A stretch of 64,000 bases of DNA. Origin: a virus. Positions within the stretch are counted from its first letter, which is position 1. Each line of letters opens with the position of its first letter. Below the pieces are notes generated by a model. That model did no database searches and was not told the origin of the DNA. It was given only the letters and a program-made list of their open reading frames with translations. The position numbers and the translations under genes were made by a program. Positions 1-64,000 of the stretch are shown here, in pieces. The stretch lies in the IMG/VR virus record IMGVR_UViG_3300021185_001231; one strand, given 5' to 3'.

Positions 1-328
1 GATATTCTTTGAGTGTTCTACCTTCTAACTCATGGTTCTGAAATCCACCACGGAGTAGTTTGGGAAATGATTCTGCATATACTCGTTCGTCATAACATGT
101 GGGGTCGTCCATACCCATCCAGATATCCGGTTTCAATGTTGGGTAAGTTGTATTGATAGAGAGTACTGTCTTTCCTCCTCCCTTCAAAACATTTAGATCT
201 ACCTCGTTAAAGGAAGGTCCACACCCAACAAATATACCTACATTATGATTATTTTTATTATATACTGAATAATTCCTCCAAGTATCACCGTCGTGATACA
301 TAAGAGGGAGTCTTTCATTACTCTTCAT
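1..328 (-). CDS. DUF115/MptE-like Rossmann protein (Maf/glycosyltransferase-related), partial, runs off the window; missed by ORF track
   Basis: Manual translation from ATG at 328: MKSNERLPLMYHDGDTWRNYSVYNKNNHNVGIFVGCGPSFNEVDLNVLKGGGKTVLSINTTYPTLKPDIWMGMDDP...; GxGPS, SIN and PDxWxxxD pattern; open to base 1. Confidence 0.6.
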   Translation of the reverse strand, partial: MKSNERLPLMYHDGDTWRNYSVYNKNNHNVGIFVGCGPSFNEVDLNVLKGGGKTVLSINTTYPTLKPDIWMGMDDPTCYDERVYAESFPKLLRGGFQNHELEGRTLKEY

Positions 329-956
329 CAATGAACCACCCCGATATAGCGAGTCTAGGTCTTGGTGCATATTCGGTAACTTCAGAAACAAAATTCTTTT
401 TTGTATTTTTATCAACTTCCATAATCAATAGGTCTCCCCAGCCGGGAACATATGTCTGAAATCCTATATCATTTTCTAGATGAAATAGTCCCCCATATTC
501 TGGTCTCCAATCCCAAGAAAGGTGAAAGGTAAATTCTACACCAGACTTATCCTTTTTATGTAGTCCTAAAAAGTCTTTTGGATAATATACTGAAGTGAAT
601 GACTCTTTAAGAACTGGATTGGTGAGGCTAGTCTCCTTTATCAGTAAATCTTTAAAACTTTTTGACATAAGTACATTTTTTGTAAACTCACATTCCCAAC
701 AAGTACAACCTTTCACATGTGTATTAGTTTTATGAAACCTATATGCAAATTTTCCATTTATTATAGTATTACGAATAGAATTTTCATTGTCAAATATTTT
801 ACGATAACCACTAATATTCAACGGTAAGTGTAGGGGTTTATTCGTGTTATCGTGATTTAATGTTAGTTCGAACCAATTGGATGGATTAGAATCTATAGAA
901 CATGCCAAATCCCATGCGTGATCTTGGGCAAGAAAATTTTTGTATATTTTATACAT
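318..956 (-). CDS. 2OG-Fe(II) oxygenase superfamily protein (prolyl-hydroxylase-like), metal triad apparently degenerate
   Basis: YxPxDFLxxH, WDWRPEYGGL and RPRLAISGWF motifs; also HxxxCxCxxC. Confidence 0.75.
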   Translation of the reverse strand: MYKIYKNFLAQDHAWDLACSIDSNPSNWFELTLNHDNTNKPLHLPLNISGYRKIFDNENSIRNTIINGKFAYRFHKTNTHVKGCTCWECEFTKNVLMSKSFKDLLIKETSLTNPVLKESFTSVYYPKDFLGLHKKDKSGVEFTFHLSWDWRPEYGGLFHLENDIGFQTYVPGWGDLLIMEVDKNTKKNFVSEVTEYAPRPRLAISGWFIDEE

Positions 957-969
957 TATATTATTCCAT

Positions 970-995
970 AAAAAAGGAGGACATGAGTCCCCCTT
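970..995 (-). terminator. Rho-independent terminator after collagen fibre gene
   Basis: Minus strand AAGGGGGAC-TCAT-GTCCTCCTT followed by T run. Confidence 0.7.
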
Positions 996-1016
996 CTAAA
1001 AAATTACTCATAAAGA

Positions 1017-1024
1017 TATTTATA
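1017..1024 (-). promoter_or_regulatory. Possible T4-type late promoter overlapping the collagen gene stop codon
   Basis: TATAAATA on minus strand; lies upstream of a terminator, so may be coincidental. Confidence 0.35.
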
Positions 1025-3254
1025 GTTTTCCTAAACGAACTCTTACGTTGCTATTCGAATCGAGTATCTGGATGTTGTCTCCATAAAATCTTAGTCCAGA
1101 TCCATCACCTTCCAAAGCATCTAATATAGCATCTAGACTCAGTACCCCACCATTAGAATTTAAATTTGTAAAAGCTAAATTTGCGTTTGGAGTATAACTA
1201 CTAGTTCCTTGATACTGATATACTGTACCAGTTTGTATATGCCAATATACATCATTATTCAGTACCTCAGATGTTCCACGAAACTGTCTTATAAGATCCG
1301 CTTTAGTAGTACCATAAACATCGTGATTAACTGTACTGTCAGTATCAAATACAATAGCGTTGCCCGCAGCTCCCATAGGACCGGATGGACCTATGGTTCC
1401 GGTCAATCCCTGAGAACCTTGAGGTCCTACTGTACCTCTAGGTCCTTGAGAACCTTGAGATCCTTGAACGCCAGTAGCGCCAGAAGGCCCTTGTGGTCCT
1501 ATTGTACCCCTAGGTCCTTGAGAACCTTGAGGTCCTACTGTACCTCTGAGTCCAGATGGGCCAATACTACCCCTAGGTCCTTGAGAACCTTGAGGTCCTA
1601 CTGTACCTCGGGTCCCTTGCGGCCCCTGAGTTCCTCTAGGTCCTTGAGAACCTTGAGATCCTTGAACGCCAGTAGCGCCAGAAGGCCCTTGTGGTCCTAT
1701 TGTACCCCTAGGTCCTTGAGAACCTTGGACACCAGTAGCACCAGAAGGCCCTTGTGGTCCTATTGTACCTCTTGGTCCGATAGAACCTTGAGGTCCCTGA
1801 GAACCTCGAATACCTTGAGTACCCCTCGGTCCCTGAGAACCTTGAGGACCAACACTACCTCTAACACCCTGAGAACCTTGTGGACCTATTGTACCTCTAG
1901 GGCCGGATGGTCCTACTATACCTCTGACACCTTGAGAACCTTGTGGACCAGACGGACCTCTTGGACCAGACGGACCTATTGTACCTTGAGGTCCTATAGT
2001 ACCTCTGATACCCTGAGAACCTCTTGGTCCGATAGAACCTTCCGGGCCCTGAGTTCCTTGCGGACCAATAGTACCTCTTATACCTTGAATACCTCTCGGT
2101 CCAGATGGGCCCTGTGATCCTATTGTGCCTTGGGGACCTTGAGTGCCCTGTGAACCACGCGGGCCCGAAGTTCCAGCTAGTCCTGTAGGACCTTGAATAC
2201 CTTGGGGACCAGATGGACCCTGAATACCTGTTAAACCAATCGTACCTTTAGGGCCTGTACTGCCTATAGGACCTTGAGAACCACGCGAACCTCTATCACC
2301 TTTCGATCCTTGAGGTCCAGAAAATCCTCTAGGACCTATTGAACCACGCGGACCTATAGTTCCCTGAATACCATTAGAACCTTCTGGACCCTGAGTCCCG
2401 ACTGGTCCTTGATCGCCTGTCGGTCCTTGAATACCTTGAGTTCCTTGAGGACCTTGAGTGCCGGATAATCCAGACGGACCTCGGATTCCCGTAGGACCCT
2501 GAATACCTTGAGTACCTTGAGGCCCCTGAGTACCTTGTAGACCTCTAGGTCCCTGTGTTCCGGACAGACCTGAAGGACCTTGAATACCTTGGGTACCTAC
2601 TGGACCTTGGGTTCCTACTGGTCCTTGAGTTCCTCTGGGACCTTGAATACCTTGGGTACCTTTAGGTCCCTGAGTTCCCGACAGACCAGAAGGACCTTGA
2701 TCACCCGTAGGACCTTGAATACCTTGGGTACCTACTGGACCTTGGGTTCCTACTGGTCCTTGAGTTCCTCTGGGACCTTGAATACCTTGGGTACCTACTG
2801 GACCTTGAGTTCCTATGGGACCTTGTATCCCTGTAGGACCTTGAATACCTTGAGAGCCCTGTAGTCCTTGAGTACCTGTAAGTCCTCTAGGACCAGTCGG
2901 GCCCATAGGACCAGTTCCTCCTGTAGATCCAGCGACACCGATAATAGTAGGTTCACTCCAAGTATCTGTCACAGGGTCCCCATTATTTGGATTTCCGACT
3001 ATACTTCGTCTACATTCCCACAATATAGGAAAGGCAGAACTCAGACTTTCTCCATTTGTTGTCCATACAACACTGTCCACACCGCCATTCGGTGATGGAT
3101 AACCATAAGTCCATGAATCACTAGGAAGTTGTGATGATAGGAAGTCCGATGCTTCGGATATAGTATTTACAGTTCTGGTGTAAATAGATTCATATCCAGA
3201 AGCATCATTTATGTCTGTAAAGGTTATAGACTGTGAGGCTCTTATACTTGCCAT
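1020..3254 (-). CDS. Collagen-like tail fibre protein
   Basis: 176 consecutive Gly-X-Y triplets between globular N- and C-domains; C-terminus ...DSNSNVRVRLGKL; downstream of baseplate genes. Confidence 0.85.
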   Translation of the reverse strand: MASIRASQSITFTDINDASGYESIYTRTVNTISEASDFLSSQLPSDSWTYGYPSPNGGVDSVVWTTNGESLSSAFPILWECRRSIVGNPNNGDPVTDTWSEPTIIGVAGSTGGTGPMGPTGPRGLTGTQGLQGSQGIQGPTGIQGPIGTQGPVGTQGIQGPRGTQGPVGTQGPVGTQGIQGPTGDQGPSGLSGTQGPKGTQGIQGPRGTQGPVGTQGPVGTQGIQGPSGLSGTQGPRGLQGTQGPQGTQGIQGPTGIRGPSGLSGTQGPQGTQGIQGPTGDQGPVGTQGPEGSNGIQGTIGPRGSIGPRGFSGPQGSKGDRGSRGSQGPIGSTGPKGTIGLTGIQGPSGPQGIQGPTGLAGTSGPRGSQGTQGPQGTIGSQGPSGPRGIQGIRGTIGPQGTQGPEGSIGPRGSQGIRGTIGPQGTIGPSGPRGPSGPQGSQGVRGIVGPSGPRGTIGPQGSQGVRGSVGPQGSQGPRGTQGIRGSQGPQGSIGPRGTIGPQGPSGATGVQGSQGPRGTIGPQGPSGATGVQGSQGSQGPRGTQGPQGTRGTVGPQGSQGPRGSIGPSGLRGTVGPQGSQGPRGTIGPQGPSGATGVQGSQGSQGPRGTVGPQGSQGLTGTIGPSGPMGAAGNAIVFDTDSTVNHDVYGTTKADLIRQFRGTSEVLNNDVYWHIQTGTVYQYQGTSSYTPNANLAFTNLNSNGGVLSLDAILDALEGDGSGLRFYGDNIQILDSNSNVRVRLGKL
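1356..2939 (-). repeat. Gly-X-Y coding repeat with internal block duplications
   Basis: 9-nt periodicity; identical blocks at ~1435-1529/1633-1727 and ~2574-2661/2709-2796. Confidence 0.9.
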
Positions 3255-3281
3255 TTTACTTCCTACTAATTAACTTACTTA

Positions 3282-4499
3282 TTACGGTGTAGTTACGATA
3301 ACATTACAACGAATACTGATTGGCGCGCCAGTATCCGGAATATCAGAAGGACCAACGATTACTTGATTAGTATTAATTTCACTTGCACTAGTACTTCCGT
3401 TAGCTGAACGTCTTACAGGACTTCCACCCGAACCCAGAGGAGCTCCTGAAGCATCTGTCTGAACTTCTAGATTTGAATTTCCTACGTAGACTTGTTCTCC
3501 AGTTATCCATTCCCAATCATGTTTGACTAAAACTCCACCAACACCATCACTGATCTGAGCACCATCATTTGCATCATAAACTTTTGCTGTCAATGTTACT
3601 GGATTACCTGAGTTATTCCGGAATACTACTGGATTATCTGCTTCTATTTCAACGTATACTGCGGCACGACCAGAACGAACTTTACTAAATGTTACAGCAT
3701 CCTTACCCTGTTCGCCACTTACACGAACTGTTAATGTCGCATTAGAGTCTCCAATATTTTCTGGTTTAATCTCCAATCTAGCACCAGATACGGCAGTGGT
3801 GGGTAAAGATCCTGTAGAGAATGAACCAGTGTGGTCGGTATCGTATCCACCAATACCACCAGCACCATTCGAAGTTGCGGTTTGTGTTGACCATGCTCCA
3901 CCGTCTAACGCTGTCTCATAGGTGAGAGTGCCTGGACTACCGGCAATATCAAATAGAATAGTACTATTATTCTGACTTCCTAGTAAAACACCATCCGCAT
4001 CCGCAGAGAAGATTTGACTAGAAGGTACAAGACTGATAATTGTACCACCAGCACCATCCTGAATACGGTTGACTGAAAGTGATAAATCAAAAGATCCAGT
4101 AGTTCCATTGTTACTATATGTAACTGGTATTAGGATAGTAGCTGAAGATGGAGTACCGATAGCATCAGCGTATATAACACCAGCGCCTTTGAGTACTCCA
4201 CTACCTATGTCGGTTCCGTTGGCTTGTGATACAAGGAATTCCCAACCACTTACCGTGTTAATGGAGCCAATACTAAACTGCCCTTCTGAAGGAGAGGCAC
4301 TTGTTGTGAATGTCTGCTCAGTACCACCAATAAATACTTTTACAGAACATGAAAAATCGCGTCTTGTCCCATCAGATACTACACCCACATCATTAGCTGC
4401 AAAGGTATGATTCTCATTTGTCAAGAACGCAGTTACGGAACTTTGACCATCGGCCAAGTCCGTGAAAGTTATGGCGGCCGTTGCCGTTCTAATTGCCAT
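3282..4499 (-). CDS. Tail fibre-associated structural protein (beta-rich, Ig-like modules)
   Basis: S/T/G-rich; N-terminus (AAITFTDLADG) paralogous to that of the collagen fibre; context. Confidence 0.65.
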   Translation of the reverse strand: MAIRTATAAITFTDLADGQSSVTAFLTNENHTFAANDVGVVSDGTRRDFSCSVKVFIGGTEQTFTTSASPSEGQFSIGSINTVSGWEFLVSQANGTDIGSGVLKGAGVIYADAIGTPSSATILIPVTYSNNGTTGSFDLSLSVNRIQDGAGGTIISLVPSSQIFSADADGVLLGSQNNSTILFDIAGSPGTLTYETALDGGAWSTQTATSNGAGGIGGYDTDHTGSFSTGSLPTTAVSGARLEIKPENIGDSNATLTVRVSGEQGKDAVTFSKVRSGRAAVYVEIEADNPVVFRNNSGNPVTLTAKVYDANDGAQISDGVGGVLVKHDWEWITGEQVYVGNSNLEVQTDASGAPLGSGGSPVRRSANGSTSASEINTNQVIVGPSDIPDTGAPISIRCNVIVTTP

Positions 4500-4501
4500 T
4501 A

Positions 4502-5398
4502 TTAATCCTCTTGTTTATCGTTAATTGTTAATTGCAAAGGTAGGGTACCTGAATTGGGAACCGCCTGAGCTTCTATGAATATAGATTTTAATTCTCCGTT
4601 AGGAAAATTGTCCGTGACCCCAGAGTTGGTGGCAGGAACGCCATACCCTATGGGACATGTACCATCAGACCCTACTGTGACAATATTACCGTCAATGTGA
4701 GAGACATATCGCGTTGTTTCATGGACACAGACAGGTACTCCATCATTAGTCCATTCATAATCAAATTCCTTATAGTCGTTCGACGATATTTCTGTACCGT
4801 CAGATGTTATAAATGCTTTTATTTCTGTTTGACCTGTATCATTACGAAAGATGACTCCGTTAGTGGCCAATATATCAACTTCTAGATTAGGTAACCCACG
4901 GTCATAAGCTAATACTGGATCTGACCAATCAGATACTTCTATGATCTTGGTTATATCATTGGAAGTGACCACAACTCGTATTAGGAAAACATATCTTCCT
5001 GTAGTGGGAAGATCAAAACCCCAACCATTAAAATCTGTACTTATCGTATTAGTTACAAATAAAGATCCAGTTTCAAAGTTATATGTTGTAGAAACATTAA
5101 TATCTTGATCACTAGGAAGATCGGATTGATCATAACTTTTATACAATAGTATATTAACACTTCCTCCGTCAGGATCTATATTCGACAATTGAGAAGTTAT
5201 TTCGTCTTCTACGAGTTGTTGAAGTTCTCCGGTAGTTAGGCCTCCGCCGCCACCTCCACCACCTCCGGTAAGTGTGATAAGGTTATATAGGTTATATAGT
5301 TCCGCAAAGTTGTCATTAATTTTCTGACTTGCATTACGGAGAGTATCTCCCTGTCCGTCGTTCGCAGCACCACCAGTATTAAGAATTTGTCTAGACAT
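4502..5398 (-). CDS. gp9: Baseplate tail-fibre connector with T4 gp9/gp10-like N-terminal domain
   Basis: N-terminal 'NTGGAANDGQGDTLRNASQKINDNFAELY' is the gp9/gp10 attachment motif; Gly9 hinge. Confidence 0.65.
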   Translation of the reverse strand: MSRQILNTGGAANDGQGDTLRNASQKINDNFAELYNLYNLITLTGGGGGGGGGLTTGELQQLVEDEITSQLSNIDPDGGSVNILLYKSYDQSDLPSDQDINVSTTYNFETGSLFVTNTISTDFNGWGFDLPTTGRYVFLIRVVVTSNDITKIIEVSDWSDPVLAYDRGLPNLEVDILATNGVIFRNDTGQTEIKAFITSDGTEISSNDYKEFDYEWTNDGVPVCVHETTRYVSHIDGNIVTVGSDGTCPIGYGVPATNSGVTDNFPNGELKSIFIEAQAVPNSGTLPLQLTINDKQED

Positions 5399-5422
5399 TA
5401 GAGTCCTCGTAAGTAGTCTCTG

Positions 5423-5430
5423 TATTTATA
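5423..5430 (-). promoter_or_regulatory. T4-type late promoter
   Basis: TATAAATA about 25 nt upstream of gp9-like start. Confidence 0.75.
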
Positions 5431-5433
5431 AAT

Positions 5434-6441
5434 TTACAAATAGTCATCGTCATCTAAGGTCTGATATTCCGAGGATAGTGATAATGTTCCATTATCTAAA
5501 GTCCTTGGGGTAACTCCAGCCCAATCCCCGATAGTTCCTTTAATAATTATAGAACTACCATTAGAATCTATCATCGTTGTAGAGAATACATCTTGAATTT
5601 GTTGTAATGTTATATCTTTATATCTTTCTAATGTCTCTAGAGAACTAATCACTATCCCTTCAGCGTTAGCTCTTTGATCACTATCTCTGGCATCCACAGA
5701 ATCCGTTTCTTCCATAGTTAGTAGAGAATATAGAGGAGCGAATGATGACCTGACCATACTTCCTTGAACAACAACCGCGTAGTTTGGAGCCTCTAATGGA
5801 TCAGTTCCTATACCAGCAAAAAAACCCATAGAAGCAACTTCTTGAACTTCTACTTCTGATGATAAATGCCATCCGGCTGGGTGTACCATCCTTTTATAAA
5901 AGTCTTCATACTCACTAAAAGCTATTCCAGTTTTTAAAAGAATAGAAAATATTTGATATTTCTTATCATCTTGAATATACTTTAAAGCTTGAGGTCCTAT
6001 TAAAGAACCGCCGGGTTTATCATTTAAAATAAATATATCTTCTTTTGGATATGATACATCCACATCCTCATTAAAAAATGCTTTGAAGAATTGTTCTACC
6101 GATAATTGAGTTCCCTTATTCCTATAGAAATTAGATAGGAGTCTAGTCATCAATCTAGGATTCTGATAGAAAGAAGAAGATTCTAATCCTTCACTTATCT
6201 CACCTATCAACAAATCGAGAGTACTTAATTCAGCATTAGATATGTTTCTTATACCAAACAAACTGTGGATTTGATCATCATATGAAACACTTCCGTCTTC
6301 TCCGGTATACTCATAGTACTTCTCTAGGAAAGTAATAAGTCTGGGATACTCTGTCTGAAAGAACTCAGGCAATACCTGAGTGACCTGACTTCTATGGAAG
6401 TTAGGGTCAGACCTATACTGACTGTTAATCAAGTTCAACAT
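5434..6441 (-). CDS. Baseplate wedge subunit (gp7-like)
   Basis: LPEFFQTEYPRLITFLEKYY, FYRNKGT and VHPAG motifs; follows gp6. Confidence 0.7.
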   Translation of the reverse strand: MLNLINSQYRSDPNFHRSQVTQVLPEFFQTEYPRLITFLEKYYEYTGEDGSVSYDDQIHSLFGIRNISNAELSTLDLLIGEISEGLESSSFYQNPRLMTRLLSNFYRNKGTQLSVEQFFKAFFNEDVDVSYPKEDIFILNDKPGGSLIGPQALKYIQDDKKYQIFSILLKTGIAFSEYEDFYKRMVHPAGWHLSSEVEVQEVASMGFFAGIGTDPLEAPNYAVVVQGSMVRSSFAPLYSLLTMEETDSVDARDSDQRANAEGIVISSLETLERYKDITLQQIQDVFSTTMIDSNGSSIIIKGTIGDWAGVTPRTLDNGTLSLSSEYQTLDDDDYL

Positions 6442-8330
6442 TATAAACTAATCCTAGACGACCCAATATCAATATGACCTATGGTGGAAGAGAAATCCTC
6501 ATCTAAAGTAATTATATAATTTCTTAATGGACTGATAGTACTTTGATTCGCTGGAGTTGCGGATATTTTTATTCCTGTTCCCACATAACCCGACTTATCA
6601 ACTCGCAAAGAACTTAACTTAACTGTGGCTGTATTGGGTTCATAGTAACCTACATTAGGAGACTTAACAATACCATTTAGATCTAGTAGTTGTAATTTGG
6701 TACTGCCCAGTTCATTTTTTATAGTAACATCTATTCCATTAGACTTAAATACGGATGATGTAACTGTGTGGTCATCCTTATCTGGAGTAGCCAACAACAC
6801 TGGGAAACTGATAGTATGATCTTGTTCCACATAGGTTAATATTGGTAACTGAGTAACGCCAGACACAGCATTGAATTCGTTCTTTGCAGTTTCTATTTCT
6901 GAGATGATAGAATCCATATCAATTCTTTGTTGTATGCGCACAGACATCTTAGAGTTAATGATTGCGGTAGACAACTGATCTATTTGAGTTAACAAATTAC
7001 TTCTACGGAATACTTTATCAAAAGAAGTCAAGTTATCCTCAAAGTATTGTTCTATGAAATCATCAATAGTATTTTGTAAGGATGCCGCAGGCAAAGATGT
7101 TTTTACTGGGTCAATGTTAAATACTGTTTGTAATTCTAAGAAAGTTTCCCTAGGTTCAACAAACTCTGTGTTAATAGACATAATCGAAAGATTGGAAGTT
7201 AACTGACTATGAATTTGATTCTTAACGTCAGTTTTTGTAGCTTCAGATACTCCAGTTAAAAAGTTCAATGCGACAAATACCTTTCCGTATTCGGGAGGAA
7301 CATTATCATTACCCCCCCAAGTAGTTACATCCTTTACGTAACCACTATAGTTACGTGAGATCAATGCAGTATAATCATTCGCAGTAACAAGTCTATTCTG
7401 TGCACTGTAGGTCCTAGGAGCATTTAATTTGATTGATTCTATAGATTCTTTTTCGTCTCCACCAGCTGAGGGGGATACCATAACAGGATTCAAAACAATG
7501 CCAGTATCTACTACATATGCAGTCGAGAAACTCTGTGCTCCGTTTGCCTCTGCGCCTGACGTAGAGATATAAGTAACTTCTATTCTATTATCTGCAGCGG
7601 GTCCAGTACCCAAAACATTTCCATCACTAAAGAATAATTCATAGTAACCATTAGACGCTTCGCGAATGATGTACACTCTAGAGTTATCCGTAATAGAAGA
7701 CACGGTATTTATTTCGTTGTACTCTTGGAAAGTACCTGACAGATAGTTATCATATACACGAACTTCCATAGTCGAAGTATCTATAGAGGTGTCTGGTATT
7801 ACATACACGGAATCATCATTAACACTACCCACAATAAATGACTTAGTCTTGCTGCGACCCTCTTTAAGTTGCAACTCAGTAGAACCCCCTATAGTCTGAA
7901 ATACATAGTCATCATTAACATCTTTAGTTGCAGAAAATTCTTCGGTAGAAAAGAAAGAATATACACTCTCATCTACGGTTCCGGTGAACTCTGTATTTTT
8001 AGGGATAGTTAGAGTTGCCGGTGAGGTCGTACTTGTAAGGGATATAGACACCGCACCTGTAGCCGAAGTCTTGGACCTAGGAGAATAACCTAATGTCTCT
8101 GCATGAGATACCGCAGAAGAACGCAGTTGTGAAGAACTCAGAAAAGATTCATTGACTGCCATATTAGCAATCAGACCATTGATATGAGTATTGTGCGCTA
8201 ACACGTCTAGTAGGTTAGACAGACCACTCGCACCGAAGTCATAATCTTGAAACTCAGATTGCTGTTTTAAGTAGGTCTGTAGTTGAGATTTAATCTGAAA
8301 GAAATCCAACTCGGAGTTCTGTATAGCCAT
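6441..8330 (-). CDS. gp6: Baseplate wedge subunit gp6
   Basis: ELDFFQIKxxL...FQDYDF.ASGL, AQNRLVTANDY, PPEYGKVF. Confidence 0.92.
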   Translation of the reverse strand: MAIQNSELDFFQIKSQLQTYLKQQSEFQDYDFGASGLSNLLDVLAHNTHINGLIANMAVNESFLSSSQLRSSAVSHAETLGYSPRSKTSATGAVSISLTSTTSPATLTIPKNTEFTGTVDESVYSFFSTEEFSATKDVNDDYVFQTIGGSTELQLKEGRSKTKSFIVGSVNDDSVYVIPDTSIDTSTMEVRVYDNYLSGTFQEYNEINTVSSITDNSRVYIIREASNGYYELFFSDGNVLGTGPAADNRIEVTYISTSGAEANGAQSFSTAYVVDTGIVLNPVMVSPSAGGDEKESIESIKLNAPRTYSAQNRLVTANDYTALISRNYSGYVKDVTTWGGNDNVPPEYGKVFVALNFLTGVSEATKTDVKNQIHSQLTSNLSIMSINTEFVEPRETFLELQTVFNIDPVKTSLPAASLQNTIDDFIEQYFEDNLTSFDKVFRRSNLLTQIDQLSTAIINSKMSVRIQQRIDMDSIISEIETAKNEFNAVSGVTQLPILTYVEQDHTISFPVLLATPDKDDHTVTSSVFKSNGIDVTIKNELGSTKLQLLDLNGIVKSPNVGYYEPNTATVKLSSLRVDKSGYVGTGIKISATPANQSTISPLRNYIITLDEDFSSTIGHIDIGSSRISL

Positions 8331-8771
8331 TTATCTATTCCTTGCAATATTAACATTCAATGTAACAACTCTTTGTACGCTTACTACCGAAAAAGTTATT
8401 GTTACATCAATCGAATTATAGTCGGGTCTTAATACACTCTTAATAGTTCTTATTGTTGCTCTAGGTTCGTATGCATTTATAGCATAACGAATATTATCTT
8501 CAATGTCCGAAGACACGGGTTCTGTAGAAAGAGAGAACAATAGATCTTGTAGGTTACCACCCATCAAAGGTCTGTATGGAATCTCACCGTGATTAGTCAT
8601 CAATAGATTCTTTACGGACTGAAACACCGCAGCTGCATCTGTCTTCTTATACAGATCACCGGATGGTTTAGGTTCGAATGAACAGTCTATATCCGAGTAT
8701 GTACGAGAGATAGATGTAGTAATCGGCCTCTTAGATAGGTTACCATCTTGTAACGAAAATATTTTTGCCAT
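8331..8771 (-). CDS. gp25: Baseplate wedge subunit gp25
   Basis: AVFQSVKNLLMTNHGEIPYRPLMG, YEPR motifs. Confidence 0.92.
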   Translation of the reverse strand: MAKIFSLQDGNLSKRPITTSISRTYSDIDCSFEPKPSGDLYKKTDAAAVFQSVKNLLMTNHGEIPYRPLMGGNLQDLLFSLSTEPVSSDIEDNIRYAINAYEPRATIRTIKSVLRPDYNSIDVTITFSVVSVQRVVTLNVNIARNR

Positions 8772-8792
8772 AGGGTTAAATTCCTCTAGTAC

Positions 8793-8800
8793 TATTTATA
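8793..8800 (-). promoter_or_regulatory. T4-type late promoter for gp25-gp6 operon
   Basis: TATAAATA upstream of gp25. Confidence 0.8.
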
Positions 8801-8845
8801 CAGATATAGTGACGATTTATTTTTTAATTTATTTGTAAAAAACGC

Positions 8846-8874
8846 TTGACAATTGATATAAAGTGTTGTATAAT
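8846..8874 (+). promoter_or_regulatory. Early sigma70-type promoter
   Basis: AAAACGC-TTGACA-N17-TATAAT. Confidence 0.9.
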
Positions 8875-8906
8875 ACTTGTATTGAGAATGAGAGAGAGAG
8901 ATAATA

Positions 8907-9071
8907 ATGAATTACAAAGTCGGTGAGAAAGTTTGGGTAAAGTGCGCTGGTACTGACACGTGGGTTATTGGTGTTGTTACTGGTAATACCGCTAAGAGAG
9001 TTAGAGTTTTTAACGAGTCTAGATCTGTCGAAGGTCTTTATGCTCCCAACAATGTAGAGAGGATTTTGTAA
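8907..9071 (+). CDS. Small SH3/KOW-like early protein (54 aa), missed by ORF track
   Basis: MNYKVGEKVWVKCAGTDTWVIGVVTGNTAKRVRVFNESRSVEGLYAPNNVERIL; (GA)n RBS; TAATG coupling to next gene. Confidence 0.8.
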   Translation: MNYKVGEKVWVKCAGTDTWVIGVVTGNTAKRVRVFNESRSVEGLYAPNNVERIL

Positions 9072-9301
9072 TGGAAGATTTAAAAAGAGTAATAGAGGAT
9101 TACATCCGAGAAGCTGTAGAACTTCCTGAGAATAGGAAACTTTCGGGTGATATCAATTGGAATCTAGTTGATGCAGATGTGTACAAACGTCTAAACCCAG
9201 TTAGAAACACCGTATCTCTATTCTACAAGTTGTTCGATGAGATCGCAACTGAGATAGAATACAATGACCAAATAACTAGGGACTACAAGAATCATGAGTA
9301 A
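9071..9301 (+). CDS. Hypothetical early protein
   Basis: ORF coupled to upstream gene. Confidence 0.7.
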   Translation: MEDLKRVIEDYIREAVELPENRKLSGDINWNLVDADVYKRLNPVRNTVSLFYKLFDEIATEIEYNDQITRDYKNHE

Positions 9302-9324
9302 ACAAAAATAAATGATGTAAACGC

Positions 9325-9353
9325 TTGCCAAAAGTTGCATGACATACTATAAT
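9325..9353 (+). promoter_or_regulatory. Early sigma70-type promoter
   Basis: AAACGC-TTGCCA-N17-TATAAT; leader shared with the 11633 promoter. Confidence 0.8.
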
Positions 9354-9385
9354 GGTTACATAAATTGATAAAGAGAGAGAGAAAT

Positions 9386-9658
9386 ATGAAAACTAACTAT
9401 ATCGCAATGCGTTCTAATCCTGAACTAGTTCACTTCAGAAACTATGTTCTATCATTCTATGCCTATGATGGTCTATACCCTATAGAGGGTCTGTCAGTCG
9501 ATGCTGTAGAACGTGCTATAATGGAGTATCTAGAGATATGTTCTAGTACCACTTGTCATGAAACTTGGGGTCAGGGTGATTCACTTGACCGTGAACGTGT
9601 TCGTGATCTTATTATCGACACAACTTCCAGTAAACTTAAAGTTAGAGAGGCCGCATAA
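9386..9658 (+). CDS. Hypothetical early protein (start corrected to ATG 9386)
   Basis: ATG after GAGAGAGAGA RBS; ends ...VREAA. Confidence 0.75.
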   Translation: MKTNYIAMRSNPELVHFRNYVLSFYAYDGLYPIEGLSVDAVERAIMEYLEICSSTTCHETWGQGDSLDRERVRDLIIDTTSSKLKVREAA

Positions 9659-9930
9659 TGAAAGCAATCACTTATATTTCTGATCCAAGTCATTCTTACC
9701 TAAAGATTGATGTACGCACTGTAGAGAACCTAGGGTTCATGAACAAGATCTCTGAGTACTCGTTCTTCAATAATAAGTATGTGTGGTTAGAGTGCGATAA
9801 TGATTCACAGTTATACTTTGATGCTTTAGACGAACGCGGTCTGGCAGAACCTACTATCTATATGGAGACTCTTGATAACCAAGCTCCATTCAGATTATAC
9901 CCACGGTTCTCTGCGAAGGTTGCGGCATAG
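9658..9930 (+). CDS. Hypothetical early protein (DPxHxxL family)
   Basis: SDPSHSYLK and SEYS...WLECDND pattern recalled from small phage proteins; ends ...KVAA. Confidence 0.7.
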   Translation: MKAITYISDPSHSYLKIDVRTVENLGFMNKISEYSFFNNKYVWLECDNDSQLYFDALDERGLAEPTIYMETLDNQAPFRLYPRFSAKVAA

Positions 9931-10469
9931 TGAATGTAACAAAAGAACATAAGAGAGTATGGGGTTCATATTCTGATAGAAAAGATAGTTATGACGATGA
10001 TGAAGATATAAAATCATTTATAAAACTATGCAAGACTAATGATAATTTGCATAGTTATCTAGCTGCACATCTACCGAATAAAACACTGTTATTCAGAAGA
10101 AAGATGGATGGAGATTACGGAGTAGACCTATCTATCATTACAGAAGACGAAAAGGTTTGTGCAACAATCGATATAGAACGATGGAAGGCATGGGATAACG
10201 ATTGGCCATCTTATTATAGGTATATACATTTCTTGGCTAGAAAAGAAAAGTTCCTCAATCAATATGAAGCGCCATTCTTCATGGCATTCATGAACCATAG
10301 CAAAACAAAGACCTTGATGATTTCGGAACAAGATATAAGAAAATATCCAACCAAGTCCAAATACTTTAAGAGTAAGGGAGTGACGGATATGGTAAAGGAA
10401 CTACCTATGTCGGCCGGGTATGTGTATGGAGAGAATATTACTAAAAGAGAAAGAGAATTATTTCAATAA
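9930..10469 (+). CDS. Putative PD-(D/E)xK nuclease-fold protein
   Basis: YGVDL...IDIER..W pattern; GTG start. Confidence 0.45.
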   Translation: MNVTKEHKRVWGSYSDRKDSYDDDEDIKSFIKLCKTNDNLHSYLAAHLPNKTLLFRRKMDGDYGVDLSIITEDEKVCATIDIERWKAWDNDWPSYYRYIHFLARKEKFLNQYEAPFFMAFMNHSKTKTLMISEQDIRKYPTKSKYFKSKGVTDMVKELPMSAGYVYGENITKRERELFQ

Positions 10470-10474
10470 AACGC

Positions 10475-10503
10475 TTGACAAATAATAAAAATGCCTGTAT
10501 AAT
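10475..10503 (+). promoter_or_regulatory. Early sigma70-type promoter
   Basis: AAAACGC-TTGACA-N17-TATAAT. Confidence 0.9.
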
Positions 10504-10607
10504 ATACACCATTATAAGATATATAAAAGTCTTATATATACTGTTGTGTTTTAGGATTCTCATTGAGTCTTCTACTTCACTTAATTTAATCCAATAGGAA
10601 AAATACT

Positions 10608-11579
10608 ATGGCTATTATAGCACTTGCAGATTATTCTGCATCAGACCCAGACGCAGTTGCGTTACCCGACTACACCGACCTTGGTGTAACATCCGTAAAA
10701 AACATAAGACTCGACTTCAGAGATATCCATATTGATGATATCGAAGGACAACATACTAAAGTAGAAACTCACACTCCAGAAGAGATCGAAACACTTAGAA
10801 TGTCCTTCGCAGATGGTGTGGACAAGCTGGAGTTTCCGCCTGCTGTTTACTTTCGTGGTGATTCGCATGATAAACCTTACGTCCTTGTATATGGATATGG
10901 TCGTTCAGAAGCGATTCGTGCTTTAGGACAAAAGGATTGGATATTCACTTTGTTCTCTGGTACACCAGAAGAGATGGAAGATGTGCAAGCGAGAGAGAAC
11001 GAGGGATACCCCAAACGTCTTAATAAAGAAATTGACATGCGTAAACACTTGAGCAAGAAAATTAAGACTGGTCTTATCAAAAATAATGAGAGAGCAATTA
11101 AGGCAGAATTCGTGAGAATCTACGGCAAGACTCGTGATAAGACTTGTAGGAATCGTGTTGTAAAGATGGTTATGGAGGAAGCGGGGACTCCCCAACCATA
11201 CATTCTATACACATCTGTTCCTAAAATACAGGACTGGATTGACAACCACTCGCGAGTAGAATATAAAGTCGGTGGTGAGTATAATTCAGAAACCGATACC
11301 TACGGTGTATGTATTGGTGAAGGTTACCAGTATCGTGTTATCATGCAAGCCATTACACGTTATGTCGATACAGGTAAGTATACCGATTTAATTGGACACG
11401 TAGGTGCTCCAACGGCAAAAGCAACTCTAGAAATTAAAAGAAAGAACTTCGTAGAAAAGTTAGAGAAACACAAACGTGAATTGAAATCATGTGGATTAGA
11501 AGTCTTTCCTTTGAGAGTTATTGGGTTTTTACCACAAGAACGTGGAAAAGAAAATTTAAAAGGATTGTTACCAGTCTAA
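10608..11579 (+). CDS. Hypothetical protein with ParB/Srx-like N-terminal domain
   Basis: PPAV...YVLVYGYGRSEA resembles ParB/Srx PI.V...Y.LIDG.HR..A. Confidence 0.5.
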   Translation: MAIIALADYSASDPDAVALPDYTDLGVTSVKNIRLDFRDIHIDDIEGQHTKVETHTPEEIETLRMSFADGVDKLEFPPAVYFRGDSHDKPYVLVYGYGRSEAIRALGQKDWIFTLFSGTPEEMEDVQARENEGYPKRLNKEIDMRKHLSKKIKTGLIKNNERAIKAEFVRIYGKTRDKTCRNRVVKMVMEEAGTPQPYILYTSVPKIQDWIDNHSRVEYKVGGEYNSETDTYGVCIGEGYQYRVIMQAITRYVDTGKYTDLIGHVGAPTAKATLEIKRKNFVEKLEKHKRELKSCGLEVFPLRVIGFLPQERGKENLKGLLPV

Positions 11580-11586
11580 AAAATAT

Positions 11587-11608
11587 AGGGAACGAAAGTT
11601 CCCTTTTT
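11587..11608 (+). terminator. Rho-independent terminator
   Basis: AGGGAAC-GAAA-GTTCCCT-TTTT. Confidence 0.85.
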
Positions 11609-11632
11609 CTTAAATTAATTTCAATAAAACGC

Positions 11633-11661
11633 TTGACAAAACATGTTCCACTTGATATAAT
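11633..11661 (+). promoter_or_regulatory. Early sigma70-type promoter
   Basis: AAAACGC-TTGACA-N17-TATAAT. Confidence 0.9.
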
Positions 11662-11698
11662 GGTTACATAAATTGATAAAGAGAGAGAGAAAAAAGTT

Positions 11699-12232
11699 AT
11701 GGCATATGTATCCCAAGAAGACAAAAAGAATCTAGCCCCTGCGATCAAAGCAGTTCTAAAGAAGTATAACGTTAAAGCGTCAATCGCTGTTCGTCATCAC
11801 TCTACCCTTGTTGTGAATATTAAGTCTAGTCCACTAGATATTATCTCTGCTGTGAATGAGAGTCAACTAGAAAGAACTCGTCTTGACCTAGAGTGTAATC
11901 CACACGACTGTAAGACTACTGCTGCTCGACTTGCTGAGCAATATATCCAAGTCAATGAGTACTGGTTAGAAGAGAACTACAAGTCTGATCCCGTTGTGTT
12001 GGCATTCCTACTTGAGTTGAAAGAAGCGATGCACGGACCAGACTACTTCTGTGAAGATGATAGTCAGACTGACTACTTCCACCGATCACACTACATCGAC
12101 ATCAATGTTGGATCATGGAGCAAACCATACATCTGCACTGATAGTCCTCGTGACTGGACTCCAGAGATCGAAGAACTTAACCAACGTGCTGAACAAATTA
12201 TTGAATCACAAAAGACAGCGATGGCTGCATAG
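11699..12232 (+). CDS. Conserved hypothetical early phage protein (possibly LPD29-like)
   Basis: KASIAVRHHSTLVV...DDSQTDYFH pattern; ends ...AMAA. Confidence 0.7.
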   Translation: MAYVSQEDKKNLAPAIKAVLKKYNVKASIAVRHHSTLVVNIKSSPLDIISAVNESQLERTRLDLECNPHDCKTTAARLAEQYIQVNEYWLEENYKSDPVVLAFLLELKEAMHGPDYFCEDDSQTDYFHRSHYIDINVGSWSKPYICTDSPRDWTPEIEELNQRAEQIIESQKTAMAA

Positions 12233-12242
12233 GAGATATATT

Positions 12243-12434
12243 ATGATGAACTTTAAATACACTGAACAAGAACTAGTCTCAAAGATTGTAAGTAACCTAG
12301 AGAACGAAAACGATTCCCCACACTATGTGATTGGTTACCTGAGTTCTATGCTGTCGGTAATCGCAGCTAAGTCTCCGATCGCATTAGACTACATTAGTGA
12401 AACTCTTGACTACACGAACTTACCTAATGAGTGA
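12243..12434 (+). CDS. Hypothetical early protein (start corrected)
   Basis: AGGAG RBS before ATG 12243 (MMNFKYTEQ...). Confidence 0.7.
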   Translation: MMNFKYTEQELVSKIVSNLENENDSPHYVIGYLSSMLSVIAAKSPIALDYISETLDYTNLPNE

Positions 12435-12579
12435 GGTTTGGTGCGTCGAGTGGTATGACGAAAATGATGAACGCCACATAGAATGGAATGTTCGAGACCC
12501 CGAGAGTCTCCGAAAGAATTTAATTGACCTAGGTATGGACCCCACACGGATCGATATCTATCTCAAAGATGTTTCATAA
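12427..12579 (+). CDS. Hypothetical small protein (start corrected)
   Basis: MSEVWCVEWYDENDERHIEW...; overlaps upstream stop. Confidence 0.65.
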   Translation: MSEVWCVEWYDENDERHIEWNVRDPESLRKNLIDLGMDPTRIDIYLKDVS

Positions 12580-12601
12580 CCTTTCTCTCAAGGAACCTTT
12601 G

Positions 12602-12626
12602 CCCTTCTTCGGAAGGGTTTTTTTTT
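12602..12626 (+). terminator. Rho-independent terminator
   Basis: CCCTTC-TTCG-GAAGGG-T9 (UUCG tetraloop). Confidence 0.9.
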
Positions 12627-12646
12627 AATTTATTTTTATAAAACGC

Positions 12647-12675
12647 TTGACAAAGCCCGTTAAGTGTAGTATAAT
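12647..12675 (+). promoter_or_regulatory. Early sigma70-type promoter (cassette copy 1)
   Basis: TTGACA-N17-TATAAT in ~70 bp near-identical repeat with 12931-13001. Confidence 0.9.
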
Positions 12676-12708
12676 ACTTGTATTGATTATGAGAACTGAG
12701 AGATAATT

Positions 12709-12927
12709 ATGTATATGAGTGCAGAGAACTTGAGGTATTTTGATGATCTAATGCTTGATTGGGACTTAGAAGACTGTGTAGAAGCAGATCTTCCAGATGA
12801 TTTTTTCACTGAAATGCGTAATACTCAACGGCAGATATGCAAAAGAAATAATATGACCAGTAAAGAACTGTCCATTGAGTTGCGGCCTCTATTGCGATCT
12901 ATTGGAGACAATGATTACATTGGGTAA
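12709..12927 (+). CDS. Hypothetical early protein
   Basis: ORF between two repeated promoter cassettes. Confidence 0.7.
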   Translation: MYMSAENLRYFDDLMLDWDLEDCVEADLPDDFFTEMRNTQRQICKRNNMTSKELSIELRPLLRSIGDNDYIG

Positions 12928-12944
12928 AAGTTTTTATAAAACGC

Positions 12945-12973
12945 TTGACAAAGCCCGTTAATTGTTGTATAAT
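12945..12973 (+). promoter_or_regulatory. Early sigma70-type promoter (cassette copy 2)
   Basis: TTGACA-N17-TATAAT. Confidence 0.9.
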
Positions 12974-13008
12974 ACTTGTATTGATTATGAGAACTGAGAG
13001 AGAAAATA

Positions 13009-13131
13009 ATGAATAATGAAAACTGGACAGACAACACCGAAGCTTGGGAAGATGCTACCTTCCTCACACAGGAAGAGTACGACGCCATCAAGATAGATCC
13101 GTCCAAACCAATTGACATACGAGAGGTATAA
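13009..13131 (+). CDS. Small acidic early peptide (40 aa), missed by ORF track
   Basis: MNNENWTDNTEAWEDATFLTQEEYDAIKIDPSKPIDIREV after GAGAGAG RBS. Confidence 0.7.
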   Translation: MNNENWTDNTEAWEDATFLTQEEYDAIKIDPSKPIDIREV

Positions 13132-13134
13132 TAT

Positions 13135-13542
13135 ATGAGTAGAGTTAATCTAGTAATACACACGCAGAATTGGGAAAACTATGGCGCCCACGATTGGGAC
13201 GGTCAAGGCGAATGCCCACAGTGTTGGAAGGCTAAGGGTGGCGACACTTATGTGTATGGGTTCGAGTTCGAGGACCACACTTCAGTTCGATACATGATGG
13301 AGTCTATCACTCCGCTTATCGAGTCTGCTAATGATTATGCAGAGAATAAAGTTATTGATTGGTCTATCGAAGACGTGGATACCGTCGCTTGGGATTCTTG
13401 GGATAAGCCATACTACCTAACAAAAAACTTCTATGGTAACTACATCGCTACTCGCGAGTTGTTGTTCCCTGAAGGTGTTACAGAATCTTTTGTAATGGGT
13501 CGACAACGTGAACGTCTAGAGTATCATAGTACTGCTGCCTAG
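13135..13542 (+). CDS. Conserved hypothetical early protein
   Basis: [27 protein letters not shown] motif recalled from aquatic T4-like phages; ends ...STAA. Confidence 0.75.
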
Positions 13543-13859
13543 ACGTGGAAACTTTCTCCGCAACCACATTCATTTTTGACATTAGGGTTTCTAAACTGGA
13601 ACCCTTCGTTCAATCCCTCTCTAACATAATCTAACTCAGTCCCATCTAGGTAGATCAAACTCTTTGAGTCAACCACTAATGTAACATCGCCACATTGCAT
13701 GACAACATCACCCCCGTCCATAGTATCAACAAACTCTAATAGATAAGACAAACCAGAACACCCATTAGTACGTACACCCAACCTAACACCAACACCCGTA
13801 GAACGATGTTCCAAATGTTTTACCATTTGTTGTTCCGCAGCTGATGTCATAGTAATCAT
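13539..13859 (-). CDS. iscA: Fe-S cluster carrier IscA (HesB family)
   Basis: GCSGLSY and CGCGESF motifs intact. Confidence 0.95.
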
Positions 13860-14239
13860 TTCTTTCTCTTCTCTCTCACATCCTTGACAGCAGTCTTAAT
13901 AGCATCTTCTGCCAACACCGAACAGTGTATCTTCACGGGCGGTAATGCCAACTCCTCTGCCAGTTCGGTATTCTTTATTTGTTCTGCATCGTCTATATGT
14001 CTCCCCTTAACCCATTCCGTTAGGAGAGAACTAGATGCAATCGCTGAACCACACCCATAGGTCTTGAACTTAGCATCCTCTATGATACCATCGTCGCTCA
14101 CCCGTATCTGTAGTCGCATCACATCACCACAGGCTGGTGCACCTACCATCCCTGTCCCCACGTTGATTGACTTCTCGTCCAACACACCTACGTTCCTAGG
14201 GTTCTCGTAGTGGTCGATTACTTTGTCACTATACGCCAT
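13856..14239 (-). CDS. iscU: Fe-S cluster scaffold IscU
   Basis: [46 protein letters not shown]. Confidence 0.97.
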
Positions 14240-15428
14240 TAGGTATCTCCGGTAGTTGTAGGTCGATGCTCATAGGAACACCGATCAGTTTGAGGAAGTC
14301 ACAGAAGGTCAGAGTCAATAGGTCCATCAACGCACCCAGTCCGATCGCATCTAAGAACGATTTGATCTTCTTTATCCATTGGTTGAACAGTTCCTTCTGC
14401 CATTGAGTGAACCAGTCTCTCGCTGCACGGACGAGGTCTTCTATCTGCACCTCCCCCACGATCACTGTGGTTTTGATCTCTCCACCCAGTAAATCTAACA
14501 GAGAAACTCCGAATAATTGAATCTCTTTCAACATCTCGATTATAAAACTATTCACACTGAAATTTTGTATATCGTCTTTTAACTGGTCAATCTTGTCTTG
14601 GGCTTCCTTTTTTAGGTCTCCAACAAGGGTTTTCGCATCATTTTCCAACGTTTCTAACTGTTTTTGTAGATCTTTTATGTAATCTTCTGCCTGTTTTTTC
14701 AGTGTGTCTATCTGCTCCCTTATCCACGTCTCTAGATCAAACTCCAAAAGAGCGGGTAATGAAGGTAATCCAAGTGCATCCCAGATGTCTTTAAACTTGT
14801 CAATTAACTTACCAAACAGACTATGTAATAGGTTTGTACATGCCTTTACGATCTCACTTTTAATGTAATCCCACGTAAGTTTACCTTTCCACTCATTACA
14901 TATGATACCAAACTCTCCCTTGTAGTACTGGTATGCTTCTGGTACTAGGTTATAGAATCTATCTATTTCATCAGTGATTTGTTTCTTTATACTCTCTTGT
15001 TCTTCCTTCTCTAGTATTCTTAACAGATCAATACTCAGACCCATAATGGATATATTGAAGTTAACAGGGATTATTTTAGAGATCAGTTCCATCATCTTTA
15101 TAGGAACATACATATGGAATTCAGCAATCAACTGAGTCCATGCATCGTTAGCTTCTTTCTGCCAATCACGTATTTGTCCTTTAGTCCACCAAGGAGAAAG
15201 TATTTCTGACTGCAACTCAAAGAACTCTTCGATCTGTTCTATGATGTCTTCTAATTGTTTTTTATAGTCTAGGTCTATATCAGGATTCTGTGATAGGTAT
15301 ACTTTTAGTTGACTAGGTATAGCTGCTATATCATTATAGAACTGTACATACTCCGCTTTGGTAGGAAGTAAGGAACCAGAGCAGGGCAACTCTGTATTGA
15401 ATGTAGGGAGTTGGAATGTAGTTGTCAT
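14229..15428 (-). CDS. Hypothetical alpha-helical/coiled-coil protein downstream of gp5
   Basis: 399 aa ORF abutting gp5; amphipathic helices. Confidence 0.7.
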   Translation of the reverse strand: MTTTFQLPTFNTELPCSGSLLPTKAEYVQFYNDIAAIPSQLKVYLSQNPDIDLDYKKQLEDIIEQIEEFFELQSEILSPWWTKGQIRDWQKEANDAWTQLIAEFHMYVPIKMMELISKIIPVNFNISIMGLSIDLLRILEKEEQESIKKQITDEIDRFYNLVPEAYQYYKGEFGIICNEWKGKLTWDYIKSEIVKACTNLLHSLFGKLIDKFKDIWDALGLPSLPALLEFDLETWIREQIDTLKKQAEDYIKDLQKQLETLENDAKTLVGDLKKEAQDKIDQLKDDIQNFSVNSFIIEMLKEIQLFGVSLLDLLGGEIKTTVIVGEVQIEDLVRAARDWFTQWQKELFNQWIKKIKSFLDAIGLGALMDLLTLTFCDFLKLIGVPMSIDLQLPEIPNGV

Positions 15429-15429
15429 A

Positions 15430-16014
15430 TTAGGAGTTTAGTTTAACGACTGTACCGTTTACATTAACGACAGGTGCTGTGACATTAATTTGTCCTGACG
15501 ATTTGATCGTTATATTCTTGATAACATCATCGCCAGTAGCATCAATCGTCATATTACCGTCCTTGTCTATTTCGTAGTACGTACCCGACTTATGTTGTTC
15601 ACGAATGCGTTCCTTGCCTTCAGTGTCATCCCACTCTTTGTAGTGTCCACTCTCTGTCTCATAGACCTTGTTTTGAGGATAGTTCTCTAGTGCTTTGGAG
15701 TTTGCATCTCCTTCCTTGGGTACAGTACCAATAACCATAGGCAACTGAGAGTTCTGACCATCCAAGAACATACCGAAAACCTGAGTACCCACAAGGATAC
15801 CTAGGTACTGTCCCGTACCTTCGTGAACACCTTGAGTGATTGGTACAACGATCTGAGCCCAAGGCAGATCTTCGTCTTTGATATCATCGTAAACCCCGAA
15901 AACTCTAACCTTCACGCGACCGAGTTTCAAGGGATCGTCCTTCACATTAACAACTTCACCAAGGAACCAACGTGTCTGGTCACCATAGAAATCAATGAAA
16001 GTATTGGGTATCAT
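15430..16014 (-). CDS. gp5: Baseplate central spike gp5 (OB-fold plus short beta-helix, no lysozyme)
   Basis: WFLGEVVNVKDDPLKLGRVKVR, LPWA, GxFLDG..Q.P, YPxNKVYETESGH..E.DDT...ERI. Confidence 0.9.
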   Translation of the reverse strand: MIPNTFIDFYGDQTRWFLGEVVNVKDDPLKLGRVKVRVFGVYDDIKDEDLPWAQIVVPITQGVHEGTGQYLGILVGTQVFGMFLDGQNSQLPMVIGTVPKEGDANSKALENYPQNKVYETESGHYKEWDDTEGKERIREQHKSGTYYEIDKDGNMTIDATGDDVIKNITIKSSGQINVTAPVVNVNGTVVKLNS

Positions 16015-17333
16015 TTTACATCACCATTGTCAAGTTTAACGCATGATAGTGAGACCGTATAGGACTCTCTACTAATATTATGTTTGGCTGAGAATATGAG
16101 AAAGTCACCGGACTTCTTATTATCAAAGAAATAGTCAGTGTCTTCGGGTGCCATGTTTCTCAGGAATCGTGTGGTTAATTTCCTACCGATAGTGTAGTTA
16201 CTGTCACCCCCAAGTAGATCTGTACCATTGACAGTGATGTCGATAGAATTCTTTTTGAGCAGTTGATCCATAGACTTATTGATGATGTTTGACTTATAAT
16301 ACACATTACTATCACTCTGCATATAAGATTTCATGGAGTATGCCTGAGTACTACCAATCATAGAAATACTTCGAGACTGATACTTATTGAAAGACTTTCC
16401 GTCGTGTTTATAAACTTCATCATACACCGGAGATTTTATATTAAAGTCTCCTTTTATTTTCTTTATAACATCAGTCTGAACATCAAATGTAAATTTATTA
16501 TTATCATTCTTTGTGGGGTCAATGAATCTATACTCAGCACCAATAAGCCCTTTGCGTATTAAAGATAAGAGATCCTCATTGTCTGAAGACTTGTATTGTA
16601 TAATAGTTCTTCTGTTTTTAGTTGAAATTGTAGAACCTGTAGAAGCACTAGACTTTGAATAAGTGTAAGGGTGATTCGGATTCATTGAACCTTCTTGCAA
16701 CATAGTCTTTAAATCAATAAACGTTAAATAATCATCTGCTATAGTCGAGTATAGGTAAAAGGGGTAACCATCACTGGTACATGTCCTGTTTTTAATCCAA
16801 GACATAGCTTCAATTGCATTTAGATTTGGAATGATGACTTTCATATTTTGATCTGACTTGCTAGGCACCAAGATCTCTTTGTTACCAAGGAATTTTTTTG
16901 ATATATTTCGTATTATCTTTTCGGGATTACCAGAGTAAGATTTATTGATATTATTAAGAGATGCGATATATGCAATGTCTTCCACAAGATGAAATATGAA
17001 GAACTCGGAGTTCTCATTAGACTTACTAGAACCAACAATGTTGTCTATATAGAAAGTTTTAGAAACCTCTATAGTGTCCGGTCTGGTTAGTTGTAAGGTG
17101 ATGGTTACCTTCTCACCACCAGAAAGATTAGTAGAAGAAACTAAATCATTCGTATCAGCAAAAGCTAACAAAGCGGTGAGATAAGGTTTATCGATATGTT
17201 CAAAAATCTGTATGTCGACCGTCATATCAGTGATATCAATGGAATTGTTTTCCATTTTATCAGACTCAATAACAATAGATTTAAATTCTATTGAATCTAC
17301 AGCCTCAATCGCACTAAGATTTGCTTCGCTCAT
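16011..17333 (-). CDS. Putative baseplate hub protein (gp27-like)
   Basis: Position between gp53 and gp5; C-terminal SGDFLI...KH pattern. Confidence 0.6.
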   Translation of the reverse strand: MSEANLSAIEAVDSIEFKSIVIESDKMENNSIDITDMTVDIQIFEHIDKPYLTALLAFADTNDLVSSTNLSGGEKVTITLQLTRPDTIEVSKTFYIDNIVGSSKSNENSEFFIFHLVEDIAYIASLNNINKSYSGNPEKIIRNISKKFLGNKEILVPSKSDQNMKVIIPNLNAIEAMSWIKNRTCTSDGYPFYLYSTIADDYLTFIDLKTMLQEGSMNPNHPYTYSKSSASTGSTISTKNRRTIIQYKSSDNEDLLSLIRKGLIGAEYRFIDPTKNDNNKFTFDVQTDVIKKIKGDFNIKSPVYDEVYKHDGKSFNKYQSRSISMIGSTQAYSMKSYMQSDSNVYYKSNIINKSMDQLLKKNSIDITVNGTDLLGGDSNYTIGRKLTTRFLRNMAPEDTDYFFDNKKSGDFLIFSAKHNISRESYTVSLSCVKLDNGDVK

Positions 17334-17340
17334 TGTATAA

Positions 17341-18045
17341 TTACCTTATGGCATCTCTGAATGCGTTGACAACAGTATTGACATTTTTTGGTTTGATCAC
17401 TCTTATCTGTTTTAATTTATCATTCTCACTGACATAGAAATCTAAGTTAGTCACCTTCACACGATCGTTTGGTACAGGTAAGTATGGATTTATGTCAACA
17501 ATCTCTCCATTTAATGTGTAATGATGTGCAGCGAGATACTCATCACCAATAGAAATAAAAGAATACGTTGAATTGTTTTCTACCAATTGTATTAATTCGC
17601 CTGACTGGAAGGGTTGGTCCGTACTTACAGTAACCTGACCTAGATCTAAATTGATATGTAATACCGTAGCATTGGCTCCAGAAGTATACCCTCTTATTTC
17701 CTGACCCACATATAGTTTTGATGGTGTGTCGGTATTGAACAGGAACGTCTGATTAGGATGATCTCTTTTGACCTTATCCGTTATCTCTTCTTGAGACATA
17801 GGCCAACCCTGTTCCCTCAGTTTTGGGTTCATAAGATAAAATACCCAATAAAGTTGAGGATTCTTATATATGTTGTAAGCGATGTGGTCAGGTCTCTCTC
17901 CATTTTTTACATAGTAATCTTGATAAAAACTTGAAGATAGTCTAATTTCATCGATAACCTCTGCATATACTGACAAATTAGTCATTATAGTAGATTCTCC
18001 CTCGAAAGAATAACCTACCACTGGAAAATCTTTAAAATATGCCAT
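17341..18045 (-). CDS. gp53: Baseplate wedge subunit gp53
   Basis: MAYFKDFP, GERPDHIAY.IY...LYW...LMN, R.I.VIKP. Confidence 0.9.
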   Translation of the reverse strand: MAYFKDFPVVGYSFEGESTIMTNLSVYAEVIDEIRLSSSFYQDYYVKNGERPDHIAYNIYKNPQLYWVFYLMNPKLREQGWPMSQEEITDKVKRDHPNQTFLFNTDTPSKLYVGQEIRGYTSGANATVLHINLDLGQVTVSTDQPFQSGELIQLVENNSTYSFISIGDEYLAAHHYTLNGEIVDINPYLPVPNDRVKVTNLDFYVSENDKLKQIRVIKPKNVNTVVNAFRDAIR

Positions 18046-19100
18046 TAGAAACCTTCCTTAATTTTTTCTCTATTCAAAGTAGTCTCTTCGGTAAATGTGA
18101 GACTCAGATCAATTTCTACAGGTCTGCCATCATCATGGAAAGACATGGAAGATGCATTATAGTTTGTGTTTATAGTCGTCAAGTATGAACCCAATATTTG
18201 GTGGCCAAAAACTCTATACTGTCCTTCACTATCTTTTGACTCAATTTTTATATTAAATGGGTTGGGGAATTTAAATCCAGCTCCTATAGAATCTCCTAAA
18301 GTTATACTTTCGGGATAAGAGTAAAACCTAAAACGTTTTATTATATTTTCTACTATTACAGCTTCCTCTTTAGATTTTGCTATGAATTTAAATTGAAATT
18401 GAAACTGTCTAACTCCAACACCCTTAAACAATGTTCTAATATTTGGGTCAGCAGTAACTCTTAAAGCTGCAGTAGCACCTAAACCAATTTCTGTTGGACC
18501 TTTACTTGCTAATTTTGTCATTCCTAAAGCTGCAACGTCTCCCCCATCGGTAGTGGAGAATGAACTTATCAGATCCATTAATCCCTTTCCTGTGGCAGAT
18601 CCCAAACCGGCACCACTGTTTATAGCTGATTGTACGGAAGCTCCCAGAACACCGAGTTGAGGACTTTCATAATTTAACGTATCAGTCGAAGCAAAACCAA
18701 CCGGAAGATATATGCTTATGGCCTTGCCTGTCAGTGGAATTACCTTTCCATCGGAGGATTCAGAAATATTTAATTCTGACATTTTAAAAATTGAACTAAA
18801 ATCCCCTAAAAGATTTGAAAAAAAATCTGAAATATTATTTTCATTTTCATTGTCAGATAAAACTTCTTCTCCTCTCTGCATAACGCTATTACTAACTTTT
18901 TTCATAGCGTCTCCAGCACTCGTTTTTCCGGTTAATGTGGGCGGAATAATTTCCCCCAAATGAAAAGTAACTCTGGAACCGTATTGAGAACCCTCATCTA
19001 TAGGATATGACAGGGGCCCTACGATGCCGTCATCGGAAGTTTTTACCTCTTCTACTTCTTTTTTTCCTTTTTCATCTCCTGACACCTTTGTCCCAGTCAT
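18045..19100 (-). CDS. gp48: Baseplate tail-tube cap gp48
   Basis: ISIYLP, P..RTLFKGVGVRQFQFQFKF..KS..EA, LTFTE motifs. Confidence 0.85.
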   Translation of the reverse strand: MTGTKVSGDEKGKKEVEEVKTSDDGIVGPLSYPIDEGSQYGSRVTFHLGEIIPPTLTGKTSAGDAMKKVSNSVMQRGEEVLSDNENENNISDFFSNLLGDFSSIFKMSELNISESSDGKVIPLTGKAISIYLPVGFASTDTLNYESPQLGVLGASVQSAINSGAGLGSATGKGLMDLISSFSTTDGGDVAALGMTKLASKGPTEIGLGATAALRVTADPNIRTLFKGVGVRQFQFQFKFIAKSKEEAVIVENIIKRFRFYSYPESITLGDSIGAGFKFPNPFNIKIESKDSEGQYRVFGHQILGSYLTTINTNYNASSMSFHDDGRPVEIDLSLTFTEETTLNREKIKEGF

Positions 19101-19119
19101 TTTACTACTCTCTGTAGGT

Positions 19120-19127
19120 TATAAATA
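19120..19127 (+). promoter_or_regulatory. T4-type late promoter for gp4
   Basis: TATAAATA. Confidence 0.75.
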
Positions 19128-19136
19128 TTATAATAC

Positions 19137-19144
19137 TATTTATA
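19137..19144 (-). promoter_or_regulatory. T4-type late promoter for gp48 operon
   Basis: TATAAATA on minus strand. Confidence 0.75.
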
Positions 19145-19155
19145 CACAATTTACG

Positions 19156-19671
19156 ATGAAAACATATAAAGGTAGATACAAGCCACTCAACCCCAAAAAG
19201 TATGCTGGTAATTCGGAGGATATTGTGTATCGTAGCATGTGGGAACGTCATGTGATGAAGTGGTGCGACAACAATAGTTCTGTCGTTCAATGGGTATCTG
19301 AAGAACTCATCATCCCATATATATGCGATACCGACAAACGGATGCATCGGTATTACACCGACTTCGTTATAAAATATGACACTGGTCGTATTGTCGTAGT
19401 TGAGGTAAAACCCTTCAAAGAAACGCAAAAACCTGAAAGTAGTCGTGGTAAGACACGTCAGAGATTATTGAACGAAGGCCTAACATACGTTAAGAATCAA
19501 TCCAAGTGGAAGACTGCAAGAGAGTATTGTCTGGATCGTGGATGGCACTTTGAAGTATGGACCGAGAAGGAACTGACTGCAATGGGTATCATGCCCAAAT
19601 CTACGCAGAGACCTAAGACCAAGAAGACTATCAAGCCCTTATCACCATTTCGTAAGAAGAAAAAGAAATAA
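19156..19671 (+). CDS. gp4: Head completion nuclease gp4 (start corrected)
   Basis: YKGRYKPLNPKKYAG, YRSMWER, W.SEE..IPY, HRYYTDF, EVKP. Confidence 0.93.
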   Translation: MKTYKGRYKPLNPKKYAGNSEDIVYRSMWERHVMKWCDNNSSVVQWVSEELIIPYICDTDKRMHRYYTDFVIKYDTGRIVVVEVKPFKETQKPESSRGKTRQRLLNEGLTYVKNQSKWKTAREYCLDRGWHFEVWTEKELTAMGIMPKSTQRPKTKKTIKPLSPFRKKKKK

Positions 19672-19690
19672 CACATTATCTTAATATTCT

Positions 19691-19698
19691 TATAAATA
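19691..19698 (+). promoter_or_regulatory. T4-type late promoter for gp2 operon
   Basis: TATAAATA. Confidence 0.8.
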
Positions 19699-19726
19699 GA
19701 ACTATAGATTTTAAGAGAGTTATATA

Positions 19727-20314
19727 GTGTCAAATATATTCAACAGGTTAGAGCTTCAAGCGTTCAAGGCGGGCATAACTCCTCGTACCAGAGAGTCTCG
19801 TGCTTGGTTTCAAAAGAAGGCTAAAAACCTTCGTAGTATCAACCGAGAAGCGTTGATGAAAGAAGAACCTTTGAAAAGAACCAGTAATGAGATTGTGGGT
19901 AGTATGTACATGTTCCAATACGATCCCAAGCATAAGGATACTCTTCCGTATTACGATCTGTTCCCATTGGTTGTTGTTATTGGTCCGGCGGAAGGTGGGT
20001 TTCTAGGTTTGAACTTACATTACTTACCGCCTATACTACGTGCAAAGATGTTGGATGGATTGATGGGTATTACTACTAACAAGGCATTTAACAACACCAC
20101 ACGATTCAAGGCGCAATATTCTCTTTTACAAAGTTCTTCTAAGTTGAAGTATTATAAACCATGTGTAAAACATTACCTGAATAAACAGGTAAAATCGCAG
20201 TTCGCACTAGTGCCTGCACCCGAGTGGGAAATCGCAACCTTTCTACCAACCGCAGACTTCCGTAAAGCGAACAACTTCAAAGTATATAACGACTCTCAAA
20301 AGATGGTGGGTTAA
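19727..20314 (+). CDS. gp2: DNA end protector gp2
   Basis: YDPKHKDTLPYYD.FPL, GLNLHYLPP..R. Confidence 0.95.
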   Translation: MSNIFNRLELQAFKAGITPRTRESRAWFQKKAKNLRSINREALMKEEPLKRTSNEIVGSMYMFQYDPKHKDTLPYYDLFPLVVVIGPAEGGFLGLNLHYLPPILRAKMLDGLMGITTNKAFNNTTRFKAQYSLLQSSSKLKYYKPCVKHYLNKQVKSQFALVPAPEWEIATFLPTADFRKANNFKVYNDSQKMVG

Positions 20315-20317
20315 TAA

Positions 20318-21091
20318 ATGGCTGGAATAGAACAACTAAAAGGTACATTAATATCCAAAAATGGTATTGCTGTGACCAACCAATATTCGGTGGAAATGCC
20401 CCCATCAGTAGGAATAACTAACAAATCAAAACTATCAGGTTTGGACCCAAGAGATGCGAATATTCTATGTAAGAACGTATCCATGCCCGGCAAACAAATA
20501 ATGACATTAGATCGACAAATGGGAATATTTAATGAGAAGGTAGTTAATGGTTTTGCGGTAGACGATGTCAGTATGACATTTTATGCATTGAATGATTACG
20601 GAATAAAGAAATATTTTGACTCTTGGAGAAGAGTTATGATAGGAGAGGAAAGACTCTCAGATTCAACAACAAGTTCGAAAGAGACTTCTTTAGGTGATAT
20701 TGTCACAGAAAAAATAACAGAAGTTATAGAAGGTAAAAAAAGAAAAACCGAGGAACTTAGTGGTAATAGTAATCCTTTGAGACTAGGGACTGTCGCATAC
20801 AAAAACGACTATGTTGCCCCAATTAAAATTCATCAACTAAGAAAACCTATTATGAGGGTGGGTTTTGATGTTGGTCCATTGAGTTTGGATCTTGATTTGT
20901 TAGGTGCATCTATATACAGTGTGGAACTTATAGATGCCTTTCCGACAACCATAAGTAGTATTGAACTATCAAATGATGCGGATGGATTAGTAGAAGTGAG
21001 TGTACAATTTTCGTACACAAACTGGAGAGTGATCAAAGATGAAAGAGGTCTATTTTCTCCTAAAATAAGTCTATCCGGTGGAATAATTTAA
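20318..21091 (+). CDS. gp54: Baseplate tail-tube initiator (gp54/gp19-like)
   Basis: LC..VSMPGK, FDSW, ELIDAFPTTISSIELS, V.FSY..W. Confidence 0.7.
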   Translation: MAGIEQLKGTLISKNGIAVTNQYSVEMPPSVGITNKSKLSGLDPRDANILCKNVSMPGKQIMTLDRQMGIFNEKVVNGFAVDDVSMTFYALNDYGIKKYFDSWRRVMIGEERLSDSTTSSKETSLGDIVTEKITEVIEGKKRKTEELSGNSNPLRLGTVAYKNDYVAPIKIHQLRKPIMRVGFDVGPLSLDLDLLGASIYSVELIDAFPTTISSIELSNDADGLVEVSVQFSYTNWRVIKDERGLFSPKISLSGGII

Positions 21092-21110
21092 ATTATATAG
21101 GATTTATAAA

Positions 21111-21818
21111 ATGGCATTACCAAAGTTAAACTCAACACCAACATATGAAATGACGATACCCTCGTCGGGACAGAAAGTTATTTATCGACCTTTCCTAGTT
21201 AAGGAACAAAAGAATTTACTCATAGCTTTTGAATCACAAAATAGAGGAGATTTGTTGCGGTCCGTGGTCAATACAATTAATATTTGTGTTGAGGATAAAA
21301 TAGAGGGAACTCTATCGACGTTTGATGTTGATTACATGTTTACCAAAATTCGTTCTAAATCTGTAGGTGAAGTTTCTACTATATTAATGAAGTGTGATGA
21401 ATGTGGAACTGATAATGAAATAAAAATTGATCTGGATGAGGTTGAAGTTGTTGGTGATATGCCTGACATGAATGTAACCGTAACGGATGATGTCGTCGTA
21501 AAAATGAAATTTCCTACATATGACGATTTTCTATCTAACCAAGAACTTTTGGACAGTAACACAGCGACAGAAGCTTTACTTCATCTGGTCGTTAGTTGTA
21601 TGGATTCTGTACTAACAGATGATGAAAGAGTTTCTATTAAGGATGAACCCCAAGAAGAAATTATAAACTTCTTAGAATCTATGACGACAGAACAATTCGA
21701 GAGGATATCACAGTTTGCTATTTCCATACCAACCTTATCAAAGGATGTGGAATTCGAATGTGAATCTTGCAATCATAATAATAAAAAAACATTAAGAGGC
21801 ATGGACGATTTTTTTTGA
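21111..21818 (+). CDS. gp26: Baseplate hub subunit gp26
   Basis: MALPKL..PTY, YRPFLVKE, FD..Y.F..IRSKSVGE, two CxxC, ending DFF. Confidence 0.92.
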   Translation: MALPKLNSTPTYEMTIPSSGQKVIYRPFLVKEQKNLLIAFESQNRGDLLRSVVNTINICVEDKIEGTLSTFDVDYMFTKIRSKSVGEVSTILMKCDECGTDNEIKIDLDEVEVVGDMPDMNVTVTDDVVVKMKFPTYDDFLSNQELLDSNTATEALLHLVVSCMDSVLTDDERVSIKDEPQEEIINFLESMTTEQFERISQFAISIPTLSKDVEFECESCNHNNKKTLRGMDDFF

Positions 21819-21997
21819 TAAATCTCTCTCACGACACTTTGACTAATTACTATCAAGTAAATTTCCAACTGTTAAATAATTTTAACTACTCGTTGGACGA
21901 AGTGGAAGGAATGATACCTTGGGAGAGAGAGATTTACCTAACAATGTTGATGGATGATATCAACGAAAAAAATCAAAGGGCCAAGCAGCAAGGATAA
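21815..21997 (+). CDS. gp51: Baseplate hub assembly catalyst gp51
   Basis: NYY..NF.L...YSL.E.E.MIPWEREIY. Confidence 0.88.
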   Translation: MINLSHDTLTNYYQVNFQLLNNFNYSLDEVEGMIPWEREIYLTMLMDDINEKNQRAKQQG

Positions 21998-22000
21998 GAA

Positions 22001-23689
22001 ATGAGCCTTAAAAAAATAGCACAACAACTGGAATCTCAGAAAATAACCTCTGATAAGATGCTAGAAAAAGTCGGCACCATAGACATGGGCATACACATTA
22101 TATCCGGTCGTGTACGTGATTCTGCTGTTCGATCCATATTCGCCAATGGTTTAATTAAATCAATAGAAAAAAGTAATCGTGGTATACTAAAGGCAATAAG
22201 AGGATTTCAGGAAGGTAAAGAGACTGGAGATGATCTAGAAGAAAAGAGAGATAGGAAAACTTTTGAGAGTAGGTTACTCAAGGCTATAGAAGGAATCCAA
22301 GGCGGAGGAAAGGTTACAAACAAGACCGTAGATAAATCGAAAACTGTCAATAAGTCTGGTGGTTTTGGAGCTGGTGTTGGAGCTGGAGTGGGTGCTGGTC
22401 TTGGATTTGCCATGAAAGGATTGGGTGCGGTAGCATCTCTGGGTGCGTTAGGTTTTGGTATTGGCGCATTTTTCACTGGATTGTCTCTCGGTGATAAGGC
22501 TCAAGCTATGATTGGCGCGGATATGTCATCAACCAAAAAGAGTATGATCACTCTTGGGGAAGCTTTTGCAGAAACTCCCACAGAAGGTTTACTCAAAATG
22601 GGCGCAGTTGCTGCAATAGGAGCAAAGTTTGGTAGTATGAAAGGCGCTCTTAAAATGGGATTCTTTGGCGCTGGTTTAGGTGCATTTTTCTCTGGTCTAG
22701 CATTAGGTGATAAAGGTATGTCATTATTAAATGTTGATGGATCTTCATTATCAAAGATGATGACTAGTCTGGGACAAGGTTTAAATGCATTTGATGCAAA
22801 GTCCTTAGTAGCCTTAGGTGGTCTTATAGCGTTTGGTACAGCATTCGGTTCCGCAGCGGTGATTGGGTTACCTTTACTAGGTGTGGGTTTAGCTGGATTC
22901 CTAGGAGCATTGGTTGGTGTAACAGATCTAATGGGTGCTTTGGGAGCTGATGGTAGTGGTCTTAGGGACATGTTAGTCAATATGGCGACAGGTCTTGGAG
23001 CATTAAGTAGTTTAGATGGTGAAAACTTAGTTTCCGTTTCTTCTGGTATGAAGGCTGTAGGTGCAGGCATGCTTGCCCTTATGGGTAGCCAGGGTCTGAG
23101 TAAAGTTATAGATTTTGTGACGGGATTGTTCGGATCTTCTGAGGATGATGATGTATTTACAAAAATATACAATGGACTACAACCACTATCTACTCTAAAT
23201 GCAGATAATCTAAATGGTTTAAAAGATATATCAGAAACTATCTCAGGTTTGACCTCCTCGTTAGAAGGATTGTCCGATGTGGATTTTGGAGATGTAAAGG
23301 ATTCAGTAAAAGATTTAGGTAAAACACTCGGTTTCACCATTCCTATGTTAGAAGCTGCCAAAAAAGGCGGTAAGTTTGGTCAAGAAATATTTGATGGTTA
23401 TCCAAGTCTAGATTTTGGTTCAGGACTAGACTCATTTTCGGCAGAAGATATAAAGAAAATTAGTGTGGTGTCATCCATAGCTAAACCAGTCCCCACACAA
23501 GCGCCAAGGATGAAAGAAGGTGCTGATACCGCCAGTCAAATTGCCGCAAATAAAACTGGAGGAAACGCAATATTTGCACCCTCCAATAATTCCACAAACA
23601 ACACTAATAACAATAGTACTAGTTTTGTGAGTAATGCCCTATCTTCACACGATTCTTATGACCCATTCATGGGAACAAGAACTGCATAA
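22001..23689 (+). CDS. Putative tape measure / hub protein (gp29-like)
   Basis: Follows gp26-gp51; Gly/Ala-rich hydrophobic helical repeats; N/T-rich C-terminus. Confidence 0.65.
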   Translation: MSLKKIAQQLESQKITSDKMLEKVGTIDMGIHIISGRVRDSAVRSIFANGLIKSIEKSNRGILKAIRGFQEGKETGDDLEEKRDRKTFESRLLKAIEGIQGGGKVTNKTVDKSKTVNKSGGFGAGVGAGVGAGLGFAMKGLGAVASLGALGFGIGAFFTGLSLGDKAQAMIGADMSSTKKSMITLGEAFAETPTEGLLKMGAVAAIGAKFGSMKGALKMGFFGAGLGAFFSGLALGDKGMSLLNVDGSSLSKMMTSLGQGLNAFDAKSLVALGGLIAFGTAFGSAAVIGLPLLGVGLAGFLGALVGVTDLMGALGADGSGLRDMLVNMATGLGALSSLDGENLVSVSSGMKAVGAGMLALMGSQGLSKVIDFVTGLFGSSEDDDVFTKIYNGLQPLSTLNADNLNGLKDISETISGLTSSLEGLSDVDFGDVKDSVKDLGKTLGFTIPMLEAAKKGGKFGQEIFDGYPSLDFGSGLDSFSAEDIKKISVVSSIAKPVPTQAPRMKEGADTASQIAANKTGGNAIFAPSNNSTNNTNNNSTSFVSNALSSHDSYDPFMGTRTA

Positions 23690-23715
23690 AAAAGGGACTC
23701 TTTCGAGTCCCTCTT
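23688..23715. terminator. Bidirectional terminator between convergent genes
   Basis: A6-GGGACTC-TTTC-GAGTCCC-TCTT. Confidence 0.85.
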
Positions 23716-23736
23716 CGTAACACATAACACCGAAAA

Positions 23737-24657
23737 TTAATCTTCAGCGGCCATCTTAGCAAAGTAAGATAAAGTGTCTTCCTCATCAGAGGCAGACTTA
23801 ATCTCTGGTGTGGGTGCTTCAACAATGGTAGGTTCTCCTACCGCTTTAAGAGGAACAGACTGAGCAGATTGACTCAAAGCTTCATTCTTAACTGTCGAAC
23901 CAACACCAGTAGATAGTCCAAGAACCATCTCTAGTTTCTGCTTGAGTTCATCATAAGACTTGTATTGGTTAGGATCTGCATACTCTGATATTTCGTGCAT
24001 AGAGTTGTACGCAGTTTCCAACGCAGTCTCATCACCTTCAAGTAGAGCGGAAGGTGCTTTGAACTCAGACTTGTCATAGTTGCGGTATCCAGCAACGTTT
24101 CTAATCTTAAGTTGGAAGTCAGCACCACTCCAAAGGTCGAATGGGTTTACTGGAGTCTCGCCAGGAAATTCTGGTTGCATAAGATCCATAATCTTATCGA
24201 AGATCTTCTTACCATACTGGTACATGAAGACCTTTCCGTTGTTGGACGGATTTGATGGATCATTCAACACTAAGATGTTAGACACATAGTGTAGGCGACG
24301 CTTCTGTCTGCGAGCGGTTTCTTTATCTTCTTCGATACCGCTATTCCATAAACGAGAGTTTAACTCACCCACTGGATCATTCTGTCCAATACTGGTAAGA
24401 GACTTTTCAATGTACCACTTTCCGGTTGGGCCTTTAAACCCATGATCCCAGTATCTTTGCCAAGGGAGGTCTTGACCTTCCATTGCAGGCAAGAAACGGA
24501 CGACAGCATAACCATTGCCAGACTCATCTACAGTAGGCTTCCAGATGCGATCATCTTGGTACTTGTTGGTTTGTTGATTTGTGCCAGACGCTTCTGTTGC
24601 TGCGTTGACAAGTTTTGAGATGTCCATAGACTTGGACTTTAATGTTGCAAAAGACAT
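23737..24657 (-). CDS. gp32: Single-stranded DNA-binding protein gp32
   Basis: DDRIWKP, GNGYAVVRFLP, GKWYIEKSL, GKKIFDKI, NYDKSEF; acidic tail DTLSYFAKMAAED. Confidence 0.97.
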   Translation of the reverse strand: MSFATLKSKSMDISKLVNAATEASGTNQQTNKYQDDRIWKPTVDESGNGYAVVRFLPAMEGQDLPWQRYWDHGFKGPTGKWYIEKSLTSIGQNDPVGELNSRLWNSGIEEDKETARRQKRRLHYVSNILVLNDPSNPSNNGKVFMYQYGKKIFDKIMDLMQPEFPGETPVNPFDLWSGADFQLKIRNVAGYRNYDKSEFKAPSALLEGDETALETAYNSMHEISEYADPNQYKSYDELKQKLEMVLGLSTGVGSTVKNEALSQSAQSVPLKAVGEPTIVEAPTPEIKSASDEEDTLSYFAKMAAED

Positions 24658-24703
24658 ATATATTTCCTTAGTATTAACAGTGTATTAAATTGTATTGTGG
24701 TTT

Positions 24704-24732
24704 ATTATACCACACATCGTATGTTTTGTAAA
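24704..24732 (-). promoter_or_regulatory. sigma70-type promoter for gp32
   Basis: TTTACA-N17-TATAAT. Confidence 0.75.
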
Positions 24733-24755
24733 CTATTATTTGGCGTTTACTACTA

Positions 24756-24763
24756 TATTTATA
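24756..24763 (-). promoter_or_regulatory. T4-type late promoter for gp32, overlapping gp33 stop
   Basis: TATAAATA. Confidence 0.6.
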
Positions 24764-25025
24764 CATCTAATGTATTCATCTTTGGCAAGAAATTCAAAGA
24801 TCTTGCCTCAGCTTCAACATTTTCGAGAATAGCTTTATTGAGGTACCGTTTGACATCTTCGGGTTCAATATTGTTTTTCTCACATACATGTAATATAGCA
24901 TCCATGTAACTAAGCCTCTTTGTGAAAACTGTGGTCTCTATAAGTTTACTAAACGCTTTCTTGTTCAGAAACTTGTTTTCGTCCTCGGTTTCCTTAGAGA
25001 CCTCTACTTTTTTGATACTCATCAT
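24759..25025 (-). CDS. gp33: Late transcription coactivator gp33 (start corrected)
   Basis: FS..IE, SYMDAILHVCEKNNIEPE, EAEA..LNFL; upstream of gp32. Confidence 0.88.
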   Translation of the reverse strand: MMSIKKVEVSKETEDENKFLNKKAFSKLIETTVFTKRLSYMDAILHVCEKNNIEPEDVKRYLNKAILENVEAEARSLNFLPKMNTLDV

Positions 25026-25467
25026 CCATCTCCTTTGTCCAGACTTGTCCGCCAAGATCAGGGTAATAAAACCCCATTGTTCTTTTGGGAAATCCATCTG
25101 GATGGTATGCTAGGGTACGGACTACAGTATTCATGCGACCTTCACGGTGTCGACCATAACGAAAGTCATGGTAGATACCACTCGCAATATACTTCTTAAG
25201 ATTAGAAAGGTAAACTTCCAGATTAATATATTCCGAACGTTCTTTTCTGTCCTTGGAAGTTTTCTTAGCCTTAGTTGATTTCAACTCAGTCTGTATTTCC
25301 GTTATCCAACCCTTCACCTTTTTCCAATGTATAGGACTATCCTTATCCACGTCACGAAGATTTTCGTGTACTGACTTAGATCCATCGTGACCCCGAGCTT
25401 CACGTGCTTTTGCAAGTCTCTCGACCGCAGCTGCACGTTGTTCTTCTGTCATTGGTTTTCTAGGCAT
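24994..25467 (-). CDS. Conserved hypothetical protein
   Basis: Basic N-terminus MTEEQRAAAVERLAKARE. Confidence 0.75.
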   Translation of the reverse strand: MPRKPMTEEQRAAAVERLAKAREARGHDGSKSVHENLRDVDKDSPIHWKKVKGWITEIQTELKSTKAKKTSKDRKERSEYINLEVYLSNLKKYIASGIYHDFRYGRHREGRMNTVVRTLAYHPDGFPKRTMGFYYPDLGGQVWTKEMDDEYQKSRGL

Positions 25468-25468
25468 C

Positions 25469-25735
25469 TTATAGAGTCCAACTTAGGGTTCTACTACTAA
25501 ACTCTAGGACAGAGTTTAATCTAAACGAACGCCACCCTTCAGCATTCGTATCATAACAACGGACAACCTCACGATTGACCTTTGTCTTTCCATTAGGATC
25601 AACTTCCTGTTTTCCGATAACAGACTCTTCTAGAGTACAAGTCATGTCACGGAAATCTCCATTGACCTTCATGAATTTCACGTTAGCACTACCACTCTGT
25701 AACGCACGTACAACATCATCATATAATTCAATCAT
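25469..25735 (-). CDS. WYL_2/DUF2693 Sm-like SH3 protein (T4 a-gt.4-like)
   Basis: V.F.K..G..R.M.CT...YD....WRSFR. Confidence 0.8.
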   Translation of the reverse strand: MIELYDDVVRALQSGSANVKFMKVNGDFRDMTCTLEESVIGKQEVDPNGKTKVNREVVRCYDTNAEGWRSFRLNSVLEFSSRTLSWTL

Positions 25736-25744
25736 ATCAAATCC

Positions 25745-26026
25745 TCAAAATCTATCGTATTCAGCATCTTCCTCAGATACTTCTTCTTCGTCACCTGAAG
25801 TTATGAATTTCAGGAAGTCATCGTTACCATCTAACATGATAATAACCATTTCTATAGAACGAATTAGGTCTTCAATGTTTTGGATGACGCCTTCATCCTT
25901 ATCTTCCTTTTCAACTTCTTCAGCGTAATCCTTACACACATCAAGATAAACTACTCGCATAAACTCACGAGAGATTAACTCAACATCATTACGTGGGTAT
26001 TGACCCAAATCAATAAGATTATCCAT
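25745..26026 (-). CDS. Hypothetical acidic protein (start corrected)
   Basis: MDNLIDLGQYPRNDVEL...; GGAG RBS. Confidence 0.7.
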   Translation of the reverse strand: MDNLIDLGQYPRNDVELISREFMRVVYLDVCKDYAEEVEKEDKDEGVIQNIEDLIRSIEMVIIMLDGNDDFLKFITSGDEEEVSEEDAEYDRF

Positions 26027-26027
26027 C

Positions 26028-26261
26028 TTAACTCCATTCTTCACTTTTCATTGTTGCATTGTAAACATCACTGTAATGAGCATTTGCATACACATCTGCA
26101 TCACTCCATGATATTCTCTCTTTATGATCTTGACGATCAATTCGTATAGCTTCCTTAGTTAACTTGTCCGAACTACGTTGTAATTTCTGACGTTTTTGCA
26201 CTTTCTTTGCAGCACGTCGAATCATAGCGTATCGTTCTTCTTTACTAATAGTTGCTGTCAT
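26028..26261 (-). CDS. Hypothetical protein (start corrected)
   Basis: MTATISKEERYAMIRRAA...; GAGG RBS. Confidence 0.7.
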   Translation of the reverse strand: MTATISKEERYAMIRRAAKKVQKRQKLQRSSDKLTKEAIRIDRQDHKERISWSDADVYANAHYSDVYNATMKSEEWS

Positions 26262-26351
26262 ACTACTTATCCTCACATTATCCATAATTAAATTTAATGT
26301 CGATACCATACCAATCAATAGGAATCTACGTTTATCGACATTATGTTACAC

Positions 26352-26380
26352 ATTATAACACAATAAAACAATATTGTCAA
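26352..26380 (-). promoter_or_regulatory. sigma70-type promoter
   Basis: TTGACA-N17-TATAAT. Confidence 0.85.
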
Positions 26381-26385
26381 GTCTT

Positions 26386-26535
26386 TTATTTGTAGTCGCC
26401 AGTTTTTTTCGCTTCTTTTTTCTTATCAGCATGAGTAGAAGGACGATTAAACTTCTCCATGTTTTTAGATACAGGGTTACCAAAGTCCTTTATCGTGTTC
26501 TTCCGACCACTACGTTTGGATTGTGAACGTCCCAT
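26386..26535 (-). CDS. Small basic protein (49 aa), missed by ORF track
   Basis: MGRSQSKRSGRKNTIKDFGNPVSKNMEKFNRPSTHADKKKEAKKTGDYK; GAGGAGG RBS. Confidence 0.8.
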   Translation of the reverse strand: MGRSQSKRSGRKNTIKDFGNPVSKNMEKFNRPSTHADKKKEAKKTGDYK

Positions 26536-26536
26536 A

Positions 26537-26833
26537 TTACCTCCTCATACTCGCGTGGTCTTTAGCTTCTTGATCGTTGATAATAGGAACCATATTAGAT
26601 TTGTGCATAGTACTGATACCTTTAACAAGAGTGCCAGTATAGACTGATCTCTCTTCCTTTGTAGTGTGTATGGTACCACAATCTACTGATTGATATATAG
26701 GTGTCGGTCTGCGATAAGGTTCGTTCACCACTTCCATAGGCACAAACTTTGGTTGGGGTTTTTTCTTTGTGGTCCAAGCATTGAAAGATTTCTTCCGACC
26801 ACTGGGGTAACATCTCATATTTCCGTGTTGCAT
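26537..26833 (-). CDS. Conserved hypothetical protein
   Basis: YTGTLVKGISTMHKSNxVP...MRR motif. Confidence 0.8.
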   Translation of the reverse strand: MQHGNMRCYPSGRKKSFNAWTTKKKPQPKFVPMEVVNEPYRRPTPIYQSVDCGTIHTTKEERSVYTGTLVKGISTMHKSNMVPIINDQEAKDHASMRR

Positions 26834-26862
26834 AATATAATTCCCATTCGAATAATAAGTAC

Positions 26863-26891
26863 ATTATACACGCATAAACAATAAAAGTCAA
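26863..26891 (-). promoter_or_regulatory. sigma70-type promoter
   Basis: TTGACT-N17-TATAAT. Confidence 0.75.
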
Positions 26892-26902
26892 GGTTTAATT
26901 TG

Positions 26903-26910
26903 TATAAATA
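26903..26910 (+). promoter_or_regulatory. T4-type late promoter
   Basis: TATAAATA ending 5 nt before ATG 26916. Confidence 0.7.
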
Positions 26911-26915
26911 TACGC

Positions 26916-27182
26916 ATGACAGAACAATTATTTGACTTTGGTTTCACACTAGTAAACGAGGAAGAACTTGAGGCGGTGCAGAATGCTTCGTCTAAGTTAG
27001 AATCTGTTTCTTCTACTGTGGACGCTACGCAAGATCGATTAGACAAATTGTTTAATGCGATCCAACCTCTTCTCAATAATCTAAAACAGAACCCTGAGAA
27101 GGAATATATTTTATGGCCTAATCGATTGAACAAAATCGAAGAGTTTGAAAACTATATCCAAAATATCTATAAGGGAAATTAA
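26916..27182 (+). CDS. Conserved hypothetical protein
   Basis: FDFGFT...PLLNNLK.NPEKEYI.WPNR. Confidence 0.8.
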   Translation: MTEQLFDFGFTLVNEEELEAVQNASSKLESVSSTVDATQDRLDKLFNAIQPLLNNLKQNPEKEYILWPNRLNKIEEFENYIQNIYKGN

Positions 27183-27185
27183 TAA

Positions 27186-28055
27186 ATGTTTTTCAATACA
27201 AAAAACGAAACAATTTTAAGGGAGACTGACGAAAACGGACCAGTCTATCAATATGTTCTAGGACATGAGAAAGAAAAAATGTCACGTGACCTAAATGGTC
27301 AGTTAAACGATAACATAAAAAATAATAAACTTTACCTTCGTCACTCCTCTAACAGAGTAAATACAGTAGAAGAAGTTCTGTCAAGATGTCCGATGTATTG
27401 TAACTTCCTAAGAACAAAGGATTATAAAAATATTCTTTTTGTTGGACATTTTAATGACGGACAGACATCTTGGTTACTTCCGAGAGACGCTTATAGACAT
27501 GTAGATCTTATGTCCCCAGAAAGGGCTCATTTAGATCAATTATCAGATCCTAATATAGTTTTACAGTTTATTCCTATGATATGGAAGATGTTCGGATACA
27601 AGGGAGATATAAAGGTTTGCAGTCCCTCAGAAAGTCGTCATAGAGGAATAATGCACGCTATGTATAGAAACAACGGTCTAAGAGATTGCACTTTGCAAAG
27701 TAACAAACAATATCGTCACGGTATGGATAAGTTTGAGTGGAATGTATCTTTATCTGGAGGACAGGAAAAGTTTGATGCGGTAGTTTTCTTGGGAGTTCCT
27801 AAGAATGCCGAAGTTTTCGCAGAGATTGCGGTAAGAGAATGTTTTTCTCCGATATGTACCCCCGACTTCGATTTAGTAGATATGTACTACAATCAGGGGG
27901 ATTCTGAAAAATTTGTTCTATCCAGAAAGAAAGATAATACAGAATCCCTGACTAGAGTCTTTTCAAACCGTAGCGAATGGGACTCTGATATAAAATCTTC
28001 CGGTGGTAGACCAGAAGAGTACATGTTAATGGATCGTATTATCTCAGTATATTAA
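27186..28055 (+). CDS. Hypothetical protein
   Basis: 289 aa ORF with RBS; no recognised motif. Confidence 0.7.
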   Translation: MFFNTKNETILRETDENGPVYQYVLGHEKEKMSRDLNGQLNDNIKNNKLYLRHSSNRVNTVEEVLSRCPMYCNFLRTKDYKNILFVGHFNDGQTSWLLPRDAYRHVDLMSPERAHLDQLSDPNIVLQFIPMIWKMFGYKGDIKVCSPSESRHRGIMHAMYRNNGLRDCTLQSNKQYRHGMDKFEWNVSLSGGQEKFDAVVFLGVPKNAEVFAEIAVRECFSPICTPDFDLVDMYYNQGDSEKFVLSRKKDNTESLTRVFSNRSEWDSDIKSSGGRPEEYMLMDRIISVY

Positions 28056-28199
28056 TGCTAAAATAAAAGCGACAGCACACCAAATTAGAACGTTTGGTTT
28101 ATACAGCCAAACGTTCTTAAAGTCGTGTAAAGTATATTCAATAAAACTCTTCACTTTAGGCAGATTATCTTCTGCAAATTCTTTCATAATATCAATCAT
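28044..28199 (-). CDS. Small membrane protein (51 aa), missed by ORF track
   Basis: MIDIMKEFAEDNLPKVKSFIEYTLHDFKNVWLYKPNVLIWCAVAFILALIY; GAGG RBS. Confidence 0.6.
   Translation of the reverse strand: MIDIMKEFAEDNLPKVKSFIEYTLHDFKNVWLYKPNVLIWCAVAFILALIY
28087..28117. other. 11-bp inverted repeat at junction of convergent transcription
   Basis: AGAACGTTTGG-N9-CCAAACGTTCT. Confidence 0.5.
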
Positions 28200-28833
28200 T
28201 TTTATCCTCTTTAATAGCAATTACTTTCACGTTTTTTCCAATAGGAAACTTTATTTTATCATGTCTGTGATAAATTGTAAAGCTTATTTCTGGAAATTCT
28301 TTAAAAAAGTTTGACCAAATAGGTCTCCAGTTTGTGGCGAGTCTGTGAGTATTCAAAGAACTTCTATCAGACTCTAATACCAAATCTGTACAACTTCTTA
28401 GATTTAGATCAAACATAGAATCAAATCCATACAGATGTACCTCGGTTGCTCGCATCTTTCTACAGGCATAATCTACTGCCATATGACCACAACTATAGTT
28501 GGTCGCTGCCTGAGACTTCGCATGACCCGGCAGTTGGGCATATGGAGGTACATGAGTCCAGAACCCTTTGATGTTCTGAGAATATTTTAAATAGAATGCT
28601 GGGTGAGATTCCATCCATCTTCTAGGTCTATTCCCTAAGACCCAGTCATACATTCCAAGATTAACACTACCTTCAGTCAGAGCAGCCATCATCTTGAAGT
28701 CTACCATACAACTTGCATAGACTTCTTCTTTAGTTAACTGCATTGGAGGCATATTACACACTAACAATTTACCTTCGGTACCTCTTTTAAAGAGATCCGC
28801 CCAATCACCATTACCCAAAACATTAACTCTCAT
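28192..28833 (-). CDS. Glycosyltransferase-like Rossmann protein (DUF115/sialyltransferase-like)
   Basis: VLGNG...CN...SCG..A...EVHLYGFD. Confidence 0.6.
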   Translation of the reverse strand: MRVNVLGNGDWADLFKRGTEGKLLVCNMPPMQLTKEEVYASCMVDFKMMAALTEGSVNLGMYDWVLGNRPRRWMESHPAFYLKYSQNIKGFWTHVPPYAQLPGHAKSQAATNYSCGHMAVDYACRKMRATEVHLYGFDSMFDLNLRSCTDLVLESDRSSLNTHRLATNWRPIWSNFFKEFPEISFTIYHRHDKIKFPIGKNVKVIAIKEDKND

Positions 28834-29306
28834 TATAGACCCATCTTCTCAGCTAACATGGTATATTCTCCGTCTTCGCATTTTGGAAGACCGAGTTTCT
28901 CCATCAATAAATCTCTATTGACCAGATGTTCATCTTCGATGTCATCCTTAGATTGACCAAAATATTCGACAGCATAGTGATCTCGTATCATAATATTGTT
29001 TACTGTCATTTCCGAATCAGTTTCGTGATCGTAGACAACAAATTCTCCGAGGACTCTTCCGTACTTTCCTTTGTTGTCCAGTCTAGTGCGGAGTGTGCAT
29101 CTCTCCCCCAATTTCTCTGTAAGAAACTTTGATGCAGTCTTTCCAAAGATTTTCTCGATAGGATCTCTCGTGCGCGACTCAGGAGTATCGATACCATATA
29201 ACCTAACGCGCTGATTAGCAAAAACGACACCAAAACCAAGATTAATGTCAACATCCACAGTATCACCATCAACGACTCTAATAATTTTCGCACTGTATTC
29301 ATACAT
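28833..29306 (-). CDS. Thermonuclease (SNase-like)
   Basis: RVVDGDT, RVRLYGIDTPE, GKYGRVLG. Confidence 0.92.
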   Translation of the reverse strand: MYEYSAKIIRVVDGDTVDVDINLGFGVVFANQRVRLYGIDTPESRTRDPIEKIFGKTASKFLTEKLGERCTLRTRLDNKGKYGRVLGEFVVYDHETDSEMTVNNIMIRDHYAVEYFGQSKDDIEDEHLVNRDLLMEKLGLPKCEDGEYTMLAEKMGL

Positions 29307-29308
29307 TA

Positions 29309-29836
29309 TTATTCTCCACTTTCTTCTTCTATGTTGTCATCAATAGTGACATTTCTATAATATACAATAACTTCTCCGAGCTCTCGTATGTATCTTCTTA
29401 GTTCTTGGGTGTTGGTTGACATCATTTTATAGTCTCCAACAGTCATAGCGACAAACACAACTTTGCCATCATTCTTATCTTTCATCTCGTCTAAGAATCT
29501 ATCTAAGTATGTATAACCCACAGACCAACTGGGATTTTCTCTCTCACCCATGTCACAATCTTTCGGTCTTTTAAATCTCTCGTTGCCCTTATCGTCAAAT
29601 CTTTTTGGGTCAAATGATAGTGTAGCTTTACAAGGATTGGCAACAACAGCCTCAGATGCGACATACCACTTTGGGTTCTCCAACTGGATTGGTCTCGGTA
29701 GTGTCGGTTGTATTATCTCAATCTTTACGGGCTTTGTTATAACCTGAATTTCTTTCTCTCCGAAAATATTCTGGAGAGTACTACAACCACTAAGGAGTGT
29801 CAGTAGTGCCAAGCTCACTAATTTTTTTGCTGTCAT
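29309..29836 (-). CDS. o-spanin (Rz1-like lipoprotein)
   Basis: Signal peptide with lipobox LLSGC; Pro-rich linker; LRRYI...I.YY; overlaps i-spanin. Confidence 0.75.
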   Translation of the reverse strand: MTAKKLVSLALLTLLSGCSTLQNIFGEKEIQVITKPVKIEIIQPTLPRPIQLENPKWYVASEAVVANPCKATLSFDPKRFDDKGNERFKRPKDCDMGERENPSWSVGYTYLDRFLDEMKDKNDGKVVFVAMTVGDYKMMSTNTQELRRYIRELGEVIVYYRNVTIDDNIEEESGE

Positions 29837-30173
29837 TCTCTATGTCTCCAAATACTTCTGATGTACCATTGTTAAATCTTATCTCCATAAGACCCGGCTT
29901 TACTTGTGAAAGTTTATCAAAATTATGTCTAGAAAATATGGCAAGATACTGATCCTTCTCTTGTTCTATTTGACTATAATTTCTTTGTAGATTTGTGAGA
30001 GATTCTCCCTGTTTCTCATAGGACCTTTGGAGAACATTTATAGTTTCTTTTTGTTCTTCGAATGCAGTTTCTAATTTGACTGCGTTTTCTTTTAGAGTTT
30101 CATTCTCAGAATACAACCACCAAGAACCCAGACTTAGAACTAGTATTATTCCTACAAATAATTGATTGAACAT
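29790..30173 (-). CDS. i-spanin (Rz-like)
   Basis: N-terminal TM, coiled coil, KPGL.E...N.GT. Confidence 0.75.
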   Translation of the reverse strand: MFNQLFVGIILVLSLGSWWLYSENETLKENAVKLETAFEEQKETINVLQRSYEKQGESLTNLQRNYSQIEQEKDQYLAIFSRHNFDKLSQVKPGLMEIRFNNGTSEVFGDIENDSKKISELGTTDTP

Positions 30174-30385
30174 AATTTATTTTCCTTTCTAAGTCTTTTA
30201 TTATTTTCAAGTACTATTTTATAAGCACTTGTTACTTTGTCAACCTTCGACATTAACGATTCTACAGTTCTCTTCTGTACTTCTATGGTTTTTTCTTGTG
30301 AAGAAATTTTACTCTGTGTGGATTTATAATAAACCCCAAATACAGAAGACGTTACTAATATAACTAAAATTAAATATTTACTCAC
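30152..30385 (-). CDS. Membrane-anchored coiled-coil protein (spanin-like)
   Basis: N-terminal TM plus coiled coil. Confidence 0.55.
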   Translation of the reverse strand: MSKYLILVILVTSSVFGVYYKSTQSKISSQEKTIEVQKRTVESLMSKVDKVTSAYKIVLENNKRLRKENKLCSINYL

Positions 30386-30798
30386 GACCTTTCCTTGTCC
30401 GAAATTCTAGTTCTTAGTTCTGAAGAAGAGAACCTGTGTGAACGCTCATTAAAGTAATTGAGTATACTTCTTTTCTTACATATATCCTTACCAGTGAAGT
30501 CTTTTTCTAGATATTCTTCTCCTAGTATTCTTACATCAATACGATACATAGAAAGAATATCCTCCAAATCCTGTTCGGTCACATAAGGAATTATTTCATC
30601 AACATAACCCACAGCATTTAATTGCGTGTACCTCTCCACTATTGTTTGTATGGGAGAGTTTTTTTTATCTCTTTCTATAGAGGGGTCTACCTGTAGTCCA
30701 ACTATAAGATAGTCGCATTGTTCTTTAGCATCACGTAACATTGTTATATGACCAGAATGTAACAAATCAAAAGCCGAACAAGTAAATCCTACTTTCAT
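30382..30798 (-). CDS. Glycerol-3-phosphate cytidylyltransferase-like (TagD family)
   Basis: FDLLHSGH and R.H.FSSSELR. Confidence 0.88.
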   Translation of the reverse strand: MKVGFTCSAFDLLHSGHITMLRDAKEQCDYLIVGLQVDPSIERDKKNSPIQTIVERYTQLNAVGYVDEIIPYVTEQDLEDILSMYRIDVRILGEEYLEKDFTGKDICKKRSILNYFNERSHRFSSSELRTRISDKERS

Positions 30799-31451
30799 TT
30801 CATCATTTTCCTAATTTTATCATTACCCTTACTTCCCGTGTGATGGATAATAAGGGGGTTTTTAACCTCTATACCGTCCACAGAATCCAATCTAAGCGAG
30901 TTAAACTTATGGGGTAGGGGTTCTATAACCCCTATCTTCTCTATTTCTGTCATAGAGTAATGTAGGACTTGTTGATCACTTTCAACAGGTTTTTTTTCAC
31001 AAGCTAATACCCAATTCCTGAGATTCCAGTTTCTGCCCGTAAGAACAACCCCACTATTATACCAAGGGCCATTATCAGGTCTTCTTTTAGACCAAGGTCG
31101 ATCATGCACCATTCCAATTTTATCTTCTTTGTAATAATCAAATATAGAACTTATATCAGAAACAACTTCACAATCAGTGTCTAACCAGCAAACTGTCCTG
31201 TTAAGGTATGCCGCTTCGTATATGGTCCTAGGTTTTTTGAACCAACCCTTCACGTCCTCCCCAACCCGATTTACTTTATATGGTACGTATACGTCAACGT
31301 CAATAGACGAAAGATGTTCTAACATTTCTTCAGACATACCAAAGTCAGCTACTCGTATAGGAGTACTATTGTTTCTAAAATAATTATTTAGAAACCACGG
31401 TAGTTGCCATTCCGTATTTTTATCGCAACCTGTAAGAAATATATTATTCAT
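30795..31451 (-). CDS. GT-A glycosyltransferase (GT8/GT77-like) (start corrected)
   Basis: WFKKP, WLDTD, YNSGV, SDQ..L, HHTG. Confidence 0.75.
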   Translation of the reverse strand: MNNIFLTGCDKNTEWQLPWFLNNYFRNNSTPIRVADFGMSEEMLEHLSSIDVDVYVPYKVNRVGEDVKGWFKKPRTIYEAAYLNRTVCWLDTDCEVVSDISSIFDYYKEDKIGMVHDRPWSKRRPDNGPWYNSGVVLTGRNWNLRNWVLACEKKPVESDQQVLHYSMTEIEKIGVIEPLPHKFNSLRLDSVDGIEVKNPLIIHHTGSKGNDKIRKMMK

Positions 31452-31496
31452 ACATCTATATACACATAGAATAAATATTACTATTTGCCACATAAT

Positions 31497-31531
31497 AAAA
31501 AGGACAGACGAAAAATATTCACCTGTCCTTT
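31497..31531 (-). terminator. Rho-independent terminator
   Basis: AAAGGACAGGTGAA-loop-TTCGTCTGTCCTTTTT. Confidence 0.7.
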
Positions 31532-31568
31532 GTAATTGTTATTCGTAATATGAAATTTATTTTTAGTT

Positions 31569-32222
31569 TTAATTTAAATGGGTTAGTATACTTTCTATTT
31601 GTTCTTCTGTAAATACGCTCTTGGATATTCCTACACTGTCATCATACCCCATATTCTCACTTTCTCTTAGATTTTTAATCTGGGATTTTTCTATTATGAC
31701 ATCTACCACCGACAAATCTACACCGTCACTATTAAGTTCTCCTACACATCTGTGAAGTATTCTGGAGATTACTGACTCAGGATTCGCAATTAAGTTTTCG
31801 TAGGAAATTATTTCTCCCCAATTCACATCTCTAATGTTATCTTCAAAAATTCTGTATGTGACTAATCCAGCTGGACCATCGATGAAGTCTTCGAAGGTTA
31901 ATTCTGGATGTCTTTTTAGATCAGATAGATAACAAACTGCGAAACAATCTAGAGGATCCCTAACAATTTTAATGCACTGTTCTGGATCAAGTCTCCATAG
32001 AATGTTAACGTCAGTGTCGTGATCCATACCATCCATACCCAGATGAGTAGGCACCAAAGGATGGAATCCATATTCGTTACCAGTAAAAGCAGTCTCTATA
32101 GAAGACTTTCCCTTTGCCCCATACTTTTCTATAATGTACTGTCCAACCAAAGAAGCAACTAAAAAGGCGCCACCTGTGGGATAACTTACAGCAAATCTTG
32201 AACGCTGTTCTTGTGTTTTCAT
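31569..32222 (-). CDS. Sulfotransferase-fold protein with degenerate PAPS motifs
   Basis: VSYPTGG, IVRDPLD, ISYENLIANP, C-terminal VG..K..FTEEQ. Confidence 0.65.
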   Translation of the reverse strand: MKTQEQRSRFAVSYPTGGAFLVASLVGQYIIEKYGAKGKSSIETAFTGNEYGFHPLVPTHLGMDGMDHDTDVNILWRLDPEQCIKIVRDPLDCFAVCYLSDLKRHPELTFEDFIDGPAGLVTYRIFEDNIRDVNWGEIISYENLIANPESVISRILHRCVGELNSDGVDLSVVDVIIEKSQIKNLRESENMGYDDSVGISKSVFTEEQIESILTHLN

Positions 32223-32280
32223 AGAATTTTCCTCGTTAGTTCTTCTACGTTTGTCCTTTAAGAAAGGTATTTTCTAATAC

Positions 32281-32288
32281 TATTTATA
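32281..32288 (-). promoter_or_regulatory. T4-type late promoter
   Basis: TATAAATA. Confidence 0.7.
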
Positions 32289-32315
32289 AAAATAACCAAC
32301 TATATATCAACATTT

Positions 32316-33308
32316 TCACAAGTTTTCTGGGGTTTGGAAATCTTTTAAATCAAATTCTGTTCCATGCATTTTCATAAGATCTCTCTCATGGTTAGTATAC
32401 ACTAGAACTTCCGGATCGTCAATTAAGAAATCACAATTTTTACAGAAGTCTGGGTAGTTTCCGGAAGTATGTTGTTCTCTCAGTTCAGTATATTGAGGAC
32501 CGTTCCAAATCTCTTCTATAGTATTGTCTTCCATATGTCCCAACACAGCCTCAGTATCCCTACCAAGAACTTGACAACAAGGATGAACCGCACCACTTTT
32601 ACCGTCCAATCCTCCAGCACGGATAACTACGTCCGGAGAAAAGGGTCTTCCGCAAGTTTTTACTGAACCTGACCTAACACCCACATCCTCAATATCTTGC
32701 ACACCAGACCAGTTGTGCATTTTCCATATCTCAGTTTTTACACCCAGTTCATCGACAATTCTTTTATACTGCTCTAACTCTTGATCGATATTTTTATTAT
32801 CAGTGATGAGATGATATGTAGAAATTACACAATCAGAACCACTAGAATTAACATACTCTACCATTTCCTCAATATTCTGACGAATACCAGCGTATGTTCC
32901 TCCTACCGCATTGTGCATCCATTTAGTGTAGTCTTCTTGGTTTGAACCAATGAAGGAGAATCTATAGAAATCAAGACCAGCATCAACACAATCTCTCATG
33001 TACTTACCTTCCATTTTGAATCCATTAGAAAAGATAAAACATTTAGCTCCATATTTCTTTACAACTTTAATGAACTCCGGAAGTTTCTTTTGCATAGTCG
33101 CTTCACCGGAACCGTCTAAATTTATAACCCTTACTCCGTATTTCGCACAATCGGCCACATAACCTTCAAATTCCTCAAGTTTCATCATACGACGAAACCC
33201 CTTGTCTCTACCACCTTCACGCAAATCCTGTGGGCACATACTGCAAGAATAGTTACAACCACCCACAACTTCTATTACAGCTCTGTCTATATGTAATGGT
33301 AATTTCAT
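32316..33308 (-). CDS. Radical SAM protein with SPASM/twitch domain
   Basis: CNYSCSMC; C-terminal CGRPF...HPCC...CKNC. Confidence 0.92.
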   Translation of the reverse strand: MKLPLHIDRAVIEVVGGCNYSCSMCPQDLREGGRDKGFRRMMKLEEFEGYVADCAKYGVRVINLDGSGEATMQKKLPEFIKVVKKYGAKCFIFSNGFKMEGKYMRDCVDAGLDFYRFSFIGSNQEDYTKWMHNAVGGTYAGIRQNIEEMVEYVNSSGSDCVISTYHLITDNKNIDQELEQYKRIVDELGVKTEIWKMHNWSGVQDIEDVGVRSGSVKTCGRPFSPDVVIRAGGLDGKSGAVHPCCQVLGRDTEAVLGHMEDNTIEEIWNGPQYTELREQHTSGNYPDFCKNCDFLIDDPEVLVYTNHERDLMKMHGTEFDLKDFQTPENL

Positions 33309-34171
33309 TGTCTAAGTTCTCTTATTCTCTCTCTAAAATTGTCGGCTTTTTTCTGGGAGTGTTCCAACATTATTTCAGGGTTATCTACCCAAAACCATAT
33401 ACTTGCATCAACTTCGGAATTGTGACTGGTTCTTACTGCATATTTAGTATGATACTTGGTAACTCCCTCTTCACTTATTACTATTAGAGGTTTGCAGAAG
33501 TTCTTTGCGACATAGTGCCACATACCATCATAACATATAACCTGTCTACAAGTAGAAATATGCCACATAGCTTCTCTTATGGGAGTTCTGTATGTCAGTT
33601 CGACCATCTGAAAACCATGAGATTTTAATTTATCTATTATAACATCCCAATCGTTGTTTGTCAACTGTCTCTTCCAAGTTCTTGGAGTTTCAGCGTTAAA
33701 TGTGGGTCTCCAAAAAACTATTTTATTAGGAACAATATCTAAAAAGACATCCTCCCGAAAAATCCAATCATTATCAGGAACCTGATCTCCTTCTTTATCA
33801 GAATATCTTCCAGACTCAAAATAAAACCTAGTTTTGTCAAAATGTTTTGCAACTTGTCTCTTAGATCCATCAGGCATAAGTTCCGTGTCGTCTTCATACT
33901 TCCAAGAACTATAACGACCATTAGAATTAATCATATGCGATATTTGAACATCCTCTTTTCTATCATAAAACCTGTGCATGTATTGCATTCTTTCTATAAT
34001 GGTTTCTGGGTCCTCAAAGTGATGGATATGATTCTCGCCATGAGACCAATGCATTTCTAGGTCTATCGGAGTTTTGGTTCTCCAAGAATGTAAATGGACA
34101 CTATTCAACGCCCACATAAAATCTCCAACCCCAGGCGTTCCTCTCCAAGTTACCAATTCACGTTTTAACAT
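33305..34171 (-). CDS. GT-B glycosyltransferase-like protein (GT9-like)
   Basis: GVGD near N-terminus; YDGMWHYVA...KP.IVI. Confidence 0.55.
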   Translation of the reverse strand: MLKRELVTWRGTPGVGDFMWALNSVHLHSWRTKTPIDLEMHWSHGENHIHHFEDPETIIERMQYMHRFYDRKEDVQISHMINSNGRYSSWKYEDDTELMPDGSKRQVAKHFDKTRFYFESGRYSDKEGDQVPDNDWIFREDVFLDIVPNKIVFWRPTFNAETPRTWKRQLTNNDWDVIIDKLKSHGFQMVELTYRTPIREAMWHISTCRQVICYDGMWHYVAKNFCKPLIVISEEGVTKYHTKYAVRTSHNSEVDASIWFWVDNPEIMLEHSQKKADNFRERIRELRQ

Positions 34172-34527
34172 TATTTTTTGGTGCCTATGGCTTCCTTCGC
34201 GTAGAATGCTGCGACTATAGCTGCAACCGAAACAAAGTATGTGGGAGCCATAGAACCTAGGGTCTTTGTAGCTTCATCTAATCCCACAACAGATGCGAGT
34301 ACGACTGCGAATGGATATAACAACATACCATAGAGAGAAAACCAAGCCATCTTCCTCTGTGCGTCTCGCATTGCATCAGCGTCTTCCAATTCCTTTCTTT
34401 TGAACTCCATATGCATTTCTAGTTCAGTTTCCGTTACGTGTCCATCACCATTAGTATCAGCTTTGGCTAGAGAACCATCACTATCCACTGTGAGTGTTTT
34501 TTCTTTTATTTTCGCTGCTTTTGCCAT
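34171..34527 (-). CDS. Two-TM membrane protein with EF-hand-like motif (holin candidate)
   Basis: DTNGDGHVTETE plus two hydrophobic helices; late promoter upstream. Confidence 0.6.
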   Translation of the reverse strand: MAKAAKIKEKTLTVDSDGSLAKADTNGDGHVTETELEMHMEFKRKELEDADAMRDAQRKMAWFSLYGMLLYPFAVVLASVVGLDEATKTLGSMAPTYFVSVAAIVAAFYAKEAIGTKK

Positions 34528-34562
34528 TTTAAAAACCTTAATTATATATTAATTTATGTGCC

Positions 34563-34570
34563 TATTTATA
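34563..34570 (-). promoter_or_regulatory. T4-type late promoter
   Basis: TATAAATA. Confidence 0.75.
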
Positions 34571-34572
34571 AT

Positions 34573-34596
34573 AAAAAAACCCTTCCGAAGAAGGGC
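34573..34596 (-). terminator. Rho-independent terminator
   Basis: CCCTTC-TTCG-GAAGGG-T7; same hairpin as 12602. Confidence 0.9.
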
Positions 34597-34618
34597 AAAA
34601 CGAACAGGAAAACATTAA

Positions 34619-34870
34619 TTATACTAACCACCACCGATATATTCCCCACAGATCAATTGTAGTAAACATAATATTCTGTGTCAACATAGGACGATCTTTC
34701 CAAAAAACATAGATGAAAATTATATGTCCGATAAAAAATAGAATATATCCCCATCGACTTATTTCTATATTACTACTTAGTAAAATTCCAGCTGTAAAAA
34801 ATAATATAGTGCCTATCCACTTAAGAACAGATACTTGTTTATCAGTTCTCGGAGACAACAATGTCATCAT
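34619..34870 (-). CDS. Small multi-TM membrane protein
   Basis: Three hydrophobic segments; ends GIYRWW. Confidence 0.7.
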   Translation of the reverse strand: MMTLLSPRTDKQVSVLKWIGTILFFTAGILLSSNIEISRWGYILFFIGHIIFIYVFWKDRPMLTQNIMFTTIDLWGIYRWWLV

Positions 34871-35153
34871 AATATAAGGACCTTTCTTCTTCACTCGAAA
34901 ATAAGTTAGACCATATTTTTAGTTTATCTAATTTTTTTTGTCTAGAATTTTCTACGGCACTATAAGAAACAACTTCCCATTCCTGTAGTAGTTCGATCAT
35001 ACAAACCAAGTCTCCCACCTCTTTAGCGAGTCGATTTATATTGTATTTTTCTTGACCAAACCTCTTTACCTTAGAAGCTTCCTGTATGACTTCTGCACAC
35101 TCTTCTTGAAGAATGGTTAATAGTTCGGTAGCAGAATCGTTGTGTTTCAACAT
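34842..35153 (-). CDS. MazG-like nucleotide pyrophosphohydrolase
   Basis: QEECAEVIQEASK...EVGDL. Confidence 0.8.
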   Translation of the reverse strand: MLKHNDSATELLTILQEECAEVIQEASKVKRFGQEKYNINRLAKEVGDLVCMIELLQEWEVVSYSAVENSRQKKLDKLKIWSNLFSSEEERSLYYDDIVVSEN

Positions 35154-35155
35154 CT

Positions 35156-35431
35156 TTAGTCGGCCCAATCTTTATTTGGATTTTTTTCTTCAACTCTATT
35201 ACTATACATAGTTTCATTGAGTTGCACAGATGAAGTTTTTTCTACATCAAAAGAATCAAATACTACCTCTCTTATTACAGGTGGTTCTGAAGGAGCAGAC
35301 GCTCTAAAGAACTCAGAAATTTGTTCAGTTGTGATTGATTGCTTCTTATACACTTCTCCAGTGACAGGATTTTCCCATCCCTTTAAAGTGGGTACCGCAT
35401 GTGGACACCAGTTAGGCGCTTTAATAGTCAT
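35156..35431 (-). CDS. Hypothetical protein
   Basis: APNW..AVPT..GW..P.TGE. Confidence 0.7.
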   Translation of the reverse strand: MTIKAPNWCPHAVPTLKGWENPVTGEVYKKQSITTEQISEFFRASAPSEPPVIREVVFDSFDVEKTSSVQLNETMYSNRVEEKNPNKDWAD

Positions 35432-35440
35432 AGTAACTCC

Positions 35441-36022
35441 TTATTCAGTAATAACTTTGTAAATTTCTTTCCAGTCTCGGACACGTGTTGCATGTCCTTT
35501 ATAATTAGCGTTATGTTCATGAGCGACCAACAAACTTTCTAAACCCATATTAGATCCAACATCACAGTTCTCAGGTTTGTCTTCTATCCAGTAACATCCA
35601 GTATCACGATACTCTTCTAAAGCCTCATCTTTATCGGCACCAGTATCTAAGTAAACATATTTTTCAAATGGTGTTGGACCGAACAATTCTATTAGGTTTT
35701 TTGTTCTCAGATGTTGTGCGTATTGGTCATTACTCAAACTAGTTATCGCGTGAAACACATAACCATGTTCTTCATGAAGTTTTCTAACGTACTTCATAGC
35801 GTCTCTGAGAGGGGGCAATTTACGAATCACCGCACTCTCATTGAACATTCTAACTAATCTCTTACCTTCTTCTCTAGATATGTTATATCTTTGGTTAATA
35901 CTATAAATCTTATCCGCATTCGAATCTAACTCATATCCATGACGATCCATCCACTGGGTGAATGCGTAGACCCAGTCTAACAATACGCCGTCACAGTCTA
36001 CTAATATTACTTTGTCTTTCAT
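35441..36022 (-). CDS. HAD-superfamily 5'(3')-nucleotidase
   Basis: DCDGVL, ITS, K, IEDK.EN. Confidence 0.85.
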   Translation of the reverse strand: MKDKVILVDCDGVLLDWVYAFTQWMDRHGYELDSNADKIYSINQRYNISREEGKRLVRMFNESAVIRKLPPLRDAMKYVRKLHEEHGYVFHAITSLSNDQYAQHLRTKNLIELFGPTPFEKYVYLDTGADKDEALEEYRDTGCYWIEDKPENCDVGSNMGLESLLVAHEHNANYKGHATRVRDWKEIYKVITE

Positions 36023-36045
36023 TTATATCTCCATTCAATACAGGT

Positions 36046-36074
36046 ATTATAACCTATTGAACTAGAAATGTCAA
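36046..36074 (-). promoter_or_regulatory. sigma70-type promoter
   Basis: TTGACA-N17-TATAAT. Confidence 0.85.
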
Positions 36075-36084
36075 GTGTTTTTTT

Positions 36085-36930
36085 TTATGGAACTAAAGTT
36101 CTTTCCCAAGGCATAACACTATACTTTTTTTCATACCAATGCCGAGTCATATCGATCTTCCAATCTCCTCCGGTATAATGACAGAAATTAGCCTTCTCGA
36201 AAAACTCCTCTTCTGTATCGTAATGTGGGGAATCGTTCCATTCCTGACCCAAACACTCTAAGTCAAACTCATGTTTTCCAAGTTGTGCAGAGATATAGGG
36301 TTGATCATTCATAATTGACATATGAAAAGATGGTTGCGAGTAACACCAATCTTCCCAAGAATCGAACTCTTCTCTCGCACGAAGTCTAGCTTCCTTAGTC
36401 CATATAACTACTCCAGTATTGAGGATTGTCAACTTGGATGGTCTACTTGGAGGTAAAGTTGGGAGTATAGGGCAGTTATGCATATTAAATTTAGAACAGA
36501 AATCGTTATAAGTACTTTCTTTATAGTCCCAAGAATTATATCCGCCACCATTAGATGTCACTATATCCGATTCTAATACACCATAAACTTCAGCGTCAAG
36601 ACAGCATTCATCAAATATGTTTTTTGTTGTGTTAACTACAATATCAGTATCAACAAATAGAACATTATCATATTTGTCAAACATAGGATCGTAAATTACT
36701 CGGAGACACTCGTAGAGAAGTGATGTCGAACAACCATGTCCTTCAGTGAATACTCTTTTATCAGAATAGTGATGGTCAGCGCAGATCAAATCTGCATATG
36801 CCTCGAAGGATTTTCTAGATATTGATGCACACTCCTGATAGAGTTCTGAACGGTTTCTTCCTTTGATGTCTCCACGTTGGTCGACAACATCACTTGTTAT
36901 CATATATTGGAAGATTGCGTTCTTAGACAT
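36085..36930 (-). CDS. GT-A glycosyltransferase
   Basis: LFVDTD, NTGV, NDQ.Y, WN, FCHY. Confidence 0.75.
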   Translation of the reverse strand: MSKNAIFQYMITSDVVDQRGDIKGRNRSELYQECASISRKSFEAYADLICADHHYSDKRVFTEGHGCSTSLLYECLRVIYDPMFDKYDNVLFVDTDIVVNTTKNIFDECCLDAEVYGVLESDIVTSNGGGYNSWDYKESTYNDFCSKFNMHNCPILPTLPPSRPSKLTILNTGVVIWTKEARLRAREEFDSWEDWCYSQPSFHMSIMNDQPYISAQLGKHEFDLECLGQEWNDSPHYDTEEEFFEKANFCHYTGGDWKIDMTRHWYEKKYSVMPWERTLVP

Positions 36931-37369
36931 TCTCTAGTCTCACCATTAATCGTTCTGCACGATTAGTTACTTGTTTATGCCAACGAGAATCCCTACCTTC
37001 TACGGCAGCTCTTTCCCAGTCACCATCGAGTAGTGCGGCAGTCATATTCTTAAACTTACTGAGACGAGTTCTTCCCATATTGAACATCATATTAACCAAG
37101 ATTTCTTGGACTTCGTCGGGGAAATCTCCATAAGTCCGCTCTTCGTATAGAGCTTCGCACTCGGAAATCGCGGTGTCCAGATCGGTCTCGAAACATTCCC
37201 AGACTCTCTCTTCAGAGATCTCTGTTCCAACATCCTGTCCATATTCTGGGTCACTGTCCTTGACCAAATGCCCCACACCAAAAGTAGGGTAGCCAAGATG
37301 GTCGAGATAAATTTCATACTTAACCCCTTCGTCTATTTTTAATGTTTTAAAAACATTTTCTCTGTTCAT
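36923..37369 (-). CDS. Endolysin, T4-lysozyme family (GH24)
   Basis: DEG...IYLDHLGYPTFGVGH, NMMFNMG, SRW..Q...RA. Confidence 0.93.
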   Translation of the reverse strand: MNRENVFKTLKIDEGVKYEIYLDHLGYPTFGVGHLVKDSDPEYGQDVGTEISEERVWECFETDLDTAISECEALYEERTYGDFPDEVQEILVNMMFNMGRTRLSKFKNMTAALLDGDWERAAVEGRDSRWHKQVTNRAERLMVRLENV

Positions 37370-37384
37370 GTATATATTCCTATA

Positions 37385-37621
37385 TTAAGTGTTGATTGTA
37401 GAATGCTTACCAGCACCCTTCTTGATATTTTTCAGATGATCATTCCATTCCGAACCGGCCAACTGACGAGCTGTGGTATGACCAGAGACGAGTTTAGGCG
37501 CAGATAATATAACCTGAGTTAGTTCTGGATTGTTTTCTTTAAATTCATCTAGGTCAGAAATCCGAAGAGTCTTTTCAAAGATCTCTCCGGTTTCTTTATT
37601 TTTAAAATTGTAAATTGCCAT
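37385..37621 (-). CDS. FmdB-like small protein lacking Cys (start corrected)
   Basis: M.IY.F.N.ETGE.FE...NP.L.QV. Confidence 0.7.
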   Translation of the reverse strand: MAIYNFKNKETGEIFEKTLRISDLDEFKENNPELTQVILSAPKLVSGHTTARQLAGSEWNDHLKNIKKGAGKHSTINT

Positions 37622-37703
37622 AATAAAATTCACTGGTCATAAAGTAGATCAATACGACAGGATACGCGAGATCTGATCCTGAAGAGATATGATCACCCCC
37701 TAT

Positions 37704-37847
37704 TTAACAGTTAAAACCCTTTGTTGTAGTATAATAATTATCCATTGTCACATTCGAGTTACAATTATTATTGTATGTCGTTTGGGAGAGTGACATGGAT
37801 GTTCTATGAATTGTTGCAGTTTTATTACTTACTTTAGTATTCGACAT
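37704..37847 (-). CDS. Putative 47-aa Ser/Thr/Asn-rich peptide, missed by ORF track
   Basis: AAGGA RBS; MSNTKVSNKTATIHRTSMSLSQTTYNNNCNSNVTMDNYYTTTKGFNC. Confidence 0.45.
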   Translation of the reverse strand: MSNTKVSNKTATIHRTSMSLSQTTYNNNCNSNVTMDNYYTTTKGFNC

Positions 37848-37892
37848 AGTAGATTCCTTATAGGTCGAGTGGGTTTAAGCTGCTACCTTGGG

Positions 37893-38330
37893 TTACTTAC
37901 GGATCAAATCGGGGAATGCCTCCTGTACAAGTTTTTTAGTTAAGAATTTTGTTGGCGATTTCTTTTCCACCATAGAAAGAACTAAATCAGCATCTTTAGG
38001 ATGAATAGACTCTAATAGTTCTATAAATTTGTTTTCTCTTTTGTGGGCAGGGAGATCAGTGCCAGGCCCACCATTTACAAAAATACCAAACATCTTATGT
38101 CCTCTCAATAGAGTGGAGGGAACACTTCTTTCGTTATTTGGGGTGAATGGAGGTTTTCCTTCGGGTAAAAGAAACTCTAAAGAATCGTCAAAAGTTCCTC
38201 TTAAAACATCCTTCAATGCCTGAACATCAGAATATTTACTTAGAACCTCCAATCGAGATTTTTTATTTTTAGATTTACTGAACTCTTCAAGTATCTCAAA
38301 AACTTCAGGATTTCTGGTAGTATATGCCAT
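37893..38330 (-). CDS. Conserved hypothetical protein (DUF6433-like)
   Basis: LPEG.PP, KRE..FI.LLE.IHP.DA, V..AFP.L. Confidence 0.8.
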   Translation of the reverse strand: MAYTTRNPEVFEILEEFSKSKNKKSRLEVLSKYSDVQALKDVLRGTFDDSLEFLLPEGKPPFTPNNERSVPSTLLRGHKMFGIFVNGGPGTDLPAHKRENKFIELLESIHPKDADLVLSMVEKKSPTKFLTKKLVQEAFPDLIRK

Positions 38331-38352
38331 AATTTAATTGCCTCTGTTAATA

Positions 38353-38520
38353 TTATATATACTTTTTATTAGGTTTATCTTTTACTAATCTACGACATTC
38401 GTTAAATCTACGAATACTTGTCAAAACACCAAACAATTCATCATCAGCTTTCTGTGAAAAACTTAACCAAAATATAAGCATTATTCTTAGTATCCAAACG
38501 CCTACTTTTCCAGAAACCAT
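38353..38520 (-). CDS. Small membrane protein (55 aa), missed by ORF track
   Basis: MVSGKVGVWILRIMLIFWLSFSQKADDELFGVLTSIRRFNECRRLVKDKPNKKYI. Confidence 0.55.
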   Translation of the reverse strand: MVSGKVGVWILRIMLIFWLSFSQKADDELFGVLTSIRRFNECRRLVKDKPNKKYI

Positions 38521-39047
38521 TTTGGTACCTCTCGGTTAGACCATTTCGCAAAGTATCTTTTTTCTTCTCGATAGTACTTACGGTAACCTTCAGTAACATT
38601 ATCATCCTTACAGTATTCAGGCATACATTGTGGCATAATAGTCTCAGATCCTACCTGATTAATATTCTTAGGGGCGAACCACAACTGACCAGATAGTTTA
38701 TCATAAGTAGCGTGTATTCTTCCATAACGGTGCGTATATTCCTTAGCACAAGCTACGAAATGATTATACAACCATCGATAGTTCCTTTCGTTTTCTCTTG
38801 TCCAGATAGCGGATGGGTGGTTAACATGACAAGCTTTGTATAACAGTCTTTCTTGCGCATCTCCATTGAGTCTCCATCGTTTTATCCTACGGCCGCCCTT
38901 AGTTCTATCGGCATATTCTTCACCATCAATAACACGATGAGCGGTTGATAGTAACTGGGCATATTCAATGACCATTTTGACCACATGTTTGTCACACATC
39001 ATTTGAGCTGATATAACAGGGTCATCATGTAATCTAAAAATATTCAT
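38502..39047 (-). CDS. Pyrimidine-dimer DNA glycosylase-like protein (start corrected)
   Basis: MNIF.L..DP...A...CDKHVVKM..E.AQLLST, H.NHP. Confidence 0.8.
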   Translation of the reverse strand: MNIFRLHDDPVISAQMMCDKHVVKMVIEYAQLLSTAHRVIDGEEYADRTKGGRRIKRWRLNGDAQERLLYKACHVNHPSAIWTRENERNYRWLYNHFVACAKEYTHRYGRIHATYDKLSGQLWFAPKNINQVGSETIMPQCMPEYCKDDNVTEGYRKYYREEKRYFAKWSNREVPKWFLEK

Positions 39048-39184
39048 TCGTAATCCCAAATACAAGAAACAATATCTTTAACAAATTCTAAAGGCAGGTC
39101 TAACTTACTAGAAATATCCTGTACCGAAACTGTTTGTTCATATAACTCTTGAACCTCAAAAACCACTGTACTCATTTTACTCAT
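39044..39184 (-). CDS. Small HTH-like protein (46 aa), missed by ORF track
   Basis: MSKMSTVVFEVQELYEQTVSVQDISSKLDLPLEFVKDIVSCIWDYE; ATGA overlaps at both ends. Confidence 0.65.
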   Translation of the reverse strand: MSKMSTVVFEVQELYEQTVSVQDISSKLDLPLEFVKDIVSCIWDYE

Positions 39185-39378
39185 TTTACTTCTCCCAAGT
39201 TTTTTACTTTAAGTTCTTTCATCGTATCACTATCAAGAAAATGTCTGTCCATTAGATTAGGTCCAGTAGCAATACTGTAGTAATCAATATCTTCAGGGGT
39301 ATGCACAAACATTATTTCACCAGAAAAGACACCACTAGGAGTGTTCCACCGAATCGTCTCACCAACTATACCGTACAT
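39181..39378 (-). CDS. Hypothetical early protein
   Basis: Coupled ORF. Confidence 0.65.
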   Translation of the reverse strand: MYGIVGETIRWNTPSGVFSGEIMFVHTPEDIDYYSIATGPNLMDRHFLDSDTMKELKVKNLGEVK

Positions 39379-39710
39379 TATGTCTTCCTCCTATATCCAA
39401 GAGTTTCCATTGCGAAGACAGGAGAACCTCCAACTTCGTATCCATAATCTTCATCGAAGAATTTGTTGTTGTGGTCAGAAAGATACATATACTCCTCAAC
39501 ATGAACATTTTTTACTAGGAAGTTAATCCATGTTTTCCAAGGTTTGTAACCATGTTTGAATCTCGCGACAAAAGCAGGCTTTAACTTACCATACCAGCTT
39601 GGGTGACAGTTAGGATGAACATCTTGCATCAACTTGGCACCTTCGAAATCACCTTTGTATGTTAAGTACATACCGTCCCATTGGAAATCTTCTTTAACAA
39701 AATAAGTCAT
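39378..39710 (-). CDS. Hypothetical early protein (start corrected)
   Basis: ATG after GAGAGAG leader; F.WDGMYL.Y...FVARFK. Confidence 0.75.
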   Translation of the reverse strand: MTYFVKEDFQWDGMYLTYKGDFEGAKLMQDVHPNCHPSWYGKLKPAFVARFKHGYKPWKTWINFLVKNVHVEEYMYLSDHNNKFFDEDYGYEVGGSPVFAMETLGYRRKT

Positions 39711-39745
39711 AATAAACACACTCTCTCAATCATCAATACATAGGT

Positions 39746-39774
39746 ATTATACAATATTTCACACACTTTGTCAA
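39746..39774 (-). promoter_or_regulatory. Early sigma70-type promoter
   Basis: TTGACA-N17-TATAAT; leader identical to that of the 40679 promoter. Confidence 0.9.
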
Positions 39775-39782
39775 CACATTTA

Positions 39783-40019
39783 TTACTTATTTTCAAAATA
39801 ATATTTAATATCTTTCTTGTTAAACTTGCGAAACTTTCGTCTACTCACACTCCAAGATTTTTTCGGAGCACTGAAGATTTTCACATCCTTTGTACCATAA
39901 GGAACATAACCCACAAGGTCCGTACCCTTAGTTATGTAGACGTGATTGGGAACTTTGTACTCGCCCCAGTCGGTCAACTCTTCTCGCCACAAATAGTGAC
40001 AGGCTTCATCAAAAGTCAT
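39783..40019 (-). CDS. Hypothetical early protein (start corrected)
   Basis: MTFDEACHY...E.TDW...VPNH.Y...SRRKF. Confidence 0.7.
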   Translation of the reverse strand: MTFDEACHYLWREELTDWGEYKVPNHVYITKGTDLVGYVPYGTKDVKIFSAPKKSWSVSRRKFRKFNKKDIKYYFENK

Positions 40020-40020
40020 A

Positions 40021-40374
40021 TTAAAACTCCACTCGGTCAAAGACAGCGACAGCACCATAGAAGTGACCGTCAATCAACTGGTCACACAGTTTAGAAAATC
40101 GTGAGTCAGATGTTGCGGCATAGTTACCACCGAACATTGTCCATTTACCTTTTTTTGATAGAGGAACGACTCTGAGACACTTACGACCACCGATAGGTTC
40201 TTCCATAATCAGTTCCGCAGCTGGGTAATCTGAACAAGGTTCGAAAGGACCCTCTGCATTGACTATAGTAAAACCCTTACTATATGAAGACTCACCACCA
40301 GCGGTGCAGTCAACATTATCTAAAAAACTGTTTCTATACGGAACTTGTTTGTACACACTAACATGAATTCCCAT
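40021..40374 (-). CDS. Hypothetical early protein
   Basis: DCT.GG.S...MFGGNY..TSDSRF...DR.E. Confidence 0.75.
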   Translation of the reverse strand: MGIHVSVYKQVPYRNSFLDNVDCTAGGESSYSKGFTIVNAEGPFEPCSDYPAAELIMEEPIGGRKCLRVVPLSKKGKWTMFGGNYAATSDSRFSKLCDQLIDGHFYGAVAVFDRVEF

Positions 40375-40643
40375 TACACATACCTCACATTATTTTTAAG
40401 AAACCATTTCTCGACTACGGGATTACCGCAATCATCCTCATCAACCGCAATATATGCTACGGTCTTCTTGACATTGGCATAACGATACTGTTGACCGATA
40501 CCACCAACCCAAACTATATGGGGATAGTCTTTGTGGAAGTCCAAGAAACAGTGATTATTCTCACTGTAATGAAAGTAATTACCGAAGTCTTTCTCAGTAA
40601 ACTCACCTAAAACATTTTCAACACTCGAAGGGGCAAAACTCAT
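40374..40643 (-). CDS. Hypothetical early protein (start corrected)
   Basis: RYA.VKKTVAYIAVDED..G....EKW. Confidence 0.75.
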   Translation of the reverse strand: MSFAPSSVENVLGEFTEKDFGNYFHYSENNHCFLDFHKDYPHIVWVGGIGQQYRYANVKKTVAYIAVDEDDCGNPVVEKWFLKNNVRYV

Positions 40644-40678
40644 AATAAACACACTCTCTCAATCATCAATACATAGGT

Positions 40679-40707
40679 ATTATACAACGCCCAACAAGGT
40701 TTGTCAA
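40679..40707 (-). promoter_or_regulatory. Early sigma70-type promoter
   Basis: AAAACGC-TTGACA-N17-TATAAT. Confidence 0.9.
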
Positions 40708-40749
40708 GCGTTTTCTTGAAATTAAATGAAGTTTTTTTTATGTGGAAAA

Positions 40750-40840
40750 TGGCGGAGAGGGTGGGATTTGAACCCACGATACGCTATTAACGTATGCCAG
40801 TTTTCAAGACTGGTGCATTCAACCGCTCTGCCACCTCTCC
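40750..40840 (-). tRNA. tRNA-Ser(TGA)
   Basis: Cloverleaf with long variable arm; anticodon arm CCAGT-CTTGAAA-ACTGG; encoded CCA. Confidence 0.95.
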
Positions 40841-40850
40841 GAAAATATTA

Positions 40851-40934
40851 TGGTGGGGGGAGGTGGATTCGAACCACCGAAGCTTTCGCGTCAGATTTAC
40901 AGTCTGATCCCTTTGGCCGCTCGGGAATCCCCCC
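40851..40934 (-). tRNA. tRNA-Tyr(GTA)
   Basis: TCAGA-CTGTAAA-TCTGA; GTTCGAATC; encoded CCA. Confidence 0.95.
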
Positions 40935-40942
40935 CGATTAGA

Positions 40943-41059
40943 TTAATCTTTGAACTTGTTATCGATCCAACATTTACCGTAGTACAAAATTCCCAACCAA
41001 ACAGAGAAGAGTATTCCGTCTAGGTAACTGAGTGATTCCCAAACATTTATAGGGTCCAT
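40943..41059 (-). CDS. Small membrane peptide (38 aa) inside tRNA cluster, missed by ORF track
   Basis: AGGA RBS; MDPINVWESLSYLDGILFSVWLGILYYGKCWIDNKFKD. Confidence 0.65.
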   Translation of the reverse strand: MDPINVWESLSYLDGILFSVWLGILYYGKCWIDNKFKD

Positions 41060-41074
41060 GATTTTTTCCTATAT

Positions 41075-41151
41075 TGGCGGACTGGACGAGACTCGAACTC
41101 GCGACCTCCGGCGTGACAGGCCGGCATTCTAACCAACTGAACTACCAGTCC
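41075..41151 (-). tRNA. tRNA-Asp(GTC)
   Basis: CCGGC-CTGTCAC-GCCGG; encoded CCA. Confidence 0.95.
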
Positions 41152-41158
41152 TAGTTAA

Positions 41159-41234
<76 letters not shown>

Positions 41235-41245
41235 ATAAATTTGTC

Positions 41246-41341
41246 TGGTGACACAAAACTCTTCTTTGACCTTATACGTTGCACGTGCATAGTCTCCAAG
41301 CCTTCTGACTAACGGTACCAGTTACCGACCTACTTGGTGTC
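41246..41341 (-). ncRNA. Putative CCA-ending tRNA-like ncRNA
   Basis: 5' GACAC pairs with 3' GTGTC followed by ACCA; three internal hairpins; no canonical D/T loops. Confidence 0.5.
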
Positions 41342-41422
41342 GTGTTTCTATTTAGGATGATTAATCCCATTCTCATCATAGGAGAAACAAATAACTACTA
41401 GTCCGCAATCATAGGACTCGTT

Positions 41423-41498
41423 TGGTGGAGGTATGCGGGATCGAACCGCAGACCTTCGCCGTGCAAGGGCGACGCTCTCCCAGCTGAGCTATACCCCC
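41423..41498 (-). tRNA. tRNA-Ala(TGC)
   Basis: G3-U70 pair; TGC anticodon; encoded CCA. Confidence 0.95.
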
Positions 41499-41502
41499 AA
41501 AA

Positions 41503-41578
41503 TGGAGCTCGGAACAGGAGTCGAACCTGCGACCTGCTGATTACAAGTCAGCTGCTCTACCAACTGAGCTATCCGAGC
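41503..41578 (-). tRNA. tRNA-Thr(TGT)
   Basis: GCTGA-CTTGTAA-TCAGC; encoded CCA. Confidence 0.95.
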
Positions 41579-41595
41579 TTTAAACTAAGGTGTGT

Positions 41596-41624
41596 ATTAT
41601 AACACAATAAAAAATATTTGTCAA
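41596..41624 (-). promoter_or_regulatory. sigma70-type promoter for tRNA cluster
   Basis: TTGACA-N17-TATAAT directly upstream of tRNA-Thr. Confidence 0.85.
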
Positions 41625-41627
41625 ATA

Positions 41628-42986
41628 TTATTTTTTATAATTTTCTAAAAAATATTTCAAATCTTCTGGAGTTCCCAATCCCCACATTTTGGAAGCATTA
41701 TGTGTATATATTTTTTTACAATCTTCGATCGCCTGATTAAAAACTGGACACACATAAAACTCATTATTTACTCTAATATTTTTTTCTATCATTTGTTCAG
41801 CATATTTAACAAAATCACTACCACTCTTCCAATAGTAATAACCGACTGTAGCAAGATTACTTATAGGATTTTTTTCCGCAACTTCTGTTACAAGACCAAA
41901 GTTATCTATTTTGGCAAAAGACCATTTTGGATGAGTAGCCTCAAATGTGACAATACCACCGTCAGCATTCTTTTCGTTCATTGAATACATAAACTCCATA
42001 ACTTCCCATTCAACATACTGATCAGAATTGGCAAAGAATAGTGGATTTTCATTGTTTATATATTCTTTTGCTAAAAGTGCGGTACATGCCGCTCCCTCAG
42101 TCATCTTATCCACCTCAATAATTTTGCATTTTGGGGATATTAGTCCTAACATAGTATCTAGGTTATAATCTTCTCTGTGTTCTTTTTGTACTACAAATAT
42201 ATAATTAGCATCTAATCCCAGATTTTCAACAACATTCTGGATCATAGGTTTACCATTCACATCTATCAGTGGTTTAGGAAAAGTGTAACCCGCCTCTTTA
42301 AAACGACTACCAGCTCCAGCCATTGGTATAAGAACATTCAATTTATCATTTTTCCACTTTTTTATCATAGGTGCACCCTCAATTTTTGGGATTATATTAT
42401 GTATATTTGTATTATAAGGATTGTCCACTCGTATATAATTAGCGCGAGATCTTTGTGCGGACAGTAATCCAGCTGGACTATCTTCAACGATTATAGTTTC
42501 TTCCGGCAAAACCCCCATCATAGACATAGCCTTCCAATATATCTCTGGGTGAGGTTTAGCATTTTTGACATCTTCATTGGAAAGAATTACCGAACAATGT
42601 TGTATTATTTTTGCTTGTGAAAGCGAAGTTAAAACCGTTCTTCTTATTGAATTTGAACATACTCCAATTTTATATCCGAGTTTTTCTAACTCTAAAAATA
42701 ACTCACATATTTCTTCTATTGGTTTTTGTTCGGATAACATTTCTCTAGTAAGTTTTTGTTTATTTTCACTTATTTGTGAATGTAGTTTCGGATCTAAACC
42801 CTTACGTTCCGTTAACATATTTAATTTTTGTATAGTTTTTAATCCATCATAAATTGAAAGATGTTCCTTTTCGGTTATAGAATATTTTTCACCTAAAGCT
42901 TTGTTTAAAGCCTTATAATGTATATTTTTAGCATCTACTAATACTCCATCTAAATCAAAGAGAATTAATTTTATAGGACGATTCAT
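41628..42986 (-). CDS. HAD phosphatase / sugar-nucleotidyltransferase fusion
   Basis: FDLDGVL, KPHPEIY, VEDS; then IPMAGAGSRF..PKPLI, EK, LGTPEDL. Confidence 0.88.
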   Translation of the reverse strand: MNRPIKLILFDLDGVLVDAKNIHYKALNKALGEKYSITEKEHLSIYDGLKTIQKLNMLTERKGLDPKLHSQISENKQKLTREMLSEQKPIEEICELFLELEKLGYKIGVCSNSIRRTVLTSLSQAKIIQHCSVILSNEDVKNAKPHPEIYWKAMSMMGVLPEETIIVEDSPAGLLSAQRSRANYIRVDNPYNTNIHNIIPKIEGAPMIKKWKNDKLNVLIPMAGAGSRFKEAGYTFPKPLIDVNGKPMIQNVVENLGLDANYIFVVQKEHREDYNLDTMLGLISPKCKIIEVDKMTEGAACTALLAKEYINNENPLFFANSDQYVEWEVMEFMYSMNEKNADGGIVTFEATHPKWSFAKIDNFGLVTEVAEKNPISNLATVGYYYWKSGSDFVKYAEQMIEKNIRVNNEFYVCPVFNQAIEDCKKIYTHNASKMWGLGTPEDLKYFLENYKK

Positions 42987-43849
42987 AACATATTAACTCT
43001 ATTTAATATGTCATAACTTCTTTTACTCGTATCTATATTTCTATATATTGAAACAAGTCCATCTATATTAATATGTTTTCTTTTTCTACATAAAATTTGA
43101 TGCCAACCATATTCAGCTCCATACAAATTTTCTTTCACATAGTGATCCATTATGTCAAAATCTATTATGTCATCCTTTTTAAATACTATACAAAAATCTT
43201 TTAAGTAGTTGTTCCATTTGCATGGAGAATAATCATTATTAGATCCGACTTCATCTATGATACAATAGATGCCCCCATCTACCTGTTTTTTTACGGATTC
43301 TCTTCTAGACCTAACTCGAAGGTAATTATCATTTTGATTACGAACCGTTTTTCCCAAAACACTACTATGATTAGGTATAGTAGCTATCCCTATGACATTA
43401 TCTTTAGCTAATTCTAAAATATCGGAAAGAGGAAATTCATTATTAAAATAAGCATCCCACCTAGTTCTTATATAAAAATCATAATCTTTAGGAATAGAAT
43501 TGAACTGTTCCAATAGAGATATGTGTTGAAAACAACCGTGAGCTCTCATAAGTTTTCCGGACTCTGAAGAGTTCTTTATTCTATTAATTCCGGAAAAATC
43601 TTTTTTAGGAAGATTTTCTACAGCCTTAAGATAAGGATCGTAACTAGCTAAAGGAGGTTTAGGTACCCACTTTATATCAACAATATTCCTTATATCCTTA
43701 AATATATGTCGATCTTCATCATTATCCCAAGTTTGATAAAATATATCACAACCGGAAAATATTTTTTGAAGAGAACTTAAATTTTCTTTAAGTATTTCTC
43801 GTCTCAAATATGGATGAAAATTTCCATTTATAAGTACAGCAATTTTCAC
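42983..43849 (-). CDS. Glycosyltransferase-like hypothetical protein
   Basis: MKIAV..NG, TW, YD..IRTR.D pattern; AT-rich; coupled to HAD/NTase gene. Confidence 0.5.
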   Translation of the reverse strand: MKIAVLINGNFHPYLRREILKENLSSLQKIFSGCDIFYQTWDNDEDRHIFKDIRNIVDIKWVPKPPLASYDPYLKAVENLPKKDFSGINRIKNSSESGKLMRAHGCFQHISLLEQFNSIPKDYDFYIRTRWDAYFNNEFPLSDILELAKDNVIGIATIPNHSSVLGKTVRNQNDNYLRVRSRRESVKKQVDGGIYCIIDEVGSNNDYSPCKWNNYLKDFCIVFKKDDIIDFDIMDHYVKENLYGAEYGWHQILCRKRKHINIDGLVSIYRNIDTSKRSYDILNRVNML

Positions 43850-44043
43850 TAATCTTCAACAACTTCAGCCACTAAGGGTGCCTTACGACGAACCAGTTCA
43901 TTTCTAGCTTTTTGTTTTTTCTTGCCTGTAGCGTTGTCTTTGGCAATAACCTCTTGTAGTTCTTCGGTAGAAACAGTGTGTATATAATACCGAGTAATGT
44001 TTCTTTTCCTATCCTTTGCATCGGGTTTCCATTTGATTGGCAT
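43849..44043 (-). CDS. Conserved hypothetical basic protein
   Basis: MPIKW...K.KQK.RNELVRR. Confidence 0.7.
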   Translation of the reverse strand: MPIKWKPDAKDRKRNITRYYIHTVSTEELQEVIAKDNATGKKKQKARNELVRRKAPLVAEVVED

Positions 44044-44053
44044 AATAAATTTC

Positions 44054-44482
44054 CTATTTTTTCATGTTAACAGATAGGTGTTTGGAATGTACCTTACACC
44101 CAATAAACTCATTGTAGAAGTCCGAAGACTCAAGTACTTCGTATTGAAATTGATACTTTGCTTCATAGTAAGAACAGTCTCCTTTAGATTTGCATAATCT
44201 AAGTATCTCCCTACTAAAAGCTTCGTTACCCTTTTTTTCAACTAAAGCTTTAACATTCTCACTAGATCCATAGTAATCCATCCAATCAGACTGAACTTTA
44301 GTTTTAACTCTTCTCTTTCTCTTTTTGGTGACGGGTAAAGTCTTAGGTTTCCAAAATAACTTCTTACCGATATATTTTTTACCACTATCCTTTTCGGTCA
44401 CCATATAAACAAACCCAACATAAGTTTTAAGGAACTCATCGTCGGGTTTAAATTCTTTATCTTCATATATCCACATAACCAT
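44054..44482 (-). CDS. GIY-YIG (Seg-like) nuclease-domain protein
   Basis: GFVY...KKYIGKK, YYGSS, F.REIL, FYN. Confidence 0.8.
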   Translation of the reverse strand: MVMWIYEDKEFKPDDEFLKTYVGFVYMVTEKDSGKKYIGKKLFWKPKTLPVTKKRKRRVKTKVQSDWMDYYGSSENVKALVEKKGNEAFSREILRLCKSKGDCSYYEAKYQFQYEVLESSDFYNEFIGCKVHSKHLSVNMKK

Positions 44483-44500
44483 TATATATGCCTATACTAA

Positions 44501-44641
44501 CTACTCGTGATCTTCCACCTCTTCGGCATCGATATCGGAACCACACATAGGACAGAAACGAGGGACTTCATCCTCATCTATTTCATACTTTATCTTTACA
44601 ACGGTAAAGATATCGCATATCGGGCATTCTATTTCCCACAT
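44501..44641 (-). CDS. Small acidic zinc-ribbon protein (46 aa), missed by ORF track
   Basis: MWEIECPICDIFTVVKIKYEIDEDEVPRFCPMCGSDIDAEEVEDHE; TAATG coupling to nrdB. Confidence 0.8.
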   Translation of the reverse strand: MWEIECPICDIFTVVKIKYEIDEDEVPRFCPMCGSDIDAEEVEDHE

Positions 44642-45642
44642 TACGCTAAACAACCTTTACCATCTAAACCACAAACAGGGCTTTCTTCTTCCTCTTCCCA
44701 TCCCCATTCTCCATCCATACCATTTACAGAATACTCCGTCACTCTTTTTTCAAAGAAGTTATCATGCGAGGCACCATTAAGGACCCAGTCTAACCAAGTC
44801 AATGGGTTATCCTTAACTCCAAACTTCGGTTTCATTCCAAGTTGAAGGAGCCTACGATCAGCGATGTGACGGATGTATTGTTTAACATCGGTTTCATCTA
44901 AACCTTCAATAGTACCCGACTTATATGCAAGTTTGATAAATCGGTCTTCTAACCTAACAGCATTCTTGGCCATCTCATATATCTTGGACTTCAACTCATC
45001 GTTCACGATACGTGGATGCTCTTCACAGAACTCACGGAATAGTTTCGCATTACCCTGTACGTGCATAGTCTCATCACGTATAGACCACTCCACAATTGTC
45101 CCCATACCCTTCATCTTACCGAAACGTTGAAAATTCAATAACATCACGAATGATGCGAACAATGACATACCCTCGTTGAATACGGATTGTGCTAGAACAA
45201 GAGCCAACCCAGTATGAGAGTTTATATTCCCCTCTTTCATGAAGTCTAACTTATCGGCCATTTCACTATATTCTAGGAATGCGTGATGTTCTTCGTCCGG
45301 TAAACCCAGAGTGTCATTTAACAATGCGTAAGCGCGTTGATGAACACCTTCACGATTAGCAAAAGAAGATAACATATTTCTTATTTCATTATTCTTGAAT
45401 TTAGGTATAAGAAGTTCATGATAGTTTTCTCCTACCTGAACATCAGACTGCGTGAAAAGTCTCAATATCTGAGTTATAAATTCTTTCTCTTGTTCAGAAA
45501 GTTTAGTCTTCCAATCCTGAATATCTTCAGAAAGTTCGGCTTCATCCTCTACCCAATGAATCTCTTCGTGTTTTTTTACCATATCTACCGCCCAAGGATA
45601 GACGAAAGGTTTGTATGATTTACTAAATTCTAATAGTGACAT
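44641..45642 (-). CDS. nrdB: Ribonucleotide reductase class I beta subunit
   Basis: FTQSD, REGVHQRAY, EGMSLF, IRDETMH, NFFE.RVTEY. Confidence 0.96.
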   Translation of the reverse strand: MSLLEFSKSYKPFVYPWAVDMVKKHEEIHWVEDEAELSEDIQDWKTKLSEQEKEFITQILRLFTQSDVQVGENYHELLIPKFKNNEIRNMLSSFANREGVHQRAYALLNDTLGLPDEEHHAFLEYSEMADKLDFMKEGNINSHTGLALVLAQSVFNEGMSLFASFVMLLNFQRFGKMKGMGTIVEWSIRDETMHVQGNAKLFREFCEEHPRIVNDELKSKIYEMAKNAVRLEDRFIKLAYKSGTIEGLDETDVKQYIRHIADRRLLQLGMKPKFGVKDNPLTWLDWVLNGASHDNFFEKRVTEYSVNGMDGEWGWEEEEESPVCGLDGKGCLA

Positions 45643-45645
45643 TTT

Positions 45646-47634
45646 TTATCCCTCACAAGCTCTACATTCTTCGGATTCTTCTTGTACCGGATTGTCCAAG
45701 AACTTCATTAAATCTTCATACCCACCAACATATTTTCCTGAGATATATATTTGAGGTACACTTTTTACTTTTCGGCCAGTAACTTCTGCTGCACTTTTGC
45801 CGACTTCTTTTAGGTTTATATAGTCGTAGTCTATGCCTCGAAGTTTAAGTTCATCTTTCGCCAACTGACAGAAAGGACAATTGGGGATGCCGTAAACTAG
45901 AGTTCTTGTATCTTCTCCTAAAGCAACACGTTCTACCTTTTCAGAAACATTTTCCGCACGACTCTTCGCCTCAGTTCTAAGGTAATAAAGACCTTTTAAA
46001 CCTATCTTCCAAGCCATCAAGTGAACTTTATTGACATAGGCTTTATCCGCACCAGAAGGGAAAAATACATTTACAGACTGTCCTTGACAAATATATTTCT
46101 GTCGGTCACCAGCGTGTTGTATAACCCAAGTTTGATCCAATTCTTGAGCAGTTTTAAAAACTGATTTTTCACCCTCAGTAAGGAAAGGTAATTGTTGAAC
46201 CGATCCCTTATTGGTTATAATTGATGTCCAGTTCGACTCGTTATTCTCTCCCTTCTCCTCTAATAGTTTAGTGAGATAGTTATTCTTAACTAAAAAAGAA
46301 CCAGCACGAGTTCTATGAGTATATGCATTTGCTTTAGAAGGTTCTATTGAAGGACTTGTACTCAAAATAACACCAGAAGATGCGTTAGGGGCAATAGCCA
46401 TCAAGTGAGCGTTTCTACGACCACTACCCACACCATCGGGGTACTCCCCTCTAAGTTCTGCAAGTAGTTTAGTTTCTGATACAGCTTCAGAGTTGATATG
46501 GTTAAATACTGTATTGTTTATACTTCTGGCAGTCTCAGATTCCCACGCAACTCCGTGTTTCTGTAATAAGGAATGAAAACCCATTGCACCAAGACCTATA
46601 GATCTTTCCCTATATGCAGAGAATCTCGCTCTTTTAATACTATCTGGTGCATTCTGAATAAAATGTTCTAAAACATTATCCAACATACGAATCAAATCTC
46701 TAACGATATTCGTATCTTTCCATTCCTCATAGTACTCAAGGTTAAGAGAAGACAAACAACAAACCGCAGTACGATCTTTGTCCGTAGGTAAATGTATTTC
46801 ATTACATAGATTGCTGCCTCGGATTTTTAAACCTAGATCTTTTAGTGGTTGAGGAAGATCTCTATTCGCAGTATCTATGAAATTAAGATAAGGTTCACCT
46901 GTACGGAATCTTGTTTCTAAAATACGTTCCCATAGCTTACGAGCGTTGACAGTATCTTTTATAGTATTTCCTTTAGGACAAACTAGATGAAAGTTTCTAT
47001 TATTTTTTACGGCTTCCATAAAATCGTCACTGATATTAATAGCATTATGAAGATTTAACGCTTTACGTTGAACATCTCCAGTAGGTATACGCATATTAAG
47101 GAATTCTATTATTTCTGGATGGGAGACATCCATGTATGCCGCATAAGAACCCTTTCGAGTCTTACCTTGTCGATATGCAATCATATCAGCATCTACAGTA
47201 TGTAAAAAGGGCATAGGGCCGGGAGCTATATCGGAGACGGATCTGACATCAGACCAATGACCCCCTACTCCACCACCCATAATAGACAACCATCTAAGTT
47301 CGGAAGAGTGTTCTATAAGTCCCTCAACTGTATCAGGAACATAGGTAAGAAAACAAGATATCGGAAGACCCTTGTTTTTCTTTTTTGTTCTGGAATTGGG
47401 GGCATTAGATAATACTGGAGAGGCAAACATGAACCACTTCTGACTCACGTACTCATAAAGTCTCTGTGCGAGACCTTCGTCGAGTTCTCCATTATAGGTT
47501 GACCAAGCAGTGGCGGCACGGGCATATGCGTTTTGAGGACTTATTTCTCCCTCTTGCATATAGAAGTCTTGTAACATTGATAGAGCATAGTCTGTAAGTA
47601 ATTCATCTCTTTTTTTATTAATTCTTACAGACAT
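45646..47634 (-). CDS. nrdA: Ribonucleotide reductase class I alpha subunit with fused glutaredoxin
   Basis: ISCF, SNLCNEI, VCCLSS, APNASS, LYYLR; CPFC/VPQI/GGY Grx domain; terminal CRAC. Confidence 0.96.
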   Translation of the reverse strand: MSVRINKKRDELLTDYALSMLQDFYMQEGEISPQNAYARAATAWSTYNGELDEGLAQRLYEYVSQKWFMFASPVLSNAPNSRTKKKNKGLPISCFLTYVPDTVEGLIEHSSELRWLSIMGGGVGGHWSDVRSVSDIAPGPMPFLHTVDADMIAYRQGKTRKGSYAAYMDVSHPEIIEFLNMRIPTGDVQRKALNLHNAINISDDFMEAVKNNRNFHLVCPKGNTIKDTVNARKLWERILETRFRTGEPYLNFIDTANRDLPQPLKDLGLKIRGSNLCNEIHLPTDKDRTAVCCLSSLNLEYYEEWKDTNIVRDLIRMLDNVLEHFIQNAPDSIKRARFSAYRERSIGLGAMGFHSLLQKHGVAWESETARSINNTVFNHINSEAVSETKLLAELRGEYPDGVGSGRRNAHLMAIAPNASSGVILSTSPSIEPSKANAYTHRTRAGSFLVKNNYLTKLLEEKGENNESNWTSIITNKGSVQQLPFLTEGEKSVFKTAQELDQTWVIQHAGDRQKYICQGQSVNVFFPSGADKAYVNKVHLMAWKIGLKGLYYLRTEAKSRAENVSEKVERVALGEDTRTLVYGIPNCPFCQLAKDELKLRGIDYDYINLKEVGKSAAEVTGRKVKSVPQIYISGKYVGGYEDLMKFLDNPVQEESEECRACEG

Positions 47635-47979
47635 TCAAATAGACTCCGAATTTAAATCATTAAAGGTAAGTCTCTTTCCTTCATTGATAAAAGATTTAAT
47701 TGTGTCTAATATATATGAATTTTCTTTACTATAACTAGAGAAATTTTTAGATATTATGTGACTTCTTAGGGATAACTTGGGGTCAGATAATAAGAATCTG
47801 TTTAGAGGGAGATCGTGATTTTCTTCCATAGGATCAAGGTTTACCAAGACAACCTCATTATGTTTTCCATAGTGTGCTTGGACAACGCCTTTGGCTCCAC
47901 CTATTGCGGATTCATCAAAGAAGACTACCGCCTTGTCTTCAATGTTCATAACAACGACTTTCATTTTGATAATTGACAT
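47635..47979 (-). CDS. Hypothetical protein
   Basis: ORF with GAGG RBS upstream of nrdA. Confidence 0.6.
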   Translation of the reverse strand: MSIIKMKVVVMNIEDKAVVFFDESAIGGAKGVVQAHYGKHNEVVLVNLDPMEENHDLPLNRFLLSDPKLSLRSHIISKNFSSYSKENSYILDTIKSFINEGKRLTFNDLNSESI

Positions 47980-48005
47980 TTCAATCCTCGCATAATTTAG
48001 TATGT

Positions 48006-48034
48006 ATTATATCACAAAAGACAAAGAATGTAAA
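48006..48034 (-). promoter_or_regulatory. sigma70-type promoter for nrd operon
   Basis: TTTACA-N17-TATAAT. Confidence 0.7.
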
Positions 48035-48037
48035 GAA

Positions 48038-48229
48038 CTAAATTGAAGGATTTTCTCTTCTGTCAATCATTCTTTGTAATATTGGTGGTACATCTTTTCT
48101 TTTCTTTTTTCTGTCGTATTTTTTTCTAACGACAACTGTAGAACTATCATCTCCAGTTCCTACAACCGAAGTTGTAGATGTTGAGGCTGTTTCCTCAAAA
48201 TTATCTTTCCACTGTTTAAATGTTCTCAT
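48038..48229 (-). CDS. Small putative internal head protein
   Basis: N-terminus MRTFKQW..FEE; basic tail. Confidence 0.6.
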   Translation of the reverse strand: MRTFKQWKDNFEETASTSTTSVVGTGDDSSTVVVRKKYDRKKKRKDVPPILQRMIDRRENPSI

Positions 48230-48813
48230 TAATCTCTCTCCAATAAAATCATGTGATTTTGTCTGTCTGTTGCTGGATATATATACTCTTTCAATTTATG
48301 ATACGGAAAATCTAGTTTTGTAAGATAATGATCGACCAAATCTCTTGGATATATGTTATCTATTTCTGACATACATCGCACATAATCATCTACTAATATG
48401 TATTTTATATTTGCATTATTACACAGATTCAAATCTCTAGACATTGAATCTGTTCTATGGTCACCATCAATAAAAACCATATCATAATGTTCTATCTCAT
48501 GAGGTTCTATAGAGTGAGAATTTCTATGAGAAAAAGTAAATCTCTCTCCGAACATATTCTTAAGTTTTTCTGCATTTACAAGAGTATGATCATACTGACC
48601 GATATCCACCGAATGTAAATTCAGTTCTTTCATTATACTCATAAAAGTATAAGAACTATGTCCATAATTAAAACCAATCTCAAATAAATTATTGCAGTTA
48701 GTTTCTTTTAGTATTGCAGAAAATATAAGACATGTTACCTCACTAGGAACAACATGACCCTCTCTTTTGGGCCAACCTTCAGTGAGAAACTCGCAGTCTT
48801 CGACGAGATTCAT
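48229..48813 (-). CDS. Class I SAM-dependent methyltransferase (Methyltransf_24-like)
   Basis: EIGFNYGHS, SVDI, DMVFIDGDH, VDD. Confidence 0.85.
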   Translation of the reverse strand: MNLVEDCEFLTEGWPKREGHVVPSEVTCLIFSAILKETNCNNLFEIGFNYGHSSYTFMSIMKELNLHSVDIGQYDHTLVNAEKLKNMFGERFTFSHRNSHSIEPHEIEHYDMVFIDGDHRTDSMSRDLNLCNNANIKYILVDDYVRCMSEIDNIYPRDLVDHYLTKLDFPYHKLKEYIYPATDRQNHMILLERD

Positions 48814-49409
48814 TTTTTTAGTTCACCTGTGGTTACATACATGGGTTGTTGAGATTTTAGGTGTATTGCTTCATATATGTTTATACCAAAAATCTCGCCG
48901 CATGGATGAGAATTATCTTCTGTTATTCTTATCTGGTCATTAGAAGAAACTACCTCAACAAAGTTAGAGGTCACAGTCTCTTCCTTTATTCTATAGACGC
49001 CAGGTGAAACTTGTTTGTTTTCTAACATAAACCATTCAGATTGTTCTTGTAGAATATCTAATATATCTATTCCAGTATCTTTATGAATCTTGGTTATTCC
49101 CTTGTCGTTTAACTCTCCGTGTTCCTTAATCAAATATAGTGCAGCTGCATATGATGCAAGACGACTACTGCCGCCCGGAGCTTTCGCCATAAGTTTCTTT
49201 ATATTGAAAACAAGTCTATGAAACGGAGTATAATAATTACGGTAAGCTTCGCGTTCGTCCATAGTATTCATACTATAATCTTTGCGTTTTTTACCATCTC
49301 TATCGATAATGCCCGCTTTAAAAGTTTCGGTTTCTTCTATGGGTGTGACCAATAGTTTTAAAAATCTTACCGTATAAACTAAGTCTGCTGCTGATTTTAA
49401 TAGTCCCAT
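48810..49409 (-). CDS. Conserved hypothetical protein
   Basis: D..Y..RFLKLLVTP...GIID..G...YTPFHRLVFNIK. Confidence 0.75.
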   Translation of the reverse strand: MGLLKSAADLVYTVRFLKLLVTPIEETETFKAGIIDRDGKKRKDYSMNTMDEREAYRNYYTPFHRLVFNIKKLMAKAPGGSSRLASYAAALYLIKEHGELNDKGITKIHKDTGIDILDILQEQSEWFMLENKQVSPGVYRIKEETVTSNFVEVVSSNDQIRITEDNSHPCGEIFGINIYEAIHLKSQQPMYVTTGELKK

Positions 49410-49774
49410 TATCTCATATCTCTTAATGTCTTTATTACGTTTTTGTCCATACTAATACCAGTAAGATCATCATTAGTTATCGCCTTTAAAAATATAAGAA
49501 AAGGTTTCAACGCGTTCCATTGTTCAATACCTTCTATTTTTAATGCTAACATCTCTACTCCAGCTTCATTCCCGAAGACATTAAAAATCACGATGAGATG
49601 ATTTAATATAAGTCTTTCTGACAATTCATTAGAAGATACGTATTTATTTAATAATCTTTTTACGTACTTGAATCTTTTTAAATCAGAAAAGAATTCTTCA
49701 CTGTCTATACATGTCGGATTATAATAATGTTGTGCTGCATATAATATTAAATTTTTACTTGTTAATTCCATCAT
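49409..49774 (-). CDS. Conserved hypothetical T4-like protein
   Basis: YA..HY.NP.C...EF..DL.RFKY.KRL...LILNH. Confidence 0.8.
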   Translation of the reverse strand: MMELTSKNLILYAAQHYYNPTCIDSEEFFSDLKRFKYVKRLLNKYVSSNELSERLILNHLIVIFNVFGNEAGVEMLALKIEGIEQWNALKPFLIFLKAITNDDLTGISMDKNVIKTLRDMR

Positions 49775-50627
49775 CTAAAAACTCTGGTAAACTCTGATAT
49801 TCCGGTAAAGTCCCTAATCGTTCTACCATTTTATTAAATGGTCCAACCCAGTCCCAATTATTTTTTTTAACAGTTCCCTCATAGTCTTGCATATAGAAAT
49901 ATGTGGGTTTAGTTCTTTCTCTGTATCTTACCATATTTAGACCACCACTAAGTGCGATCCTTTTAAGTTTTAAAAATTGTATCGTATCTTCACCAATAAC
50001 TAAAGAGTTATCGTAGTGCATCATCTCCGCACATTTCTTAGAGAAGAAAACTATCCTACACATAGATTCGTGAGATTCTCCATACCTTTCTATTATTTTA
50101 TTAAATTTTAATCTTTCTTCACTTAATTTTTGTGCCTCGTCCTTTGAGTAGTTTCCATATTCTTCGGACATAAAAAAATCTGTAAGATCTTCTTTAGATA
50201 TATTTTGATTTTCTAAAGAAGACTTATCAAATGGGAAGTAATGTACATACCAGTCTCCCCTTATAGATTTTTTTACTGCTTTTTGTCGATATAAAACCAA
50301 ACAATCTGGTGCATTATACCACATAGACATGCGTTTGTAAAGGTCTATTCCATATTCGGTTAATATATCATCTCCATCAATATGTACCATGTATTCGTTA
50401 TCACTTTCTCGGAATAATTTTAGTACAGAGTTTTTACCAGTTGCTGGAGTTCCGTCCGATTCAGTAACATAGTGTTCTATTTTGTGTTTTACACAAAAAG
50501 AAACCGCAGCATCTATATAATTCTCATCCAAAGAATTAATGACGACTACGGCTTCACCAGTAGGTATTTTATAAAAGTGTCTTTTTAGGCACTCTATATG
50601 ATTAGAAGTGAGAATGTAAAACTTCAC
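49755..50627 (-). CDS. GT-A glycosyltransferase-like protein
   Basis: SDGTPATGKN, IDGDD, GED. Confidence 0.65.
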   Translation of the reverse strand: MKFYILTSNHIECLKRHFYKIPTGEAVVVINSLDENYIDAAVSFCVKHKIEHYVTESDGTPATGKNSVLKLFRESDNEYMVHIDGDDILTEYGIDLYKRMSMWYNAPDCLVLYRQKAVKKSIRGDWYVHYFPFDKSSLENQNISKEDLTDFFMSEEYGNYSKDEAQKLSEERLKFNKIIERYGESHESMCRIVFFSKKCAEMMHYDNSLVIGEDTIQFLKLKRIALSGGLNMVRYRERTKPTYFYMQDYEGTVKKNNWDWVGPFNKMVERLGTLPEYQSLPEFLDDGINK

Positions 50628-50633
50628 AGAAAT

Positions 50634-50903
50634 TTATTCTGACTTAAGACCACAGTTTTTCAATGTGGTCAACATATCTCCTTTTTTCAAATCCTTTACT
50701 ATATCTATTCCATGATGACTAGCAAGTTCGATGAGTTCTTTTTTAGTCATCTTTTCTATAGATTTGTTAGGAGGTGACTCAGTCAAAAACCTAGAAGTTA
50801 ATTGTCCAGTTTTAGGATCAGTTTTCTTAAATAACATTATATACCCTATGATACCAATAACCAAAGATATTAATACGCATGTAAATAAAGTATCAATTTC
50901 CAT
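50634..50903 (-). CDS. Membrane-anchored protein with HeH/Rho-N-like domain
   Basis: N-terminal TM; MTKKELIELA...GI.....KK..M. Confidence 0.6.
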   Translation of the reverse strand: MEIDTLFTCVLISLVIGIIGYIMLFKKTDPKTGQLTSRFLTESPPNKSIEKMTKKELIELASHHGIDIVKDLKKGDMLTTLKNCGLKSE

Positions 50904-50925
50904 AATAAAACCTTTTTATTAACCC

Positions 50926-51666
50926 CTACTTAGAACCCTTTAAAATTTTCTTATCACCAGTATCATTATCGCCCGGTCTTTTCTTCTTTGATGGTCCACC
51001 TCTTCCAGCTTTAGATGCTGTCTCCGCAGCTTTCTCTCCATCAGCAACAACTTCCGGACTATCTGCACCATGTTGTTTTGCGAATTCTTTAGACTTAGGA
51101 GATTCCTTGTCCATGATGCCTTCGGGTTTTGAAGCGGAATCGGGAACTTGTTTAGGTTTTGCAGCCTCTACAATCTGATCCCACATAGCATCAAATGATT
51201 CTTTTATTTTTGATATCTCCGCTTTCTTGTCCGCAGTCTTAGGGTTTTTCTTCATATCAGAACCGTCACCTACTTCAGGTTCCTTGTCAGTATCAACCGG
51301 AGATTCCTCATCGTCTTCCTTTTCAGCTTCAGTCTCTCCATCATCTTCCTTACCCTTTTTCTTGGGTGGGAAAGGTTTCTTTTTGTCGTCTTTTTCCGCT
51401 TCAGTATCATCTACAGCTTCGTTCTTTGCTGGCTTCTTACCACCATCAATAGCGTCGTCAGTAGCTTTGCGACGTTTGTGTAGATACTCATCAGAGGAAT
51501 CAACATCTCCGTCATTATCGATATCCTTGTCTTTTCGATCTTTGAACTTCTTATCGTTCGCTTTATCATCGACAGGGTCTAGAGTTTTCTTTTCTTCCAG
51601 CGATTCTTCTTGAGAGACCATTGACTTATATGCCTCTATCGCACCAATTAATTTATTATTTGACAT
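50926..51666 (-). CDS. Highly charged low-complexity protein (putative internal/scaffold)
   Basis: K/D/E-rich; DIDNDGDVDSSDEYL; LEE/IKE/IVE candidate cleavage sites. Confidence 0.7.
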   Translation of the reverse strand: MSNNKLIGAIEAYKSMVSQEESLEEKKTLDPVDDKANDKKFKDRKDKDIDNDGDVDSSDEYLHKRRKATDDAIDGGKKPAKNEAVDDTEAEKDDKKKPFPPKKKGKEDDGETEAEKEDDEESPVDTDKEPEVGDGSDMKKNPKTADKKAEISKIKESFDAMWDQIVEAAKPKQVPDSASKPEGIMDKESPKSKEFAKQHGADSPEVVADGEKAAETASKAGRGGPSKKKRPGDNDTGDKKILKGSK

Positions 51667-51675
51667 TTTAGCCTC

Positions 51676-51975
51676 TTAGTGTATATTCATTGTTAAAATT
51701 TTAAACATTGTACCTAAAGCAGCAGTAGCAACAACATACATAATACCGTATAGGATTTTTACCGCACGATGAGATTCATCGGCTTTACTTTCTAGATTGT
51801 CTATTTTTTCAGACATTCTATTAATTCTTTTGTACTGATTCTGATTTGAAGTCTCTATCGCAATGAGTTTTTCTTCAGCTCTAGCCAAAGAAATCATAGC
51901 ATCAGATAATTTATCTATCTTCTCTTCAATTCTACTGAGACGATCATCTCTCCAATTTTCTTGTGATTCCGACAT
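51676..51975 (-). CDS. Coiled-coil protein with C-terminal TM
   Basis: RL.RIEEKIDKL heptads plus hydrophobic tail. Confidence 0.7.
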   Translation of the reverse strand: MSESQENWRDDRLSRIEEKIDKLSDAMISLARAEEKLIAIETSNQNQYKRINRMSEKIDNLESKADESHRAVKILYGIMYVVATAALGTMFKILTMNIH

Positions 51976-52004
51976 TAATGGACTTTCCCATATTATATTA
52001 GTTT

Positions 52005-52012
52005 TATTTATA
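52005..52012 (-). promoter_or_regulatory. T4-type late promoter
   Basis: TATAAATA. Confidence 0.7.
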
Positions 52013-52017
52013 AAAAA

Positions 52018-52278
52018 CTAAAAACCTGAATTTATCGCTAATGTTCTTAGAACTCTAGCGTCGACATTATATTGTTTAGATACGACACCAGCATAATATT
52101 CAAGTCCATGACGGCGTCCCTTTTCCGATTTTTTTCTATCCCAAATATCCTTTAGGATTTTAAGTGCGGCAGAATACTTTTTTTTCTGAATAGTATTTGC
52201 CATAACCTTTTTTAAAAACTGACCAGTAGGTGCTTCAGTTATGACTTCAGATGAAATATACTCCTTAAAGGATTTCAT
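52018..52278 (-). CDS. Putative internal head protein
   Basis: MKSFKEYISSEVITE N-terminus. Confidence 0.7.
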   Translation of the reverse strand: MKSFKEYISSEVITEAPTGQFLKKVMANTIQKKKYSAALKILKDIWDRKKSEKGRRHGLEYYAGVVSKQYNVDARVLRTLAINSGF

Positions 52279-52631
52279 CACTCCACCTTTGCACTAGCAC
52301 GCCACTGACGACAGCTCCAGTACCTAGCTTTCCACTTAGGGCCTGGATCTGAACAATTATGTCTTGCGCGGAAACTTTTTCTTCTTTCGGGGTCATCTCT
52401 TTTGATCTCCATATTAGGATCACCAAAAGATACCTTTACCACATTACCCTTATCGTTCTTTACATACACATAAAACTTCTTAGAACCACCACGTTGAATC
52501 TTATTCAACTTGACGTTGTCTTTCTTACCTTCTTCAGATACATATTCCGCATCCTCAATGACGAGTTCTTCATCTAAGGTAGAACAATCGTCACAACAAG
52601 ATTCAGATAAGAACTGTGAAAATCTTTTCAT
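52278..52631 (-). CDS. Conserved hypothetical protein (DUF6321-like), putative internal head protein
   Basis: MKRFSQFLSE; KKFYVYVK...V.FGD...RRKSFRARH.C...ARYWSC..W. Confidence 0.8.
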   Translation of the reverse strand: MKRFSQFLSESCCDDCSTLDEELVIEDAEYVSEEGKKDNVKLNKIQRGGSKKFYVYVKNDKGNVVKVSFGDPNMEIKRDDPERRKSFRARHNCSDPGPKWKARYWSCRQWRASAKVE

Positions 52632-52635
52632 GGTA

Positions 52636-53271
52636 TTATCCTTTCATATTCATTGCTTTCTTCATAGAAGACAATGACTTATTAATCTCATCCTGAAACT
52701 TCTTACGTACAGCAGGCTTCTTGAAAGAATCAAATTTCTTGGAAACTAATTGACAAGCCTTTTGTGGGAACTTTTGAGTCTTACCATCCTGAAAAGTTAC
52801 AGTACAACCCTTAGGCATATCAACACCGCGACGAATCTGCATAATCACATTCTTATCCGCAGCTTTACGATCATCAGAAGATGCTTTGTAATCATCAACG
52901 TCAGCAGAGTCCTTTTCTGTAGATTTCTTAGGACGACCATATGAGATTGCTTCTTCAACAGATTCCTTCACTTCTGGATTTTCGTGAGAGTAACTGTGAG
53001 GTTCGAAAGCCTCTGCCAAAGACCAACCCTTTCTTAGGTATTCCTTTTCTTTGGACTTATCGATTACGATTGTCTTACCGCCCTTCTGAACCATAGAGTC
53101 CTTCTTAGGATCTTTCATCTGTCGGGCTTCTTCAACCTCTTCACGAGCAACTAGTTTCCAACCCTGTCTTTTCATTCGGTCAGCAGTCTTACCATCAACC
53201 TTACGAGTGTAAGGTCCTTTCTTCATGGTGTAGTTCTCTGCACCTTCTCTTATCTCTTTAAACTGTTTCAC
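52636..53271 (-). CDS. Putative internal head polyprotein
   Basis: MKQFKEIRE; basic modules separated by VEE/LAE. Confidence 0.7.
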   Translation of the reverse strand: MKQFKEIREGAENYTMKKGPYTRKVDGKTADRMKRQGWKLVAREEVEEARQMKDPKKDSMVQKGGKTIVIDKSKEKEYLRKGWSLAEAFEPHSYSHENPEVKESVEEAISYGRPKKSTEKDSADVDDYKASSDDRKAADKNVIMQIRRGVDMPKGCTVTFQDGKTQKFPQKACQLVSKKFDSFKKPAVRKKFQDEINKSLSSMKKAMNMKG

Positions 53272-53273
53272 GT

Positions 53274-53456
53274 TTAACTTCCTCTTGATGCGCCACGAAT
53301 CATTTTCGTTGCTGCTCGGTTTGTATTATTTAATTTGAGACTGGGGCCTTGCGACCCCGTCATGTTAAACTTATTATTTTCAGAACTAGTAGACTGCAAC
53401 CTTTCTCGTTTCTCTTGAGACATCTTTTTGTTGCGAGGTTTCTTAGTCTTACTCAT
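53274..53456 (-). CDS. Small basic hypothetical protein
   Basis: AAGGA RBS; K/R-rich. Confidence 0.6.
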   Translation of the reverse strand: MSKTKKPRNKKMSQEKRERLQSTSSENNKFNMTGSQGPSLKLNNTNRAATKMIRGASRGS

Positions 53457-53468
53457 ATTTATTCCTTA

Positions 53469-56400
53469 TTATGATGGTAATGCAGTACCTACTGATATGT
53501 TGGTACCAATCTTTTGATCGGCGACAGTTCCATAGAATATATCCTGTAGAACACCAGAGTCATTATAACGATATACCGCACCACAATTAGTGATACCATT
53601 GTTATCCGTTTCTTTAGCAGATACTAAGATATATTCACCGAAGACTTCAAAACCACCACTATTGGTTGTAGTTCCATAACCCCACTTTGAAGCAATACCA
53701 TTTGGTATATCTGCCGGTTTAAACTCAATTTCATTGGTCAGACCTTCATCATATAAGAAAATCGAGTACTCTTCTGGGTTATAATGTATTTTGTTTGAAA
53801 CAACTAATTTTCCAGTAGAAGTAACCGCAAAGTCTCTGGCGAACTCATATGTTTCAGTCGAATAAGTTTTAGCCAAACTATGTAAAGTTGCACCCGATGA
53901 ATCAATTACTTCAATAGCGTTTTCTTTACTAACTACAAAGTTATCTCCCCACTTTACAAGTCCCGAACCTGAACCCATTCCTGGCACAGGAATAAACTGT
54001 TCATCCGAACCGTCTGGGGCAAAATGCCATATTCCCTGATCAGCAGAAGACCACTGACTTGTATGACCATATATTCTACCATCAATGAAGTGAATTCCAC
54101 CCCAATCGGTCATGCTCAGTCGACTAAACTTACCCAATGTCGGTGTAATTAAATATGTAGCAACATTACGATCCAATAGATCGACAACAATTATTGAACC
54201 AACTCCTTGAGGATTGTATTCAGGTGCACTAATGAATATCTTTCCTGCTCCAATAACAGCATCATTTGATGAGTCATACGGAGCGGATGGTCCACTTGCT
54301 TTTGCTGAATCAAGGTATGAATCATTAAATGTTTGTTCTAACTGACCAGTAGATTCGTCATAAACTTTAATTTCACCATGTTGGGAAATAGTTACGACTT
54401 TACCTTCTCCACCAACTACCATTTGCGGAGAGTCTAACTGTATAGTGGTAGGATTGCTGAAGTCACCATCCGTCATTACCACACCACCTACATCTGAACG
54501 TCCAACACCACCTTGGTAACTAGCAGCATCTGAACTCCACATGAAGATTTTATTTGATACTAGACCAGATGATGATGGTGCTGGCGGTGCAATGAATGCT
54601 GGTAGTGTGGGAACAGGTGACACACCCATCCCTGTTGTGTAAAAACCATTATGGTCGAATGTAGATCTAGGGTCAACGATAGAAAGTTCTGATCCATTAG
54701 ACGATAAATTAGACCAAGACCACTCAACAGTCTTCATGTTATTTCCTGAAGAACCTTTGTGAGTTGCATAGATTTTATCACCGAAAGATTTAACATGTTC
54801 GCCAAGTCTATCACCATCTGCAACAGACAATCCAGAATTAGATAACTTCGTAAGAGTTCCTAAGTTACCACTAGAGTCCATAGGAATAACAAAAACCTCA
54901 CCTGTAGAGTAATCATCTTCATTAGGGGAAGACGTTGGTGCACCAATCACGACACCCTTGTCAGATACGTATACAGATCGTGGCCAGGCCGCAAATTTAC
55001 CCCCCCAACCATATTGTCCAATATTCTCAGCGGAGAATTTCTGAATAAAAGAGAGATCCGAAGTATCATAGACATAGAGATCTTCCTTCCTGTTTCCCTC
55101 AGCAAGGTGTCCAATAAACAGTTTACCGTTGTGATATCTTACACAAGAACCGAATTTGTCATTCCAATCTCTATCTGTGTCTGTGTTCAATATTGTTGCG
55201 GTATGTGTGTTAATATTCGAAGATAAGTCCGACACGTCATATACTAGAACAATTCCCGAAATATAGTCTAATGTCCGATATGTCGCTCCATCAACCATTG
55301 AACTCCAACAACCCACATAAAGTTTTTTACTAACAGGATCAATATCAAATGAATTTCCAAAAGACCCAATATGCCATCCACTTAGGTTTGGAGTAATCTC
55401 TATAGGATTAGCGGAAAGATCGGTTAAATCATAAACGTAGATGTTGGTGTCATTGTCGTTTGCCCCTTGGAGAAACAGTTTATCATCCATTACCATCGAA
55501 GTTCCTTCAATCGTGCCGAATCTTTTGGCGGTAGATCCTAAAGGGTGGGAAATAGTTGTTGGGGGAGAGGATAAATCATCCAAAGACCAAATCATTATTT
55601 GGGGTGTTTTCCCACTACTATTAACTGGTGTCGAGGTTTCGTTATGGTAAACAGAATTTCCTACTATGATGTGAGTGTCGGTCAATAGTATAGAAGACCC
55701 TAAGTGTATACCGTAATTGATTCCGGAGTCTGAATACATCACACCTTCTAGAATCGTAACAGGAGCAGACATGTCACTTTGATTATAGATGTACACTCCA
55801 CCAACACTTTGATTGGAAGAATTTTTATAGTGGGGATCTCCTAGAGCCAAATAAGATGTGGTTGTGGATAATGGTGCAATGAATGTTGGACCTGAATTGG
55901 TAATTGTAGTTCCACTTAAAGTAAACTCCCAAACATCTACTTTAGTACCAGAATTACGGGTTCCAGATCCATCTGGTTTGTTTAAGTAGTGCAGTTTTAA
56001 ATCATCTTGGACATAAATTCCATGTTGTGCATAACCACCACCACTCAAGTCTTGTGTGTTAGTTATCAAACCAAGACCAGTAGTCATAACTGGGGTTGTT
56101 AAATCGTCTTTATGATACCAATGAAGTTTTTTCATATGGCTGTTATTATATTGAGCCAAAATGAGTAAATAATCTCCTATGGTCCTAATGTCTACATATT
56201 TCGTGGAATTATTTTGACCATCGTTAAGAGTGCCGATAAGATTGGATACTGTATCAGTAGGTATGTCATAAACAAGTGGAGTATACTCATCATCAATGTA
56301 TGTGAGCATTGATACTTTATCATCACCTAATAAATGTAGACCTCCGTAGGGATAACCTGTCCAATGAATAGGGCCAGAGATACCAGTGTAACGTATTCCC

Positions 56401-57242
56401 CATTTTCTTACTCCAGTATTTTTATCAATAGCAATAACATGTTCCTTACCATCACCAGTATTTGGGAAAGATGTACTACTATTCCAGTCAGCCACAGCAA
56501 CAATAGTATCACCTTTTACATCGAAACCATTATTAAATTTACCATTCATATAACCTGAACCAGCTATATGAGACTCAGACCATGTCGATAATTGTGTATT
56601 GGAAGATATGTCATATCTAGCAATAGCATTATTGGAGGGTAAGTAGATTACATCATCGGATATGTAAATACCGGCCGTGGTTGATGAATTGAAATTAGAA
56701 AACACATACGTACCTTCTACCACACCACTTGATAGATTAACTTTAAATATTGTGGTGGTGTTTGGAGATGTGTATAGAACAGTAGTAACAAAAATATGTG
56801 TCTCAGTTAATATTGTTGATAAGGGCCTGATACGGTTTGTTACACCCTGTCCTCCACCAAGAATATCCGTTGTGTGATTCCAAGCGTAGGTTTTGGTATT
56901 TTTCTCATTTTGATAATAGATATCTAAGTATGAATCTTCATCATTACCACTATTATCCCCAAGAACTGTCCAGTCACCCTTTTGTAAGAAAATAGAACCT
57001 GTTTGGTTTCCGTAATGTAAAAAAGAATAATCATTGATAGTATGACCAGCAGCTTCATCTACTGGATAAAAACCATAACTAGTGTTAAGACTAGGAGGAT
57101 TTGTAGATATATCATCTTGTACTACATACGGTTCCGCTAGTGGTGGCGGTGCAATGAATGTGTCTAGGATGGTATCTGCATCAATACCAGCAATTACCTG
57201 ACCAGCTTGAAATACAGCACCCGCTAAAATTTGATTTGCCAT
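53469..57242 (-). CDS. Large virion-type protein with three beta-propeller-like modules (FG-GAP-like)
   Basis: G.V.VY/IY, D.FG, IGAP blade motifs; modules delimited by FIAP linkers. Confidence 0.7.
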   Translation of the reverse strand: MANQILAGAVFQAGQVIAGIDADTILDTFIAPPPLAEPYVVQDDISTNPPSLNTSYGFYPVDEAAGHTINDYSFLHYGNQTGSIFLQKGDWTVLGDNSGNDEDSYLDIYYQNEKNTKTYAWNHTTDILGGGQGVTNRIRPLSTILTETHIFVTTVLYTSPNTTTIFKVNLSSGVVEGTYVFSNFNSSTTAGIYISDDVIYLPSNNAIARYDISSNTQLSTWSESHIAGSGYMNGKFNNGFDVKGDTIVAVADWNSSTSFPNTGDGKEHVIAIDKNTGVRKWGIRYTGISGPIHWTGYPYGGLHLLGDDKVSMLTYIDDEYTPLVYDIPTDTVSNLIGTLNDGQNNSTKYVDIRTIGDYLLILAQYNNSHMKKLHWYHKDDLTTPVMTTGLGLITNTQDLSGGGYAQHGIYVQDDLKLHYLNKPDGSGTRNSGTKVDVWEFTLSGTTITNSGPTFIAPLSTTTSYLALGDPHYKNSSNQSVGGVYIYNQSDMSAPVTILEGVMYSDSGINYGIHLGSSILLTDTHIIVGNSVYHNETSTPVNSSGKTPQIMIWSLDDLSSPPTTISHPLGSTAKRFGTIEGTSMVMDDKLFLQGANDNDTNIYVYDLTDLSANPIEITPNLSGWHIGSFGNSFDIDPVSKKLYVGCWSSMVDGATYRTLDYISGIVLVYDVSDLSSNINTHTATILNTDTDRDWNDKFGSCVRYHNGKLFIGHLAEGNRKEDLYVYDTSDLSFIQKFSAENIGQYGWGGKFAAWPRSVYVSDKGVVIGAPTSSPNEDDYSTGEVFVIPMDSSGNLGTLTKLSNSGLSVADGDRLGEHVKSFGDKIYATHKGSSGNNMKTVEWSWSNLSSNGSELSIVDPRSTFDHNGFYTTGMGVSPVPTLPAFIAPPAPSSSGLVSNKIFMWSSDAASYQGGVGRSDVGGVVMTDGDFSNPTTIQLDSPQMVVGGEGKVVTISQHGEIKVYDESTGQLEQTFNDSYLDSAKASGPSAPYDSSNDAVIGAGKIFISAPEYNPQGVGSIIVVDLLDRNVATYLITPTLGKFSRLSMTDWGGIHFIDGRIYGHTSQWSSADQGIWHFAPDGSDEQFIPVPGMGSGSGLVKWGDNFVVSKENAIEVIDSSGATLHSLAKTYSTETYEFARDFAVTSTGKLVVSNKIHYNPEEYSIFLYDEGLTNEIEFKPADIPNGIASKWGYGTTTNSGGFEVFGEYILVSAKETDNNGITNCGAVYRYNDSGVLQDIFYGTVADQKIGTNISVGTALPS

Positions 57243-57264
57243 TTGTTTTAAATTCCTTAAATTT

Positions 57265-59079
57265 TTATGCTAAGTCTTTGTCGTGGTTAAGACCACCCTT
57301 TTTCTTCTTTACTATAAACGCATTCACTCTTGCATGACCCCATTGTTCCGGAGTCGTGCCGGGCCTATGGCCAGTTTTCCATGCAGCAACACCTCGTCGA
57401 TATACCTTCTTAAGTGTTGCAACTGATATTCCACTCTTCTTTGACTTGTCTTCAAAAGAAGATTCATTAACATTTTCCATACTATGTTCTTCATTGTACA
57501 TATCTCTGAAAGCCTTAGTGTACTTTGAAGGTTTAGTTTCGGCAGATTTGTCGCCCGGAGCTGGTTTGTATGCAGATGAATCATCGTCCGCTTTCTTACC
57601 ATGCTTCTTAAAATGAGCGTCTCTCTTAGCCTTTGTAGACTTCTTCAATCCTTTATGGTATCGTGCTGGTTGTGTACCTTCACGATCCTTAATATCTGGG
57701 TCTTGTGCTTCGTATTTAATTTGTGGATCAGGAGATTTGAATGCCTTCTTCCGCATAATCGTTTTATTTACAACTTCAAACTCACCATTCTTCCAGTTAA
57801 CCACGACAGGTAAATTTAGGTCAGACTGCATATCCTTTAGGATTGCTTCTCTGTTACCATGTTTCTTTATCTTTTTACCTTTGTTCATCGCCATCTTCTT
57901 AAACAGACGCTGTAGTTCAGCGATAGTAATGGATGGTTTGTTTCTTTTATCATTCATTCGGTCAGCAAAGTGACGAGTAAATTCTATATCAATATCAAAC
58001 TTATTTAGTAGTCTGTCAGCAAATTTCTCTAAGTCATTTAACTCTTTTTGAGAAACTTCTTCCATCATACTCCTAATAGATAATCCCTCAGAAACCTTTC
58101 GTTTCTTTTCTTGCATAGGCGTATCTTTCTTATACTTTTTAACTAACTTATCAGTTCCTTCTTCACCAGCACCAGACTCTTCTGGTACGCAGTCAGGTAC
58201 CATCTTAGCACCTTTCTTCTTCATTCCAACTTGTTTGTAACCTTTCCAACAAGCTTCATCCAGTTTCTCAATCGAATTCAACCACTTTCGGTATTCCTTA
58301 CCGTTAGACTCGACTATAACAAAGTTAGCGCCTAATTGAATAACCTTACCGATTTCTTCAGATTCTTTGATGACAACCATATCACCAACGGAGAATAATT
58401 CTCCACGTACAAACGCTTCTCTTTCTTCTGAAAGAGGAGTAAGTGACACATGATTTCTGAATTCGGTAGTTTCTTTTAGTCCCATACCCGAACGAACATC
58501 GTTAAACAACTTACGTGCGTCCGAATTAGACATAGACTTAGAAACACCTTGAGAGAATGAGACAAAGTCATTCTTTTTGGCGTTCTCTCTTTGTTTAGAT
58601 GCGGACATACCCTCGACACCTTCAGCGTCAGGGTCTCTTGCACCAGCAGAAACAATGTTAATATTCTTAAAGTTGTAGAATCCGTGTCGAGCTTTGACTC
58701 CGTTGTATTTCTTTAGGAGTACATCAAACTCACGAACTCTATCAGCACCGACAATCATAGTTACACTCTTATAACCTTGATCATAAAGAGATACAACCGC
58801 ATCAAATGCTGTCTTGACTTTCTTGTCAATCATGATGTTCCTACCGTGTTTTGGGAACATCTTTCGAATATGTTTTACCTTGTCTCCATAAGAGAGTGGG
58901 TCTTTCTTGGAGTTTTGTGATTGAGACACATATACTTTATAGTCATTCTTACCAGACTTTGCGGCAAGAGTGTCCATGACTTTCCCATGACCAATAGTAG
59001 GAGGATTCATTCTCCCAAACGTAAAAAATACCGATCGTTCTTCTTCAACTAGATATTGAGAAAAATTCTTAATTGGCAT
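57265..59079 (-). CDS. HIGH-motif (cytidylyl/NMNAT-like) nucleotidyltransferase multidomain protein
   Basis: FGRMNPPTIGH, VGADR, MSASK.R; further C-terminal modules. Confidence 0.85.
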   Translation of the reverse strand: MPIKNFSQYLVEEERSVFFTFGRMNPPTIGHGKVMDTLAAKSGKNDYKVYVSQSQNSKKDPLSYGDKVKHIRKMFPKHGRNIMIDKKVKTAFDAVVSLYDQGYKSVTMIVGADRVREFDVLLKKYNGVKARHGFYNFKNINIVSAGARDPDAEGVEGMSASKQRENAKKNDFVSFSQGVSKSMSNSDARKLFNDVRSGMGLKETTEFRNHVSLTPLSEEREAFVRGELFSVGDMVVIKESEEIGKVIQLGANFVIVESNGKEYRKWLNSIEKLDEACWKGYKQVGMKKKGAKMVPDCVPEESGAGEEGTDKLVKKYKKDTPMQEKKRKVSEGLSIRSMMEEVSQKELNDLEKFADRLLNKFDIDIEFTRHFADRMNDKRNKPSITIAELQRLFKKMAMNKGKKIKKHGNREAILKDMQSDLNLPVVVNWKNGEFEVVNKTIMRKKAFKSPDPQIKYEAQDPDIKDREGTQPARYHKGLKKSTKAKRDAHFKKHGKKADDDSSAYKPAPGDKSAETKPSKYTKAFRDMYNEEHSMENVNESSFEDKSKKSGISVATLKKVYRRGVAAWKTGHRPGTTPEQWGHARVNAFIVKKKKGGLNHDKDLA

Positions 59080-59543
59080 TACTTATTACCTTCCTTATTC
59101 TTACTTCCTCGTTTTTTCTCGATCTCTGCACGTCTTACCTTGGGTAATGATTTACGTGCAATTCTATCTATACGATTCTTAAAGGCAGGTTTTTCTAATC
59201 TCTTTTCGATTTCCTTCTTTCTAGCCATTGAAAGGTCAGCTTTAGGAATATCTTTAGTAATTTTTTTGACCATCATGTTTCGCGCTTGTCTTCTAGCACG
59301 AACCTTGAGTTTGTCAATGGATGCCACTTTACGTGCGGCACGTCTTTTACCCATAGCAATTTTAGACTTCATGCGCTTCATCATTCTACCACGCGCACGT
59401 CTCTGGGCAATGTCAAGAACTTCGTTGGTATCTTCTACCTCTTCGTTCTTTCTTTTCTTTGAATTTTTTACTAACTGTTCGTCACCAGTCATGGTGTTAT
59501 CAACAGCAATAAAATCCTTTAATCCTAGAATTTTCTTGGCCAT
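59079..59543 (-). CDS. Highly basic hypothetical protein (start corrected)
   Basis: MAKKILGLKDFI...TNE followed by R/K-rich helices. Confidence 0.75.
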   Translation of the reverse strand: MAKKILGLKDFIAVDNTMTGDEQLVKNSKKRKNEEVEDTNEVLDIAQRRARGRMMKRMKSKIAMGKRRAARKVASIDKLKVRARRQARNMMVKKITKDIPKADLSMARKKEIEKRLEKPAFKNRIDRIARKSLPKVRRAEIEKKRGSKNKEGNK

Positions 59544-59544
59544 T

Positions 59545-60765
59545 TTAGTTCCTAGTTGGTTTATCCCATCCTTTAAGTATATCAGGTGAAAAGTTATTGT
59601 ATGAGAACTCCATACGATCAACTAACTTCACCGCATCACCACCAATTACATCAATAGCTACGTAACCTTCTTCTCCAGTTACCTTGTAACCATTGGGTGT
59701 TTTGACAAATGTGTCAATTTTCTTCAATCTGTTAAGTTTATTTATAAGAATTAACTTCGCAAGTACGATACTTTTTTGTAATTCATACATGCTAATAAGA
59801 GATTTTCTGTTCTGAGGAGAGAAGAATTTTAGTATTTCGTCTAACTTCTTCTGCTGAACACCTTTACCCTTCTCAGTCTTTCTCTTATCTATCTCTTTCT
59901 GGTACTTAGATTCTATCCATTTCAACAATCCTTTTACGTGCATAGAAGTGTCACCTATGATCATTCCTTTGCGCACTAAAGTGTTGTTGTATTGTTCCAG
60001 TAGTTGTGCGAGATCTTGATTACTCTCCAGTTGTCGTAAAGTAGTCCCAGATATCTTATTAAACAGGACTCCACAAGTACTTAGGTGTTTATTAACTTCC
60101 TCAGTTTCCTTCTCATTCATTGTCGCACTAGAGACATCACGCAACATTGCATCCTGTGACCATACGTTTACAGAATTGCGAAATTTCGACACGTCAACAC
60201 CATATGTCGCTCGCATCGACTCAAATGTATCGCCAGTGTATGTTGTGTGCCACACAATACCGATCTTCGCACGAAGTATTTCTTTAGCTTGTTCTACTGG
60301 AACTGCATACGCAATAGTGTTTGGATGAAACACAACATAACTTGTACCGTCAATCTTTTTCTTAGATAAATCTTGTTTTGAAAACAGGAAGTCACCTTGG
60401 ACAACTCCTTTGATTCCTAATTCTGGAAGATACTTTAATGCATCTTTCATCTTTGAAGCCAAGTCTCCAGACATATCCCTATCAATTTCTTCATCTGTCT
60501 TATAAACTTTTGGGTTCTTGGCGAAGATTCCTTTCTTCGCTACAAAGAACTTGCCGTCCGAAGGATCTTGTCCAGCGAACACAGCGGGTGCGCCATCCCA
60601 TTTTACTGAGAGTTTGGAAGATTTCTTCCCAGCCAACATATCTCGCAAACTCCTTAATGCAAAGATAGCCTGACGTGTGCCATTCACACCCCCATAGAGA
60701 ACCTTATCCTCTATGTGGGTCATGTGAGTGTTCTTTTGTTCTGTTATAAATTGATTAAATTGCAT
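59545..60765 (-). CDS. DUF6267-like protein with ATP-dependent ligase/nucleotidyltransferase motifs
   Basis: SVKWDG, VQGD, EGYV, VKLVD. Confidence 0.7.
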   Translation of the reverse strand: MQFNQFITEQKNTHMTHIEDKVLYGGVNGTRQAIFALRSLRDMLAGKKSSKLSVKWDGAPAVFAGQDPSDGKFFVAKKGIFAKNPKVYKTDEEIDRDMSGDLASKMKDALKYLPELGIKGVVQGDFLFSKQDLSKKKIDGTSYVVFHPNTIAYAVPVEQAKEILRAKIGIVWHTTYTGDTFESMRATYGVDVSKFRNSVNVWSQDAMLRDVSSATMNEKETEEVNKHLSTCGVLFNKISGTTLRQLESNQDLAQLLEQYNNTLVRKGMIIGDTSMHVKGLLKWIESKYQKEIDKRKTEKGKGVQQKKLDEILKFFSPQNRKSLISMYELQKSIVLAKLILINKLNRLKKIDTFVKTPNGYKVTGEEGYVAIDVIGGDAVKLVDRMEFSYNNFSPDILKGWDKPTRN

Positions 60766-60773
60766 TTATATAC

Positions 60774-62186
60774 CTAGTATAACTTAGCGAATGGCCCAAA
60801 AAGAGAACCCTTTTTCTGTGCTAAATACCCAATATCACTTAACATATCATTAAGTTTATCACCTTTAGCTTTAGAAAAAATAATATTTAAGAGATCTAAT
60901 TGCATCAACTTACTGTTCGCAACGTCTGAATCAATGGTTTTAAATATTTCTGATACATTGTCGGCAAATTCCTCTCCTGTACGAACCCCTAGATTTATAT
61001 GTCCAGTCTTTTTTAAAGACTCAAATCTAGAAATGTGAACATCTCTTTCTTTATCAAACTCTTCAGAGTTTCTAGGATAATTTTTCCAACTTCTCCATCT
61101 TTGGGGTTCTAATCTATTAGACCTAAAAGCTTGACTAACCATGTCTAAAGGAGCTTTACCCAGTCTAGCACCAGTTGCCGAGATATCTGTAGCCTCAACC
61201 TTGAGGTTATTAAATCCTTTACTGTTCTGTCTAATCTGAAACTTTATAGTTTGTTTACTGGAACCAATTTTTAATGTGGAGTCAGTATTAGTAAAAGTTT
61301 TCTGATTTGATTTTAGAGAAAATAAACATTGTCCCTCATCGAAAGAAAACGAATATTCGTCACCATCAAACACATCAGAATTATCTAGGTTCACCAATTC
61401 CCATCTAGCGTATTTACCAGACATTTTCTTTAGAGAAATACCCACGACAGTTCTATCGTGGAACATGTCTCTGAGAATAAGATTGAATTCTTGTAGACTC
61501 GTAGTATTGTCTTTAATCTTAGAATCTAGAGTTCTTTTTACAGAATTTAAATCTTTAACTAACCAGATGTCAGCTGGGTTCCAATTGTCTTTTTTACTTA
61601 TACCATACAGTTTAGAACATGTTTGTGTAATATAATCCATAAAACCACCATCACGAGAATAGTGACCAAACTTAAATTTACCACCCTTATTGATCTGATC
61701 ATAGGTAGTTTTTTGTTGTTCGAATAGAGTATTCTCCCAATCCTCATTTAAGTTTGGATATATTTCGACCAGTTTATCACGATGTTCACTGAAAAATTTT
61801 GTTCTGTCTGTATACTTTCCGTTCTCCAAAGCCATTTCTATAGAATAAAGAGAGGCAAGTTCTTGCATAGCTGTTGTTTTAGCGTCTGGTTTTCCTGTAC
61901 CACCCATACCACTATACGGAGATTTGTCAATTTTAGTCCAAGTATTGCCATTAAATATTGGTATAAATTTTCCAGATTTTAAAGTGGTTCCTCTCATTGA
62001 GAGATTAACATTTGATATGTTATTATCATTTACACCTTTAATAAATTTCTTTATTTCTTTTGTTATCTCAATCTTTTCTTTGGATCCATTTATAAACTTT
62101 ATTTTGTTTCCTTTTTCGATATCGGAAGCTACCATCTTAAGGTATGGTTTATTAAATTCAGCTTCCTTTCCTCCAAGCGCAGCCAT
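60774..62186 (-). CDS. Putative restriction-endonuclease-fold protein
   Basis: T..QE, WNPADIW, GISLKK (D...SxK variant of PD-(D/E)xK). Confidence 0.5.
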   Translation of the reverse strand: MAALGGKEAEFNKPYLKMVASDIEKGNKIKFINGSKEKIEITKEIKKFIKGVNDNNISNVNLSMRGTTLKSGKFIPIFNGNTWTKIDKSPYSGMGGTGKPDAKTTAMQELASLYSIEMALENGKYTDRTKFFSEHRDKLVEIYPNLNEDWENTLFEQQKTTYDQINKGGKFKFGHYSRDGGFMDYITQTCSKLYGISKKDNWNPADIWLVKDLNSVKRTLDSKIKDNTTSLQEFNLILRDMFHDRTVVGISLKKMSGKYARWELVNLDNSDVFDGDEYSFSFDEGQCLFSLKSNQKTFTNTDSTLKIGSSKQTIKFQIRQNSKGFNNLKVEATDISATGARLGKAPLDMVSQAFRSNRLEPQRWRSWKNYPRNSEEFDKERDVHISRFESLKKTGHINLGVRTGEEFADNVSEIFKTIDSDVANSKLMQLDLLNIIFSKAKGDKLNDMLSDIGYLAQKKGSLFGPFAKLY

Positions 62187-62226
62187 AATTTTATCCTCTA
62201 ACCTAATTGAAGAATGATTATATCAC

Positions 62227-62234
62227 TATTTATA
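62227..62234 (-). promoter_or_regulatory. T4-type late promoter for the internal-protein operon
   Basis: TATAAATA overlapping stop of upstream exonuclease. Confidence 0.7.
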
Positions 62235-62910
62235 ACAAAACGCAAGTAGATTCTTGTTCCTTATTATATTTTGCGATAGTTTCTCTGAGGGGACGAACCC
62301 AATTGTCACGATGTTCGACAAATATTTGTGGTTCATTAGCACCATCAACAGATATGATAGTGACTAACTGAGTGATAGGAAGACCAGTTCTTTCTTCAAA
62401 CATAATAGCATAAGCAGCTTCTTGCATGAAGTAATTGTTAATCCAGGCTTTACGTTTCGGTTTCATTGCAGTTTTAAAATCAATGATAGATAGTTTGCCG
62501 TTGTATTCTGCGATACAGTCAACACGACCAGCAACACCAAGATGGTTGCTGTAGAGGGGTGCTTCTTGCGCATAGACCTTACCAATGTTATCATCTAGAA
62601 TAGACTTAACATCATTTAGGGATGCTACGATATCGGGAGTGTAACCATCCCTGTAGTCAGGATCATTATTAATATACTTCTCAATGATTTCGTGAACAGA
62701 AGTTCCACGAGTAGATGCGCGATAGGATATTCGGTTAGCTTCTTTTTCTCCAACCCTAGCACGCCACTTCGCTATGGATTCTCTACTTAGAATAGATAGG
62801 ACTGTAGTTATAGAAGGTAAGTTTACACCTTCAGGTGTTTCGTACTGACGACCTTTATCGGTAGTTACCGCAGTCATCTCTTTCAATTCAATATCAACAT
62901 GATTGAACAT
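62230..62910 (-). CDS. PD-(D/E)xK exonuclease (Cas4/RecB-like)
   Basis: PSITTVL, RGT..H, AGRVDC, IIDFKT, Q..AYA. Confidence 0.88.
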   Translation of the reverse strand: MFNHVDIELKEMTAVTTDKGRQYETPEGVNLPSITTVLSILSRESIAKWRARVGEKEANRISYRASTRGTSVHEIIEKYINNDPDYRDGYTPDIVASLNDVKSILDDNIGKVYAQEAPLYSNHLGVAGRVDCIAEYNGKLSIIDFKTAMKPKRKAWINNYFMQEAAYAIMFEERTGLPITQLVTIISVDGANEPQIFVEHRDNWVRPLRETIAKYNKEQESTCVLL

Positions 62911-62944
62911 TACAAGTTCTCACTTTAATCATTAATGTAGGGGA

Positions 62945-62973
62945 ATTATAACACACTTTTCATTCATTGTCAA
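62945..62973 (-). promoter_or_regulatory. sigma70-type promoter
   Basis: TTGACA-N17-TATAAT. Confidence 0.85.
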
Positions 62974-63659
62974 GCATTTTTTAATTTTCTTAGTCTTCTT
63001 TTTTCTAGTTTCTCGTGCATTGCAAGACACTCGGCACGGAACTCTTTCTCTTCTCGAAGTTTCTCCATACGTTTTCGAGACTCCATCCACGCATCAAATG
63101 TGAGGGGAGTTCTAGATTTTCCTACAGACAACTTTCTTTGCTTGAATTGAGACTTAAGAATATCTCTTTCTTTAGTTCCCATAAAGGTACCAACTAATTT
63201 CAGGAGAGTTCTTCGAAAAGATCTACCATGATGCATATGACCTAGACAGTGTGTAAGTTCATGAATGAGAGTGTATCTATTGAATCCGCCATCAGAGTTT
63301 AGTACTACAGTGAATCCATCAGTTTTACCACTGAATCGACTACTCTTTCTTTGCATTTCAACTATCTTAGGTTGACTCCTAACCAATGACAACACATCTT
63401 CTTCAACACTTTCCATCCAAAGATTTCTCCAAGTCTTAGACTTGTATATTCGCTTTGCGTATTTTTTAGCTTCCTCAATAGTATCGAACTCAATGTCTTC
63501 GATCTTTCTCTGAAAGTCCCACTCAGCACTATAGGTCCTAGTTCTTTCGGTATCTCTACCACGACTGCCTTTATTTTGTTTGTTGATATGGTTTCCTAAG
63601 TACTGGTTGTACTTATATTCGTCAGAGTCATAGACAGGGTAGTCAAAGTAATTATACAT
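62970..63659 (-). CDS. SprT-like zinc metallopeptidase
   Basis: LIHELTH...HHG..F. Confidence 0.7.
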   Translation of the reverse strand: MYNYFDYPVYDSDEYKYNQYLGNHINKQNKGSRGRDTERTRTYSAEWDFQRKIEDIEFDTIEEAKKYAKRIYKSKTWRNLWMESVEEDVLSLVRSQPKIVEMQRKSSRFSGKTDGFTVVLNSDGGFNRYTLIHELTHCLGHMHHGRSFRRTLLKLVGTFMGTKERDILKSQFKQRKLSVGKSRTPLTFDAWMESRKRMEKLREEKEFRAECLAMHEKLEKRRLRKLKNA

Positions 63660-63829
63660 TACTGACCCCCAACAAAAGCGTATCGAGGATTTTCACAGAA
63701 CATTCCAACTTCATCAAAACCTAGAAGACAGAAACCATCTAAAGGATCGGTACCAGCTTCGTACTCTACTAGTTCATAACCAGAACGAAATTCTCTAACA
63801 TCTTTTATATCTACTTTAATCACTTTCAT
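63659..63829 (-). CDS. Hypothetical early protein (start corrected)
   Basis: MKVIKVDIKD... after GAGAGAG leader. Confidence 0.7.
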   Translation of the reverse strand: MKVIKVDIKDVREFRSGYELVEYEAGTDPLDGFCLLGFDEVGMFCENPRYAFVGGQ

Positions 63830-63866
63830 AATATATTCTCTCTCAGTTCTCATAATCAATACAAGT

Positions 63867-63895
63867 ATTATACTTTATTGGGCAAGTATTGTCAA
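63867..63895 (-). promoter_or_regulatory. Early sigma70-type promoter (same leader as 12647/12945 cassettes)
   Basis: TTGACA-N17-TATAAT-ACTTGTATTGATTATGAGAACTGAGAGA. Confidence 0.9.
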
Positions 63896-63923
63896 GTATT
63901 ATTTTGAAAATAAGTTAAATAAT

Positions 63924-64000
63924 TTAGTGTTCGAACTCAAATCCTTCAAAGAAGTCTACGAATTCTCGGTAGTCTTCGAATTTAAAGAAGAAAAATTTGT
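63924..64000 (-). CDS. 3' end of a gene starting outside the window
   Basis: ...KFFFFKFEDYREFVDFFEGFEFEH-stop. Confidence 0.4.
   Translation of the reverse strand, partial: KFFFFKFEDYREFVDFFEGFEFEH

Follow-up and report, generated by a model that had tools for sequence, protein, structure and literature searches.

RNAC and RNAD of phage T4 were seen sixty years ago, and to our knowledge no role is known for stable small RNAs in phage tRNA operons. The literature lists them as species 1 and 2 of the stable RNAs from the T4 tRNA region and still assigns them no role (PMC3014915, PMC9697503); an earlier note on the locus studied here had rightly pointed to such stable non-tRNA species. They are non-tRNA RNAs of 119–139 nt that adjoin tRNA genes in a T4-like myovirus and have no promoter of their own next to them (PMC3014915, PMC9697503). 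The RNA described here, encoded in a 64,000-nt stretch of viral DNA (IMG/VR record IMGVR_UViG_3300021185_001231; the whole stretch analysed is hereafter the window), shares these features, but its length is greater, it is built of two domains, and some copies lie at a distance from tRNAs, downstream of gp32. Position within a phage tRNA transcription unit, flanked by tRNAs, is common to RNAC, RNAD and sequence groups A and B of the new family, and is not found in group C. RNAD ends in ...CACCA, and the group A element could do likewise. Unlike the window RNA, however, RNAC carries a tRNA-type T arm (GGTTCGAATCC), and CM R1 finds no match in the whole T4 genome (NC_000866); run without filters on the T4 tRNA region, it scores no higher than 5 bits (E about 2). 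On this comparison the placement is analogous to that of RNAC and RNAD, with no detectable homology, and the RNA would represent a second, unrelated family of phage tRNA-operon RNAs beside them.

GOLLD and ROOL are often found near tRNAs in phages and measure roughly 580–800 nt. The present RNA resembles them in being phage-borne, structured and tRNA-associated, but it is about 190 nt long and has no Rfam match at E ≤ 10. Like 3′UTR-derived or operon-embedded bacterial sRNAs, it has no detectable promoter of its own and occurs directly past a stop codon. The group C copy extends to the intrinsic terminator of the mRNA, and release of the RNA would need host RNases. Compared with typical seed-pairing sRNAs it is nevertheless much larger and more structured, and a terminator with a U-tail is present only in group C. 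With tRNAs and tRNA-like RNAs (RF00005, tmRNA, YrlA/Y RNA and viral tRNA-like structures) it has in common a location between tRNAs and, in group A, a short terminal stem followed by ACCA; unlike them it has no cloverleaf, its terminal stem is not conserved, and the CCA is base-paired in a helix.

We read the tRNA-Ala/tRNA-Asn spacer of the window as encoding a stable, structured non-coding RNA of ~190 nt with two domains, a member of a family absent from Rfam 15 that acts in trans, most likely by binding protein, and we put the probability of this reading at roughly 0.6. Conservation, covarying helices, the transcribed strand, mobility between loci and the absence of tRNA features are established at the level of sequence comparison. 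The RNA would accumulate as a discrete species, and its invariant loops would mediate an action in trans, most probably the binding or sequestering of a host or phage protein rather than decoding, aminoacylation or tRNA mimicry. The family was not found in Rfam 15 or in the literature searched and appears to be new. No Rfam 15 family matches the RNA of any group at or near the gathering score, and the weak overlaps stem from matches centred elsewhere (tmRNA_permuted, E = 3.7, and CLRN1-AS1, E = 5.5, in the window; L20_leader, E = 4.5, in the group C contig L122).

The conserved RNA spans positions 41234–41422 (~189 nt; CM R1 score 208 bits) and fills the spacer between tRNA-Ala(UGC), directly upstream (41423–41498), and tRNA-Asn(GUU), directly downstream (41159–41234; both identified by ARAGORN and Rfam); these and all positions within the RNA given below refer to the minus strand. 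Homologues of four sequence groups align with it end to end. Because conservation begins just past the tRNA-Ala CCA (AACGAG...) and continues to CCAGAYAAATT just ahead of the next tRNA, we take the whole spacer as the unit. The earlier note had marked only 41246–41341 as a tRNA-like RNA, with an acceptor-like stem formed by 41337–41341 (GACAC) and 41250–41254 (GUGUC) and followed by ACCA (41246–41249). Its letters are as given there: the minus strand from 41341 to 41246 is GACACCAAG...TTTTGTGTC-ACCA, opening with GACAC and closing with GTGTC-ACCA. As proposed, the stretch between tRNA-Ala and tRNA-Asn holds a structured, conserved RNA other than a tRNA; the 96-nt boundaries are wrong, since the conserved unit begins ~80 nt further upstream.

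In the consensus fold, the 5′ domain would consist of P1, P2 enclosing P3, and P4, and the 3′ domain of one long hairpin (P5–P6–P7), with near-invariant unpaired segments joining the two. P1, the 5′-terminal hairpin (41397–41421), starts 2 nt past the tRNA-Ala CCA; its 3′ strand runs into an invariant GACUAGUAGU (41394–41403), and its inner pairs covary (CG/UA/UG at one pair, GC/UA at the next). P2 (41383–41389 with 41343–41349, span 41343–41389) encloses P3 and a conserved asymmetric loop, CUAYGAUGAGAAUG, and covaries between U-A and C-G (5 vs 7 sequences) and also between G-C and A-U. The stem of hairpin P3 (41353–41369) is group-specific (GGAU/AUCC vs GAGG/CCUC). A near-invariant core of about 40 nt (41305–41343), ACGACACCAAGUAGGUCGGUA(A/G)CUGGUA(C/U)CGUUAGU(C/U)AG, holds hairpin P4, the 5′ strand of P5 and an ACCGUUA bulge; it is nearly identical in the four groups, group D differing only in the last few bases (GUUUG). 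P4 itself (41326–41342; CGAC.C/G.GUCG) is invariant and so neither supported nor refuted.

Within the 3′ domain (41245–41321), P5 pairs CUGGU (41317–41321) with ACCAG (41245–41249), and P6 pairs 41298–41309 with 41250–41261, with six of nine pairs changing on both sides. The domain further includes an internal loop (UGGAG/AAAGAAG) and P7 (41291–41294 with 41268–41271), which carries a variable tip (41272–41290). The length of the tip, as aligned, differs by group (A, 19 nt; B, 41 nt; C, 2 nt), a kind of variation that structural RNAs typically show. Conservation also extends beyond the CCA, to GAYAAATT. The three hairpins earlier proposed inside the 96-nt element fit this fold poorly: ACGT/ACGT falls in the variable apical region, where it is missing in one group and different in another, TAGTC/GACTA has no place in the consensus, and GGTA/TACC competes with P4 and P5.

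Two alignments were used to assess the fold. RNAalifold on an unfitted MAFFT alignment gave seven helices with 42 pairs, 10 of which show compensatory changes. In the CM-fitted alignment, 97.4% of cells pair, compared with 33–45% when partners are slid by 1–3 columns, and neither this pairing nor the observed number of two-sided changes was attained in any of 500 shuffles. Fifteen pairs change on both sides (vs 1–5 when slid), a main count that comes from an alignment fitted to the model and that comprises few independent compensatory events, because only four lineages are represented and the 5′ half of group D is that of B. Thermodynamics and a register shift are what argues for P4 and for the larger part of P5, both of which are invariant. 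P5 is kept in all four groups, in C and D through this compensated shift: the change from ACCAG to CCCAG loses the inner U-A pair, and an outer pair is gained through an inserted U in C and an A-to-U change in D. One P6 pair is C-G in groups A and B and U-A in C and D, and next to it groups A, B and C have U-U, U-G and U-A, respectively.

Folded in isolation, the 3′ domain has the same hairpin as its minimum free energy (MFE) structure in group A, most of B, and C, and the architecture is feasible in group D with 16 standard pairs. The many G-U pairs assign transcription to the strand of the tRNAs. For the whole spacer, the MFE is modestly better than that of shuffles (z = −1.38), and the corresponding fold differs from the consensus. 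CUGGU has two conserved possible partners, ACUAG (41398–41402) and ACCAG (41245–41249); the window MFE pairs it with the former and the consensus fold with the latter. A closing helix UCUGGU/ACCAGA was considered and rejected, being present in group B and impossible in A or C.

The four sequence groups comprise about 25 metagenomic loci (IMG/VR and JGI metagenomes), many of which are duplicates, the same record being present in both collections. They were recovered with an invariant 16-mer, obtained by comparison with a relative of the window (G002), and with four further DNA patterns; the remaining pattern matches are coding DNA. The carriers are uncultured marine T4-like myoviruses, the nearest GenBank record being phage C48C1 (54% gp6 identity) and the next nearest Pelagibacter phage HTVC008M. 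Among GenBank phages the spacer has no homologue, and a genome scan found no copy of the RNA in bacterial genomes. A CM search of 47 related viral records and T4 returned known members only, and a separate search of phage C48C1 gave no match. One weak CM match, in G027 (E = 0.014), was discarded because it falls within an ORF of hotdog-fold-like type.

The RNA occurs in three genomic contexts and is always co-oriented with the upstream gene or tRNA. Group A, the window type, lies between tRNA-Ala and tRNA-Asn. Group B lies directly past the stop codon of an ORF, usually 10 nt ahead of a tRNA-Asp, which is lost or truncated in three contigs. In group C an RNA of about 170 nt sits exactly between the gp32 stop codon and the intrinsic terminator (L122:3600–3840), a convergent gene follows the terminator, and no tRNA was found in the flanks scanned (about 750 nt upstream and 1.5 kb downstream). 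Group D (L162 and L163) joins a B-type 5′ half to a diverged 3′ half, with the swap past CCGUUAGU.

Recombination scars adjoin the RNA in B-type phages. L157 (1440–1480, minus strand) retains the first 9 nt of tRNA-Asp, followed by an unrelated ORF, and in the B-type contigs L126 and L129 the tRNA beside the RNA is gone altogether.

The gp32 gene of the window (23737–24657, minus strand) ends in ...DTLSYFAKMAAED, the same residues as gp32 of group C, and has a hairpin terminator alone downstream (23690–23740), without the RNA. Since group C gp32 has the RNA and window gp32 only the terminator, the RNA has moved as a module between closely related phages. Its shift between the tRNA operon and the gp32 3′ region amounts to a natural experiment in close relatives and argues that it is selected for itself rather than arising as a by-product of tRNA processing. 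The nearest of the records compared (G001) lacks the region. An 83%-identical relative (G002) has no tRNA cluster beside its HAD–NTP transferase gene, yet keeps the RNA; the spacer match lies at the very end of its contig and follows a protein gene instead of a tRNA. When the window is compared with B-type phages, no other DNA is as well conserved as the RNA (83–85% identity over 113–123 nt, vs 68–73% in most aligned coding segments).

The gene upstream of the cluster in the window encodes a HAD hydrolase/nucleotidyl transferase fusion (41628–42986, minus strand, 452 aa). Relatives of the fusion protein were found in 243 IMG/VR stretches, of which 80 were kept (57–99% identity), and by this sequence survey the fusion is very widespread in environmental T4-like phages. 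Among the loci fetched, only two near-identical contigs have a tRNA cluster beside the fusion gene; no tRNAs were found beside it in the 78 others.

The RNA is surrounded in the window by six true tRNAs, Thr (41503–41578), Ala, Asn, Asp, Tyr and Ser, all with an encoded CCA according to ARAGORN and Rfam, in agreement with the earlier description. A sigma-70-type promoter at 41596–41624 (minus strand; TTGACA-17-TATAAT with TG, 12/12 consensus positions) is predicted to drive the tRNA/RNA operon, and the RNA has no detectable promoter of its own. It is carried in highly expressed transcripts: in the window and group B this is the tRNA operon, in group C the 3′ region of gp32. Host RNases presumably excise it from them (tRNA 3′/5′ maturation and RNase E). 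Maturation of the tRNA-Ala 3′ end would set the 5′ end of the RNA, RNase P cleavage at the 5′ end of tRNA-Asn would free its 3′ end, and terminal hairpins would protect both.

At the other end of the tRNA cluster, no intrinsic terminator was detected past tRNA-Ser. A second sigma-70 promoter with 12/12 consensus lies at 40679–40707 (minus strand), and the two promoters bracket the cluster. The tRNA-Ser region (40682–40855, minus strand) scores 54 bits against Rfam sX4 (gathering score 70), a score that probably reflects the tRNA-like content of the sX4 model and not a separate sRNA.

Several specific partners or targets were also considered. Mimicry of rRNA was rejected, as the RNA aligns locally to the E. 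coli rrn operon with a lower score than shuffles do on average, and it has no significant complementarity to E. coli rRNA. No convincing antisense target was found in the window: 32 complementary 10-mers are present, compared with about 22 expected, and for the longest matches of this type the strand implies a same-strand repeat with minus-strand genes, not mRNA complementarity. A CsrA-type GGA sponge was discarded as well, the GGA count being, on direct reading, at about chance level. The well-defined covarying fold and the about 40 nearly invariant unpaired bases are useful properties, and the RNA offers a concrete construct for pull-down, probing and deletion work.

The main rival to a protein-binding RNA acting in trans is a role in cis, in which the element would be a platform for processing or stability, or a switch based on the alternative pairing of CUGGU with ACUAG or ACCAG, and would control maturation, decay or read-through of its carrier transcript. 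We regard this as unlikely, though it fares better than the other alternatives. It would fit the constant embedding of the RNA in another transcription unit, directly past a stop codon or tRNA, and the two conserved partners of CUGGU, of which the window MFE and the consensus fold each use one; the conserved A/U-rich GAYAAAUU past P5 could moreover be an RNase E site. The carriers, however, are unrelated (tRNA operon, ORF of unknown function, gp32), and so are the elements downstream (tRNA-Asn, tRNA-Asp, ORF, terminator). Close relatives express the same genes without the RNA, as at gp32 of the window with its terminator only, and ~190 nt with about 40 invariant unpaired bases go far beyond what a processing signal needs.

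It is improbable that the RNA is instead catalytic or ligand-binding, that is, an undescribed self-cleaving ribozyme or an aptamer whose active site or pocket is formed by the invariant loops. Invariant unpaired segments between covarying helices are the usual signature of such RNAs, and the GAUGA block in the P2/P3 internal loop superficially resembles a hammerhead core or a C box. Yet the ribozyme and riboswitch models of Rfam give no match at E ≤ 10, the CUGAUGA of hammerheads is replaced by UAUGAUGA in A and UACGAUGA in B and C, and group C, with its terminator and convergent gene, has no regulated gene downstream. Readings of the GAUGA block as a hammerhead or C/D box were both rejected, because the consensus is not kept across groups.

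We give similarly little credence to the original proposal of a 96-nt tRNA mimic, with an acceptor-like GACAC/GUGUC stem, a discriminator A and an encoded CCA, that would undergo tRNA-like processing by RNase P and 3′ trimming and serve as a decoy for anticodon nucleases or uncharged-tRNA sensors. Its appeal is clear in the window, whose group (A) has a perfect stem and ACCA among tRNAs that all encode CCA, and T4 RNAD, with its CACCA end, adjoins a tRNA as well. In group A, a U at alignment column 196 completes the 5-bp stem and leaves a U-U mismatch in P6, consistent with a lineage-specific gain. The signal itself, however, is not above chance. A 5-bp Watson–Crick stem followed by NCCA (span 55–110 nt) arose in 351 of 5000 dinucleotide shuffles of the spacer (7%) and occurs 133 times in the window, and the 96-nt stretch folds no better than shuffles (MFE −19.6 kcal/mol vs a shuffle mean of −21.5; z = +0.62). 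Scans should therefore treat short terminal stems with CCA beside tRNAs with caution, as these are common by chance.

Comparison across the groups weighs further against a mimic. The 5′ GACAC is invariant, and its proposed 3′ partner is GTGTC in A, GTGGC or ATGGC in B and, as aligned, GTAAC in C and GTATA in D. Only group A thus has a perfect stem; B has one or two mismatches, and in C and D the stem is lost as aligned. Overall, 80% of its cells pair, no change is compensatory, and 7 of 12 sequences lack the A-U pair. Covariation across related phages, which had been suggested as a check, is therefore absent from the proposed acceptor stem. Its 3′ strand covaries instead with GUCAG, as part of P6, and the CCA lies inside the conserved helix P5, with conservation continuing beyond it. 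A mimic with these ends would also discard the upstream 80 nt, which are equally conserved, and in one group the RNA, located downstream of gp32, is remote from tRNAs.

The search for tRNA features points the same way. ARAGORN and Rfam 15 (at the gathering score and at E ≤ 10, including RF00005 and clan CL00001) gave no match over 41246–41341, as the earlier note had predicted, and tRNA and tmRNA models gave none at E ≤ 10 on homologues at four other loci (groups B, C and D). There is no D-arm and, again as first noted, no T arm with a GTTC-type T-loop: the motif GTTCRANNC is absent from the element, and on direct reading the 17 nt ahead of the 3′ strand are unable to form a 5-bp stem with a 7-nt loop. 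Since the stem is uncompensated outside group A, the CCA belongs to P5 and no tRNA model matches, the tRNA-like anatomy belongs to one lineage at most, and it is probably due to chance. As far as its sequence can tell, the RNA is not a tRNA mimic.

A very speculative reading, to which we attach little weight, is that the invariant CUGGUA core would be a docking site for NCCA 3′ ends, like the UGGN bulge of T-box RNAs or the GGU of RNase P loop L15, and would be masked in cis at rest by the RNA's own ACCAG through P5. If so, the RNA would, during infection, capture or sense uncharged tRNA 3′ ends or else retain an enzyme of tRNA processing or repair or a nuclease, which would explain both its affinity for tRNA operons and the two conserved partners of CUGGU.

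Least likely of all is that the locus is not an RNA gene but a small protein gene (the 35-codon ORF 41272–41379, which overlaps the element) or a relic at the level of DNA, for instance a decayed tRNA or a recombination joint, in keeping with a mosaic region that has clear breakpoints (the 9 nt of tRNA-Asp in L157, the swapped 3′ half of group D). The overlapping ORF encodes 34 aa in A but 9 aa in B and D and, in another frame, 17 aa in C. Compensatory changes and strand-specific G-U pairs show that selection acts on the folded transcript, tRNA models pick up no remnant, and the unit is more conserved than most flanking coding DNA.

Two smaller features of the locus deserve mention. Fourteen nucleotides of the variable P7 tip region (GAGACTATGCACGT, 41283–41296) recur identically at 45059–45072 on the same strand, inside the gene for the ribonucleotide reductase small subunit, where ~0.08 matches are expected by chance; the repeat could be a coincidence or a trace of recombination. 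The spacer between tRNA-Asp and tRNA-Tyr is filled by a 38-codon ORF (40943–41059, minus strand; MDPINVWESLSYLDGILFSVWLGILYYGKCWIDNKFKD) with one hydrophobic segment, and three of its four differences from 98%-identical contigs are synonymous, which suggests that it is coding. In B-type phages a different small hydrophobic ORF (MELLDILIVGAVTLLIIYFALFHEED) is found right past tRNA-Asp.

Follow-up and report, generated by a model that had tools for sequence, protein, structure and literature searches.

The systems with which the protein described here can best be compared are the ligases of the covalent (lysine) nucleotidyltransferase superfamily and the proteins that phage T4 carries in its head. 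To our knowledge, an OB domain and motif VI are common to all known DNA ligases. The NAD+-dependent ligase LigA has a conserved N-terminal segment ahead of motif I and a single-lysine motif V. In T4 RNA ligase 1 (RnlA/gp63), an all-helical accessory domain, appended C-terminally, takes the place of the OB fold. The T4 internal proteins IPI–III and Alt are capsid-targeted, trimmed by gp21 and injected, and Alt is the classic example of an enzyme that is carried in a phage head and injected.

The window, a 64,000-nucleotide stretch of viral DNA (IMGVR_UViG_3300021185_001231), contains an open reading frame (Table 1) that matches Pfam DUF6267 (PF19782) with 352 bits (E 5.6e-105, model positions 1–373 of 376), against a curated cut-off of 27 bits. 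The DUF6267 gene, labelled "unknown function", is present in most marine T4-like phages. The family comprises 2,584 clusters at 50% identity, fused forms number in the hundreds, and 467 phage records, mainly of cyanomyoviruses, contain matches. We found no paper on "DUF6267" and no source, in databases or literature, that names it as a ligase; titles and abstracts gave nothing relevant on RNA ligases in cyanophage virions. The analysis below makes it very probable that DUF6267 is a new, divergent family of enzymes inside the known covalent nucleotidyltransferase superfamily.

Table 1. Features of the DUF6267 locus, with positions in the window and residue conservation among 112 homologues
Feature	Position	Strand	Basis or remarks
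T4-type late-promoter motif, TATAAATA	62227..62234	(-)	Motif only; 48 nt upstream of the first gene in a tightly packed co-oriented run
Upstream co-transcribed gene, 470 aa, phrog_1462	60774..62186	(-)	DUF6267 ATG lies 8 nt past its stop
DUF6267 ORF, 406 aa, ATG start	59545..60765	(-)	Candidate ligase-fold covalent nucleotidyltransferase; Pfam, AF2 model, structural matches
Capsid-targeting-like leader, MQFNQFITE, residues 1–9, ending I-T-E	60739..60765	(-)	Residues 1–8 pLDDT < 50; resembles T4 CTS
H-x-x-H-x-E-D, residues 14–20, family-specific	60706..60726	(-)	Just before helix 18–44; H14 96%, H17 100%, E19 86%, D20 83%
Motif I, K55-W-D57-G58 (KxDG), within SVKWDG	60592..60603	(-)	K55, D57 and G58 invariant
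K78 in consensus T-K-S	60532..60534	(-)	Invariant; possible motif Ia-like lysine
Motif III, VVQGDF, residues 121–126	60388..60405	(-)	Q123 96%, G124 99%, D125 100%
F146-x-P-N-T-I-x-Y153, likely motif IIIa region	60307..60330	(-)	F146 96%, P148 97%, N149 99%, Y153 100%
IGIVWHTTY strand, residues 168–176	60238..60264	(-)	G169 and H173 invariant; T174 99%, Y176 95%
Helical insert between motifs IIIa and IV, residues 218–347	59725..60114	(-)	Helices in AF2 model; net charge +9, length variable
Motif IV, GEEGYV (E366-G367), residues 364–369	59659..59676	(-)	E366 and G367 invariant; V369 97%
Motif V, AVK380LVDR384 (AVKLVD, 378–383), single lysine	59614..59634	(-)	K380 invariant; R384 97%
Small basic protein, 154 aa, between DUF6267 and adenylyltransferase	59079..59543	(-)	Begins 2 nt past DUF6267 stop
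HIGH-motif adenylyltransferase-like protein, 604 aa, leader MPIKNFSQYLVEE	57265..59079	(-)	Pfam CTP_transf_like and DUF5824

We aligned 112 homologues, with a mean column identity of 35%, and found 14 invariant columns. Seven of these, K55, D57, G58, D125, E366, G367 and K380, are all predicted catalytic positions, so that the motif pattern goes beyond chance. The preliminary description of this DNA had read the strings SVKWDG, VVQGDF, IGIVWH, GEEGYV and AVKLVD as ligase-type motifs, with Lys55 as the key residue of motif I. All five strings lie where it located them, and K55, the predicted nucleotidyl-accepting lysine, is invariant. The assignment of IGIVWH to motif IIIa is insecure, as the F146–Y153 segment fits better by spacing; F146 and Y153 are, on that spacing, candidates for the base-stacking aromatic residue. 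All of the predicted catalytic residues, K55, D57 and G58 among them, are retained in the short cyanophage forms of 298–308 aa.

Several details set the family apart. The acidic residue of motif III, D125 within Q-G-D, is an Asp replacing the usual Glu. The second motif V lysine of ATP-dependent ligases (K-x-K), RNA ligases Rnl1, Rnl2 and Rnl5 included, is absent, position 382 being Val in 90% of the homologues, and R384 may act as a stand-in for it. The invariant K78 is possibly comparable to K117-S-K119 of Rnl1, in an alignment made by eye only.

The AF2 model (pLDDT 94.6, pTM 0.91) has the nucleotidyltransferase (adenylyltransferase-domain) fold, and its best structural matches are ligases, in line with the ligase-like fold that had been proposed. 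RNA ligases outscore DNA ligases, and the top 50 rows listed in each of two VIA searches include no capping enzyme. Before motif I, the model contains only a disordered leader and one helix (18–44). The chain stops 26 residues past K380, with a single helix (384–392) in that part, and therefore has no C-terminal OB domain; this absence, like the long helical insert seen at about 218–347, had been noted before. The mean conservation of the insert is 0.34, compared with 0.56–0.59 for the core. Within it, N261 and K337 are each conserved in 99% of the homologues and position 265 is K/R in 96%. The insert is about 70–100 residues shorter in S-RIM2 and P-SSM3. Basic and helical, it is a candidate substrate-binding module.

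Neither the protein nor the 112-sequence profile retrieved a ligase from the PDB sequences, and Foldseek against the PDB returned no row with E < 0.1; the weak rows included LigA adenylation domains (E 0.37–0.55), which had the highest identity, 22%. The ESM Atlas fold search found the family itself and nothing else, while the BFVD search found family members and, weakly, RNA ligases, including the Atu_ph07 RNA ligase. Using hhalign, the family profile could be aligned with T4 Rnl1 over motifs IV–V only, whether a single Rnl1 sequence or a profile of 47 sequences was used; the profile-to-profile match spans 20 columns (E 0.11). The aligned pairs are EGYVAI..VKL with EGYVAV..FKI of Rnl1, E366-G367 with E227-G228, and K380 with K240. 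The same comparison with Rnl2 gave nothing meaningful. The Pfam family RNA_lig_T4_1 (PF09511, cut-off 28.3 bits) has sub-threshold matches in 4 of the 112 members (best E 6e-4), and the sole PF09511 match in the S-RIM32 genome, also sub-threshold (14.9 bits), falls inside its DUF6267 gene.

In its layout, a nucleotidyltransferase domain alone without an OB domain, the DUF6267 protein is closest to RNA ligases. The sole sequence echo of T4 RNA ligase 1 and the fungal Trl1 ligase domain (PF09511) is EGYVA plus the motif V lysine. Rnl1 and DUF6267 are both phage-encoded, with an all-helical accessory domain in place of the OB fold; however, this module precedes motif IV in DUF6267, which also lacks the Rnl1-type K-x-K, and Rnl1 lacks a capsid-targeting leader. 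The Rnl5 ligase of Naegleria gruberi (NgrRnl; PDB 5COT, 6VT3) shares 11–12% identity with DUF6267, with no detectable sequence relationship. Its spacing between the motif IV Glu and the motif V Lys (E312–K326, numbering from PDB titles) equals the 14 residues from E366 to K380. Rnl5 enzymes (NgrRnl, DraRnl) have an OB-like N-terminal domain where the DUF6267 protein has one helix, and the latter adds the 130-residue helical insert, the motif III Asp and the single-lysine motif V. Members of the Rnl2 family (PF09414), T4 RNA ligase 2 and trypanosome REL1, show no sequence match, and their C-terminal domain is missing from DUF6267. The OB domain and motif VI of the ATP-dependent DNA ligases (T4 gp30, Chlorella virus ligase, human Lig1) are likewise absent, and the corresponding profile PF01068 is blind to DUF6267. 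The LigA-type OB, zinc finger, HhH and BRCT modules are lacking as well, and PF01653 finds nothing.

The N-terminus, which the preliminary description had regarded as capsid-targeting, does resemble the T4 capsid-targeting sequence MKTYQEFIAE (PMC8442874), and its I-T-E end is a putative prohead-protease cleavage site. Among 133 family representatives, 51 carry the leader in a strict pattern and many more in a loose one, while 24 have none. Within the family the leader behaves as a module, and in long fused forms a hydrophobic-x-E junction directly precedes the conserved core. The same type of leader occurs on the neighbouring adenylyltransferase and on a 117-aa ORF at 52278–52631. A gp21-type protease (PF03420) is encoded by the close relatives G002 (E 3e-39) and C48C1 (E 1.2e-40). 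The T4-like leader and the position of the operon behind the TATAAATA late promoter therefore make head packaging and injection likely, and from these genetic features we consider it probable that the DUF6267 protein is packaged in the head of this phage. Shared with T4 IPI–III and Alt are the leader of about 10 residues, its hydrophobic-x-Glu end, predicted late expression and, in relatives, a protease of the gp21 type. In contrast to those proteins, the cargo here would be a ligase-fold enzyme, its packaging is deduced from genes, and its cyanophage orthologues are leaderless. In S-SZBM1 virions, the leader-bearing adenylyltransferase was detected, while the leaderless DUF6267 protein is not named in the proteome paper (PMC9146016). 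Packaging appears to be confined to some lineages. Cytidylyltransferases are frequent in cyanophage virions (PMC10665884).

The gene order connects DUF6267 with a second enzyme. The HIGH nucleotidyltransferase, previously described as lying two genes away, is the second gene downstream; it has extra modules and a C-terminal DUF5824. The model of its N-terminal domain (pLDDT 85.9) matches the folds of NadD/NMNAT and PPAT (E 4e-5 to 1e-3); the profile of this domain had no match among PDB sequences, so the placement comes from the fold search only. Its expected co-occurrence with DUF6267 was borne out: of 80 relatives, 75 encode it downstream of DUF6267, in all 75 with the leader, and the remaining five loci are cut short < 1.5 kb beyond DUF6267. 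Fusions of the two proteins occur often and in both orders. Among 120 longer forms listed, none bears a polymerase Pfam domain, which speaks weakly against a Pol X fusion. The stop of the small basic protein between them overlaps the adenylyltransferase ATG, and most of the 80 relatives have a homologue of this protein at the equivalent position. DUF6267 is also fused to a P-loop kinase, which matches the PHROG "polynucleotide kinase" family (E 1.8e-10) and is equally adenylate kinase-like (PDB E 0.0075). The fusions may be only cargo polyproteins that are cut by the head protease, with no common pathway.

Taken together, we favour, with a probability of roughly 0.6, the interpretation that the DUF6267 protein is a divergent, RNA-ligase-like covalent nucleotidyltransferase, delivered from the head, whose likeliest role is the joining of broken RNA ends or nicks. 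Polynucleotide ligase activity as such has slightly better than even odds, and a substrate of RNA rather than DNA is, overall, a tentative assignment at clearly less than even odds.

A live rival view, though unlikely in our estimate, sees in DUF6267 the DNA ligase that is "missing" from marine T4-like phages; it would take the place of T4 gp30 and seal nicks and Okazaki fragments during replication or recombination, or ahead of packaging. Searches of the complete relatives G002, C48C1, S-SZBM1 and S-RIM32 brought up no canonical DNA ligase, whether ATP- or NAD-dependent: PF01068, PF01653 and PF09414 detected nothing there and PF09511 no significant match, while the T4 controls, gp30 included, were found. 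DUF6267 is the sole ligase-superfamily gene found in these four genomes. The gp30 gene is among those absent from marine cyanophages (PMC2993671) and is listed in a "non-cyanophage core" table (PMC5349666). In cyanophages, DUF6267 sits in the replication cluster gp43-uvsX-gp41-MazG...gp61-nrdA, and the motifs upstream of it are TATAAT-like rather than late-type. However, the missing OB domain and motif VI and the higher scores of RNA ligases argue against a DNA ligase, and in the present phage, both leader and late promoter suggest a destination in the capsid rather than in the replisome. The proposal is further weakened because Stenotrophomonas phage DLP6 carries both the full DUF6267 cassette, with leader (E 1.4e-119), and a canonical PF01068 ligase.

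It is improbable, though consistent with part of the genetic evidence, that the protein, while a covalent nucleotidyltransferase, leaves polynucleotides unjoined and instead works with its NMNAT/PPAT-like neighbour on a nucleotide cofactor or a cap. It might, for instance, take part in NAD-linked chemistry, adenylylate a protein or a small molecule, or cap RNA 5' ends. The strict pairing and fusion with an adenylyltransferase of the NadD/NMNAT/PPAT fold would be explained in this way. The likeness to LigA points in the same direction, as the single-lysine motif V and the conserved stretch ahead of motif I resemble those of NAD-dependent ligases, the LigA rows had the top identity in Foldseek, and the partner gene is NMNAT-like. 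In addition, a kinase encoded nearby resembles adenylate kinase. On the other hand, the basic helical insert with its conserved K/R residues suits a nucleic-acid substrate, and the structural matches listed offer no capping enzyme. A further possibility is a protein that has kept the ligase fold but lost catalysis and that serves in structure or assembly, for instance in the head core or as an internal protein. It would agree with the leader and the predicted late expression in this phage and has a parallel in T4 gp63/Rnl1, annotated with a second role in tail-fibre attachment, but it is very improbable because the invariance of all predicted catalytic residues across 112 sequences, and their retention in leaderless cyanophage forms, is hard to account for without catalysis.

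In the preferred, RNA-ligase-like interpretation, an enzyme–AMP adduct would arise when K55 attacks ATP (or NAD+) at the alpha-phosphate. The AMP would be handed to a 5'-phosphate end, and attack by a 3'-OH end would then seal the strand. D125, E366/G367 and K380/R384 would hold the nucleotide, and the helical insert would hold the nucleic acid. Predicted late transcription together with the T4-type capsid-targeting leader makes it probable that the protein enters the prohead core, loses its leader when a gp21-type protease cuts after Glu9, and is injected along with the phage DNA; the two proteins encoded just downstream, the small basic one and the NMNAT/PPAT-like adenylyltransferase, would accompany it. 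The enzyme would then be at work in the first moments of infection, and its likeliest task would be to reseal severed RNA ends, such as those of tRNA cleaved by host nucleases, or nicks. We identified no end-healing phosphatase or phosphodiesterase, so that a complete route of tRNA repair is not apparent. If the protein is an active ligase, viruses that rank among the most abundant in the ocean would have a function assigned to one of their core genes, and, in this lineage, an end-joining enzyme would join the short list of phage enzymes that are carried in the head and injected. Early counter-defence by packaged enzymes would then become directly testable through DUF6267, and a compact, OB-less ligase from a new family could possibly be used as a reagent.

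A more far-reaching scenario, which we offer as speculation and think doubtful as a whole, is that abundant marine T4-like phages of the pelagimyophage type inject a two-enzyme module, consisting of the new ligase family and the NMNAT/PPAT-like adenylyltransferase, sometimes with the P-loop kinase. Active before phage gene expression, this module might reseal tRNAs or other RNAs cut by host defence nucleases, or the adenylyltransferase might supply an adenylate donor (NAD+ or a related dinucleotide) to the ligase with its single-lysine motif V. In the cyanophage relatives, early transcription would take the place of packaging in bringing the module into action equally soon.

We also considered a conserved three-gene set that included the upstream phrog_1462 gene, and dropped it: the phrog_1462 slot is not kept in C48C1 or the cyanophages, and the genes that precede DUF6267 in a TARA relative and in C48C1, S-RIM32 and S-SZBM1 fail to align and match other PHROGs or none. 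In P0263, the phrog_1462 gene is fused to DUF6267.

The target ORF encodes a full-length member of the Pfam family DUF6267 (E 5.6e-105) and was assigned to PHROG 455, labelled function unknown. Our literature search found no paper mentioning DUF6267, and the database names encountered for its proteins are all 'hypothetical' or taken from a fused adenylyltransferase. The preliminary description had read in this ORF the ordered motifs of the covalent nucleotidyltransferases, and every motif string that it quoted was found there at the residue numbers it gave. When 1.84 billion cluster representatives were scanned in full, 2,584 clusters matched the family with E up to 0.001. Aligning 112 near-full-length representatives (34-60% identity to the query; mean column identity 35%) left just 14 invariant columns: H17, K55, D57, G58, G65, K78, D125, Y153, G169, H173, E366, G367, K380, and F387. 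Seven of these correspond precisely to ligase motifs I (KxDG), III, IV (EG), and V, and K55, the predicted nucleotidyl-accepting lysine, is thus unchanged in all 112 homologues. The short cyanophage forms in S-RIM2 (298 aa) and P-SSM3 (308 aa) keep all seven predicted catalytic residues and differ by a reduced helical insert. Because the predicted catalytic positions are invariant and retained in these short forms, we regard the observation of motifs I, III, IV, and V as confirmed. The assignment of motif IIIa to IGIVWH is uncertain; by spacing, F146 to Y153 is the better candidate.

The AlphaFold2 model built from the 112-sequence alignment was confident (pLDDT 94.6, pTM 0.91). It predicts disordered residues 1-8, a long helix (18-44), a beta-rich core, a helix block at ~218-347, four strands carrying motifs IV and V, and one terminal helix, which leaves no space for an OB domain, as previously proposed. 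Foldseek comparisons against the PDB were weak (E 0.1 or worse), with DNA ligases in the highest-probability rows and T4 Rnl1 also present. PDB sequence searches with DUF6267 gave no match. In hhalign, comparison with T4 Rnl1, used either as a single sequence or as a profile of 47 sequences, produced an alignment of motifs IV-V only (E ~0.1), pairing EGYVAI..VKL of DUF6267 with EGYVAV..FKI of Rnl1, and no meaningful alignment was obtained with Rnl2. Pfam RNA_lig_T4_1 weakly matched 4 of the 112 family members, and the sole RNA_lig_T4_1 candidate in a six-frame scan of S-RIM32 (E 0.0016) falls within the DUF6267 gene. The Naegleria gruberi RNA ligase NgrRnl, whose catalytic residues are K170, D172, E227, E312, and K326 according to PDB titles, shares with the target (E366 to K380) a distance of 14 residues between the motif IV Glu and the motif V Lys.

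Since these sequence-level links are at the detection limit, the target protein stands outside every named RNA ligase family. Known ligases usually have a Glu in motif III, and ATP-dependent ones K-x-K in motif V, whereas the target has an Asp and a single lysine, K380, with R384 97% conserved. It further differs in a family-specific H-x-x-H-x-E-D segment ahead of the first helix and in its basic (+9) helical insert, which is poorly conserved overall, although two of its residues, N261 and K337, are near-invariant and 96% of sequences have K or R at position 265. On the predicted fold and motifs, we file DUF6267 as a new, divergent, and architecturally distinct family of the ligase superfamily. 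The earlier interpretation of the protein as a virion-delivered RNA ligase, capping enzyme, or adenylyltransferase is partly supported.

End-joining of RNA or hybrid substrates is the favoured candidate activity. RNA is suggested by the lack of an OB domain, by RNA ligases scoring higher than DNA ligases, and by the Rnl1 motif IV echo. In Stenotrophomonas phage DLP6, an entire DUF6267-small ORF-cytidylyltransferase cassette, with the leader MMKFTQFLAE, occurs alongside a canonical PF01068 DNA ligase, which speaks against DUF6267 as a simple DNA-ligase replacement. A DNA-ligase role is the less likely rival; in its favour, no canonical DNA or RNA ligase was found in the complete relatives searched, the cyanophage DUF6267 gene lies among replication genes, and the T4 DNA ligase gp30 is known to be absent in marine cyanophages (PMC2993671, PMC5349666). 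A complete tRNA-repair pathway is not evident, since no end-healing phosphatase was identified. The window also contains a tRNA gene cluster (table), which may bear on a tRNA-damage scenario; the Tyr, Asp, and Asn tRNAs belong to the GUN anticodon group, a target of some anticodon nucleases.

Features of the window around the DUF6267 gene and elsewhere
Feature	Position	Strand	Remarks
Target ORF (DUF6267)	59545-60765	-	single ATG-initiated ORF, 406 aa
Upstream gene, phrog_1462, function unknown	60774-62186	-	470 aa; first gene of run
Small basic protein	59079-59543	-	154 aa; start 2 nt past target ORF stop
HIGH-motif nucleotidyltransferase (adenylyltransferase)	57265-59079	-	604 aa; ATG overlaps stop of 154-aa gene
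TATAAATA motif, T4 late-promoter consensus	48 nt upstream of run's first gene (470 aa)		motif match
Second TATAAATA motif	59739-59746	-	within 3' part of DUF6267 gene
ORF, phrog_7595	52278-52631	-	117 aa; leader MKRFSQFLSE
Six clustered tRNA genes	40750-41578	-	Ser-UGA, Tyr-GUA, Asp-GUC, Asn-GUU, Ala-UGC, Thr-UGU

The target ORF belongs to a tightly packed, co-oriented gene run, its ATG lying 8 nt past the stop of the upstream gene. The second TATAAATA motif precedes the small basic ORF by ~200 nt and might serve that ORF and the adenylyltransferase as an internal late promoter. The upstream gene shows by eye a PD-(D/E)xK-like PADIW...GISLKK pattern; the closest Atlas clusters that have a name are restriction enzymes of the HaeIII and HpaII types (score just 0.83), it is fused to DUF6267 in the metagenomic protein P0263, and its slot is not conserved in cyanophages. 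The gene of the K/R-rich 154-aa protein separates those of the two enzymes, and its start and stop codons nearly overlap with its neighbours' codons. Most of the 80 relatives encode a homologue of this protein at that place; by analogy with T4 internal proteins, it may be DNA-binding cargo.

The T4 capsid-targeting sequence MKTYQEFIAE is removed inside the prohead and brings foreign proteins into the head (PMC8442874, PMC3012670, PMC9958956). The target begins with MQFNQFITE, bearing out the resemblance noted earlier, and the adenylyltransferase with MPIKNFSQYLVEE. Among the 133 family representatives whose core could be recognised, 51 have a strict leader pattern and many more a loose one; 24 begin directly at the conserved core, and forms with long N-terminal extensions show a hydrophobic-x-Glu junction immediately ahead of it. 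The adenylyltransferase genes adjoining DUF6267 in related viral contigs all encode a leader (75/75), and both a complete relative of 146.6 kb and phage C48C1 have a gp21-type prohead protease gene. In cyanophage S-SZBM1, the adenylyltransferase (MRFRQFIIE) was detected in purified virions, and the adjacent DUF6267 orthologue (36% identical), which begins MAKNTHLEHLED, is nowhere named in the virion paper (PMC9146016). This contrast between a leader-bearing protein and its leaderless neighbour supports the role of the tag. Head packaging of the target is thus likely in the window's phage and its lineage. The family as a whole does not share this trait: orthologues in cyanophages have no leader and lie within the replication gene cluster, with TATAAT-like motifs upstream. 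Both arrangements would bring the enzyme into the cell early.

The position two genes from the HIGH nucleotidyltransferase was verified, and the proposed co-occurrence held: of 80 related viral contigs (53-78% identity), 75 have an adenylyltransferase homologue downstream in the same orientation, the remaining five loci ending <1.5 kb downstream. DUF6267-adenylyltransferase fusions exist in both orders, and 389 longer DUF6267 forms are known. DUF6267 is also fused with a P-loop kinase of the Zeta/AAA_33 type, and a single cluster of such fusions comprises 344 sequences. The kinase matches a PHROG family named 'polynucleotide kinase' (E 1.8e-10), but in the PDB it resembles adenylate kinases too (E 0.0075). 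It keeps its own leader, and the leader of DUF6267 is still present where the two proteins join. A separate gene for this kinase, 59% identical to the fused form, lies ~7 kb upstream in a TARA relative whose DUF6267 is 89% identical. That gene (L003:2412-3089) encodes a 225-aa Zeta-toxin/AAA_33 P-loop kinase with the capsid-targeting-like leader MKTFTDFLSE. The phrog_7595 family is likewise fused N-terminally to DUF6267 in metagenomic P0124. Since leaders and Glu junctions mark all of the fused proteins, the fusions may represent polyprotein cargo and need not point to one shared pathway; DUF6267-adenylyltransferase adjacency nevertheless persists in leaderless cyanophages.

The modelled adenylyltransferase N-domain (pLDDT 85.9) matched NaMN/NMN and phosphopantetheine adenylyltransferases (E 4e-5 to 1e-3). 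The 604-aa protein is multi-modular, with this NMNAT/PPAT-fold N-domain, middle modules that match separate PHROGs, and a C-terminal DUF5824. Relatives encode these modules individually or combined differently, a pattern expected for a polyprotein cut by a protease.

In the complete 146.6-kb IMG/VR relative, the DUF6267 homologue (G002:C1:38619-39776, L098) contains a single in-frame TAG close to the 5' end; recoding, gene disruption, or an error in sequencing could account for it. DLP6 (KU682439, 52316-56207; L101) is a soil T4-like phage with the same leader-bearing cassette, and the module is therefore not restricted to marine phages; CTAAATA motifs lie upstream of two of its genes.
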